From Oopsacas minuta (Eukaryota; Animalia; Porifera), in assembly GCA_024704765.1 (NCBI GenBank), contig JAKMXF010000277.1, forward strand, positions 310,001 to 374,000: a stretch of DNA of 64,000 bases. Direction: 5' to 3'. A model generated the notes under the pieces. The model saw nothing but the letters and a program-made list of their open reading frames with translations, ran no database searches and had not been told where the DNA came from. The translations under genes were made by a program, and so were the position numbers. Shown piece by piece: positions 1 through 64,000 of the stretch; position 1 is the first letter of the stretch; the number at the start of each line of letters is the position of its first letter.

Positions 1-214
1 CCCCCTCACTTCCGACGCCCCTAGGCTTAAGCCCCCAAGCCCCCTCCCTTGTCTACGGCCTTGGATATATATATATTAAACTAAGATATTTTCCTCTATC
101 ATCTGGATATTTGTAAATTGAATTCATAGAAAATATTTCCTGATGTGTGCTGCAAAAGAAAGTGCATTAGACACACGTATGGTAAAGATCTGAGATGTGA
201 GGAAGGCAGGAGAT

Positions 215-964
215 ATGTATTTTATCAGAGACGAGACCAGAACTGTTTCATTTACCCATCCGACTGGTGAATGTTGTGTCTGCTATGACGATAGTGGATT
301 AAAAATGCGCTGTGGACATTACATATGTCCAGATGATATCCTACTCAATACGTGGGAACAAATCCAACATCTAAAATTTGAAGTAAGTTGTCCAAGCTGC
401 CCTGCTATCATAAGTATTGAAGATATTATGAAATTTGGACTGCCAGATTGCGAGGAAAAGCAATTCATAGAAGCAGCGATTTCCGTCAATTTCTGTGAGA
501 GTCAAGACATACAACAGTGCCCGAATTGTCAGAGTTATTGTCAACGAAAGAAAACTGACACAGCTCAGGTACAGTGCACTATTTGTACCAAAAATATGAA
601 AAAGAGTTTCGAATTTTGCTGGTTTTGTCTGAGAGAATGGAATAACGCAGCTAACTATCAAATTTGTGGCAATTTGAACTGCAAAAGAGAAGAAATTCAG
701 AAACTACGAAATTCACCCAAAAAAGTATTCCGAGATGATGGAGGAAAAGTTCTATCTATTCCTATTCTAAGAGCATGTCCTAAGTGTTTTACTATAATTG
801 AACACACAAAGGGATGTAACGAAATGACTTGTAAAGTTTGCAAAACAGCATTCTGCTTCATCTGCTTAGCAAAGACAGAAGAAGGGAGTTTAGTTTGCAG
901 TGGGAGGACTTACACAGCCATAACATGTGTCGCTGCTCCTATTCAAACTAAATTGAGGTCGTAA
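215..964 (+). CDS. RBR (RING-IBR-RING) E3 ubiquitin ligase, intronless ORF
   Basis: Three Cys-rich modules: RING1-like CCVC...CGHYICPDD...CPSC (one Zn ligand Cys replaced by D), IBR CPNC...CTIC...CWFC, and RING2 CPKC...GCNEMTCKVC...CFIC with the catalytic Cys. First in-frame ATG is at 215; the ORF track uses GTG 197. Confidence 0.85.
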   Translation: MYFIRDETRTVSFTHPTGECCVCYDDSGLKMRCGHYICPDDILLNTWEQIQHLKFEVSCPSCPAIISIEDIMKFGLPDCEEKQFIEAAISVNFCESQDIQQCPNCQSYCQRKKTDTAQVQCTICTKNMKKSFEFCWFCLREWNNAANYQICGNLNCKREEIQKLRNSPKKVFRDDGGKVLSIPILRACPKCFTIIEHTKGCNEMTCKVCKTAFCFICLAKTEEGSLVCSGRTYTAITCVAAPIQTKLRS

Positions 965-1406
965 ATTTGAACTTTACATGTGTTTTGCTTTATTTAGCTT
1001 ACTAGAATTGAGATTATTTGTTTTGGTTAGTTTTGTAAAACTTCATAGTTTGTTATTATTTTAAAAGAAGTTCACGATCAATATTAGCCGATTGAAAGGG
1101 ACATTATTGCAAAATGGTTTTAACTGTTCCAGCTAATTTCAGGCTGTATTGTACTTTTAAATTAGATATGTATTAAATTTCATGTTTACTTTACTATGCT
1201 TTACTAGTGTATTAATTAATTAATGTCAACCCATATATCCTTTTGAGATATTTACAATATGTTGTTGTTTCCGCTACAAATCATACTTGTGCATAAGAGA
1301 ATTGAAATCGATTATATTTTATGTATATTAATATAGCTTTTTGTTGCAGAGTACTTGTAGCTATAGGTAATTTCCTCTACGTGGTTCAGTCACGGACATA
1401 TGCTCA

Positions 1407-3431
1407 ATGGCTGATGATGAACGTAGACACCAATATTTTCTGTCTCGAGCAACGAAGCGACTGAAACGAGATCTGAAATTAATCCTCACTGATCCTATTC
1501 CAGCTATCGATGTAGCACCGAATGAAGACGATATTCTAGACTGGCATTTCGCTATACACGGTAAGAATGACACTCCATACGAAAACGGTGTATACCATGG
1601 TAAGCTCGTGTTCCCTCCCAATTTTCCTTTTGGTCCACCTAAAATATTGTTCCTGACTCCAAACGGGAGATTTGAAGTGAACAAGAGGATTTGTTTCAGT
1701 CTGAGCGATTTCCACCCTGAAGAATGGAAGCCCGCATATTCAGTGACAGCTGTACTACGTGGTGTTTATGACTTTATGCATGAATCGACTGAAACTATTG
1801 GAAGCATTAATTCTAGTGTAAGTGCTAGAAAGCAATTAGCTCTTGACAGTAGAGAATATAATCTCAAAAATGATACATTTTGTAGACTGTTTCCTAATAT
1901 GATTCAAGATGATATGGGAAATGATGTAGATTCAGTTAGTCAAGACGAATCGAATCAAGGTAACAACGAGGTTGATTCGAGTGAGATTCCAGGGAGGATT
2001 GAAATGAATATAACACTAAAGACATATGCCATAACAAATCCTATTCCAGATCTTGGTACCAAAGTTCTACAGCATGAGACAACTGATACAATTGATTCTC
2101 ATCCTTCTACTCCTCAAAATCAAGATATTCTAGAAACAATTAATCCAAATTCAACTCCAGATCCTCAAAAACAGGAGGAAACTAGAATCATAAATTCCCC
2201 AGAAAACGAGATATCCAATCCTCCCCTGAACCCCGAGACTCCAAAGTCAGAAGATGGAATCAGATTCACAACTATATTTCCACCACCATTTAAGTCAGAT
2301 ATTAGCTCCGCCATTGAGCTTCAAGCAAGACAAACTCCTCCAATAAATGAACCAAATTCTCCAACACAGGATCAAGCTAATATTAATATTCACATCACAA
2401 ACGAAATAAATGAAGATCTGATTCCTCCAGAAAGATGTAATCCAAATTCTATTCTGAATCCTCAAAATCAAGAGGAAGCTAGAATCATAAATTCCCCAGA
2501 AAACGAGATATCCCGTCCTCCTCTAAACCCCGAGACTCCAAAGTCAGAAGATGGAATCAGATTCACAACTATATTTCCACCACCATTTAAGTCAGATATT
2601 AGATCCACCATTGAGCTTCAAGCAAGACAAACTCCTCCAATAAATGAAGATCTGATTCCTCTAGAAAGATGTAATTCTCCCTCAGTAAATAATGTGATGC
2701 CTCCAATGATAGACGAGAATATTCCTGCAGATAATGTAATCACTATACATACAGATACCGAGCTAAATGAAACTCTTACAAATGATACTCCTACACGACC
2801 ACCAGTTGGAATACCAATACCTCCTCCAGAAATGCCTTATAATACAGTTACATTACGAGAAGATTCTAATGCAGATCTCAATAGCTCCTTAATAGCTACA
2901 AGTTCAGGCAGTCCTATAGGTATTCCTGTACCTCAGCCTTCGATAAAGCTCCCAGCGCAAGAGCCTGTTCGCCCTGCTCGTCCATTCAAAATATCACCAA
3001 TATCACCTATACATTCTAGTTTATCACGAGAAAGGAATCCAAACTATAATCAACTTCCAGCATACGAAACACCACCACCCTATTCACCTAAACAAATTTC
3101 CAATACCTCTAAACAGCCGAATCCTTTAATGAATTATGCCATTGTTAATTCCCAGTATAATAATGCTGTTGTAATAGCGGATTCAGCTCGAGTACCAAAC
3201 AGAAAGAATCCTGCCAAAAGGCCAAGATCCATCCCCTTTATGTACAAAACGCAAAGTAGAAATCTTGGAGACATTGAAAAAGGAACTTTGCGGCAGGAGA
3301 GAAGTTACGAACTGCCAGAGATTAATCACCACGAAATTAACTGCTATTATATTACATTACTTGTAATAGTAATCATATCTGCTATTGGGCTTTTATATTT
3401 GCTTGCTATACTGACAATAAGCATTAATTAA
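1407..3431 (+). CDS. UBE2J/Ubc6-type ubiquitin-conjugating enzyme with long Pro-rich linker and C-terminal TM anchor (674 aa)
   Basis: N-terminal UBC fold with UBE2J-class signatures ATKRLKRD, WHFAIHG, FLTPNGRF and RIC(active Cys)FSLSDFHPEEW. Hydrophobic tail YITLLVIVIISAIGLLYLLAILTISIN at the C-terminus. Confidence 0.88.
   Translation: MADDERRHQYFLSRATKRLKRDLKLILTDPIPAIDVAPNEDDILDWHFAIHGKNDTPYENGVYHGKLVFPPNFPFGPPKILFLTPNGRFEVNKRICFSLSDFHPEEWKPAYSVTAVLRGVYDFMHESTETIGSINSSVSARKQLALDSREYNLKNDTFCRLFPNMIQDDMGNDVDSVSQDESNQGNNEVDSSEIPGRIEMNITLKTYAITNPIPDLGTKVLQHETTDTIDSHPSTPQNQDILETINPNSTPDPQKQEETRIINSPENEISNPPLNPETPKSEDGIRFTTIFPPPFKSDISSAIELQARQTPPINEPNSPTQDQANINIHITNEINEDLIPPERCNPNSILNPQNQEEARIINSPENEISRPPLNPETPKSEDGIRFTTIFPPPFKSDIRSTIELQARQTPPINEDLIPLERCNSPSVNNVMPPMIDENIPADNVITIHTDTELNETLTNDTPTRPPVGIPIPPPEMPYNTVTLREDSNADLNSSLIATSSGSPIGIPVPQPSIKLPAQEPVRPARPFKISPISPIHSSLSRERNPNYNQLPAYETPPPYSPKQISNTSKQPNPLMNYAIVNSQYNNAVVIADSARVPNRKNPAKRPRSIPFMYKTQSRNLGDIEKGTLRQERSYELPEINHHEINCYYITLLVIVIISAIGLLYLLAILTISIN
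2161..2680 (+). repeat. Internal coding duplication (period about 300 bp) in the E2 linker
   Basis: RIINSPENEIS.PPLNPETPKSEDGIRFTTIFPPPFKSDI.S.IELQARQTPPINE occurs twice (about 2161-2351 and 2459-2648) with near-identical DNA. INEDLIP.ERCN is also duplicated. Confidence 0.9.
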
Positions 3432-3456
3432 CTGAGTGACTTTTCTTTTAGTTATA

Positions 3457-3882
3457 TCTATATTATTAAATCTCAATGATTGTTTGTCCGTTGTCAAGGA
3501 AAGGATTTACGGTATGCAATTATGAAATTGTCGCATAACTATGTATTTATCGTGATTATACAGGAAGTAAATAGAATTCAATAAAACTTCACGAAATATA
3601 TCAAACATGCTGAATCTGATTTTCACACTTTTGGATTAATCATATGTAAATTTATTGTTGTTTTTATGAATAGAAAGTAAACAAATTTCAAAATTGAGGT
3701 AGACTCGTACTTTCAACGACTATACTGGTATACTCGAGTATGCTGAGTCTGATTATTGTAAACAACATCAATATTACTTAATCTCAATGATTGTTTGTCT
3801 GTTTGTTTGTTCGTTGAATACCTCGAGGCCGAATGCGCCGAGTTCATCGCGAAGCGACGAGCCAAAGGCTCGTTAGAGTGAA
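3457..3882 (+). repeat. Dispersed Helitron-like non-autonomous repeat family; other pieces near 6835-7135, 11200-11360, 50560-50810 and 56858-56980
   Basis: Shared blocks tctatattattaaatctcaatgattgtttg, gaatctgattttcacacttttggattaatc and the GC-rich 3' hairpin gcgaagcgacgagc.aaaggctcgttag. The Helitron assignment is inferred from the end architecture only. Confidence 0.55.
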
Positions 3883-4040
3883 TTTTAGAATATCTTTAGT
3901 GGAATATAGAAGATTTACACAATTTTTACAAAATACATAAATTCAGATCCTAATTACAAAATATATTACACATAACAATCATGAATATATTCTTACATCT
4001 CATTATAAATATGAGTACTAGCTTTAAATTCTACGATGGT

Positions 4041-5168
4041 CTAATCAAGTCCCATAAAATGTATACCTTTCTTAGATGCACGGATTTTAGTCATTCCAAA
4101 AGAGTCCGGTATTATGATAAGGAAGTGCTTGCTTTTGTTGCCAATTTGGGAGGTTAAATTTGTAAGTTGCATAGGTCGTTTAGATGCTAAAAAAAAACGC
4201 TCAATCTTATAATTTGTAATCCCTTGTATATTACAGTAGATCGGAAATAAACAATCATGAGAATACAAAATAGGATCATGCCCGGTAAAGAGGGATATAA
4301 ATCCAGATATTCTTTGTAATAAATCTTGATAAGTGTTGTATGGGAATAATCGTATTTCACAGTTAAAACTAAAATTCTGATCTCCACTATGATATCCAAT
4401 AGAGCACTGGTGTTGTGTAGCAGCTATAGGGACTTCAATCTTTAAATTTTTGAGATAAGTTCGTCTTTTGATTGGCACAGAACCTGGTGAGAGACCATTG
4501 AACCTTAACAACATATTCCAAGCCTTAGAATGTAACAACATACAATCATCTGGATTCTGGATTTGTCCATTTACATAGATATCAGATTGGTCGATGGGTA
4601 TGCTTGTTGGAAATTCCCAACTATCATTTGGCTGTGGATTGTTTAGATTTATAGAATTTTCAATTTCACTAAACCATTTCTTAGAAACTATAAACCATTC
4701 TTCATTAATCTGTGGTGAATAATTAAGAATTGGTTCCAGTTCCTTACTAAATTTAGATTTAGGCCAGAAAGGGATAATCTGAATAATATTCTCAAAATAA
4801 TCAAATTCAGGACAATTAATAGTTACATTTGATAACAGTTTCTGACATCGAGTTAAATCTAATATCTGTTTGTTCCAAACACATTTCTCCTGTTCCAAGA
4901 AGACTTGCATGCTGTTAGAGGTGAAATTATCCTCTATTGTTTCAATGGTATCGGTGAGTTGTTTAATATCAGCATTAACATGTAATAGCTCAGGTTTGTT
5001 AGTCTCCTCCAGCTGATTTAATTCTGACAATAATTCAAATTCTTTCTTATTTAATAACTGACGATAAATAGCAAAATTTGTCTTTATGAAAACTCTAGCA
5101 TCTGTGATAGAAAGACACTTATGATTGGCTGATTTGGGGTGTATTGTAGGAGGATTTGCAATCGCCAT
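4041..5168 (-). CDS. Coiled-coil plus DUSP-domain protein lacking a USP catalytic domain (375 aa)
   Basis: WFIVSKKWF...W...PIDQSDI...LLHSKAWNMLLRFNG...IKR matches the DUSP pattern of USP4/11/15. N-terminal heptad-like helix. No Cys-box or His-box. Confidence 0.65.
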   Translation of the reverse strand: MAIANPPTIHPKSANHKCLSITDARVFIKTNFAIYRQLLNKKEFELLSELNQLEETNKPELLHVNADIKQLTDTIETIEDNFTSNSMQVFLEQEKCVWNKQILDLTRCQKLLSNVTINCPEFDYFENIIQIIPFWPKSKFSKELEPILNYSPQINEEWFIVSKKWFSEIENSINLNNPQPNDSWEFPTSIPIDQSDIYVNGQIQNPDDCMLLHSKAWNMLLRFNGLSPGSVPIKRRTYLKNLKIEVPIAATQHQCSIGYHSGDQNFSFNCEIRLFPYNTYQDLLQRISGFISLFTGHDPILYSHDCLFPIYCNIQGITNYKIERFFLASKRPMQLTNLTSQIGNKSKHFLIIIPDSFGMTKIRASKKGIHFMGLD

Positions 5169-5299
5169 TTACCAAAAGCTAATTTGAAAATCCTTAAATG
5201 TATGAATTTAAGTGTAAGTTTTCAAATAAGGGAAATAAAGTCTCAAAATTGCCAACGTTGTAGAATTTACCAAGGTTTTGACTTTAACCAAATCTAATA

Positions 5300-5383
5300 C
5301 AGTCAACATCCGGTAACTCGAATGCCCATTAACTCGAACAGATTTTGATTTTCCCTGAGGGTTCGAGTTACCGGATGCTACTG
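5300..5383. mobile_element. Small Tc1/mariner-type MITE with TA TSD; similar CAGT-type MITEs near 6078-6237 and 15182-15329
   Basis: ta-cagtcaacatccggtaactcgaa ... ttcgagttaccggatgctactg-ta. Confidence 0.7.
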
Positions 5384-5851
5384 TAGTTCAAAATCGACTT
5401 CTGAATAGCAGCCTTACCGAACCACCTTTGCTTTAAGTAAATATTAATCATTTCGAAATTTCTCTGGCAAGTATATTTCACGACAACAACGTGAGTCTGT
5501 TCGCGAGTTTGCTGTTCGCTATGTATTCCCTCGATTATTCGTGGTTTTTGTCACGATTTATGTCAGTTTGGTAGAAAATTTTTTACTATGACGAAAATGT
5601 ATATTTCTCGATAAACACCCCCACTTACATGGACTATTTTCATTGAATTAACTTCTCGCTTGGCAATTTTGTCATTCGCGACAATTCTGAGGAAAGTAAC
5701 CCTTGCGAATTGCGAGAGCTTCCTGTAAACAAAATGTTACATAGATAAGATTCACGCAAAATAGCGATAAATGCAAGAATAATGAGAAATAAATATCTCA
5801 AATAATTCTCAAAAGAAACAAAGTACATAGAAAAATATGTATAATACAATT

Positions 5852-8800
5852 CTATAAATTACCGTCTTTCCCTCTAACAAGTAATTTCCTCAATTTCCAC
5901 ACATCAGTTAGAGATACTTCTATTCCTTTACCATGTCTCTTGATTGCTAGAGATTTTATCTCATCCTGTAGCATCTGTTGAGTTGTACCGTCTACTCTGA
6001 TGTAATAGCAGTCTGTGTTAGCAAAATGACCGCTTATAGCCTAGATTAGATACAGGTTATACAGTTGTACAGATTTACAGTGGAGCCTCGAAAATGCAAA
6101 CACCATTTGACGGGAAAAATTGTTCGTCTTAACGAGAGTAAACCAATTGGATTTACACTGTAGGGAATGAATTATGCACAAATATTTGTTCGTCTTATCC
6201 GGAAATTCGCATTAATGAATTAACGAAGTTTCGCTGCAGAAAGAATAGAAGCATTTCTAGGGAGGGAATATTGCCTATACTTCCAACCCAATTTTTTGCT
6301 CGTATTATACTCGTGAAATCTGATGCCACGTATAATTATATTTCGTAGAAGAATCACAGCAATTTGGAAGAAGAAGAAATCCCTTTACGTATATCATTGA
6401 TTATATGAACAAAAGAACCACTGCATTGGGACTTGGCTACTGGTTTATCGGGCCATTTGGACAAAAACAAGACCATGCAAATAATGTGGAAGCTCCGGTA
6501 AGCGAGACAACTACTATAATCCGCTGATTAATCGAGTAAAATGGACTGATACTAGAGTTACAGATCTAATATGAGGAAGTCTGACATTTCATCCATGGCA
6601 TTCCACTAATCCATAGTAAATCAAACACTAGCGGGGTGTTTCAAAATGACTGATTCAATATGTAAAGTGGTATTTGCCTAATAGGAAGGTTTTTAAGGAA
6701 CTTGAAGTTCATTTTGTACTGGAAATAATTCCTCTATTGCTGAGGCGTTATATCCAGTAGTATAAAGGGAAATTCGTGCAAAATACTTGTTAGTATGCGA
6801 ATTCCACTGTAGTATGTCTGGAAAGAAATGTCGATATCCGATTTTCACACTTTTGGATTAATCATATGTAAATTTATTGTTGTTTTTATGAATATAAAGT
6901 AAACAAATTAGCCAAATCTCAAAATTTACGTAGATACTTGCCCTCAACGGCTACAGGGGTTGCTCTTACAAGATAATTCAATAACATATATGCCATATAC
7001 GTATATTTGTGAATATAATTGTTCTAAATATATCTATATTATAATATTCAAAAGGGCCGTCAATTTGGAGAATAATGGATACCTCGAGGCGCAATGCGCG
7101 GAATTCAAAGCAAAGCGACGAGCTAAAGGCTCGTATTATTCTATAATATAATATAACCTTCCTGAATCCATCAGTCTTATTAGTACCAGATCCGTGTATA
7201 ATGAGCGGATGGAAGAACACAGTATCTCCTGCATTCATCTCTAAATGTACCAATTTACTGTAGTACTTGTCTACTTCCTCATCTGGTATACCATAATACA
7301 TCTTATTAACTCCACCTGACCAGTTGGGATAGTTATGTGGGTATAAATGGTTGGGTTTGTGACTACCTGGTACTACCACTAGACAGCCGTTGCCTCTGTG
7401 TACCTAGTAACAACGATGGGTATATGGAATGTAGAAAAAGGTAATCTTCCACTAATGTATTTATTTCCTAATTAAATTAACGTAAAATTGGGTGTGTTTT
7501 GGTTTTGGTTTTGATAAGATTCTGGTTCCAGCCATTCTATTAGTTGTATAGGCGGGCCATCCAACTCGTCCATATTTTTGGCCAACTCGTGCCTAATTTT
7601 GGGACCAATCGTCTTTATTTTTAGTCAACTCGTACCATTTACACCCCTCGATGTTCAGTTGACTTAGTACGAGTTAGTAATTGGAACGAGTTAGTAATTG
7701 GAACGAGTTGATGTATGGTACGAGTTGACTGGCAATCGCTATGTATACTAAGTACTAACCCATTGCATAGCAGTCCAACTAGCTACAATCTTATTAGCCG
7801 GTCTGAAAGAGAAATAATGCAGATCCTGATGTAGAGGATGTCTAGATGATTTGGTGCCAGGATCAGGAGGCTTGTTGATTAGCATTGAATGCATAGCTGC
7901 TATATTATCACCTATAATACTCTCAACACAGTCTAATACTTGTGGAGTACGTAGATACTGTGATAGTATTGGATCTGATTGAAAGCCTTGTACCTTGTTA
8001 ACTGTTTGGAGTGTCTAGAGAGAATTGAATTTAGATGTACCATCCATGGTATATGCTGTAAGACAGGAATGTGAAAAATTATTATGACAAAACGATTAAT
8101 CATATGATAAATTTGTAGTACTACATAGCCAATGGGGACAGGTAGGGCATGACCCACTTCAATTACTGTGATCCTACCAGATATTCGCCTATATCTACGC
8201 GTCATTAAGACTGCTAATAGAATAAGTATTCTCAAGCGGACAAACTTGGGTGGCTTCATAGTCCATAAATTTAGTATTGATCAACCTGACCAATTCAAAT
8301 CTGCTAGCTACTGCCTTTATAAACATCCTGCCGGTAAATATTACCGCACTAGGCAAACGCCTAATTCGCCTTATAGTATAGCTGGTGTACGTGTAAGAGC
8401 CCAGGTTACATCCTGTTATGTAATATACTCCCAGTATGAAGTAGCTAGCTTAGAACATACAGCTTTAAAGACACTGGCTGTCTGGCATGCTAGGGGAGAG
8501 GGTTGAGTCCCCTGCATAGCTATCAACTTTATAAAAATCTATCTGTGAGATTTTAAGATATAGTAGAACTCGGCTTAAGACGTACTAATTTTGGTTTCCT
8601 TAGGGTATGTCTTATCCGAGTCTATTGTATGTTGATTTTGTCAGTTTTTGTAATAGAATAGATGGCTAATCGATATCTACCCGCCATAATGGCATAATAT
8701 TGTTCATTTCGCTATGAATCATTGTAAAAACTTCAATTTCCAGTGAAAATGTTAAAAGTGAGATTGTGTTCAAACCCGTGAGACTGACAACTATTCCCCT

Positions 8801-9311
8801 GCCTAGGTTACAACTCTATAGAGCAATGCATATATATTTTTTGTACCCCTTCGCATCAATAATGCGTTAGCCTTCCCTGGATCGTTCAAGTTGTTAGGAG
8901 GCCAGAGGTTCGGCGAAATTTCTAGTGGGGACATATCATGGGCTGCTACACCGGGCCTTTCTTACTTAGCGAACTGCTGTACTATGATTGATTGATCACC
9001 TGAGAATCTTTGACTTGAGAAACATCCTTCATAACAATAAGTTCTGAATTGTCAACATCACCATTAACAATCTGATCAAACCTCGTAGCGTATTTCTCCA
9101 GGTCATCAACAGGAACAAGTCCCTTCACCACTACATAACCTTGTTCCTCGTAAACACTCCTTTCTGCTAGAGATAGAGACCCAGATCCCTGTGTGTATTG
9201 AAATGGGGAATTGAATGAAAGGGAAGCGGGTGTATGAGACAGAGAGGGAGTGAGGTGATGATATAGAGTCTCCAGTCTACGTTCTATCTTAGATGTATCT
9301 GAACTAGCCAT
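5852..9311 (-). CDS. PHYH: Phytanoyl-CoA dioxygenase, 4 exons, 333 aa
   Basis: Exons 9311-9000, 8014-7760, 7403-7158 and 6040-5852; all introns GT-AG, phase 0. Motifs [18 protein letters not shown] (HxD), [17 protein letters not shown]-terminal PTS2 RL-ETLYH-HL. Confidence 0.95.
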
Positions 9312-9807
9312 TCTCTAATAGAAGTAGCGATAAATATTCCTTAATCATAATACAACAGAAGTATTAACAACAAAAATGCCTTCCCTATTTCACGAAACGT
9401 AACGGAATGGACGAGTTTTCCCTTCCACTTTCCCAAAAATATATTTAGCTGTAAATTTATGTAGTATACGTACATGGACATATGAGACGGTTCAGTTGGT
9501 CAGGTTTTAACTGAACAAACATTTGTAATGCTAATACAAATAGTATTAGTCAACCAGTATGGTACAAAATAAACATAAATGATGAATTAACCCTCTATTT
9601 CCCCGTGTATCTTATTACATAATTCACTTATCGCGCAAGATACCCACGAGACTAATTTTCATGTAATTCAAGTTATCTTCAAATCTAAAAATAGTCACTA
9701 ATTATCCATCCTAAGTGAATTCAGTATCTATAAAGATGAACTGAATAATACTAAGCTAATAATTATAGCAGAAATTCCAAGTGAACAAATTGTGTAAGTT
9801 GTGATAA

Positions 9808-10818
9808 ATGAGGTTAACTGTGTTGCTTTTTGCTTGTGGGCTGCTGGTTGTCAACGCTGCTAACATCAATCTTGATTCATATCCATTCGAAGAAGAAATA
9901 ACCAAGGTGAACTCGTTGCCTAATGTTACCTGGACAGCTGGCAGACAAGCACGATTCGAAGGTATGACAGAGGAGGATGTTATGGCTCTATGTGGCGTGT
10001 TAGACGAGACATACAACTCACTCCCTATTTTAGATACCCCAGTGTTGGAAGATATTCCTACTGAATTTGATTCTCGCACTAGATGGCCGCAATGCTCTTC
10101 TATTGGTGATATACAAGATCAGAGCAATTGTGGATCATGTTGGGCTGTAGCAGCAGCAGAAGCAATGACAGATCGATACTGCATAGACTTGAATATGACA
10201 GTTAAAGTATCTGCAGCCGATTTGATGGAGTGTTGTGATACATGTGGTAATGGTTGTGAAGGAGGATTTCCTGGCAGTGCTTGGACATATTGGGTGATTG
10301 ATTGTATTTGTACTGGGGGAAAATATGAAGAATCTGTCAACAAATCCGACACCTGCAAACCGTATCCACTCAGAAGCTGTGAACACCATATCGTTGGTAA
10401 AGAGCCACCGTGTTCCAAGAAAATAGCCAAAACACCAGATTGCGTGAAAGCCTGTCACGCGGGATATACGATACCTTATGAACAAGACTTGCATTGCGGT
10501 TTAACAGCCTACACAATGAGTGGAGAAAGTAAGATACAGACGGAAATCATGACTAAAGGACCTGTAGAAGCAGCTTTTACTGTCTATGCTGATTTTCCAG
10601 CTTACAAGAGTGGTGTCTATCACAGAACCACTTTCCGCCAGTTAGGTGGACATGCAGTCAAGATCATAGGTTGGGGTGTGGAAGATGGTACGCCATATTG
10701 GACAGTAGCTAACTCCTGGAATGCTGATTGGGGTGACAAGGGCTTCTTCAAGATCAGGAGAGGACATGATGAATGTGGAATCGAGAGGGCCATATCGGTC
10801 GGGATGCCTAAAAACTAG
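9808..10818 (+). CDS. CTSB: Cathepsin B, intronless, 336 aa
   Basis: Signal peptide, propeptide, QSNCGSCWA (catalytic Cys), occluding loop CEHH, GGHAVK (His) and ANSW (Asn). Confidence 0.95.
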   Translation: MRLTVLLFACGLLVVNAANINLDSYPFEEEITKVNSLPNVTWTAGRQARFEGMTEEDVMALCGVLDETYNSLPILDTPVLEDIPTEFDSRTRWPQCSSIGDIQDQSNCGSCWAVAAAEAMTDRYCIDLNMTVKVSAADLMECCDTCGNGCEGGFPGSAWTYWVIDCICTGGKYEESVNKSDTCKPYPLRSCEHHIVGKEPPCSKKIAKTPDCVKACHAGYTIPYEQDLHCGLTAYTMSGESKIQTEIMTKGPVEAAFTVYADFPAYKSGVYHRTTFRQLGGHAVKIIGWGVEDGTPYWTVANSWNADWGDKGFFKIRRGHDECGIERAISVGMPKN

Positions 10819-11423
10819 TCTAGATAGCAAGCAAACTACTCTCCTCTTTTGTATTACTCTTTGTTTTATCAATAATAAATTAAGGTTGCGTGTTCTTTCA
10901 GTCGTACTGAATGACTAGGACTCTAGGAGCAATATAAAGCGGGATTTCTAATCAATTATATTAACGAAAATGAAAACAATCTGCTATTCAGAACAATGAA
11001 GTATATCCAGTAATACTTCATTGTTCCGATTGCCGAGTACAAGTCTTCGATAGGCTTCCAGACCTGGAACAGCGCACCCGCGCCAAGCGAGCTCATTTCC
11101 GCTACGCTCGTTCTCGAATTACATTCTTTCTTTTACTGCAGCTCCTATGGGCCCTAACAGCATTGAGGATAGTGTGACGTCTGCCAATTCTGAGATGTCG
11201 CATAACTATGTATTTATTATTGTTTATTGTGTTTATCAAAAACAGAATTCAATAAAACTCGACTAAATACATCAAATATGCTGAATCTGATTTCACACAA
11301 TTGTATTAATGATATGTACATGTATTAGCTCTTTTCATGAATATAAAAACAAAAGCTGCTCGTATACTAGTAATAAACAATCCATATAGAAAACAATATA
11401 ATTCGAGCACAAAAATCTGACAA

Positions 11424-12446
11424 TTAATTCTGAGTCAAAAACTGACGTATAATACTGTTAACCTCTACAGGCATATCTTGCTGCATCCAATGTCCACAGC
11501 GAATAATCTTATTCTCCACACGCTGGACATACTTCTCGTGACCTTCAGCCATTTTCGTTGAGATAAAAGGATCATGTTCTCCATTCAGAATCAAAGTTGG
11601 CACGTAAATGTAATCATAAACAATTCCTTCTCTCAGAAAATGAGTAAATACATTCCTGATATAGTTAATCGGACCGGTGAATGCACGATTTTGTGAGAAT
11701 GTATACAGAAAACTTTGCATATCTTCATCTGTAAATATTTCGCGATTTGTAAATCCATATTTTCTGCTTCGAAAAAGACTTTTAAACGCCCTGAAATCCT
11801 CCATCCTCATTAACATTTCAGGAAGATATGGTAATTGATAGAAAATAAAATACCATTGTCTGAATAACGAATCATTTTCGAGGTTAACTAAATCATTGTA
11901 CCTTCCAGGATGCGGACAGCACATAACTACGAATTTCTCAACCAAATCCGACCGTGTAAGTACAACTCCCCAACCAAACAGACCACCCCAATCATGACAA
12001 AGCAATGTACACTTATCAACACCAAGGTTTTTCAACAATTTAATGACGTCATCAACTGTATTGGTTATTGTGTATGCTGATTTATTCAATGGTTTATCAC
12101 TTTCTCCATATCCACGTAGATCTACAGCAATCACACGATAATCCTTGTTAAACTCTCGTATCTGGTAACGCCACGAGTACCAGAATTCAGGGAAACCATG
12201 TAGCATCAACATTACTGGCGCGTTTTCTGGTCCACTAATAACGCAATGTAGTTTGATACCATTAACAGTTATGAATTGATGCATTCCTAGTGACTGATCT
12301 TGTAGTGAAGGAGGACATGTGTATATTTTACGTGGAGTGAATAGTTTAGATGGGTGGAGTAGGAAATAGAAAAAGATCTTTAAGAATATCATTATGATAT
12401 TAAAGCAGGAATACACGAATAATAAGGCTATTCGTGATCTCTTCAT
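11424..12446 (-). CDS. Epoxide hydrolase, EPHX3/EPHX4 type (copy 1)
   Basis: N-terminal hydrophobic anchor, HGFPEFWYSW, DLRGYG, HDWGG nucleophile Asp, lid Tyr residues, GEHD acid and GHW His. Confidence 0.92.
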   Translation of the reverse strand: MKRSRIALLFVYSCFNIIMIFLKIFFYFLLHPSKLFTPRKIYTCPPSLQDQSLGMHQFITVNGIKLHCVISGPENAPVMLMLHGFPEFWYSWRYQIREFNKDYRVIAVDLRGYGESDKPLNKSAYTITNTVDDVIKLLKNLGVDKCTLLCHDWGGLFGWGVVLTRSDLVEKFVVMCCPHPGRYNDLVNLENDSLFRQWYFIFYQLPYLPEMLMRMEDFRAFKSLFRSRKYGFTNREIFTDEDMQSFLYTFSQNRAFTGPINYIRNVFTHFLREGIVYDYIYVPTLILNGEHDPFISTKMAEGHEKYVQRVENKIIRCGHWMQQDMPVEVNSIIRQFLTQN

Positions 12447-13183
12447 TCTAAAAGTTCAGGTAAATAATTGGTCAGTGATAGAGACACGATTAAATATACG
12501 AATTTATCCTATTAATAAGACTAAAGAAATTTTAGAGTTGAACGATTTTGAATGATGGACATTACCCCGTGATACACATGTTACAACTTTATCAATTAAA
12601 TTCAATCTACATATGTTGTATGAAGTAATGAACAATTGATAAGGAATGATTGAATGATTCTGAATGAATGTATGTAATTATCAATTACAATAGAAATGAT
12701 CAATTGTATTAGCCGATTACGGCTGAAGTGTTACGTTCTTAATGATTACAAATGCCGTCCCTGTATTCACTATTCGAGCTGATAACTATTTATTGCTTAA
12801 GGGTTCTTAGGAATTTGTTCTTATCTGGTGTTAGATTTAATTGATTTAATTCTCATTGAAAGTCATTTAACATAATTGGAAATACAAATGTCCGAAGTTT
12901 GTAATACAAATATAGTTCACTGCTACCAAAGACAAGCCAGTCAAAACTCGGCAGGGTTTCAAGATTTAGACTGAGACGTCAATACCCAATCTTACAGGCC
13001 GAATCCCGATTGGTCCCATCTCTAGGTCGTAAAAATAAAATCTCCTGGATCGAATACAAATTTGAAAGATATTTCTCAATACGTAGAATTCTAAAATAAT
13101 TATACAATAAATCACGCAAATATTATATAAAGAATACTCAAAAAGTATACAAATAAAATTCCTAAACACTAGTAGCATAAACC

Positions 13184-14200
13184 TTAAGTTTCCAAAAACA
13201 CTCTGATCTCCTTATTAACCTCATCAGGACAATCCTGCTGTAGCCAATGACTCCCATTAATATTCTTAACCCTGATATCCTCAACATACTTCTCATTACC
13301 CTCGCCTAGCTCTAAACTTAAGAAAGCATCATGTACACCCATCATTAACAAAGTTGGTACTTCGACCTTTTGAGCCTTAGGGATTTTAATATCCTTCGCA
13401 AACATATTTCGGTAATAATATAAAGGACATTTGAGAGCATTTTCCTGTGAAAATGTGTACAGGAAAGCTTGCATAGAATCATCATCCATACGATGAGAAT
13501 TAATTAGCCCAGAGGCAGTTCCATGGAAAGTCCGCTTTAGCGATAAATAGTTATCAGCTCCGAGAGTTAATTCAGGGAGTAAAGGTATTTGGAATAGCAG
13601 CACATACCATTGACGCAGTAAGGTTGCGTTATCTGTTCTAACTAATTCCATATAACGTTTAGCATGTGGACAACATAATACAATGAATTTCTTAACTAAA
13701 TCAGGTCTCTGTTGTACAACGCGCCATGCAAGTATCCCGCCCCAATCATGTGCTACTAATATGCATTTATCCTGACACATAGAAGATATTAACTCTATTA
13801 TATCAGAGGTTAGTTGTTGTCTTGTGTATGCAGATTTATCCAATGGTTTATCACTTTCTCCATATCCACGTAGATCTACAGCAATCACACGATAATCCTT
13901 GTTAAACTCTCTTATCTGGTAACGCCACGAGTACCAGAATTCGGGGAAACCATGTAGCATCAACATTACTGGCGCGTTTTCTGGTCCACTTATAACGTAA
14001 TGTAGTTTGATGCCATTAACAGTTATGAATTGATGCATTCCTAGTGACTGATCTTGTAGTGAAGGAGGACAAGGAAATACTTTACGTCTTGCGAATATCC
14101 TTAGAGGGTGAGTAAGGAAATGTATTAACAATAACAGATATAATGTAACAATTCTATACAGTGTGTAACTGAATAGAAGTAGATATTGTCCTTTCCTCAT
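13184..14200 (-). CDS. Epoxide hydrolase, EPHX3/EPHX4 type (copy 2, tandem paralog)
   Basis: Same motif set: HGFP, HDWGG, GVHD, SHW. Confidence 0.92.
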   Translation of the reverse strand: MRKGQYLLLFSYTLYRIVTLYLLLLIHFLTHPLRIFARRKVFPCPPSLQDQSLGMHQFITVNGIKLHYVISGPENAPVMLMLHGFPEFWYSWRYQIREFNKDYRVIAVDLRGYGESDKPLDKSAYTRQQLTSDIIELISSMCQDKCILVAHDWGGILAWRVVQQRPDLVKKFIVLCCPHAKRYMELVRTDNATLLRQWYVLLFQIPLLPELTLGADNYLSLKRTFHGTASGLINSHRMDDDSMQAFLYTFSQENALKCPLYYYRNMFAKDIKIPKAQKVEVPTLLMMGVHDAFLSLELGEGNEKYVEDIRVKNINGSHWLQQDCPDEVNKEIRVFLET

Positions 14201-15478
14201 TTTATAGAAAATCTAATCTAAAGTCTAATTGGTAGCAATCAAAAACATACAATAGAACCTCGATAAGTGGGGGAAGTCAGGCCGGTGAATCTCCTGATAA
14301 CCCCTCATTCCCCATTTATCATTTCAAATGTAAATATCCTTAAACAAGAGATATTTGAGTCAATATGTATTACGACTATTTTTCAACAATATTATATTAT
14401 TATTATTATATGGCCTAAAGTTGTTGGTTGAATATAAAAATTAGCAAAAAATATTCTCTGAGAAATCCAAAAATTTCAATTCATCATAGCGAAAAATATG
14501 TTTTTATCCAAATGTAGCACAAAAATTGATTATTTAAGAAAATTTTTCATAGAATTCAACACTTATGGTGGCAAATTTCAGTGATAAATTCCTCTAAAGT
14601 ATGCTCCATTCCTGTGAAAATGAATAAAGGGGGACCAAAATTGCCCGCTTATAGAGTTATAGAAGGTGCACTGTACTATGTAATGCCATAGGCGCCAACT
14701 TTGGGTACCTGGAACCCAGGTTTTGAGGGCGGAGGCATGTGAAAGTTACATAGAGGTAGCAGCAATTTCGCATGGTGGAGCCCCAGGTTTGATTTTGTTT
14801 CTTAAGACTTGGCGCCAATGTATAACACATATCTATACCTATATCAATAAGATAATGTGTATTAATAAATCAATAAGCAAACAGGGGATCCGGGCGATGG
14901 AACACAAAGAATATCCCTCGAATTCTTTGTATATACACCAATATAAATTATTCCGGTTATAAGAACATTATGCCCAGTTCCCGACGATGTTCTTATAACC
15001 GGTATTGACTGTACTACAAGCCAATGACTTGGGCGCCACATAACACCCTCTACCTTGAATTGGTGCAGTAAAAGTGAAGATTTGAATTCAGGAAAGAATT
15101 TCATATGGAACAGATTCCTTAAGTAAATGTGTTCAAATTAAGAGGAAGCTATTATATATAGTTTCCAGGGAAAATAATAAACAGTGGAACCTGTATAAAC
15201 CGACACCTGTATACCCATATAATCCGACAGTGTTTTTGATCTGAAATAGCTTCCGGCAATACAAATTCCCTGCATAATCCGACAAAATTTTCATGTCTTA
15301 ACAAGCGCCGGTTTATGCAGGTTCCACTGTATTTCAATTAATCTAAGCCCAAATTGGCCAAACTCGAATAAACGTTATAATACTCCACGGCTGTTAACAT
15401 ACGTAAATCTAAGCTAAAATGCATATACAGAATGTAATTGATATAAATGAATATAGAAGATATATGAAAACAAAAATA

Positions 15479-18400
15479 CTAAATAGAAGTTTGTTGCTTT
15501 CCTTTCGAAGAACTGCTCTGAATTGGAGTGAAACAGTCCTTCAAAAATTTCTCATACAAAACTTCTAAATTCAAAACAATTGAATCAAAATCATTATTCG
15601 GCATTCCAATCTGTTTTAGATCCTCATTCATTTCCTTTGATACTTTTAATATTGACCCTACAGTCAATTTAATCGAAGAAACTAACTGAAAGTTGATAAG
15701 CCCGTTCAGATCCTTTGCAACCACGTCAATTGTCACACGAATAAAATGACATGTTACATTTACAATTTTCAATAATACTTCCGGTTGTTTATTCCAATTA
15801 GAATCCTGTTTCACAATTGAATGTGCTTTCTGCATATGCAATAAACCTTTATGCCGATCGCTATCTTTGTCAGAAGAGGTTAAAAGTTGTGAGTAAAGTT
15901 CCCAAAGATCTGCATCATTCGTAACCATAGAAGTTACTCTACCGAAAAGAACAACCAATTTACTTCTATGTTTAGAACAAGGACATTGTGCTGAATCAAA
16001 ATCATTCGCTACAACTGAATCAACTAGCAATTTCAAACTATCAGGATTCAAATGTTTTGGTTTAACATCGAGCAAACGGTGATATGTAGCTATTGCTTCT
16101 GTAATGTGTCCAATACGTGAAGCTACGAGCACAAAATTATCAAGAACCTGCCAATCATCAAAGGTGTTACTCTTCGCTTCTTGCAGTGCTTTATACGCTA
16201 ATTCATGTGAATTTACTTGCAAAAAAGCAGTCGCAAGGTTACTCCACGCGTGTGCATTGTCCGGATCAAGAATAACAGCCTTTTGATATGCTTTTATAGC
16301 TAATTGCGGTTTTTTACTCTTTAATGCAGACCAACCAAGACTAAAACATAAAGACGGTTGTAATGCATTCAATTCTAGAGAAGTCTCGAGGTATGGAACA
16401 CTTTTTTCATATTCTTTAATATTAAGATAGTATAATCCCAAAGATTTCTGTGCACGGAAACTTTTAAATGATGACAATGTCCAAGCTTTTTCATAGTAAG
16501 TAATATTCTTTGTAATATCTCCTAATGTACACCAAAGATCTGCTGTTTCTTGCTGTGAAATTTGTTTCCTCACGAGTTCCTCTGCTTGACCTGAGAGAAC
16601 ATTCATTAATGGTAATAATTAGATCATGAGTAATACTATTAGAGTATGCGAGTGAGATACAGGATCATGAATTTCATCCAGGTTCAGATGCGTAGCCACT
16701 AGCCAGGGTGCAACATTACAGGAATGCTACACCTGAAAGCATATTACGTGTGCCACCCAAAATTACATAAATTAATCGCGAGTATTCTTCTAAACTAAAT
16801 ATCTAAAAGAATAATCATTATGCCAGTATGGCAACCCTACACAATTAGCTACATTTTATATAGAAAAGACGGTTGGAGCTGGGAATACAGCCCTCCCGTC
16901 CCATTGTACTAGACAATGATAACTTTGGTTCACAAGTACAGATCTTTCTGTGGAATGTTACTTAAAACTAAATTCAGAAATCTATTCTACTTAACTCTGA
17001 TTTTTAATGAATAGTATATGGGAGCTTTTAAAAGAATTGAAATTTGATAATATATTAACAAAGTATCACATATAGGACTGTAGAACATTACAAATTCATC
17101 CTTGATAATTATTGTTTGATACACAAGTAATTAGGATAATATATTTGAGACAGTCGTATTGCAGCTAGGGTCTGTTTATAATTGTACTATACGTCCAGTA
17201 TTGAAATGATTGGCTTCCTATTTTTGCTTCTTAAAAATTCGGGGAGTTTTTGGTGATTAAATAATGGTATTCTTACAACTTTCATAAAAAGCAAAATTGA
17301 TGCTACATTACCTAAATTCCAATCAAACTAACCTAATTTTCCCTGTGACTTGAAGCACTGTACTAATTCCTCCCACATTTCTAGCTCCTTATATATATCA
17401 CTAGCAGATTGTGTACAACCAAGTGATTGCAGCAGAGCAGCTAATCTAGCTTTAACCTTCCATCTGGGTGGAAATGGTAACGTGTAAATTAACGATACAC
17501 GATAGTGTAATTGAGTTGGATCAACTTTAGCACACAACAGCGTGTTCAATATTTCCAATTGTCTCATGCTACGCTCAATAGTACGCGTTTTGTTACTCTC
17601 TAATATGCTACGTTGATACAGGACAGTAGCTTGAATTGACCATAGAGTTGGGGTAGATAGAAGTGGTTGTAGATAAGCCATTATCTCTTCTTTAGACTGG
17701 GGATTCTGTGGAGATGCTCGTGTCATCTCGTGAACACGAGCTAGAATGAGAGCTTGTTGAATGGGAGATAGATCGTGATCTTGTTCCAGTTTATCACCAG
17801 AGAACTATAAAGAAGGATACAGTATTACAGTAGACTAGGGCTTATCAAATCGCTGCTCGCGAGCTTAATCTTGGTGCACGTGACAATCACAAGTGAAATG
17901 ATATCGAGTATCGACGAAACTAATTGAAAAGTTCCACATTTGACTGCACAAGGATATATGGAGATATCTACACCTTAAATAATCTGGAATATCCGAGACG
18001 AAATAAACAAAAGTATTATTCATTGAAAAAGCATTAAAGAAGATTGATAATTTGTAGAAATTTGTCCAATTTTGAAATTCACACATCAGCATCCGCATCA
18101 GTAACAGCATCTACGGAGGATAAAAATTTCATGTCTAATTTCTGAGCTGTAAATCCTAGTATGCTCTAGCCCTCTAGGGGGAAAAGCTCTTGTAATTTAA
18201 TAGAGTTAGAATTGTAATCGGTACAGAAAGTGTATATTTCTCGTACAGGGCCCCCTAAGATTATTGTGCGGAGATAATAGTTTGACATAACTGCTTTGCC
18301 GATGGGCATTACGTCATTGCGTATAATTAACTTATATGTCGGCCAATTTTTTCTATCCACTTTCAGTGTATTGAGAGGTAACTTTGTATTTTTGAGGGGT

Positions 18401-21400
18401 TAGGGTTTGTCAAATATAAATATTCTCTCTGACATAGTACAAATAAACTGATTTATATGGCTTAGAATCTTTAGATCGTGATTCAATTATCGCTCTTATC
18501 TTATGGGAAACAAATATTCTAGCAAACATTCCAGACCCCTGAATCCGTCTCTTAGATACGATTCGTACAAGCGAACTATTCGTGTTGAGCCTATAGGAAT
18601 CAATTTCACACCTAGAAGTATAGCTGTTGAGGACACAACATGTCATTTATACGTCACTAACGGAACTGCTATATCTGTTTTCACACCTGATTGTGTACAC
18701 ATAACCACATTCCATTGTCCATATATGGTAAACATGTTTGCCATAGCTTTGTACGCTAATGGTATCTATGCAATGGACTACACGTCCCTATTACTTATGA
18801 GAGAGGACATGAATGTATGTAACATATACAGAAAGGAGGAAATTGATATATCCAATTTGGCTATCTCACAAGAAGATGAAGTATATATGGTAGATACAGG
18901 CAGTTCTAGAGTAATAGTTCTATGTTGTAACTCACTGGAGTATACCAGGGAGATCTCATGTAAATCCATGATACGTCCGGTTGATGTTAAACTAACATCT
19001 AGTGACCTGTATGTGCTATCGGAAAACGGAGATCCCCGCATGCACGTATTCTCTCACAGAGGGACTTTACGTTACAGTTTAGATACCCGAGTTAAAACGA
19101 TACACAAGACAATATTCGGGACATACAACTTTTGTATTGATATACATGGTAATCTGTTGGTTAGCGACTTTTTTATGAGAGCTGTCGTTGTCTACAACAA
19201 ACATGGAGAATATTTGCATACGCTAGGTAATAAATTCTTTGATGGTCATGTATTAGGAATATCTTTTGTAAATGAACATAGTTTAGTTATTGCGTGTTCT
19301 AATACATTAATTGTGTTTTCTGATCATTAAAGTATATATTGTTAAGGATATATGAAAAGCAGTCCAATGTGGAGCATGAGCCCCTCTCTAATCTGACCTG
19401 CCCCCTGCTGCTCCCTACCTCTGCACCCTTCTTTTTCCTTATATGAATGATTTGAATATTTTTGTATTGACACTTTGTATTTAATGATTTCTTATCTTCC
19501 TAAGTGTATTATTATATTTATTACATTATTTTTGAGTCATTTCTAGATTCAATGTTGAGAATTCTGCTAGGAACTTGAGGAGGCTGCCCCTTCTGATATA
19601 ATATTGGTCCCCTTTGATTTGGGTTTGGATCCGCTTCATTAAAATGTGTAAAATATGACTTATTTTATGATTAATCCTGTTGATATAAATTGAAATTTTT
19701 ACAATCAGAGTCTACAAGATCGATTATACATGACTAGCAGTTGAAACGAATTTTAGCATTATTTCGAAATGTATTTCAAAGGGCATATCATTCATATTAA
19801 GTTTTGCGACACTTAATGTCCCGCAAAAACTTGCCAAATACATTAAGTAACACAAACTACCTGAATATATCCCAGAAGAGTATCATCATCTAAAGGAATA
19901 TTCTCAATCTTCTCTTTATAACTCCCAATTGGGAAATGATAGAATAACTGCGGCAAATCTTTATTCTTTAAAATCATCAAAACTAACTGCGCTTTTTCAT
20001 CAATCTGGAATTTCGTCCGTTTTCCAAGTTCTCCTGTCACTTCAAGTTTGATACAGAGTTCCTTCTCAACAGTTTCAAGTATACTTTTACACTTTTGATA
20101 ATCATAATATCCCAAATAACAAAGTGCAAACTCAATCTTAAACTCACAACTCAACTCCAAATATCCTCCTATAAACTCCAATATCTTTTCATAATAGTTA
20201 TTTTGTATAGATTTAATCCTGTCCCATAAAGTAGGTGATGGGTGAGGGAATAATTGTTGTTTGGTGCAATATAGACGGAATAACATCCAGTGACAAGCTA
20301 ATAAGTCTGTTTGTGTATCTGATAGGAATGTTAGGATTAGCTCTGATAGGTTTAGAAGGAGAGGAGAGCTAGTTAGTTTATAAGCCGTCTGTCCATCTAG
20401 GAGATATGTCAAGGATTAGATCACTAACTGTATTATCCGAATGGCGGACAGTGTTGCCATAGTGGCATAATTCAAGCTTGTCTAGAAAAATTCTAGCATG
20501 AAATCTGTCTTAATGGTGTAACTATCTGGCTTACGTATTTATAGCATAATGAGCATTTATGAATAATGTATTGGAAAATATTATAGGAATCTGCTGGCCC
20601 CTAGCTTGCCACATAGTAATACAAATTTGTAGATTTTACAGTGTTGCACCGTTGCTAAATATACAACTATCTCATCTCTCATAATTGTATCCAGTATGAC
20701 TTAACTTAGTCTATAGTATGATTTTTATAAAATTAAGCATAATTCTAGCATAATTTCTAATCGACCATCTGGCAACACATAATTGGCAGATATTTATATT
20801 AGTTAACCATCCAGGATTTGACTTATGAATTGTACAATACAAATGACTTATTCTTGGTTTAACAAATTATTATGTCAAATTTGAGTTCAGTCATTTTCAT
20901 ATATTTATTATGAATAAACCAATTTTATCGCTGATACGTCACAAAAGAATGAGATAATGGTAATAAAACACCCCCGCGCATGGACAGGTGGATCTCATGG
21001 GGTTATATCTATCTTTCTAACAGTGGACTAATACAGATTTTCCTAATCTGCTTGCATAGCTTGTCTCATTGTAATACAAACTTTACACTTATTTACAGTA
21101 TTACTATACAAATATCTCAAAATTGTATCCAGTCTGACTTAAATTTATGACATAATTGTCATCAAATTTAACACAATTCTAACACAATTTGTTTAGTAAT
21201 TTCACGAATTTCGTATAATTTCTAATCGCCCATCTAACAACACAGCCGCTGACCTACAGTAATCTATCTTTATATTGAAAAGACGGTTGGAGCTGGGAAT
21301 ACAGCCCTCCCGTCCCATTGTACTAGACAATGATAACTTTGGTTCACAAGTACAGATACTACTGTGGAATGTTACTTAAACTAAATTCAGAAATCTATTC

Positions 21401-24400
21401 TATTTAACTCTGATTTTTAATGAATAGTATATGGGAGCTTTAAAAGAATTGAAATTTGATAATATATTAACAAAGTATCACATATAGGACTGTAGAACAT
21501 TACAAATTCATCCTTGATAATTATTGTTTGATACACAAGTAATTAGGATGATAATTGGATAATAGGATAGCAGCACTAGTATGTAACATAGACAGTCACT
21601 GATTCAACTATTCTTAATAGGGACGTACATAATAGTTCCTGGCATTTTGTTCCCATTAATCGGAGTTTCCAATGAACCAGAATTTCTTTTAATGATACTA
21701 TATATAGCAGCATTTCTCTAATTGATCAGTCGAGATCCCTCAAAGCAATTTACCCACTGTATTCTGCAGCCTTTCCCATCAAAGTACAAACTTTGATATT
21801 TGTGGATCGTTTGGTGCCTTCTGAGAAACAATATTGATAATAAAGAGAAAAATATTTGTCTCTAATCTGCTTAAACTTTGTCCCAATGTAACAATTATAC
21901 AAAATCTTATCCAATTACTTAACATATTAGAATTTACTCACATCGAAAGGAATTCGTCTTTATTCATTGAGCTACTCACTTTTCACTCAATAAGCAGAGT
22001 TTACCCCGTTAACTTTGATGGAAATGATTCCGTTCTTTGAGATTTGTCTCAATTAAGTGGAGTTGACTGTACATTATCAATTCATTGGACTGATGATTTA
22101 TTCATCCTTTATCCACGCGATCTTAACCCAATCGCGGTAATAAAGTGTATCTTTAACCTCCTTTATTAATGTAGGAAGTTAAAGCTACACTATAACTAAC
22201 GCTATTGAGTTATATTCTCATGAATTAAGGATGAATTTAGATATAGCCATCCAGTCAGTAAATCTATCCTTGTATACTTTGTTACTATAGTATCCAATTT
22301 CAATTCTTTTAAAAGCACCCATAGACTATTTATTTTAACCAGAATTAAGTTGGATAGATTTCTGAATTTAAATTAGGTAACAATTCCCGAAGAGATTCGT
22401 ATACTTGTGAACCCAAGTTAACACTGTCTAGTACAGTGGGACGGGAGGGCTGAATTCCCAGCTCCAACTGTCTTTTCAATATAAAAGATAGATTATTTAA
22501 CAATTGAGAGAAATATATAAATATTGGTTCTCAACGAGTTACTGAATAAGACCGAATTTTATCAAGACTGGAATAAGACCCACACTTACCAATCCGTTCT
22601 ACAAATTTCCCTGGATTTTCATTTCCAAATGAAAATACCAATTCTAGGACACGCTTACGTCGCTTCTAAATACTCTCATCCACTCACAGCCTGATACAGA
22701 TCCAACGATAGTTCAATCAAATACCACCCCAGTTATCCGAACGAGTGTGCTCAAGCCAAGCTCGGTCTTATTCATGTTTCCCTTCTTAACTAAACTCATT
22801 TAATAAATTTGAATTTAACCAAGAAATCGATTATGAATATGTTCTCATTTCATTCCACTGACAAAGATGAGTGTAGTGATACCTCAAACATATGGGCTAT
22901 AATTATTCAAGCCAGAATAACGTTCAGGAACGTTGTGTCGGGTTTATTTTCCATAACTTGGACGCATGTCCGATTACTGTATATAGCCAAAACTCCTATG
23001 GATAATAATCATAACAATATTAAGAGAACAGAACTTAATACAAATATTATGATAATAGGATTTTGCGATCATTTGTATGTACTAACCTAGAGTACGTATT
23101 ATCCGAGTATTCTTCCTATACATTAGATAGAACAAAAATGGATTATCCGGTTTTGGAGAAAGTACGGCGTATCATCTGGATACCCCATAAGCCCATAAGG
23201 CTTGGGGAGAACTACACATAGTGGAACCTCGTTAATGCGAACATCAACGGATGGCCAAAATCACTTCATCCGAATTTCGTATTAACCGCAGTAATGCCAA
23301 TTGAATAACAATTATAGCGAACTGATTTTGTGTATTAACGAGGTCCATTGTGTATGTTAAGGCGCTAGCTCTATCTTTATAACTACAGTCAGGAGCGCTT
23401 ACTATGAACATTCTCATATTATGAACCAAGCAAGTGGCCTCAATCAATTATTTCCATAGGATTAGTATTAATATGAAGTCTCTTTATTAGTAACAAGATA
23501 TTTGACCCATTGGGATTCACAATAAGAGACACTGACTGTATTCTATAAATCCTCACCCAAATATAAGTTGGTTAGTCCATCAGTATTCCACAGTTTGATA
23601 ACCTCATTAGAAGGCATCCATGATACAATACTTGAGAGATCTACAATAGGACCTGTCCAGTTCATCTGTTTGAAGAGATGTAAGAAAGAAGAAGCGATTA
23701 ATAGCCAGCAAATGCCTAAGAAATGTCGATCCTCGGTAGCAGTTGATTCTGAGAAAGATTTGTTCATTGAGGCGTTAGCTAGCGTTACTACATGGTCCCA
23801 AGAACTGAAGATGTACTCACTCACCTGAAGAATAGAAGAAGCAAATAAAAACAAATGTAGAGTACAACCTCCATAAACTGGGTGCCAGGGAGGATGAAAA
23901 ATGCAACTCCGGTTTCCTCCTTCTGCCAAATTCCCCGATTGTGGAGGTTCATTTGCATGGGACTAGAAATTCGTTATATATATCTTTCACTTCTTTTCTA
24001 GAAATTCCTACAAGGGCCTAAGTAGTTTTACTGTATACGGTAGTGTAGTCAAATGGTGTGCTGCGGGCCTGCGACACATCTTTCAGGGCAGTCCCAGGTT
24101 CTGACATAATTATCAGTAGTCAGGTTGGGGAAAATATTTTTCAGAGTATTACTCTCATATAATCCTGTATTTAACGAGATGATCACTGGAGTTAATCATT
24201 TTTCACCAGGGATGGAAGTCGGTTATAGAAACTGTTTTTATAAGAGGCAGGGGGCGTCGCGACAGGAGGCATAGAGGACAATGTTCCCCTGGCAAACCCT
24301 TACGTCGGGACATGCCACTGGCGAATCCAGAGAGGGAATACATCTCCTACTAGGATAACCACCCTCTAATCAAGAAAACTATATCGAATTGTTAATTGCA

Positions 24401-24815
24401 TGAAAAGAACATGCTCTGACATGAGAATTGGGACAATGAAAATACAGTAAAATCCCATTATATCAAACATAATTTCATCTCTTATATCGAAGTGATTATC
24501 GCGGTACCTTGAGCTTCGAGAAAACGGGGGTTGACTGTTTGTAAATATATACGTATCTGAACCTACCTTTTTACTGATACCAAGCAGTCGCTGAGTGAGT
24601 AAATGATCCAGAACAGTCACAAACTTTCCTTCCACATAAATATCTAGCAGTTCACCAGCACAGCCTACCCATTGACTACCATCTACCTCACTGAGCATGT
24701 TTACAGGCTTGCTGACACGACTAGCTTGAGGTAGCAGTGCTTGTGCTGGAGGAGGCAATCTCTGTAGAGCTAGTATCTCAAGTTGTATATGATGGAAGTC
24801 TGGTGCTAGAGACAT
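15479..24815 (-). CDS. TTC27: Tetratricopeptide repeat protein 27, 5 exons, 878 aa
   Basis: Exons 24815-24567, 23824-23557, 20396-19861, 17804-17333 and 16590-15479. GT-AG introns with phases 0,1,0,1 join in frame. Motifs LFKQMNWTGP, LDGQTAY, TGELGKRTKFQ, LEMWEE, YEKAW.LS, AWSNL and LFGRVTS.VTND. Confidence 0.9.
18503..19330 (+). CDS. NHL/beta-propeller repeat protein nested antisense in TTC27 intron 3
   Basis: Repeats such as PRSIAV, IAL.ANGIY, LAI..EDEVYMVD, PVDVKL...LYV and FCIDIHGNLLVSD. MGNKYS fits the N-myristoylation consensus MGxxxS. Confidence 0.8.
   Translation: MGNKYSSKHSRPLNPSLRYDSYKRTIRVEPIGINFTPRSIAVEDTTCHLYVTNGTAISVFTPDCVHITTFHCPYMVNMFAIALYANGIYAMDYTSLLLMREDMNVCNIYRKEEIDISNLAISQEDEVYMVDTGSSRVIVLCCNSLEYTREISCKSMIRPVDVKLTSSDLYVLSENGDPRMHVFSHRGTLRYSLDTRVKTIHKTIFGTYNFCIDIHGNLLVSDFFMRAVVVYNKHGEYLHTLGNKFFDGHVLGISFVNEHSLVIACSNTLIVFSDH
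21260..22496. mobile_element. About 1.24 kb element with about 93-bp terminal inverted repeats in TTC27 intron 2; partial copy at about 16853-17150
   Basis: 21260-21352 is the reverse complement of about 22401-22496 (about 90% by eye). The left about 290 bp recur directly in TTC27 intron 4. Confidence 0.65.
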
Positions 24816-26544
24816 GCTAGTGCAGATTGTTGGAAGGGAGATAGTCATTCGAGTTTAAATAAAAATACTAATAGTAACGTATTACATCCAATAGTGGTGG
24901 AGTGAATGACATATTCGCCAACCCTCGGGTTTTCTAAGTCTGGATTATTCCGGGATTTCCAAGAGATCGGCCATTCTCATAGGAGACTGTCCGGTACTCT
25001 GTTTGGTAAATAAATTCTCTAATTAAAAGCTTTCAAAAATACTGTGCGAGCGTACGAGCAAAAATGCAAAATTACAACCTGTGGCGGTGTAAGCACGATT
25101 TGGGGATCCCGTCCCTAAATCGGGGACTCTTGGATCCCGAAAACGCTAGCGATATAGAAATCAATCGAGTGATATATATAGGGCCACTACTCGAAGGTAA
25201 GCCTCCCTACCGTCCAGACGTTGGTCTGTGTCTTTGCAAGCGATATCTAGTTGATAAGAAGGATGTAAATCGAATTAGCTTAGAATAAAATGTAAATTGT
25301 AGTAATTAGTATTGATGAATTGTATTAACTATTCTTACTACTGTAGTTGAGGATTTTTGCCTTGGATTCATGTCAATATGTATATATCGGTCAAAACACA
25401 CAGACAGACACCTGAAGGGTGGTGAGAACACTGGGCAACATCCAAGAGCAATATTAACACCAATACAAGGTCAAATTTTGAAAACAGAACCGAGGATCCC
25501 CATAATACCATCTTCCGGGTATCTAGAGCGATTTAGGGCCTTCTCGTCCACAATGTGCAAGCGATTTATGAACGGGATCCCTAAATCGCTGGATACCCAC
25601 ATCGCGGTTACCCTGGCATACATGTCAATTTATTACACATGTATTTTTCTGTGTTACCTCCAAAGCCAAATTTAGGAGAACTGTTACGAAAAAATACTCA
25701 GGCCTGACGAGTTTTGGCAGCCAAAAATGGTCTGGTATAGATTCTTTTAGAACTAGAGGTAATTCATAAAATAAGTTTCACAACTCCTTTCAGCCTAATT
25801 TATTAAATTGTGTCCAAATAACGCTAAAAGCTAGTTACCAGACAGCAGTAAGGAAATCGGGTTGTCAACGTATGTCATAATACAAAACATGGCAGTAGCC
25901 TTTGTGTTCAGCCACCTAAGGTTTTGAAAATTTGGGAGAACATTAGCCTCAACAAATGCCCCAAAAAGCGGGACATACCAGTGTTATTGCCAAAATGGAC
26001 ACAAATAGTACAATGAAACTCATTCCGAGGAAAGCATAGAAATGAATTGATGAGCGAGAGTTGCATTCAGGGTTTCACCCAGGAGCTCTACGCACGCCTA
26101 CAGGCGCGTATTCACAAAAAATTTGTATAGTTCTGAGGAAGAAAATTTTGAGAGTTCAGGGCATGTCACGCGCCTAAACTAGGCGCGCTGTATACGCCTA
26201 ATTTTGGCGAATAATGTAATAATGGTAACAATCATAATGGTCAATTGAATTGCATTATTGTTTATAAGATTAATCAGTTGAATTCATTAATATTGTAAAA
26301 TAATTCGAAAGGTAAACTGTTTATAATTAAAGGGAGGAAGCTTGATAAATGATATATAGGTCGAGTCCTACTGGTTTGACACCTTTGGAATATAGTATTA
26401 ACAGTATAATATGTAATGGATGTATGGTTTACACAATATTTAAGTTTGATGCTTCGAAAATTTAATAGTCTAGGCGAGTAAGTGAATCGAGAACTCATTT
26501 AGGCGCGCTACATATCAAAGCTGGAAGAAACCCTGGTTGCATTA

Positions 26545-27024
26545 ATGCCTTGGAGAGTAATTATCATTGTAAAGGCGGTTCAACCTTTCATTCTATATCT
26601 TTCTTGTCCAAAAGTGAATCCACAAGGAAACATCCAAAAAAATCAAACTACGGTTAGGCCATCAGATCAAGTATACCACCCATATATGCCAATACAAACC
26701 GAATCTCAATGTATAATTCCTAGAGCCCTTCTCATGGGTATTTCTTTAGTTGCCAATGTTATCCTAATATTAGTGGTTATCGTTATATTCATTTGCTTTG
26801 TTAGGATTTAGTAAGGCTAACAAATGCAAAAACTACTAAATGCCGGACAAACACAAGGACCCCATTTCTACAGAAATGACAATAATGAATCATTTGACAA
26901 TTTCCTGGATGAATTGCCATATCCAAATGAAGTCAAAGAAACATCTACTTCGGAATTTGAAGCTATGGCAAATTATATTCCTAACCTTCTGACTGTGGAT
27001 AATCCAGGAATTGTGAATGACTAA
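26545..27024 (+). CDS. Putative small single-pass membrane protein; structure unresolved
   Basis: TM helix LLMGISLVANVILILVVIVIFICFV followed by three in-frame stops and a same-frame acidic ORF. Either spliced or a pseudogene. Confidence 0.3.
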
Positions 27025-27580
27025 ACTGTGAGATGCCAGATACACTGATCTGCAAGTTTGCTTTAAACTTAACTTAGATTTCTATCTCAGGGATTAAACC
27101 TATAGGTAACCCTCATTTAGTGTATAATAATGCCTCCCAAAAGTGTATACTGATACTTACTTACTCTAAGCCCTGTGGCATTATTGTGCCAGAGATCTTT
27201 TATGTATACTAGAATTAGTTGAATTATTGTGCTCTAGTTAGTGGTCCTCAACCTGTATTCACCCACGGGCCCCTTTGTGAAATTTAATGAGATCCACGGA
27301 GCTCTGCCATTAAGCGCATTAACAATAATGCAAAAGGAATTTGGAGCTACTAATTTCTTATTGCTTTACGTCTCAAAATATACTTCCATCGAAATTTACT
27401 GCAAATTTGAACTTTGTGATAACATTTGGATGTCAGTAAATTATGATTTTAAATACAAATCATAGATTGAATTACAAATTATTCAAGGAATTTCGAATAC
27501 AAGGAATTACATTCTAGAGACAGACAACTGATTCTAATACTAATAGAAAGAGCACACACAAGAAATAGTAATTCACATCA

Positions 27581-30500
27581 TTAGATGGTAATGCTGTTAG
27601 GACAACGCTGTGGCATGATATATTTGTACGGTATTTCTAGTTTCTTGTTCCTCTCAATTATATCAGCATTGATAACAGCTAGAGCTTCTTGGTAATCTGT
27701 TACACAAGCTCTCTCTTTGTCCCCTGTAAACCACATCGTTGGATAACCTCCGAGATATATCTTTACACAAGAAAATAAGTAAACGAATATTATAAATATG
27801 AGAATAGATAAATTCATAAAATTTACAAAACGCCAGAACAGAAATAAAAGCGAAAATTATACATACAAACCTCTAGTGATCGACAGTACAATAAGGAGCA
27901 GCCTACTTTGTATTGTATTCATTAGGCACTGGTCTACACAAATATAGACATGCCTCAATTTGAATGAAAAACTTGAAAGTATTTACCGGGTGGGAGACTT
28001 GAAAATTCACATTTTGGACATTTCAAAACTAAATTTTAGCTACATACAACAATAGTTTTCTTGTATCCATGTTCATATAAACTACATTTTACTACAGAAT
28101 GATTATCATTATTTACCTCATCAATACTGTGATATGAAAGTGTATTCACAGTTATTGCAGCCAATGCTACAGTAGTCATTGTCGGTAGAGCTCTCAAAAT
28201 GTCATCTTTCGTGAATGATCCCTTCTGTGTAGGAAGTGGTATTCTGATAGTCGATGGAGAATTTGGTACGAATCCATACATCTGCAACTGACCGAAGTTG
28301 ACAGCAGAATGTTGTACTGAACCAGTGAACATCATGAGTGTACAATATTCTACCAATTCATTTTTTGTCAGAATTTGTTGAGGGAACCCACGACCCTGTA
28401 TTCCACCATGGAATGCTGGAAATGCATAATTATGTATCTCATTAGTCCAATCTCTAAGCTCGCTATCATTCTCAACTTCTGTATCATCTGTGTAGAACAA
28501 GTCTAGTATAGATCTAACAAAACATTCCATTGCATCCCAGATTCTAACTCCATCATCTCTGTAGTAATAGTTTGGTAGTTTATCAGAGTTATCAACACGT
28601 CTCTCTCTCAAATTACGCTTAATGTTACTCCAGTGTACATTATATTTCTCGTTAGTTCGAACAATCAGCTCGTTTTTCCCAGATCTGTCATCTTCACCAC
28701 CAATTGAGAACAATTTGTCCATTATTCCACCAGGATTGGCGAGCGTTTTCCTAGCCACAACATTTACAGAGATTGTGTAACGGAATGCAGGTCTGAGTAG
28801 TTTATACACAGGATGACAATCTGGTAGAGTCCTCATTGTAGCAACTCCATATGCTTCCATCGCAGTATGACACATTACGAAGTGAGTTGCGACTTGCTGA
28901 TGCTATAAAAGTTAAGATTAATATACAATTGATGTCCAATAATATTCCACCAAACAACCGATCCTAGAAACAGATCCTTATTGTATCCCATTTTTTGGAA
29001 GCATACTCAATTGAGATGCTCCCTTCCAAAGTTCTCAGTGGCGTTACCTGAGGGATCGCGGAATATGGATAATACACGTATGTATTACTAATTTACAAAC
29101 AAATTGTATTGAGATTCAAATTTTTGTATACTTTATAATTCATATCATTTCATAGGTTTTCAGATATCAATTGAATGGACGAAATCACTCAACACTGCTC
29201 AGTGTCACATTCCATTAAAATTTCCAGATTGTCGACTACTAATCTCGCCCTAATGTAGCCATACATGATTAAACAGCATTATTCAGTAATACACAACTAG
29301 AATCGATAAATCACCTGAGCGCTTGCACTAGCAAAATACATCTTCGCCATTAACCAGTCTAACCAATTTTCTGATGGTAAGAAAATAGGGTTATCATCAC
29401 CAGGTATTCTCTTCAGTTGTATTGCAATAGGAATAGTGAGGTTAGCAGGCGTTACATAGAGGAGACAGATAGGAGCAGCACAGTGAGTTCCTTCCTTACA
29501 CTGTAATCCATCCATTATCTCACCCAAGTCACAAAAGTATATGTTGTGATCCTAGAACAAATTGTACAAAATACATATGTAAAACACTAGAAGTGTACAC
29601 TGTGATATTTGTGAACCTGGCTCGATTAAGCTCAAGTCATGAAAAATAGTTCACACACACACGAGAGAAAATATGACACAATTATCATCTTTTGGTAGAT
29701 CGTAAATTCACATAATTCATTGCTCAGCAAAAATACTAGTCATTATGATAAGCGCGTTTTTACCTTCATCTCCTCTTCCAAAGTCAGTCCTCTACACAAA
29801 CTATTACAAACCATCTCATTTTTCACTGGGAAGTTGTCTGGTAATTCAGTACACAAAGTAACTAATACACAATTAACTCCATTCAACAATTGCCTTCCAA
29901 ACTCGATGTCACTTATCCAACGGTTTGCCTCACAAGCGTAGAGTATTGTATCATCTAAGTCAGGATTTCCATGTTGATGAATTCTTACATCCATCATGGA
30001 ATTTGCAATTTTTTCAGCCCTGTGTAGGCTTCTCAATGGTTGGTCATTCCAAATAGTTGTGCCAAAAAGATCTGGAGAAAAAACAACATAACTATTGTTA
30101 AGTATTCTTCATCCAGAAGTTGAAAATCAACTTAGCGCGGTATATATGGGGATTAGTATTCATGTACGAGCATACATACAGGTTATCTTCGGCAATTATG
30201 AGAGCACTTTCCTGAGAATTATTCACATGTTGTCACTCAAAATTAACGATATATTTACTGACCTCCAGCAAAGTGATCCTAATATTTATGTGTAGTAAGT
30301 CTTCATAATGAAAGTGATTAGGTTGTATGAACTGAACATACATAGTTACCTGAAAGTTTTATCTTTACGATATTAGTTACGTCACTTCTTAGACCGAATA
30401 CCATTCCCATAAATTTATTTGATTTACTATCTTGAATTTTTGCTTTTTCAAATTCCTCATCCTTTGGAACATAGAAATTTTCATCAATTGCAGAGGGCAG

Positions 30501-32497
30501 ACCAATATCTGGAAATGTTTGCCAGATATACACTTTCTTTCTATCTTCTATTTGTGTTATTCTCTGCTTCATTAGGTTTGGGTAATGTTCAATCTGATTG
30601 ATAGTACCTAGAATTGAGGGCAGTGTATATATGTACCATTTATCCAATTACAGTGGTCAAAAGTGGTCGTCCTATACAGATGGCCGCTATAGAGAAGTTG
30701 GCCTTTTACCTAGCTATACTCACTGGCTATAATTGACTCTTTGTATGTGATCGTAACATCGCTCCGTATTGAATACAGATTTGTGAATTCACCAAGTGTA
30801 ATATAATTCTTTAAATCTTATTCAATTGGAAAATTTGAATGCTCACCGTGTCATTGTACAATGCATGCATGTGGAAAAGTTGAAATATTACAAATTATTG
30901 AGCTTAAAAAGGAAGACTTTGAACTGTTGATATGGAGGAATTGAATTCGTAAGAAATGTTTGAAAACTATATATTATTCAAACTCGAGGAATTCATCGAG
31001 TGCTACGTTGAAATTTCCTATTTGACTTGCGCTATCATTTTCAGTAACAGTTTGCGAATATTGGATCAACTTGAAACAAAATTCACCTGTTTTGAATTCC
31101 TCATTCACTATTTTACATTATATGAGATTATCAGCCTAATCATAACCAACCACACCGTTATACAGAGGCCACTTCTGTATAACGCTTAAGCAGGTTTGGC
31201 TGTATTTCTGCTTGTAATTTCGTACATTACTTAACGCTACAAGGGAAGCGGGTGGTATGCGAAGTGTGACATCCCCAATCTTTTTGTATTCCAAAGTGAA
31301 AAAGCGTGACACAGGGAGGGGAGGTTCAAAGATTAGGGAATTTTGCGTTAAGTAACGTTTGAAGGGCTTCATATATCAGTGTTTCGATATACAAACTAAT
31401 GCTTTCATTTGGTTAAACAGGAATAATACGTAGTAGGATAGTAGTCCAATAACTTGACCAATTGTTGGCACTATTCCCTACACCTAAAGGAGCATTTCTG
31501 ACAGAAAATACCTTAATACATTATATCTTATCACAATTACTCACTACTATCAGCTGGATTACTGAAATGATCTCCTTCTCCTATCCAATGATAGAATGAG
31601 AATGTCAGTTCTGACATTGTTTGGAAATTAATCACATTAGTGAAATCAAGATACCAATTAGCTATAAGATTCATAGCTTTAGGACCTTCATTTCTGATTG
31701 AGACCACTTGAACTTCTCCGAGATCACCCTTACATTCAATTAAATACTCATCAAAGGTACCTCTACGATTCCAAGGTCGTTTTATATGGAATGCTAGATC
31801 TATCGTTTTGGTTGTTGTGTTCTCTCCAATTAATTGAATTGAGTAATGGCTATTTGATCCAGCTGTAGCTTTGCTTCCGGTTACAACACGTATTCCATAA
31901 TATGAGCGTCCTGGCTTAGATTTCTCTATAAGATACAATGGAATATTTAGGCGTACAAAATAACCAGATCGAGAATAGGAGCGCGTTTTTGAAAAGTTTG
32001 TATAATATTCTGCTGTTATTAACGGCCATACACGTATAAAACAGTTCCTTGTACAATGATTTGCGATAAATATCAACAAAATTCAGCACCCATTTTATCA
32101 AAAGGAAGTTACAATGTTTTATAATCTTAACCTATAACAAAAGCTGACTTTGCTGCACTGAATTTCAAATTGGTTTCTGGTAAACTTTAGTTACAAAATG
32201 GATAATAAACGTAAGGGATAACATTGGTAAAACCTGTGATCAGCAATCACCTGCTATTTAAGACCATTTTTTCGGACTCCAGGTGGTCCAAGATAATACA
32301 ATATAATATTCGAAATAATATTTATTAACAAACAAACCTGGTGGTTGAAGTGAGAATGGTGGCAGTATGATGTGATCCACATTAGTTGCTATATCTTTCC
32401 TCTCCTCGTATTTATGAGCACCCCTATGGCAAAGCACTTTATGCTTCATTACTTTCAGCTTTAGTTCTTGTGCCATTAAACTTTCTTTATCACTCAT
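27581..32497 (-). CDS. PLAT-domain lipoxygenase (animal ALOX type), 7 exons, 769 aa
   Basis: Exons 32497-32338, 31925-31545, 30607-30350, 30071-29764, 29551-29315, 28902-28117 and 27760-27581 with consistent GT-AG phases. PLAT motif YGIRVVTG..AG. Catalytic motifs FGRQLLNG, PIAIQL, WLMAK, Fe ligands THFVMCH and QHSAVNFGQ, C-terminal PNSITI. Exon 1 is the least certain. Confidence 0.92.
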
Positions 32498-32566
32498 ACT
32501 TATAAGTTATACCTTTATATCTATTGATACTGTGGAATCTTGTTAGTACAAACACCAACGGGCGGT

Positions 32567-32654
32567 CAAAATTTGCTCTTTAGTTCGTATTAACCGGATT
32601 TATATAAACAAAATTTGCTCTTTAGTTCGTATTAACCGGATTTATATAAACAAA
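32567..32654. repeat. Perfect 42-bp tandem duplication upstream of the lipoxygenase start
   Basis: caaaatttgctctttagttcgtattaaccggatttatataaa occurs twice. Confidence 0.9.
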
Positions 32655-33698
32655 GTTCCCCTGTAGTAGAGAATATTGTCATGCAAGTACGATGGAATAT
32701 GCTGGGCTTACTGATAGTTTGGCACTCATATGTCAATTACCTCAGGGCTTCCAAAACTAATTTAGGGATTTAATAAACACAGTTAGAAGTAATTATTATC
32801 AGTTATATCACTGTTAGACGAGACGTGAATATATTTGCTATTGGCTTCCAAATATTGAAGAAGAGTAACCTTGACATTTGTAGAAGAGAATTAAATTCTA
32901 TTTTTGATATAATTCTTATTACTTCAAGATACAGTCATCACATACATACATTGACATCCGTTCTCATATCTCGAACACTAGTTATCTAAAATAACAAATA
33001 GTTTTGATCCCTCCCTCCTTTAACTATTTAGCTTTATAGAAATTAGAAACACATCTCGCATGTTAACCACGAGACCATCAAGAAGGTTTACAGAAATCTT
33101 CATTATGAAAATGTTCATTAGATTTTCTGCAAACCGCGAAGTACTAATCACGTACCTCTAGGGTTGTCAGATTTTCATAAGACCAAACCCGGACATAATT
33201 TTGGTTTCCAATATTAACCAGATTTGCTTCCTATTCGACAAAAAATTTTAAGGGATAGGATTAACACATCAAACATAGTGCGTAACTAAACTAGCTTACT
33301 CAGGGTGCAGAATAAGTGGGGAGATGGCAAAGCGAGGGAGAGTTGGAATAAACGGGACTGCATATTCGATATCCTCGAGTAGACAGTAGTATACAAGATT
33401 TGAAATATTATATGGATCTGAGGCAGTTATTTGTATAAATCCAAGTAATACCAAATTCATGGGTGAAAAATAATTTACTAGACAGTAGAAACTGGAAAAT
33501 CATATTTCATTTCCATACAAGTATTTATAGATTACTATAGATCTGAGTTGTCAGACAAGGAATACTGAACCATGTGTCCTGTACGTACGAATAACTAGTA
33601 ACTAGGAACATAATTTTAACATAATGAGAAGTCAAAATCCTCCAAACCGGACAAATTGGTTCCATTCCCGGACTCCGGACAAATGGCTCCAAACCCGG

Positions 33699-36520
33699 TG
33701 TAACAGCCTAGATTAGCCTCCCCACCCAGTTTAACCCCGGGTATAGTCTGGGCTAGCCTAGATTAACCCCCAGAAGGGGGGTTAATCTGGGCTAGCCTAA
33801 ATTAACCCCAGATATAGTCTGGGCTAGCCCAGATTCTACCCCTGAGTTAATAGTCAACAAATTATGATGTTATCTGCTTGTAGAATACAAGTGATGTGTG
33901 TGGCGGTGACACTTACAATGTCTATATTAGTGTTTCAACTATTATAAATATACTAGAAGAGCATATGTACTTATTTGATCTATCAATTATATTTACTGCA
34001 TTGTTTTGATGGATGATCAACTCTACAATCAAATATTGCATTTTTTTATATCCAACGAAAACAAATATCCAGGAGAGATCTATAAACTTCCAGCTGAAAA
34101 ACGAGTCAATGCGAAATCACAATTCAGACAAACTGTTAAGCCATATAATTTGAAGGATGGGGTTCTGATGCATGCTGAAAAGCAAGTGTTACGAAAAAGT
34201 GGAGTGGACGCAGTACTTAAAATGTGTCATGATAACCCTGTAACCGGTGGTCATTTTGGTCGTGACAAAACCTACCAAAAGATCGCATCAAGATTCTACT
34301 GGAAAGGTAAATATTTACTAATACTTAATTTAACATTCAATCCGGGAGCAAACTTTCGCACTCAATGGGTAACTCAATGCCACTGTTGGCATATTAAAGC
34401 TTAAGTAAATTCCTTAATTAGGCGATGAAACTTACCTACAATCAATTGTTAGACCGTTGTTAATACATTTGGGTTTATTTTTTCAATAGATGTTGTCAAA
34501 TTCCCAAGATTTGGAATTGTAAACAAATTTCACAAAGTTTCATGATTCCCAAATGTATTCTTTAGGTATGAAGCAAGAAATTGAAATATATTGTAAACAA
34601 TGCATCAAGTGTTTTGAAGTCAACCCAAAACTTAAGATGGACCGTCCTCCACTGTCTTCGATACGCGTACCATCTCAAGTATGGAGTCTTGTAGGAATTG
34701 ATCTCATCGGGCCCTTACAGGAGTCTACAAGTGGCAACAAATATATTGTAGCTATTTCAGACCACTTTTCCAAGTGGTCAGAAGCTAGTGCCATTCCTGA
34801 CAAAACTTCTAAATCTGTAGCTGATTTTCTATACCTAGTAGTTTGCAGATTGGGATGTATGGACACACTTATAAGTGATCAGGGAAGAGAGTTTGTGAAC
34901 GAAGTTATTGATTATCTCCTTGACATTCTGCAGACTGAGCATCGAATTTCTTCTGCTTATCATCCTGAAACAAATGGACAACGGGAGAGAGATAACCGTA
35001 CCCTGAAATCTGCATTGGTGAAATTGGTAAATGAAAAAGGTGATGATTGGGATATGTATATCCCAGGAATACTATTTGCTTATCACACAAGCATTCATGC
35101 TTCTACGAAATGTACTCCATTTCAAGCGATGTATTGTCGTAGTGCGAAGCTACCAATTGATTTATCCATTAAACCTCCAAAATCAATTGAGCAGGCGAAT
35201 CCAAAAGTTTTACAGGCGTTTGGCATGATGCGTGAAGCTATCAACGCCAAAATTGATCTTAATATCACAAACGCGCAGAAACACCAAAAACGCAACTTTG
35301 ATAACCGTCATTCTAATAGTAAAGTGTTATCACCTGGCGCAACTGTGTACATAAAAAACAGCAAGCAAATACATCGAATGGGATCGAAAATGGAACCACG
35401 CTGGATAGGTCCTTACAAAATCATTGAGTTGCTAGATAAAGGACGTGCAATCCTAGAGAATATTAACACAGGTAAGAAACTAAAAAATATATATAATATT
35501 GCAAATTTTAAGGTTTATGATACAAATAACAAAGATGAAGATGCTAAATCAATGAAAAAGAAAACAATTTCAATATCACATTCCAAGATTAAGAAACTAG
35601 AGTGTAAGGATGAGCTAGTTTTAACTGGAGTTAAACAAGGAGTCAAACAATTCAACCCAAACAGACTGTTTTCTCCAATTTCCGCTGATTCTAGAAAAAA
35701 TGTTGCCAAAGTTCTCAACTTGAACATATGCAAGACCCAATACTTTGGAAAACCTGGCTTCCTATCTAAACCCGCGCGGATATACAGAACTAAAGGTGAT
35801 GGTAATTGCTATTTCCGATCAATAAGCTACATCCTAACAGGTTCAGAAGATAGCCATATTATAATTCGTAATAAAGTCGTCCATCACATGAGTGGTAGTT
35901 TGAGTGAAACACTAAGAAAGTATCTTTCTCAAACGGTTGCCAATTATGTCAGCGAAAGTGCCATTGACTCCAGTGGTGTTTGGGCAACCGAGGCAGAAAT
36001 ACTGGCCACAGCTAATCTTATTCAACATGATATCGTTGTGTATGCAAAGAGTGGGGATTCAATGGAATGGCTTACATACCCTGCATCTTTTACATTGACA
36101 GAAACAACAGAAACTGCATTGTATCTGGAAAATTTAGCTGAACACTTCAACGTAGTCATTAATATACAATGATACTAGAAACATAGACAATATTTTCCTA
36201 TCTGTTCATTAGTACCATAGATTCATTATTGTATTAGCAGATGATTAAAAAGAACTATTAATCACTATAATCTCATTGGAAATATTTACACAGGGTATAA
36301 ACTAGGCTAGGCTAGTTTATACCCTGGGGGTTAATTTGGGCTAGGCTAGTTTATACCCAGGGGGTTAATCTAGGCTAGGCTAGTTTATACCCTGGGGGTT
36401 AATCTAGGCTCAGAAGGTATAATCTGGGCTAGCCCAGTTTAAACCCTGGGGTATAATCTAGGCTAGCCTAGTTTATACCCTGGGGTATATTCTGGCGGGA
36501 GGTTAATCTAGGCTGCTACA
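33699..36520 (+). mobile_element. Ginger1 DNA transposon, full length (2822 bp)
   Basis: TGT...ACA termini with imperfect TIR (tgtaacagcctagattagcctccc / gggaggttaatctaggctgctaca), 4-bp TSD CCGG (33695-33698, 36521-36524), subterminal about 33-bp repeats, and no LTR, gag or RT. Confidence 0.9.
34009..36172 (+). CDS. Ginger1 transposase: H2C2 Zn finger, DD35E integrase, GPY/F motif and C-terminal OTU-like cysteine protease; 2 exons, 634 aa
   Basis: Exons 34009-34306 and 34566-36172 join as RFYWK-G-MKQ. Motifs H..GGH...C..C, GIDLIG, SDQGREF, NGQRE (35 residues counted between D and E), WIGPY, GDGNCYFRS, WATEAEI and HFNVV. Confidence 0.9.
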
Positions 36521-37333
36521 CCGGACGTCTGGCAACCCTACGTACCTCGATTGCTGTGATCAGTAGTTCGCGAAATTATAACAGATAGTATAGTATAGAG
36601 GCGGACCTGTGACTGAGAGTGCAGCTTGGAAATCTGAGTTATCTGCCGAATGAACAATGTTTAGTCGACTAAAACAAATAAATTTGAAATCGATGATTTT
36701 CCCCCAATTTGTAAAGATAAAAAGCAAAGAAACTCTAATAAGAAAAATTCACTAACAAAACCATTATTTAACTCAAAAGATGAAAACTTGTTCTTCACGT
36801 TCTTCGAATTGGTCTTTATCTTCCAATCCAATCGGAGGCGTAGCCAAGGCGGTGCGTGATCGGTGGTGTTGCGGTGCACTACCTTGGATTGTGCCCATCA
36901 TCTGAACTTGTTCAGACTAATCTAGGCTTAAAATGGTAAAATAGTACCAGTCTATGAATATATTTAATCTCTGAATGGCTTCGGACAGCACTGTTTAGTT
37001 AAATTGCTAAAATTAGGAAAACATTCAGTACACGCATGTACCATGGATATATTGAGTTAATTTCGAACTTTAACAATATTTAGTCTCAATAAACTGCGAA
37101 ATTCGCTCTGTGAGAGAAAATCTTGTCATTGTATCATGAAAATTGGGAATTACACATAAAATAAACAACAAACTCACAATATCCTCTCTATGGCCAGCAA
37201 AATTAATTATTTTACAAATACAGATTGTAATTAATATGTATGTATTCTTTTGAGGAAATCTATCTCAAAATCCACTATTGTTTCATTTTTGTCATTTCAT
37301 ATTGTTTTGATGTCATTAAAATGAAGTAACTGC

Positions 37334-37421
37334 ATCTGTATGTATGCTATATCTGTATGTATGCTGTATCTGTATGTATGCTGTATCTGTATGTATGCTG
37401 TATCTGTATATATGCTTTATC
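37334..37421. repeat. 17-bp minisatellite, five copies
   Basis: atctgtatgtatgctgt repeated five times with minor variants. Confidence 0.9.
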
Positions 37422-37597
37422 TTACTATTTTTACTATGATGACTCAAGCAGACCAAAATAATTAATAACTATTTGTTACAACATTTTATATTGCTAAGTT
37501 TTCAAAATATGGCAGTCAGCCATCTAGTATTTTAGTAATTTATTGATCTCATTTAAAGTTCAGAGGATACACAAAATTCCTGACAAATACTCTATGG

Positions 37598-37860
37598 CAG
37601 GGGTACTCAAACTTTTAAATCTACGGGCCACTTTAAAATTAGGCTCCGCTTTACGGGCCACAAATCATAGATCGCCTCTGGCTTTAGTTTAATCAATTTT
37701 CAAGCTATACTATTTGACTTCATATTGCATTTAGAAAAAACAATTATTATCTGACGATGGGAGCACGTCAATCTACTGTATATATATGAATAATGAAAGC
37801 AAGCGAACTATCTGCCGGCCATAGCAAATGATCTCGCGGGCCACGGTTTGAGCACCTTGC
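37598..37860. mobile_element. hAT-like MITE (caggggtactcaaac ... gtttgagcaccttg); related piece at 41344-41527
   Basis: Short inverted termini with subterminal cgggccac motifs. Confidence 0.55.
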
Positions 37861-39317
37861 TCTATGGCTTATCTACAGTCATTAACAAAAGTTTAGACAT
37901 ACCGCATCCAGGCGATCATAATCAACAAAGGGGGCAGACAAATGTCTTTGTCATATTATGAGCGATAAATCAGGCAATAGAACAATAATTATAATCTATC
38001 TGGGACATAACTCATGAAACTTTTATATTCATTCTACCAACATCTTCTAAGGGACTTGAGGACGCTGTCACGCAGGAACAACAATTAGTACATAGATATA
38101 TAGCAAACCAATGAAAACGCCTTCTCTATGGAGTACAAACTCGAATTAGGGAGGTCGTTCCCTAAGAAATTTACATTAATTGGAATGCTCACTATCTACA
38201 TATTGTATTGGCAGATAGCGTGAAAAAGGTTGTTGATGCAAGGAGTGTTATTACCTTATTAGTATATTTTTGAGCTACAGATAGAATTTTTACCCAGAAT
38301 AACAGGTCCTTCAATTGCAGAGATTATCAGACAAACGTTGGGTTTGCTGATACAGAGCCATAGCTGCTATGTGTTGCAGATTTGATGTTGTACTTGCAAC
38401 GCTATCAACCGTAGCGAATGGAATTGAAGTGATGGAATAAAAGCTGTGGAAGCTAAACGTTTCCTTTTTCAAGTCTCATCTGTTAAATCATATGCTTGGT
38501 AGTGTCTAAATATAAATAAAATGTGTCATCTTTAGCACTGTTGTATGACAGATTTACTACCTCTATTACTGGTATCATGGATACTCTATATCCATGACAG
38601 ATTCACTAACTTACATGAGAATGATTATCCTTTAATCATGACATGAAATCGTATAACGCATATCTTAGTTCTTATCGCACTAATGATGATGCAATAAATG
38701 CATTTTCAACGGTTTATTTATTTATGCTCTAGAGTTATATTTCCAAGTTAGCATAGGCAACAGAAGAGAATATATGACAAAAAGTTTCAAACTAACAGGT
38801 TAATGTTATTTTAATGTTAGAGACTGCATGCAGCACCTAAACAGTAACTAGTTGATACTATAAATGAATTGTTTCGTATAGTATCTCAAATTGATTGTAA
38901 ATAATTCTATTTGGTGAGCAAAGTGTGACAGCCTCATTCATCTTGTAACATGAATTGTGACAAAAATGGTCGCGAAAAATTGATATCGGAAGCAACCAAG
39001 CAGGTATGACCCCTAATCAAGGGTAAATCTCCACACCAACAAGCCAGTAGTGCCTCAAAATGACCTGGAACAACTTCCAAGTAGGTATAGTCACTAACCC
39101 AGGGTAATTTCCCATTACAACCTAGCCACTAGTTCCTGGTAAGACCTGGAACAACGAACATTCTCCGAAACCAATTTCTCGTGTAAATTCTTCCGCGACA
39201 AAATTTCCCCGCGACCATCTTTCCTTCAACGACATATTTGATAATTAAAATTGAGGATTATATAATTATGAATACGGTAAATAAAATAGCAAATATAATC
39301 TATAGAGCATTCAAATC

Positions 39318-39578
39318 AGGGGCGGATACAAGGGGAGTGCTAGGAGGGCCATAGCCTCCCTGAGATTTTGAGATCTAATTTTCCGTCTCAAAATGAATAA
39401 CTAAAAAGATAAATTAACCTAAATTGTTCCTCCATAAGTGGTAGAAATAGCTGTAGTTCGCTATTTCAGCGTATAACTTATTAAAATTTATGGGGGCCTT
39501 GTCCTCCAGACCCCCCTTAGGGATAGCTCGCTATGCTCGCAACTTGGTCCTCCTAAGATTGTATCCTGGATCCGCCCA
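39318..39578. mobile_element. GC-rich-ended MITE (ggggcggatacaagg ... cctggatccgccc)
   Basis: Imperfect inverted termini. Similar GC-rich MITE ends at 1-63, about 14690-14820, 40200-40440, 55720-55850 and 59200-59300. Confidence 0.5.
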
Positions 39579-39657
39579 TGATTCAAATCCTTGAAGCAAT
39601 AATGAACAAGCCAACATACAAACTAACTATGTATTCTAATATCTGCTAAGGTTTGCA

Positions 39658-39966
39658 TTACACTGTGTAGAGCATGATGATAGCTAAAGCAGATAGTATT
39701 AACAACAAACTCCTAGCTATATCAACTGCTGAATTGTAACAATAATTACATGTATATTTGGAATGTTCAGCAGGGAGCTTGAATGCAGAGAAAGGAGTGC
39801 TACATTGTTGTAGGTAGTCATATTTAAAACATTTCTACTTCATCGGATCCTAAATTAATGGTTGTAGCGTATGAAACAGGCAATCCGTTAACAACAACAA
39901 GTTGAGCGATATCCACTGATACAGGTATAGTGAGTGTTCCTTCAGGGCCTTCTGGAGCAGTAGTAT
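39658..39966 (-). CDS. Putative last two exons of an unannotated GPI-anchored or tail-anchored protein
   Basis: Exon 39966-39839 (TTAPEGPEGTLTIPVSVDIAQLVVVNGLPVSYATTINLGSDE) and exon 39777-39658 (LPAEHSKYTCNYCYNSAVDIARSLLLILSALAIIMLYTV*). Both acceptors are polypyrimidine-AG and the 61-nt intron is phase 0. Upstream exons were not found. Confidence 0.4.
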
Positions 39967-42248
39967 CTGCAAATCGAGTAAAATTATTGAAATAAAAAAG
40001 GGAAAATAGATGGTATGAAAAAGGCTTGCTAATACATTCACTATTTACATCTTTTGCCGAGAGTAGGTATATTCATTGAATTTATTTAAAGCAGCACTAT
40101 TAATTATTTCATTTGAGGGATGATGCTAGTTTAGGGAAAATTTAATATTTCATAACGCTCAAGTACATAGTGTCAAAGGAATTCATAAAATCTGATATCA
40201 GGGGCGTAGGAAGCAAGTATGGAGTGGTGGGGCCAATTATAGCTGGTAATGGCAAGAATATGATATGAATAATCCAAGAAATTCTAGATAACATGAGCTA
40301 TCAGATACATAAGTTAGAAAGTTACAATCGTGGACATATAAGCATTAACAGAAGGACACCAGAACTAATAATAGTATTGATCTGTATTATAATGTGGTGG
40401 GGCCATGGTTCGATTGGCCCCACCTACACTTACGCTCGTGAATACTATACTATAGGCAAAACTTTGTAATTGATATATTAATATGTTTTAACATTAGATT
40501 TCTATTACTTTAAACTGATCCCTTATTTTGTTATTCTAATATCATAATTCATACTAACTAATGAACTACTAACTACATCGTGAATATCATTATGTATTTT
40601 GGATAATTTAATATCAATCTCTCAATTATGGTAAGTTATTTCAGAATCCATATTCATTATGTAGGAAGAGGTTAGCTGGAATTGAAGGGCAGTGCGATCC
40701 AGATGTAGCACGAATTTAAAATGAGGCTTGAACTCTCATTCTAAATGTCGCCTCATCAGTAATTTGAGGATTCTAGGTTGTACTCATACTTACCAACTCA
40801 GGCCCGTAGTCAAGGGATAAGGAGACTAGCCCCTCTGGTGGACTTTGAGCTTCCCCTAGAAAATTTGGGCGCCATCTAAAGTATTCTTGCTGTGATATAT
40901 CTATATAATATGTGCTGACAGGCGACAGCATTATATTATAATTGAATTTATTTATCTAGCACTATTTATTAGAGGCACTACACAATGTTATATTTACCCT
41001 TAAATCTCACGCGCCGCCTATGGCAGGAAGTATATCCTTTGATTGATTATATATTGCTTACTTCATTTTTAACAAATCTTCATAAACACAAAGCAAAAAC
41101 CAAAAGATTTAGATAACACACATTCTGCTAACATACCCAAGTTAATGTGGGGAAAATTATAGATTTCAACATATATTCAGAGAATGTTATCATTCCAGAA
41201 TAGATATTTCAAATTTCACATAATTTCATAAATACAATCAAGTATTATCTTTAAGACATCGCCTTTAAATAATTCCCATCATGCCTAATTGATTATGCGA
41301 TTTGAAGGTATCATATATTAGCATTAAGATGTTGTACTATATCAGGGGTGTCAAACTTATGGCCCTCACCAAGTATATACAGATTAATGAGTCAAATTGG
41401 AGTAATTTTTCGTTTTCCGCCAATGTATTTGGTCAATTCTACAAATTAACTTTTTCGATTAATAATGGAAAGTATTGTTCACCATTATTTTGCATTGGCC
41501 CTGAAATTTGAAAGGTTTGACACCACATACTACTATTAGATTACAGTAAGTATGAATTCTTACTTTGATTATCAAGTCTATAACAATATGTCTACTTTTC
41601 CATAAATTACTGTATTTACTATATGGACTCTAGAACATAAATCTGAAACCTGATCAGCCCCATATATCTTTCAGGTTAATCAGGTTTCAAGTGATAAGTA
41701 TATAGTGCATGTATTATATACTTACATGTACAATTGATTAGGATACGCGTACGATTACAATAAATGTCATGATGACAAGTTAATAGGAACCCAATCAAAG
41801 TTTCACTAATCCGATCAATGCAATCGGTTTCTTGGCAATTGTTACAGAGCAGTTCGATTCACAAGGGTTTACAAAGTAGTGACATCCAGACCCGTATTCT
41901 GTACCTTAGTATTGGAGGTATTAAAGAAATATTTTGGTATCAGTTCATAGGCGTAGTCCCAGAGGGAACCTGGCTGCAAAATTATGAGTAAGGCCACCAA
42001 ACATTTGTTTCACAGCATGTGTGAAATTCAAAAACATGTACCCGCTCGTATATCCAAACATATATATATATATATATGTATATATCGTTCTCCACTACTG
42101 CCATGCGTCGGTTATGCTCCATTTCCCCTTCCCCCTTTCTATCGCCGTCTATTCATCTCCAACCTGTATCAGCTGGATATACCCTCATTTAATCAATTTT
42201 AATTTGGATTAATATATTTGAGAATTAACCCATACTGAGTATATTCTT

Positions 42249-43553
42249 CGAGGGTCAGTCCAAAAGTTTTGTCGTACACAAAAAATATAATAACAAATTT
42301 AATCAAACTTTCACAGTTTCTCAAAGTAACGACCACAACAATCTATGCAAAGTTGCATACGATGAAACCAACTGTCGAAACAACTATGCCATTTTTCCTC
42401 TGGCAGGCTCCAAAGGGCCTCTTCAAATGCCAGACGAGCCTCTTCAGGACTCTCAAACCTTATTCCACGGGTCTTTTCCTTGATTGTTGGGAACAAGAAA
42501 AAGTCGCATGGAGCTAAATCTGGACTGTAAGGTGGATGCGATACCAACTGGACCGAATTTTCAGCCAGGAAGTCCAATGTTTTGGCTGCTGTGTGTGAAG
42601 ATGCATTATCGTGGTGAAGGAGAAGTCCTCTGATACCAGTCTTAGGGCGACGAGAACTCCAAGCTTCGAAAGCCTTGGGCAGGCAATTGTTAATGTACCA
42701 ATCAGCATTGACGGTACGACGATCCTCGATAGGAATTATTGCTACTGGGCCAGTCTTACAGAAAAAGCAGCCACCATCTTCTTCCCAACGCTGCGAGCCC
42801 GGCGAACTTTAACAGGGGGATCTTCGCCAGGAAACACCCAGATTGAAGATTGCCGCTTTGTTTCCGGATCGTACTGATAGATCCATGTCTCATCACATGT
42901 TAGTATGTCGTACACTCGTTTAGACTCTCCTCCTTTAAATTTCTTGAGCATAAACTTGCACCATTCTACCCTTGCCTCTAATTGCATTTCAGAGAGATTA
43001 TGAGGGATCCATCGGGCCGCAAGCCTTCTGACACCAAGATAATCATGTAGAATAGTATTGATGGCGGCTTTCCCGATCTTTAGGGTCTCAGCAAACTGCT
43101 CATAGTTAATGCGGCTATCCTCCCTGATTAATGTCTCGCAGCAGCAATAGTCTCTGGGGTGACGGCGGTTGAAGGTCGCTCAGACCTAGCCTCATCTTGT
43201 AATGACGTTCTCTCCCTCCTGAAATCTAGATACCAACGCTCCACTGTACGCTTAGATGGAGCTTGATCTTGGAAAGCTTCCACCAAGTTATCATGACTCT
43301 GCTCCACTGATATCTTGCGCATAAAGTCATAAAACATCATGGCTCTAAAATCCCTTCTTTCCAGTTCCATTCAGTAATAATAAAATCTGTATATAGGCTT
43401 ATGGATAAAATAGCGTTACTCAGGAAATAAGTGTTGAATATAGCTCAAATTAATAGTAGAGTCATTATACATATCTAAGTATATAGTGTTGTATTTATTT
43501 GATTGGAGACAAAATAGAACCTTTGTACGACAAAACTTTTGGACTGACCCTCG
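42249..43553 (-). mobile_element. Mariner (D34D) element with frameshifted transposase
   Basis: 30-bp TIR cgagggtcagtccaaaagttttgtcgtaca. Transposase 43370-42311 carries WIPHNL, DETW, HHDNA and YSPDLAPCD (34 residues counted). Two 1-nt deletions near 43135 and 42770. Confidence 0.93.
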
Positions 43554-43591
43554 TATATTCTTTGAGATTTATAGGATTTAATTAATACACA

Positions 43592-44251
43592 ATGCTGAAA
43601 GTTTTCCTGTTAATCTCATGTATTGTACTCATTCAAACGCAAATAACTCCCCCGAATATTTCTCTGAGTCATACTGCATTCTATACAATATTTGATCATT
43701 CAGTTACAGAACCAGTTGAGGGCATGTTATGGAGAGATGACGTCAGAGGATTAGAGAGGAGATTCATGTCTGGGGTTATTCCGTTAATAGATGCACCATC
43801 AGGATATTTCCTCGTCAGCACAGGAGACGCGGGAACCTGGATTTATTCAGAGGAAGAATGCAATTACACTGTAGGAGCTCCTCCTCTACTAAATTTTTTC
43901 AGCTTTTTACAAAATTCTAATCTCACCTACGAATTAGAAGGAGAAATCGAACGTTGGTCACAATTTGTAGGATTTTACAATTCAATGACTGTAAATCGAA
44001 ATGATCGGACCAGACCATTAACCTATTCATTCGGCTTCAGTACAGCAACAGCTACGAATATCACTATATACTGTTGGGATGGAAATGAGCCAGATCAGCG
44101 AGTTTACTACCTACCAGATACCTGTCAAGGAGTATGTGAACAATGTACCAGCATTCTCTACCTTGAAGCAATGGCGTGTCCGTCATGTGCTGCTATGAAT
44201 ACTATAGCAATAATATGTTTAGTATTGAGTCTAATAGTGACAATGTTTTAA
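43592..44251 (+). CDS. Secreted, probably GPI-anchored ependymin-related (EPDR-like) protein
   Basis: Signal peptide, P..S..YT, G.LW.D....R, central Cys, W...MTV and EPDQRVYYLPDTC resemble the ependymin pattern. A Cys-rich stalk and hydrophobic tail follow. Confidence 0.55.
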   Translation: MLKVFLLISCIVLIQTQITPPNISLSHTAFYTIFDHSVTEPVEGMLWRDDVRGLERRFMSGVIPLIDAPSGYFLVSTGDAGTWIYSEEECNYTVGAPPLLNFFSFLQNSNLTYELEGEIERWSQFVGFYNSMTVNRNDRTRPLTYSFGFSTATATNITIYCWDGNEPDQRVYYLPDTCQGVCEQCTSILYLEAMACPSCAAMNTIAIICLVLSLIVTMF

Positions 44252-44792
44252 CTTTTTATTCGTTTAGTTGGTTAGCTAAAGAAACAGTGAGATTGTTGTA
44301 ATATCTAGAATTAGTAACTATTAGAATTAGCAATTTGTATATTTTTTGTATTTGTGTATTAATATGTATATATTTGACATTATTTCTTGGACTTGGCTTC
44401 ATATACGGGCAAAACAGGGCAGTTATTCTTTTGTGGATAATTGTGTTACTTATGTGAGATGTCTTAACAGCAGCACATAGTCTCATCAGACACCATTACG
44501 AAGTCTGTTGAATAAGTGAATCCACATGATTTTTCAGCTTAAACTTAAATACGGCCGGGAATGATGTGGATATTGTATCCCAATAAATATCCTAATTACG
44601 TACATAAAGTATTGATTTGATGCTTCAATGCAGCATTTTCAGGAAGGGAAATGCGACAAATCTGGTCAGACTATGACCATAGATCCGACAAGATTTTTTT
44701 TCTCAAAATGATTCATTCAACAATACTCAAAAAACATATTTTTCATATAAGTATTCGAAATAACAACTTATCCGAGTTTATCAATATATAAA

Positions 44793-45164
44793 TCAAGAAA
44801 ATCTATTAAAGAATGAGATATTTGAAGACATATTCTGTGATGGCGCTGCGAATGGCATGAGCGGTGCGGATGGAGTTACATAATCTTCATGAATCTTGAT
44901 AGGCTGGGCATCATCATCGTCATCTGTGTAGTGATTAATTGCCATTAATGGTTCCGCTTCTTCCTCATCATCATCATAATATTCTCTCTGTTGAGCTTTC
45001 TTCCTCTTTTGTACTTTACATATTACGAAGCAGATACATGTAAACCAACATACAGTAAAACATACTATTAAGAATAAAACTCCAAATGAACCTATAATGA
45101 GGACTGGGACAGATATGCCAAATAAATCACCTGGCACATCATCGGTAGGATTGTTCTGCAGCAT
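44793..45164 (-). CDS. Small single-pass membrane protein (Cys-rich TM, basic stop-transfer, acidic cytoplasmic tail)
   Basis: VPVLIIGSFGVLFLIVCFTVCWFTCICFVIC-KVQKRKK. The start is uncertain (ATG 45164 or an upstream exon). Confidence 0.55.
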   Translation of the reverse strand: MLQNNPTDDVPGDLFGISVPVLIIGSFGVLFLIVCFTVCWFTCICFVICKVQKRKKAQQREYYDDDEEEAEPLMAINHYTDDDDDAQPIKIHEDYVTPSAPLMPFAAPSQNMSSNISFFNRFS

Positions 45165-46660
45165 TGTTTCCTCCACGAAGGCTCTATTAAGAAGATTCCT
45201 ATACAAATCAATAAAAGAACTAAAATATACATTATACATTATATCAATGTTTTTCAACCTTATTAAAGTGCGGCACACCACTTTCATATATAATTTGCAA
45301 AGAATACTTGTAAAATCGCTGACTAAATTTTCCAAGAATTATACCATATGTAATTTTTTTGGTTTATGAAACACCCTGAAAGCATAGTATACAAATTTGT
45401 TCTATGCCAGTGACTTTTTGGTGGTGCACTTAACAACGTTCTGAGCCACACAATTGTCCCCTGCACACCGATTGAGAACCACTGCATTCTATAATTATAT
45501 AATCAGAGCACTTTCAAAAGAAGGATTCAAACCTAGCCAGGCCTTTATCTAGGTGGTTCCGCGCACTCAGGAGTGCGCGATTTTTGGGAAATAGTTATGA
45601 GGGTGCCCAAAATCTGACCTTATAAGGTGGTATCCCCTTGCTCTTAATACATGAGGGTGTGGGAAATTAGATCTATGTACACTTAGGGTGCGCGGGTTAC
45701 CTAACTCTAGATGAAGCCCTGAACCTAGAGCAATAACATTGATAAAATACAAAAACATGTTAATTTCGCTATACTGGACGACATCTTAGATGGTAAGTTT
45801 CCCAGTTTAGTTGTGTTAATTTTGGGAAATTCTATTCAAAGATTCATCTAATTGTGCGTGTAACAATATTTATGATACACTATTGGAATATACCAGGAAT
45901 TTACTTCGTAATCAGGCAGGAAATTTCAAATCCACTGAAAATGTCTATTTTAGTCTTTATTAACGGAAGTGATATGTAATACTAATACATATCATGGGAT
46001 CATGGTAAATTTGACAATTGAAAACGGGAAATATTATGTAAAGGGGTTTGTAATATGCAAGTGAGAACACTAATATAATCTCATATACAATTATCTAGTG
46101 CCTACTAAATATTATGAATTTATGTATAGAAGGATATATTGTTGGGATAATTATTTCAATTACTGTGGTTCATATTACAAGAAGTATTCATTTTCCAGTA
46201 ATCTCTTATTACAAATTTACATATATCATATTCAAATATTTCAAAGAGATGGTCTTTTGATGAACAAATATATGAATATAATAACAAGAATATTTATTGC
46301 TCAAAAGGATAGTCCTTTCTATCCTGGAAGTGTAAAGTGGTTTCTTGTCAAGGCTTGGCACTGATATATCGCTCATGGAGAAATCAAAAGTTCAGGCCAA
46401 AGCCAAAATCTAAGATCTTTGTTCTTGATCTGATGACACTAGCGTATATCTTCCTATCTATCGATTACAATGTCGAATAAAATTGATAGTATTAGTGATA
46501 TTACCTAAAGTAAAATTGTAAAAATTAAGGGATATATTCCAAACAGTGCACATAATTTTGGAAATGATATTACAAATTGGCATACACAAATATATAAATA
46601 GTGATTTATCTAGCATTGAAGTAGTTTTGACGTTAGGGGTAAATTTCTAACTTATAAAAA

Positions 46661-47872
46661 ATGAAATTTGTATACAAATATTTAGTAAGTAATTATATCT
46701 TGGAGGTAATATTGGATATTATTTGTATTTGTGTCTTTTCTATCCACATTATTCTACTACTTGCATGGCTAATTGTCTTATTTCAATCTATAAAACGTTC
46801 GAGGGGGAAAATGAAGTATTCTATTCTAGCTCTATGCCAACAAGATGTCAAATTGGAGGCTCTAAATTCAAGAGTAGAATACCGTAAATGTTTATTCCTG
46901 TTTGCTATTGTATTATGCGAGCTAATTTCTTCAAGCTTTACCATACTCACAGGTATAAATTCAATATTTTATTTTTTCTCCAATCATTCTAATATACTGT
47001 CACATAATCATGATAGACCAGCATACAATATGGAAGGTGCTAGAGCAACTAATCTCACTCCATCATATGATTTCCCTAACTATAGTGTTTCAGTGGGCTT
47101 CAATGGTATGGCTTTTCATGTTGCTTTCGGTATTCCTTTGGTTTTAGCTTTCTCAATGGTTTACACTCTCATGTCCTATTATGTAATGGTAACTAAGAAG
47201 TCCCTGAATTACAATAACCCACTGAAATCAGTGGAATTAGCAAGTAAACACAAGTTTTTCCTTCTCAGTTCATCTCTTGCTTGTGTCATCCTGTTCTTAT
47301 TGTTACTAAGTGAGGAGGTGTATATCATTCTGCATATATTTGAGTGCTGCATTGTCACAGTACAATTAGTTCTTACATTTCACTACAGAGCTAAACTTAT
47401 TTGTGTTATCAAATGGAAGAAATTGGATGCTAAAATAGCATTTGGAAAAGACCATTATTTATTCAAATCATATTCGAATACCCTTCGAAAATTTAAAAGA
47501 TTCACATTTATTTATATTATTATTGTGGCTTCATTCTATCTTCATGTAATTTTCCGAATCCCAATAGTATTATTAACAGAGCATAAAGAATGGTTCCGTG
47601 TACTTACAAATGCACTACTCATACATTTTGATGGATTCAAGGAATTTTCTTACATAGCTAGTACAAGTGCATATATTCTTGAGGAAGCAGCTTTGTCTCT
47701 CTCCCTTATCTGTCTATTCTTCCTGAATATATGTAGTCTCCCTTTTTTGTTATCAAAAACAAATATAACTCCTCAATTCAACTGCAAACATTTCTGTTTC
47801 AGGGTTAATATGAACTTGAGGGAACCTCTGTTAAATAATATACATTATGTTTGGATTATTAATTGCACATGA
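46661..47872 (+). CDS. Orphan 7-TM-like membrane protein, copy A (403 aa)
   Basis: About seven hydrophobic segments, intronless. Paralog of 51031-52224 and 57301-58473. Confidence 0.75.
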   Translation: MKFVYKYLVSNYILEVILDIICICVFSIHIILLLAWLIVLFQSIKRSRGKMKYSILALCQQDVKLEALNSRVEYRKCLFLFAIVLCELISSSFTILTGINSIFYFFSNHSNILSHNHDRPAYNMEGARATNLTPSYDFPNYSVSVGFNGMAFHVAFGIPLVLAFSMVYTLMSYYVMVTKKSLNYNNPLKSVELASKHKFFLLSSSLACVILFLLLLSEEVYIILHIFECCIVTVQLVLTFHYRAKLICVIKWKKLDAKIAFGKDHYLFKSYSNTLRKFKRFTFIYIIIVASFYLHVIFRIPIVLLTEHKEWFRVLTNALLIHFDGFKEFSYIASTSAYILEEAALSLSLICLFFLNICSLPFLLSKTNITPQFNCKHFCFRVNMNLREPLLNNIHYVWIINCT

Positions 47873-48535
47873 GTGAATGTTGTATGAGTAATTGGTTGTT
47901 TTGGCTCAATTAAATTTTGAAAGTATACTTTGATAACATTGTATGGTCACTTGACAGGAAACAGAACCATGTCAGGTTAATCACTTCATTTCGGATAATC
48001 GGGTCAAAATGACCAGATCTGGTTTTTCAATTTCAAGATTGTTTATTTCAAAGGTTAAATTCAATCACATAAATATTTCAACTTAGATTGTTCAATTTCC
48101 CACTTCTTAGAAAAATTTGCCATAGCCTGAATTCTTCCACTCATTTGGCCAAAAATAATCTGCAGTAGCACTACTAGCCTGCCTGTGACTGCGTTTAACC
48201 AAAAAAATCAGAGCAGCCATGACAACGTTTCCAAACCTGTTGGTATCGTGAACGCCTTATCAATTTTCTTTGGACCATGCAGGTTGAGAAATCCTGAGTA
48301 ATGAAATGGAATAATATGAATTTATTGATTGAACACAAAAATAATTTGATAAGAATCGTTAATAATCCCTTTACAAACCGATACGATCTATAATCGTTAT
48401 TAAAAATTGTAATAATTCAAGTCTTTAAAGTTCTTTAGAAGATTTGTATAAACTGTATTATTGAAGTGATAATGCATATATATGTTCAATACAAATATGT
48501 TGGCAATTATAAAGAACTCAATATCCCCGAAAATT

Positions 48536-49566
48536 CTATAGAATTTTACAATTCTGTTTAGACTTCATACAACTTCTAGGCTTCAGAGCTGATAATATAA
48601 CTTCGTTAAATACGTTCTTCAATCCTTTATTTGTTAGAGCAGAGCACTCAACATATTTCATAGCGCCTATCTCTCTCATCATCTGAACGCCTTCAGGATG
48701 TGAGACTGGTGTTAGTCTCTTTCTTTTTAGTGTTGATAATGCATCTTGATCATCTCGCAAATCTAATTTAGTTCCAACGAGTATCTTGGGTATGCTCGCA
48801 CAATGGAAATTAACTTCAGGATCCCATTTGAGTTTTACGTTTCTGAAAGAAGACGGACTTACTAGTGAGAAACAAATCAAAAATGCATCTGCTTCTGGAT
48901 ACGACAACGGCCTTAAACTGTCGTAATCGGATGCACCTAACAATTATATAACAGTGAAACTCTAATAAGATGTATCCCTTTGAGAAACAAATCAGTAGTA
49001 CGTACGTACTTTCTGAGTGTACAATTTATGAATACGATCTGATTAAAATAAATAGGAAGTAATATCATACACTAACCTGATGTATCCCATAGTCTCATGT
49101 TAAGCGGCTTGTCATCAACCAGGACATTTGCAGAAAAGTTATCGAATCTAATTTGAGTAATAATTATTTAAATACAGTATTACCTTGAATAATTGCCCCC
49201 TTATAACTACTTACAGTGAATTATATTTTCCATTTATTTTGATCAATCAACTGTTTTTAGGATAAATGCAAATAATACAAGCACATAGATATGATTAACT
49301 CGAAGTTATCATGTTTAAAAATCGAAACTTCCCTCTTCAAATGAATAATCACCACGGATATTATTCGAGGTAATACTGTAATTAACTTACATAGTGGGGA
49401 TGTATGATTTTGGAAATTTACTATTCGTATAGCTTTCTAAGAGACAGGTCTTACCAACAGCTCTAGAGAAATAGAATGTAGATCAAATCAATAGTAAAGT
49501 CTAAGCATTTTGTGTAGTTACATAAACTCACCTGTCTCCGACTACAACACAGTTGATAAATATCAT
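48536..49566 (-). CDS. Atypical Rac-like Rho GTPase, 4 exons, 192 aa (G12R, A59S, Q61A)
   Basis: Exons 49566-49532 (35 nt), 49462-49391 (72 nt), 49147-49077 and 48936-48536. Motifs [48 protein letters not shown] and CAAX CKIL. Confidence 0.92.
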
Positions 49567-51030
49567 ATTCTGTTTCTTTAGCCTGAATTCTGCAAAATAT
49601 AAGAATTGAAAATATTTTAAAATAATTGCTAATAAAATCAGTAAATGTAATTACAGTTAATTTGATAACTAAATTTTAAAATACGGTATAATTATAATAA
49701 CTGGAATTTAATGATCAGTTATAATCCTATAAATTGATCAGCTAAAGCAAATTGAATATTTCAAATATATGTTAACTTACGCTTGTTAATATAATACTTG
49801 TAGAGTTGAGGATAAAGCTTTCTCAAATCGAATTTGCAATAACTGCATAGTCGAAATGTAAATTTTTAGACTAAACAACATGTAGATATTTAAGGTGGTT
49901 TAGTTAATTAAGCTGGTGAAGCAAACATTGCAAATAATAAAGTCAATTTTCACATTTTTCCGTATACTTATAGTTAGTAGCTCAACAATAAAAATCATAT
50001 TACTACAAAAATATCAAAACTATATTCAGAAGCATATGGTTATATCACTCACATTTCCAAGGTATTAGAATATTTTTCAAAGTACCTAAATGTCGGATAA
50101 TTAGAAGATCAATTCTTAGGAAATGTAAAGGCTCAAACTACTCAAACCATTTATACCTATAGTGTATTTCAATATGTATTCTTCAACACCTCCGGGATTA
50201 TTTTCATTTCCCAAAATGTTTCAATTGAAGAAACCCGCGAAATGATAAACAAACTTAAAGCAATTAATCACAAACCATAAACAATCATGTCAATTACTTT
50301 GCCTATTATTAAGATAATTAGTAAGAAGTTAATTTAACCGATTGCGTCGGGAAATGTGCGATCTTATGACGTCAATATGGTGCTGAAATCTCGATTTGAG
50401 TGCGGGAAGTGGTAAAATTCACGTGTTCCTTTTTGTTACGAACGTAACACTTCGGTCCTAATCGGTGAAGGTAGTTGAATGAAATTGGATATGGATTGTA
50501 AATGAAAATTATCGTCGATTTGCACGTATTGAAATCGAAAAATGTTGCTTATAGCAAAAAATAGACAGATGTTGTTGAATAACCATTCAAATCTCATAAT
50601 TCACGTAGATACTTGCTATAAACGGCTACATAGGGGGTTACTCTTACAAAATAATTCAATAACATATATGCCATATACGTATATTTGTGAATTACATTGT
50701 TCTAAATATATCTATATTATAATACTCAAAGGGGCCGTCAATTTGGAGAATAATGGATACCTCGAGGCACAATGCGCCGAGTTCATCGCGAAGCGACGAG
50801 CTAAAGGTTAGTAGTAGTAATATTATCAAGTACTGTACAGCTAGAAGTTAAATTATTATTGCGAACTTAGTTCTCAAAATTGCATACCATAATGATCCTT
50901 CCCCTGACAAACGACAATCAAACAAACATTGAGTATAATATACATATTAATAATACAAGCATAACAGATTCTAAATATGAAGATAAACTAGTTGTGATAG
51001 GAAGCACACTAAAAATCTACATAATGCAAA

Positions 51031-52224
51031 TTATTGTAACAAAGGTTCTCTCAAGTTCTTATTAATCCTGAAACAGAAACGTTTGCAGTTGAATTTAAAA
51101 CTTATATTTGTTTTTGATAATAAATAGGGCAGACTAATCAGGTTTAGAATGAATAGAAATATCAAGGAAACAGATATACATAATCGTGCTAGTGTTGATC
51201 CGACGAGAGAAAGGTAATTTAATACTTGTTTTACCTCTTCATTGATTTGTATGTGTAGTCCATAGGTACGTGACAAATTGTTAGCAAGAAAGAGCCCAAA
51301 AAACATCATTGAAGTACGGAAAATTACACCCAAATAGAAAAAATCCATAATAAATATATAAATAAACGTGAAGTATTTGAAATTTCGAAGAATATTCGAA
51401 TATGATTTGAATAAATAATGGTCTTTTCCAAATGCTATTTTAGCATCCAATTTCTTCCATTTGATAACACAAATAAGTTTAGCTCTGTAGTGAAATGTAA
51501 GAACTAATTGTACTGTGACAATGCAGCACTCAAATATATGCAGAATGATATACACCTCCTCACTTAGTAACAATAAGAACAGGATGACACAAGCAAGAGA
51601 TGAACTGAGAAGGAAAAACTTGTGTTTACTTGCTAATTCCACTGATTTCAGTGGGTTATTGTAATTCAGGGACTTCTTAGTTACCATTACATAATAGGAC
51701 ATGAGAGTGTAAACCATTGAGAAAGCTAAAACCAAAGGAATACCGAAAGCAACATGAAATATTCTATAATTGAAACCCATCAACCATTTTTTGGTCTCTG
51801 GAATACTATGGTGAGAAGGAGCATCATATGATGTAGTGAGATTAGATGTTATATTATTTGCTATCTTAACTGAGTTATGGTAATGGAACTCTGAGTAACC
51901 TACGTAAGCGGAGTATAATGAATATATGCCTAAGATTATTGTGAGGATAGAAGAAATTAGCTCGCATAATACAATAGCAAACAGGAATAAACATTTACGG
52001 TATTCTACTCTTGAATTTAGAGCCTCCAATTTGGCTTCTTGTTGGCATAGAGCTAGAATAGAATACTTCATTTTCCTCCTCGAACGTTTTATAGATTGAA
52101 ATAAGACAATTAGCCATGCAAGTAGTATAATGATATGGATAAAGAATATACAAATACAAATAATATCCGATATTATCTCAAATAGTAAATTTCCTGCATA
52201 TAAATTGATGAAAGTTTCATTCAT
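51031..52224 (-). CDS. Orphan 7-TM-like membrane protein, copy B (397 aa), inverted relative to copy A
   Basis: Shares a 367-bp block identical by eye and a 178-bp near-identical block with copy A. Confidence 0.75.
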   Translation of the reverse strand: MNETFINLYAGNLLFEIISDIICICIFFIHIIILLAWLIVLFQSIKRSRRKMKYSILALCQQEAKLEALNSRVEYRKCLFLFAIVLCELISSILTIILGIYSLYSAYVGYSEFHYHNSVKIANNITSNLTTSYDAPSHHSIPETKKWLMGFNYRIFHVAFGIPLVLAFSMVYTLMSYYVMVTKKSLNYNNPLKSVELASKHKFFLLSSSLACVILFLLLLSEEVYIILHIFECCIVTVQLVLTFHYRAKLICVIKWKKLDAKIAFGKDHYLFKSYSNILRNFKYFTFIYIFIMDFFYLGVIFRTSMMFFGLFLANNLSRTYGLHIQINEEVKQVLNYLSLVGSTLARLCISVSLIFLFILNLISLPYLLSKTNISFKFNCKRFCFRINKNLREPLLQ

Positions 52225-53286
52225 TTCAGTAATACTTTACAAACCCAACAATATCAAGTGGATCTATGATAGAACCATCTATTTATATATAATCATTATT
52301 CATAGTAAATTGAAATGTTCATAAACACATTTCTCATATAATCTTAATTGAGATTAATCCCTTGTAATTTTTCCAAAGAATTGTATTGTGTAATATCAAA
52401 TTAGAATTCGATACTTCTAATTGTAATCAAGAGGTTGTGATATATACTCTACGATTGATAGAACTTATGGGATATTATGTAATATCGCAAAATATATCTC
52501 ACCAAAGTTGGGTTGAATTATTCAAATTTATAATAGTGCTAGGCTGGATACACAATATTATATCAGGGCCCTGAAATTCATTATAATGTTCCTAATAATC
52601 AATATAATACTGATCGCTTGGGTATGTCAGAAATATTAATGTACTACGAGTTATAACAGTTAACTTTGTAGCCAGATGGACGCTATCGCTATATTATTAT
52701 GCTGTGTCATTTAATTGGATATTAATTACATTGTATTTGCTCAATTGAGAGCACGAAGTGGCGAGCATACGCGGAGTCGCGGATGCTTAGCGCTGGAATC
52801 TACGCAAGGGCGAGCAAGCGAAGTGCGCTCGTTAGTAATTTTTGGTTAATTATGGAATTTCCATAAATTCAGAAGCTAATATTCATTCATGTAGGAGTTA
52901 GTCGCCTTTTTGGAAATAAGCATATTTATAATGGCAATCAGTAACCCTGTGCTACGCTCTAATTATAATTAATAAATTCGCCTGATGAATTATACGATAC
53001 AATAACTCCAGACTCTAAATAGCATCCTCCACAATCTAGAACTAATATCAAAGTTCTCAAACCTTGTGACCTGGCAATATTAGAAATTACATCCTCATAC
53101 AACATCATTAAATCCAAATTATCTATACTACTAAGGGTATCAAATTATAATTACGTGTGGGTTGTATTATATAATTGCCATAATTATTAGCAGTATGCAC
53201 GAGGGAGAGATTTTATTACTTTCAATCAGTATAATTCTAATAAAGTCAGAAAGTACATTAAAATTAAAGTATTTTGAGTTCAAAAT

Positions 53287-54261
53287 ATGAGCGGTGAGGT
53301 TCCTCGATTAGAATTCAACTTTTCTCAAACTGACTATGATCGAGAAGAATCAATAAGTCCTTATGATCTTAAAACTGTATCGGCAAATAATGAAAAATGG
53401 TTGGTTGACGAGGCATCGGCGTCACCCTCACCAGATTTCACTATTGCAGAAACAATAGAGGTTGTAGCCACAGAAAACCCGGAAAATTTGATTTCTGAAA
53501 AATCCCTACTTACAGATCGACTAAGTATTCTAGCGCCTGAACCTCTACTTCCTACTAAATACCACCCATTGTGTTTCTGTTACCGACATCCAGATGATTA
53601 CGATCACCATCAACCGAGAGTGTACACGAATGGAATACCTAATGATGAAGACGTCGTTATATACTCTGAAGTAGAAGGGGATGTTACGTGGGCGGAATTG
53701 AAGGCTGCCAGGCCAGACACTCCAAATCTTCACAAGCTATTCCCACTTCTACAATGGTGGCAGCATAATGAAGAAGAGGAAGCGTATCAAAAAGGATTGT
53801 TAGAAAAAGAGAAGAAAATTAGCAAAGTAATCGAAGATATCAGAAAAGCGACGGCAAATGAGAAGCTTAGGCTAGATAGATTATTTCCTTTACCAAACGT
53901 TACCCCGAAACAAATATGCACACCGAAACCAAAGTCTCCTAGTTTGAAACGGAACGAACATATCAATAAAGTTAACACACCCTATAAAACAGCTGATGCA
54001 CAAAGAAACAGACCAACCCTTAAGCAAACAAAGCAAAACACTTCTACATTAGAACGCAGAGGGCAAAAAGATAAGGTGAAAGCTTTGAATAAAGTTGTTT
54101 CTCTCAGCGATCATAGTTTGAGGGAAAAGAAAGCAAAGACCTTCATGCCGTTTTGTACACCAGAAGAGCATATATTCTATGAAATATATGGCTGTACAAA
54201 GAAAGAAATGCAGGAAAGAAGGGACCAAGAGAAGAGAATGAAAGCAGGTGTCAGGTTTTGA
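53287..54261 (+). CDS. Orphan 324-aa protein (acidic N-terminus, coiled-coil, basic C-terminus)
   Basis: Long ATG-initiated ORF in very AT-rich DNA; no family recognised. Confidence 0.6.
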   Translation: MSGEVPRLEFNFSQTDYDREESISPYDLKTVSANNEKWLVDEASASPSPDFTIAETIEVVATENPENLISEKSLLTDRLSILAPEPLLPTKYHPLCFCYRHPDDYDHHQPRVYTNGIPNDEDVVIYSEVEGDVTWAELKAARPDTPNLHKLFPLLQWWQHNEEEEAYQKGLLEKEKKISKVIEDIRKATANEKLRLDRLFPLPNVTPKQICTPKPKSPSLKRNEHINKVNTPYKTADAQRNRPTLKQTKQNTSTLERRGQKDKVKALNKVVSLSDHSLREKKAKTFMPFCTPEEHIFYEIYGCTKKEMQERRDQEKRMKAGVRF

Positions 54262-56130
54262 AATATTTATAAATAGTTGGAATGATTTGGTACTTTTCAT
54301 TTATCCTCTGGTTTACAATATATAGCAACATCCATTAACTCGAACATTCGTTATTTCAAACGATATTCACTTTCCTTCGTTGTACCTTTAATACTTATCG
54401 CATCCGTTATCTCACTCTCATACATGCCAACAAGATTGAATAAGAAAACTACTGTAGAGGCATATTATTATTAGTCTCACCCTAAGTTTATTGATTCATC
54501 AGAAAATAGCTATGAACTTTGAATCATTCAATTGAATTGGTCGAAGAAGCACCTAATTCGACAGTATACAAATTTTCGTATTGCTGTAGAGGAGAGCAAA
54601 ATCAAATAGCACTTAATGGTCGCAAAATTCCCATATCTTCAGTATATCGCGAAAATTTAGAGGTTCGAAAACCTATTTATGTAATATCCACAAAAATATG
54701 TGGAAAAATTGTGGGTGTTCGCTTTTCTCTCTATTATGTAATTCTGTTATTTTCGTAAACGCGAAAAAACATCGAAAAAAACAAGCATCTTAATAATTAT
54801 TATTTAAATAATTATTTCCGCTAGTAATATTATCTAATGAATTTGTAGACAGTAAGTTAGATTATATCAATTGCACAATTATGAATTAAGCAAAACGTCA
54901 CCCTAAAAATATATTATAGATCATCGAGGTCATATGACAGAGTTTTTAGAATAATCATTGATTGTTAAATGACATACAAAATCCAATGGACTTTACGACT
55001 TAAATAATCAATTTAAATGCTTTCAATAAGATCACTTCCGTTCATAGGAAAATATCACGTTAAGCTGAGAATTATATGGTCGTTTACGTCATTAGTAGAT
55101 TCTTGCTAATGCTTACAGAGCATATAGCTGATGTACAATATTTGGAAAATGGTAAAAATGGTTAAAGAAAGACTTAAAGACACTATACCCCGCTTTATAG
55201 GGTCACATGGGGACCAGGCCATTTTGACCAAATTCAGCGGAACAAAGGAGTTGGCCCGATTGACCGGTCTACTGTATTCGTAAAAAAATAAAATATTTAA
55301 TTTATACCATAAGAGTGGGTTTCCTTCAGCCAATGATTTGAAATTCATTTATCCTTGATCATTAAAATAGCGATATTCTGTTGACGATGACTAACATGCT
55401 GAAGTTTACTCGCTGAAATGTTTCTAATAATCAAATGGAATTAAACCACCTTATCAATTGAAAATTGGGATGGTCATAATGCGGTTCAATAATAAATAAC
55501 TTAAGATAGTACACAGTAATTATACAGTAATTATACCAAGTGTATCTCTATATAGCTAATTAGCTATATAGTACTATTAAGATCCCCAACCAACATCTAC
55601 AGATGATTGTATTGATCACTAGATAACACTGATAAAATGTATAACCAGAAAAGGACAATGATAATATTTTAAATTTTATCTTCAGTGATAGCGATGATCA
55701 CTGGAAAAAATTGTATTAATCATGGGGGCAGGGGTGCCGAAATTTCTAACAACTTGAACAATCCAGGGGGCTCAAACTTCGTATATAGGGATAGAACCAA
55801 GTGAGCGGGGGCTCGAGCCCACTTGCCCCCCGGGTTCGGAGCCTATGATAGGGGCCACTCTGGGGGAAGTTATTCGGGATATGCGATTGTTGGAGTATGG
55901 CCTACTAATCATGTAAATGAAATCCGAATAAATGTTAATACAAAAACTAAAACGTGACTAGAGTATCGCAAGAATCTCACTCATTGTGGTATGCATGAGA
56001 TACTTTTCATAAAGTACAATAATATAATAAAATGAAAATATTAAAGATATGTCAACAATATTTAATACTTTAAGAAATTCTATTGGAATATTTCAATGTA
56101 AACATTCAATTATTATATGGCATTAAATAT

Positions 56131-56676
56131 TCAAAAATAGTCACTTTTACTATTATCAGCTCCTCCTTTCTTGAGGGCTTTTCCTAATGCCCTAAAACTG
56201 TTTGATCTTTCAGGACGCTTGAGGGCTTCTTGGTGACACGGATTTCTGAATCTCACATTAATATAATTTCGTTCAGTATCATCGCTGTCACAGGAGTCAG
56301 ATTCATTAATAACAGTTGATAGATGATTACGTTCTCTCCAAGCTAAGACCCTGTCTTCAAGATTTTCATGTGAATCAAAAGAAAAACTCTGCGACATTTC
56401 ATTCTTTGAGATTTTTTTCGGACTAAAAAATTCTTTTTCTGTTTCATAATGATTGAAAATTTTGTCATTTTCATCTTTCCACTTTAAAAGAGTAGTTTTT
56501 ATTTCCTCTAGGCTTGCAAGGTTCTTCTCTGATTTTGCATCTATTATCTTCTTCTTTGTAGCTATTTCTCCATGGATTTCTTCAGGATTTGTAACTATAA
56601 ATGTTGGGTTACTGATTGTTTGTTTGGTGATACAATGTTGTCGTTTCCAATATTTAAACAAATTCCAAGTGTTCAT
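56131..56676 (-). CDS. Orphan 181-aa charged protein
   Basis: ATG-initiated ORF with coiled-coil-like and Ser/Asp-rich segments; no family recognised. Confidence 0.5.
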   Translation of the reverse strand: MNTWNLFKYWKRQHCITKQTISNPTFIVTNPEEIHGEIATKKKIIDAKSEKNLASLEEIKTTLLKWKDENDKIFNHYETEKEFFSPKKISKNEMSQSFSFDSHENLEDRVLAWRERNHLSTVINESDSCDSDDTERNYINVRFRNPCHQEALKRPERSNSFRALGKALKKGGADNSKSDYF

Positions 56677-57300
56677 TTCGATATTAACAACTTAATACTT
56701 CTAGTACTCTCAATATATTCAATTCATTCCTTTATACTGTACATATATTCTGAAATGTATACTCAGTGATTATATTTCAAAATATCATTTCACCTCCTTC
56801 TGCATACCTTTCCATATCTTATAATGAAAATCATAATTATTAATACGTAAGTATATAATCTATATTAATCAATCTCAATTTTGCTTGTCTGTTTGTTTGT
56901 CCGTTGATATGTAAATACCTTGTTGTTTTTATGAATAGGCTTGCTCTAAACGGCTAAACATTGGTAACACAGTACGCTGAATCCGAATTCACTCATTTTA
57001 TGCCTAAAGATTTGGACATTTTCGATTTTGAACTTGACCTAAGTTCAATATTATTTCCCCAAATAAGTACAATATTAATTAGCTAATACTAATGATATGA
57101 TGGTATAATGAAATGCAATATTAAATTGGGAATCAAACATTCAATAAGAAATAATACTAGTATTACATAATCCTGAGAAGTGAAGAGTAATGTATACAAA
57201 TCATACTAATTCCTAAATCATTGAAAAATTCTCAATTACTAGTATAAATAAATAATCTTGTTCAAATGGATTAAAAAAATTTTCCAGTGTATTATTCAGA

Positions 57301-58473
57301 ATGACTGATCTAGAATCAAACTCTACAGGGATAGACCTTCTGTATTCGATTTCTATTAATAGCAATAAAGTGTGTACAATAATATTGTATGCTTCGATGT
57401 TCAGTTTGTGTTTTCTATCTTTCATTTGGTCAATTAACTTAATTTTCTCTGTTCTAAAAGAGAAAAAGAATCAAAAGAACCTCTACGAAATGAAGAATTC
57501 TATCCAAAGAGAACTATGGAAGCTAAAAATTGTGAATAGCGAAAGGAAAATAATTAGAAATAAATTTTTAATCGCAATTACCACAATAGAATGGCTAATG
57601 ATGTTTAGTATATGCTCAATGGTGATTATGGGAACCACAAGAACATTTGTTGATAATAGAGAATTCTTTATATACCCAATAATAATGTCTAATTGTTTAT
57701 ACAATACAATGGCAGAAGATTTCTGGGGAAAATTATTAATCACATTTATCGTGACTATTTTCCTTTTTCAACTCATCCTACTTAGAATACTTACACAATA
57801 TCTATGTTCACAATACAATTTCTACACTAATGGAATATTCAGGATAAGTAGACAATTCAAATTAGCAATTTTCTGGTTGATAATTATTTTCATACTCGGG
57901 TTAATCCGTCAGACAATCATCTTACAATGGATTATAGTTGATATTTACTTCGCATATGAATTTGCTTGTTACTTCAAGGCTACAATATTACTCGCAAACC
58001 TCCTATACAAGCGATACTTTGACGCCAAATTTCATGAATATCAAGCCAACTCAGTCGTCGCGTATTACAGATGGGCATATATAGAGTTCAAAATTGGTTC
58101 CTGTATCCTCGTGGCATCATTCTTCATGCATGTATTGAGTTTGATTACATTTGTGATATTTTCAATCTTGTGGTTAGTTCTCACTTCTCCAAATCATTGG
58201 ATTCAAGTCTTATTCCTAAACGGGAAAATTGAAGATTTCAATTTATTTTCTCATCATTATCGACAACAGTTACAAATATTTCTTGAAGTGTACAATAGTA
58301 TGGAATTAGTGTGTTTGGCAATTGGCTGGAGTTTACTTGTTATCCCTTACGTCATCGTCTCTCTGAGACTTTGCTCAAATACAATACGAAAGCCTTTTAG
58401 AATCTACGACTATAAGAATCGTGAATTAATTCAAGCACTAATAGAGAAAAATAATCAGTGTTATCATAAATAA
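57301..58473 (+). CDS. Orphan 7-TM-like membrane protein, divergent family member C (390 aa)
   Basis: Shares KL..NS......R..FL.AI...E and L.....DAK......Y.....FK with copies A and B, and a similar hydrophobicity layout. Confidence 0.7.
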   Translation: MTDLESNSTGIDLLYSISINSNKVCTIILYASMFSLCFLSFIWSINLIFSVLKEKKNQKNLYEMKNSIQRELWKLKIVNSERKIIRNKFLIAITTIEWLMMFSICSMVIMGTTRTFVDNREFFIYPIIMSNCLYNTMAEDFWGKLLITFIVTIFLFQLILLRILTQYLCSQYNFYTNGIFRISRQFKLAIFWLIIIFILGLIRQTIILQWIIVDIYFAYEFACYFKATILLANLLYKRYFDAKFHEYQANSVVAYYRWAYIEFKIGSCILVASFFMHVLSLITFVIFSILWLVLTSPNHWIQVLFLNGKIEDFNLFSHHYRQQLQIFLEVYNSMELVCLAIGWSLLVIPYVIVSLRLCSNTIRKPFRIYDYKNRELIQALIEKNNQCYHK

Positions 58474-60021
58474 TAATCATAGAAAGTATATCTGTCTTAT
58501 CCAATCATGTTATGTAATCAAATGAATATTTTGTAGACAACCATTGTAATTAAACAATACATTCTCACCTAATAACGCACTACAGAGATATTATAGTAGC
58601 AGGGAAGGATCAGGGGGTCGCGTGGGGTTACAACCAGTGATGTTTTCCCAATTTAGAAGTGGGGGAACGCTCTATCCACCTAGGCGTGGAAAATGATGTA
58701 ATAATTAAATTCAGATGTTAAAATACAAATATTATTACTACTATACTACAAGGAGGAATTACAATTTATGCCAACTACAATTTTGTTTGTTCTGTGCTAG
58801 TGATATCTGGGAGAACCGCGTCCCCCGCGAAAATATCACTGGTTACAACCCCCATTGAATTTACACGACCTTTGATATCCCTTATACTTTGGATAAATTA
58901 GTGTGCGGTTGTGCTAGATTCTACAACTACGTTTTAGACCTAACCGGATCTTCCAGTCCTGTACTACACATGTGAGTATGTTCAAATTACATGTACATAT
59001 TCCTATAGAAGATTTGCCGAGTATTTGTACTGCTGCATCCAAGCCGACTGTTGCGAACTACATTATTTTGTGATCAATAAATATTCACTGGGCACTTTAG
59101 TGAAGATTACTGTATTACCTATCAAATATATATCTTCTCTCTCATAAAGTAATGTAGTGTGGAAATTGGGTAAATAGCACTCTTTTGCATATGGATATCA
59201 GGGGCATTACCCCTGGGGGCAAACTGAGTCCCAGACTCCCAACTCATGATGGTATTTTATACAAGTATAACTCCCTTTGAGTAATCCTGGATACGACCAT
59301 AAGTAGAGTTTCGTATTCAATTAAATTATAAACAATTGAATACGAAATACACAGCATGTACCTGACCATTTGAATTTTGAGAGCTTTCTAACAGATATAT
59401 CTCTCTCAAAATTCTAAAACATGTATTCATCTCACAATATTCAAGCGATACGTGTAAAATATATTTATATAAACTGTATTCAAATCGTATTGTACATACT
59501 ACATACAGTATTGATGAAATACATATGTTCCGCGCCAAGTATGAATTTGGGGAAACTAGGAATATTTCTACTTGGCCCAGCGCAAAATAGGAATTAAAGT
59601 ATTGTGAAATTTTAATGGGTTGTATTTCCAACTTAATTCAACAATGATAATTATCGAATTACTCACTAATGACATGTCTGACATTGATCCAAGAGAAAAT
59701 TCTTCACCTCAATCCAAATACTAGTGAAGTAAATGCACCAATACAAAAGTAAACGCATTCTAATTAACTAGTCGATAAAAATCCCCCTACACATACCAGT
59801 ATCACTTCAAATACACCAACCATCAAAGAAGCGGAAGCCAAGCATCTAAATAATTCCGTAACGGTATGTCTGACATTAATCTATGGGAAAATATCTTTAT
59901 AGAAAGTATTCCTAATTAGTTGTGCCAAGTAGGAATATTCTTAGTTTGCACAAATTCCTGCATATATAGTGTCCATGTCAATATATTCGTATAATTATAT
60001 ATGTGTACACTAATATCAAAA

Positions 60022-61616
60022 TCAAAAACAATACGTGTTCTTCTTATCACCAACGTTAGAATCTGGATCTATTATAACCCTGTTATTGTGCATAATATCA
60101 CCAGTATTGTACCTCTCCTTGTTTTCAAATAAACTCCTTTTAATATCACAAACAATGGTCAAAAAGGCTTGCTCTACATTAATAGCACACTTTGCACTTG
60201 TCTCTATGAAGTTAATCTTCATTTCATCAGCAAACTCTTTAGCTGTAGAGTAGTCTATTATCTTCTGACTTGTCATATCACATTTATTGCCTACCAACAA
60301 CTTACATGCATTTGGAATGCAGTAAGTTTCAATTTCCTGTAGCCATTGCTTAATATTACCTAGAAATTTGATAAAATACTCAATTGAAAATACATTAAAC
60401 AATAAATTCAAGGATAACACATTCATTATTCAAATTTTTCCAAACTATTGGAGACTGAAAAGTATATTATTCAATCACAACTAACAAACCTAATGGTGTA
60501 TAAGATTTTCCAAAAAGGAAGCCTTTGGCCAGTGCTGCCAAGTGAATTCAGAAAATTATTGAGATTGACAAAAAATTTATGTAGAAACCAAATTCTTTAC
60601 GGAGCATTTATAATTCCTTATTGAGCCTAACAGGTCTTAATTTGCTTTTACAAATGCCATTAGCTAACAACTTTTATTAATAATCATTAATATATGTAGA
60701 TATATGCACGCTTTCGCGTTTGTAAACAATAAATTTTAATCACTATCAGCATGCAACAAACTATCAAACTACTATTGTATATGGTCGTACATACTTTGAG
60801 AAAATAACTCGCACATTTTCGAGGTAGGTACAAACGTTGAGGAATTTTGAATATTGACCTTTATCGTTAGCAAAAGTATTACACGTACAGGTAATTCGAT
60901 AGAAATATATAGAAATAAGTCTTCATACGTAGATACGTAGATAACAGTCAAATTTACATAGTCTACATAAATTACGGAGATTTGGCAGCACTTCCTTTGG
61001 CTGACACGAAGTGTTAGAAAGCGCGCACCGCAAGCAAGCGAAGTGGCTTGTTATTCTAGAATAGGAAATTTCCTATCGCCGATAAATCGATAAATTAGTG
61101 TCAACAAGTTTCAAATTTAACTTGAATTTTTCCAAATATTACAAGATCTGTTCCCAAACATTTTAGTAACGGAAGAATGTACGAACTTTCATTATATCAA
61201 CATTTACCATATTCCTAGACAAAATGGACAAATCGAAGACTCATTCTGCTTAGTTAATGATAACAGGCTATGATTCATATCGTAGTAACTTAGAGCACAT
61301 TATTGTTTGCCACAAACTTACTGAAAGTATCTTGATCAGTGACGTCATACACCATCATGATACCATGCGCACCTCTGAAATATCCTTTAAATGCACCCAG
61401 AGAATTCGCGAACCTGAAAGAAATGAATGTATCCCATATCTGTAGCTTGATAGTTTTACCATCTACATTAACAGTGTGGACTCTAAAGTCCACAGGATGC
61501 AGTCTAAAGTACTCAGTGTATGAATCTTCCACAAACCGTAGAAGGAGATTGGACTTTCCGACTCTTGAATCACCGACTATGAGAAGTTTGAATAGGTAGT
61601 CATAATCTACACTCAT
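60022..61616 (-). CDS. Rab1-like small GTPase with degenerate switch I and II, 2 exons, 210 aa
   Basis: Exons 61616-61322 and 60359-60022 form a phase-1 join [45 protein letters not shown] and ETSAK are Rab1-like. Confidence 0.85.
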
Positions 61617-61853
61617 ATTGACCTGAACAAAAAATGGCTTCGCTATAATCCCTGATGGTTTTATTAGACGCGAAATACAACAATAATTTCGGGAATCAGG
61701 GCTGGATTAGGTTATGCCAGGCCTGGGTGTATAGATTAATGAAACTATCAAAAAGTATTCTACATTATTTAGGAATTTACATACTCAGAAAACAAAATTA
61801 AATACTAAATTGACATACATAATCATATGAAAACTCCTGAAATTTGATATATA

Positions 61854-63162
61854 CAGGGTGGTCCATAAGTTCTGTCCCACAGATAAAAGGTCATAATTTT
61901 GGCAAAACTAACTGAAATGACTTAAAATCTTAACACAATAACGTACACATTATTTGGATAATAATATATTAGGCTTATTCAATATATCCATCTTTTTTCT
62001 TAATTACAGCCCTAAGTCGTGAAGGAACCGCCTCTACTGCCATTCGCATGGTTTCCTGGGGGATTTCATTCCAAGCACATATTATTGATCGCTTCAGGGC
62101 CTCCAAATTTTTATGGGATTTACAACAAGCCTTTGTTTGTAATATAGACCAAACTGAGAAGTCTAGAGGGTTAAGGTCCGGACTAGATGGGGGCCATTCC
62201 TGTTTGGAAATAAAGTCAGGAATTTCGGAGTGAAGCCAGCTTTGAGTGGTATTTGCTGTATGAGCAGGGGCACCGTCTTGTTGGAACAAAAAGGGTTCAT
62301 TGTTAAACATCGACTTGCTAAGATCTTTGACTATAGGCTTTAGAACAAGTTTTTGGTAAGTTTGAGCATTTATTTTTACCCCAGTTGGGATGAAAACTAT
62401 TGGAGTCCGGCCAAGTGAAGATATTCCAGCCCAAACCATGACAGAACATGGTTTCTGTACTCTTTTTACATATCTGTACTCCTCAGGGATGGTAAACGCT
62501 GTAGGAGCAATATTCTGTCGTTTTGTTGATTATAAGCTTCCTCTATCGTAAATAATTTCTCATCTGAGAACAAGACGGGATCAAGACCTTGGATAGCGAA
62601 CCGGTCAATGAGACCTTTGCTTCTCTTCAGCCTCTTCTCCTTCATTACCTTTGAAAGACAGTGTACTTTACGTTTTTTAAATGAGGATAAACCCAGGTCT
62701 CTTTTGACAATTCTTTGGAGGGAAGAACGAGATACCTTGAGCTCTGCAGCCATTTTTCTCACGGATCGACTGGGATTTCGCCATACACGACCTCTTACGA
62801 TCTTCCTCATCCTTGTTGTCGTTACAGATGCGGGACGACCAGATCTGGGCTTGTCAGAGACGCTGCCAGTATCTTTATACCTATTGATGGTACGGTACAC
62901 AAACTTTCGCCTCGTTTTAGGAATATTGAGAATTTTCAAAATTTCACTTTGATCTTTCCCTTTTCGATATAATTCGATAATTGTCAACCTTTCCGTTTCC
63001 ATCGAGGAATTTGTCTAGCTAAAACTATGAGATGTTAAGATGAACAGTTTAGAATACTTATAAGACTATATAGAAGCTTGAAACGCAAAACCAATTACCT
63101 AGCTTTACCATAAAATCTATGGTTATGTATTAAAGTATGGGACAGAACTTATGGGCCACCTG
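61854..63162 (-). mobile_element. Tc1/mariner DD37D (maT-type) element with one frameshift
   Basis: TA TSD and TIR cagggtggtccataagttctgtccca (right copy has a 1-nt deletion). Transposase 63002-61978 carries FSDEK, QQDGAPAH and SSPDLNPLD (37 residues counted). A 1-nt deletion lies near 62508. Confidence 0.93.
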
Positions 63163-63291
63163 TACAGATAAGCATTAAAGAATACGTATCAAGTAAGAGC
63201 ATCATGAATAGCAGAAAATATTCAGATTATATGTGTTAACAACAATGACAAAAACTGATGTGTATCCTGCCGCTAACGGAAGAGCCTGGAT

Positions 63292-63580
63292 TTAAGAGAA
63301 TCCGTTTATCATGCGTAATATCACCAGTGTTGCTATTCTCCTCGTTTTCAAATAAATTCCTTTTGATATCACAACAATGGTTAAAAAGGCTTGCTCTACA
63401 TTAATAGCACACTTAGCACTTGTCTCTATGAAGTTAATCTTCATTTCATCAGCAAACTCTTTAGCTGTAGAGTAGTCTACTATCTTCTGACTTGTCATAT
63501 CACATTTATTGCCTACCAACAACTTACATGCATTTGGAATGCAGTAAGTTTCAATTTCCTGTAGCCATTGCTTAAAATTA
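63292..63580 (-). pseudogene. Exon 2 of a tandem Rab1-like paralog, with a frameshift; exon 1 presumably beyond the window
   Basis: Near-identical to 60359-60100 including the acceptor tttctag|GTAAT. A 1-nt deletion near 63372 alters the C-terminus. Confidence 0.7.
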
Positions 63581-64000
63581 CCTAGAAATTTGATTTCTGG
63601 ATGCCAAAACTCGTCTCGTACCACTTTTCGCAGGCAAATCTGGTCGGGACAGATCACTTTTAGTTGCTAAAACAAGTATCTGATTATTTTTAGCCAGCTA
63701 AAACTGGTCACCGCCACTTTTTGGGAACCAAAACCTGTCCAGGTAAAATTTTGGGCTATCTAGAAATTATAACTATGTGTTAATTATGCACCATTTAATC
63801 TGTTCAATAAATCAAATTTCTATCAAATTTCTATATCTCTATAAGGCATAGTCTCCTGAAGGAACAAGAAAACGATTCAAGAAAATACCAATAATCATGC
63901 TTTCAAAAGAATGCTGATAGTATATCCATAGAAAAAGTATAAGATGAATGTATTGAGAATTCAGAAGGCAGAATTATCTGACACAGAATTTGTATTTCAA

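Follow-up and report, generated by a model that had tools for sequence, protein, structure and literature searches.

GTPase-deficient Rho proteins such as Rnd and RhoH have been described chiefly in eumetazoans and vertebrates. Gly12 and Gln61 (Rac1 numbering) are the residues by which Rho proteins and the arginine fingers of RhoGAPs hydrolyse GTP, and RND1-3 and RHOH, which lack both residues and keep the nucleotide-binding motifs, are regarded as GTPase-deficient and GTP-bound (PMC8305018). The Rnd proteins carry terminal extensions; they are farnesylated (PMC8305018). RhoH is a haematopoietic vertebrate gene with a C-terminal insert, and its similarity to the other Rho proteins is below 50% (PMC8072805, PMC8305018). 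The origin of Rnd has been placed before Cnidaria, and sponges have been listed with Rho, Rac and Cdc42-type genes only, together with lineage-specific Rac duplications (PMC7600811). On the Rac scaffold, deamidation by the toxin CNF1 produces Rac1 Q61E, in which GTP hydrolysis is gone and which stays active (PMC12607883, PMC3206620); this toxin-made form is removed by ubiquitylation, with Lys147 as the likely acceptor (PMC3408975). In Ras, KRAS G12R shows low intrinsic and low GAP-stimulated hydrolysis (PMC8767686). Our literature search found nothing on Rac1 G12R, Rac1 Q61A, Cdc42 G12R or RhoA G14R.

Here, we describe a Rac-like gene of the glass sponge Oopsacas minuta (Hexactinellida) that encodes neither Gly12 nor Gln61. 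The window, that is, the whole stretch of 64,000 nucleotides analysed, lies on contig JAKMXF010000277.1 (GCA_024704765.1), and adding 310,000 to a window coordinate gives the contig coordinate. An earlier note on this stretch, made from its letters alone, had proposed an intact, spliced product of 192 aa that numbers exactly like Rac1, and this was confirmed by a gap-free alignment to 192-aa Rac1 proteins. The gene occupies 49566..48536 of the minus strand, and its four exons, separated by introns that are all GT..AG, form an ORF of 579 nt including the TAG stop. The program-made ORF list contains the last exon alone, as an ORF of 135 aa, and does miss exons 1-3 as the note had remarked. The parts of the gene are as follows, with the splice joints seen in the RNA-like sequencing run X4.

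49567..49598, minus strand: 5' untranslated region, at the minimum extent given by the contigs of run X4
49532..49566, minus strand: coding part of exon 1, 35 nt, with the ATG at 49566, 11 codons and the AG of codon 12, ending GAC AG|gtgagt
49463..49531, minus strand: intron 1, 69 nt, GT..AG, at CDS nt 35, phase 2; joint 49462>49532 in X4
49391..49462, minus strand: exon 2, 72 nt, opening with the A that makes codon 12 AGA (Arg), followed by AVGKT and switch I as far as Thr35
49148..49390, minus strand: intron 2, 243 nt, GT..AG, at CDS nt 107; joint 49147>49391 in X4
49077..49147, minus strand: exon 3, 71 nt, encoding FDNF...LWDTS, with the Ser59 codon at 49080..49078 and the last base opening codon 60
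48937..49076, minus strand: intron 3, 140 nt, GT..AG, at CDS nt 178, phase 1; joint 48934>49075 (cut +2) in X4
48536..48936, minus strand: coding part of exon 4, 401 nt including the stop at 48538..48536, with the Ala61 codon at 48934..48932; the exon further covers the remainder of switch II as well as TKLD, the Rho insert, CSAL and the CAAX box CKIL (48550..48539)
48504..48535, minus strand: 3' untranslated region, approximate, high X4 depth starting at about 48504

The spliced translation agrees with the earlier reading of the motifs, in which Thr35, Asp57, Gly60, TKLD, CSAL and CKIL are kept alongside the altered GDRAVGKT and WDTSGASDY. The protein has a Ras-fold G domain (Pfam Ras, 1.9e-21 at exon 4) with GxxxxGKT as GDRAVGKT, Thr35 within YIPTIFDNF, DxxG within WDTSGASDY (Asp57, Ser59, Gly60, Ala61), TKLD and CSAL, and it has a Rho insert at residues 123-135 and the C-terminal CKIL, which predicts geranylgeranylation. 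A classical Rac is defined by Gly12 and Gln61, and here we found Arg12 and Ala61. A nucleotide-free pseudo-GTPase is marked by loss of the P-loop Lys/Thr, of NKxD or of SAK, and all of these were found to be invariant in the six species compared below. With canonical Rac1 (KAI6653338.1; in human, RAC1 structures 1i4d and 1mh1 among others) the protein shares its length of 192 aa, motifs G1-G5, Trp56, the Rho insert and a geranylgeranyl-type CAAX box. It differs by G12R, A59S, Q61A, E62S, R66S, the replacement of Lys147 by Arg and a changed sequence at switch I residues 25-31. The protein also departs from Rac1 at switch II positions 62, 63 and 66 and switch I positions 25-33, with possible effects on nucleotide affinity or on the choice of effectors that are not to be read from the sequence.

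Transcription and the accuracy of the letters were examined in four public runs, all of the same sample and study, three of them DNA-like and one (X4) RNA-like by behaviour; the O. minuta genome paper describes RNA-seq, paired-end DNA, Nextera mate-pair and PacBio libraries (PMC10280926). Word depth in X4 was roughly 1000-5800 over the four exons versus 0-25 over the introns, a depth that, coming from a single sample kept as contigs, yields neither an expression ranking nor transcript ends, and it was zero over 49626-49800. All three predicted joints were present in the X4 contigs, each reading CT..AC on the plus strand, without variant letters inside the exons. The earlier note had singled out the exon 1/2 junction (AG|A for Arg12) as the point to verify by RNA-seq, and had named a lack of transcripts or different splicing as evidence against its proposal; the junction was found exactly as predicted. 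A 139-nt contig joins 49532-49598 to 49391-49462 across intron 1 with all letters matching, indicating that the Arg12 codon exists in mRNA. The three DNA runs match the window across the gene, and their sole difference, at 49690, falls outside it. Since the DNA runs and X4 both agree with the window, Arg12, Ser59 and Ala61 are real in DNA and mRNA.

The public O. minuta gene model at this locus is a protein of 347 aa with a Ras Pfam hit, spanning window positions 48536-52071. It starts at Met52 of a 7TM-like ORF (51031..52224) and ends at the stop codon of the Rac-like gene, and it looks like a chimeric prediction that fuses the Rac-like gene to its 7TM-like neighbour. No support for a fusion transcript was found in the X4 contigs within the stretch examined, and these contigs stop near 49598. 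The merged annotation makes the Rac-like gene invisible in protein-based surveys of sponge Rho GTPases, and it accounts for the absence of the gene from the results of our own initial protein search. Rac, Rho and Cdc42 are not mentioned in the O. minuta genome paper (PMC10280926), and our literature search found no paper describing the Rac-like family.

The earlier note had derived the gene from Rac and had suggested a phylogeny that sets Rac against Rnd, RhoH and RhoU; similarity, intron positions and a tree of Rac sequences, the last with weak support, agree with an origin in Rac and not in the other three. When the last exon was searched against the PDB, the best matches were Rac1 (178 bits), then Rac2 and Rac3 (about 169) and Cdc42 (153), and the best 60 matches were all Rac or Cdc42. 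In a word-index search with the same exon, the nearest database proteins, one orthologue aside, were canonical Rac1 proteins at about 60-63% identity. Over the full length, identity was 124/192 to Amphimedon Rac1, with no gaps, and 125/192 (65%) to the canonical O. minuta Rac1 (KAI6653338.1, our P0248), with no indels; the latter is encoded at L012:4001-4701 on the same contig, about 356 kb from the Rac-like gene. Trp56, a Rac-type residue, is present in the protein and invariant among the six orthologues.

In Amphimedon Rac1, the coding sequence is interrupted after nt 35, 107 and 178, at the positions and phases found in the Rac-like gene, and by three more introns downstream, so that its first exons of 35, 72 and 71 nt bear out the note's remark that the first two exons are Rac1-like. 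In canonical O. minuta Rac1 the exons measure 35, 143 and 401 nt. Introns at nt 35 and 178 and a fused last exon of 401 nt are common to this gene and the Rac-like gene; the intron at nt 107, which is ancestral and is kept in the Rac-like gene and in Amphimedon Rac1, has disappeared from the canonical gene. The common intron positions, the common 401-nt last exon and the kept nt-107 intron thus argue for a DNA-level duplication within the glass-sponge lineage, and they point to a duplication older than the loss of the nt-107 intron from canonical O. minuta Rac1. We had also considered a partial retrocopy that lost the three 3' introns; this was ruled out, as canonical Rac1 has the same 401-nt exon and the paralogue keeps an extra intron. 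In a maximum-likelihood tree of Rac sequences, the divergent genes formed one clade (100/100) on a long stem, and in the best such tree this clade joined the canonical Rac1 of O. minuta and Vazella with weak support (62/73). Judged by its introns and its relatives, the Rac-like gene is a glass-sponge-specific paralogue of Rac1 that arose by DNA-level duplication.

Only one closer relative, P0001, emerged from the word-index protein search with the last exon. The other orthologues had been missed by gene callers and were found by synteny, by way of the neighbouring 324-aa ORF (53287..54261); absence from the protein search list therefore means little. A scan of JGI metagenomes found no relatives. 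P0001 led to locus L001 on a 570-kb ENA contig, where the same four exons lie in conserved synteny with the window, and in all we found intact orthologues in five other glass-sponge assemblies, with exons of 35, 72, 71 and 401 or 404 nt. The earlier note had treated the O. minuta gene by itself; its Arg12 and Ala61 stand, but the gene belongs to a six-species orthologue family, whose residues at the positions of interest are as follows.

L001: Gly12, Cys13, Ser59, Gln61
L003: Gly12, Cys13, Ser59, Glu61
L007/L008: Gly12, Ala13, Ser59, Glu61
L010: Glu12, Ala13, Ser59, Glu61
L004/L005 (Vazella pourtalesii): Glu12, Ala13, Ser59, Glu61
O. minuta (window): Arg12, Ala13, Ser59, Ala61

Ser59 is thus fixed in the family, a residue that recalls Rnd, while position 12 drifts among Gly, Glu and Arg and position 61 among Gln, Glu and Ala. 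The codons in use are one step apart, being GGA, GAA and AGA at position 12 and CAG, GAG/GAA and GCA at position 61. On the tree ((L001,L003),(window,(L004,L010,L007))), position 12 changed at least two times and position 61 three times, and Ala61 of O. minuta is most likely derived from a Glu61 ancestor. Several orthologues encode Q61E, the change that CNF toxins impose on Rac1: Glu61 stands on a Rac scaffold in four of the five other orthologues, as in the CNF1-made protein, but is here encoded genetically and evolutionarily stable, and the O. minuta copy, with Ala61, is one step beyond it.

Some further observations were made at these loci. In Vazella pourtalesii, exon 4 has tandem acceptor AGs 3 nt apart (cag|gag|; L004:8149-8155, L005:1105-1111), of which the distal one, if used, would delete Gly60. 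In a sixth assembly, a far more degenerate Rho lies beside a homologue of the 324-aa neighbour (L006:16600-17428, minus strand), with the P-loop GNKGVGKS, a poly-Asp run after WDTA in place of switch II, and no CAAX box. A single ENA assembly contains two different homologues of the 324-aa neighbour, on contigs of unequal coverage, L009 (ERZ25766962, 46x) and L001 (of the same sample, 139x), with a Rac-like gene near L001 only; the sample may hold the genomes of two sponges, or one of the regions may be a paralogue of the other.

The note had proposed dN/dS against orthologues as a check, with a value near 1 speaking against function, and pairwise dN/dS (NG86) was about 0.04-0.17 for all orthologue pairs. 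In the unsaturated pairs, it was 0.06-0.07 at dS 0.28-0.45 among L004, L007 and L010, and 0.16 for L001 and L003. Maximum-likelihood estimates for the pairs window-L010, L001-L007 and L001-L010 were discarded, their dS of 0.2-0.27 being implausible against 1.3-1.8 by NG86. Across the 192 alignment columns of the six species, 120 are invariant, including G10, D11, G15, K16, T17, F28, Y32, P34-F40 (with I/V at 36) and W56-G60, as well as Y64, D65, L67-Y72, TKLD, CSAL, most of the Rho insert and the CAAX cysteine. These values show a family that is under purifying selection and must still fold, bind nucleotide and meet partners. At least three states occur in 26 columns, positions 12 and 61 among them, although conservation of either position across 42 canonical Racs is 100%. 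L007 and L010 differ at no more than eight residues, and residue 12 is among these. The alignment shows constraint to be lost specifically at positions 12 and 61, where the identity of the residue would no longer be selected. Over the G domain (residues 1-176), O. minuta and Vazella differ at 33 positions versus 3 in canonical Rac1, a rate about eleven times faster, and the window copy sits on a terminal branch (0.33) that does not exceed its sister lineage in length. Five of the six orthologues have Arg at position 147, and only L003 has Lys; given the likely role of Lys147 in removing Rac1 Q61E, its replacement by Arg fits a constitutively active protein, which is only suggestive.

We consider it reasonably probable that O. 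minuta has here an atypical Rac that is anchored in the membrane and constitutively bound to GTP, and that its expression, placement or degradation determines how active it is. The features required for folding, Mg-GTP binding, geranylgeranylation and a Rac-type effector loop all appear to be kept, while the catalytic machinery would be lost with Gln61 to Ala and Gly12 to Arg. With its Mg and guanine contacts intact and with Arg12 and Ala61, the protein should load GTP and keep it: GTP would be loaded after synthesis, hydrolysis would be very slow and arginine-finger RhoGAPs would elicit no response, and output would then be set by expression, localisation or turnover instead of by a GEF/GAP cycle. 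The earlier note had spoken of an independently evolved, Rnd/RhoH-like GTP-locked Rho; an intact, expressed and Rac-derived gene without either catalytic residue was indeed found, and the GTP-bound state, the insensitivity to GAPs and the mode of regulation are what we infer from the biochemistry of Ras and Rho mutants.

In lacking Gly12 and Gln61 and keeping the nucleotide-binding motifs, the O. minuta protein resembles Rnd1-3 and RhoH. It differs from Rnd in having 192 aa without extensions and a CKIL box that ends in Leu, and from RhoH in being a sponge protein that is 65% identical to Rac1. From its nesting with Rac1 in the PDB matches and the Rac trees, we take the family not to be Rnd or RhoH by descent. 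In oncogenic Ras G12R and Q61 mutants, the equivalent positions are substituted, but those are somatic disease alleles of Ras, as opposed to a germline, selected state of a Rho-family protein. The glass-sponge genes are probably an independent, Rac-derived and lineage-specific group of hydrolysis-deficient Rho proteins. If so, one of the animal lineages that branched earliest came upon the same trick independently, starting from Rac. The orthologues, as natural variants of positions 12 and 61 on a nearly constant background, offer a test of how much loss of hydrolysis is tolerable in a useful Rho switch.

Catalytic loss is not uniform across the family: L001 keeps both Gly12 and Gln61, and two further species keep Gly12, so the orthologues as a group are not uniformly catalytically dead. 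Rap GTPases, which have Thr61 in place of Gln61, are still turned off, because their GAPs contribute a catalytic residue in trans (an asparagine in RapGAP), and by this precedent the absence of Gln61 is by itself no proof of constitutive GTP loading. The Rac-like protein might likewise be a regulated switch, cycling between GTP and GDP despite Arg12 and Ala61 with the help of a dedicated GAP, and Glu61 of the relatives may itself be catalytic. Drift at positions 12 and 61 while Y64, D65, L67-Y72 and residues 34-40 are frozen is as expected if a partner reads these surfaces, and L001 keeps the usual residues at both positions. We nevertheless judge such a switch unlikely: we identified no candidate GAP, Q61E abolishes hydrolysis in Rac1 itself (PMC12607883), and Arg12 is bulky and gets in the way of the RhoGAP arginine finger (PMC8305018, PMC8767686). 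Drift at both catalytic positions is explained more simply by hydrolysis not being selected.

It is slightly more doubtful still that the protein is a pseudo-GTPase for which the bound nucleotide is of no consequence, perhaps nucleotide-free or GDP-bound, acting as a scaffold or as a decoy that titrates GEFs, RhoGDI or effectors away from canonical Rac1. The wrecked P-loop and switch II of the Rho at L006 would suit such a role, and so would the changes at residues 59, 61, 62 and 66, which contact GEFs and GDI. However, the five G motifs and the Mg ligands Thr17 and Thr35 are invariant in six species at a dN/dS of about 0.1, which would be hard to account for in a protein indifferent to nucleotide, and the CAAX box and polybasic lysines are retained. 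A decaying duplicate, or an artefact of assembly or annotation without function, is highly improbable in spite of the lost catalytic residues, the 347-aa public model that runs into the neighbouring ORF and the roughly elevenfold faster G domain, since all six species keep an intact ORF and the four exons, dN/dS is far below 1, spliced RNA contigs occur at high depth, the DNA contigs of three libraries match the window across the gene, and the terminal branch of the window copy does not exceed its sister lineage.

Returning to the constitutively GTP-bound Rac that we favour, one may extend it, with much speculation and little expectation of being right as a whole, to a natural allelic series in which G12/Q61, G12/E61, E12/E61 and R12/A61, on a scaffold otherwise unchanged, are successive stages by which a cycling switch becomes a constitutive signal. 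Hydrolysis would be tuned by lineage and the loss of Lys147 would compensate by allowing a permanently active Rac to persist, giving a transcription-controlled cytoskeletal driver in a syncytial animal without Wnt/PCP signalling, possibly coupled to the orphan 7TM genes that flank it in several of the species.

As for these neighbours, the Rac-like gene lies between inverted 7TM-like paralogues at 46661..47872 (plus strand) and 51031..52224 (minus strand). 7TM paralogues also lie near the orthologue in L001 and L007/L008 and are absent within the fetched flanks of L003 and L010; they are what ordinary synteny would give, and a functional module is therefore not established. The window holds three such intronless ORFs of 390-403 aa without a Pfam match, the two just named (46661-47872, plus, and 51031-52224, minus) and a third at 57301-58473 (plus). 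Related last exons of Ras-family genes, with a 25-residue stretch in common, were found at 60022-60426 (minus; Pfam Ras 7e-20) and 63292-63657 (minus). Elsewhere in the window there are two tandem intronless ORFs of about 340 aa each with the look of alpha/beta-hydrolases (epoxide-hydrolase-like), at 11424-12446 (minus) and 13184-14200 (minus), and an intronless cathepsin B gene at 9808-10818.
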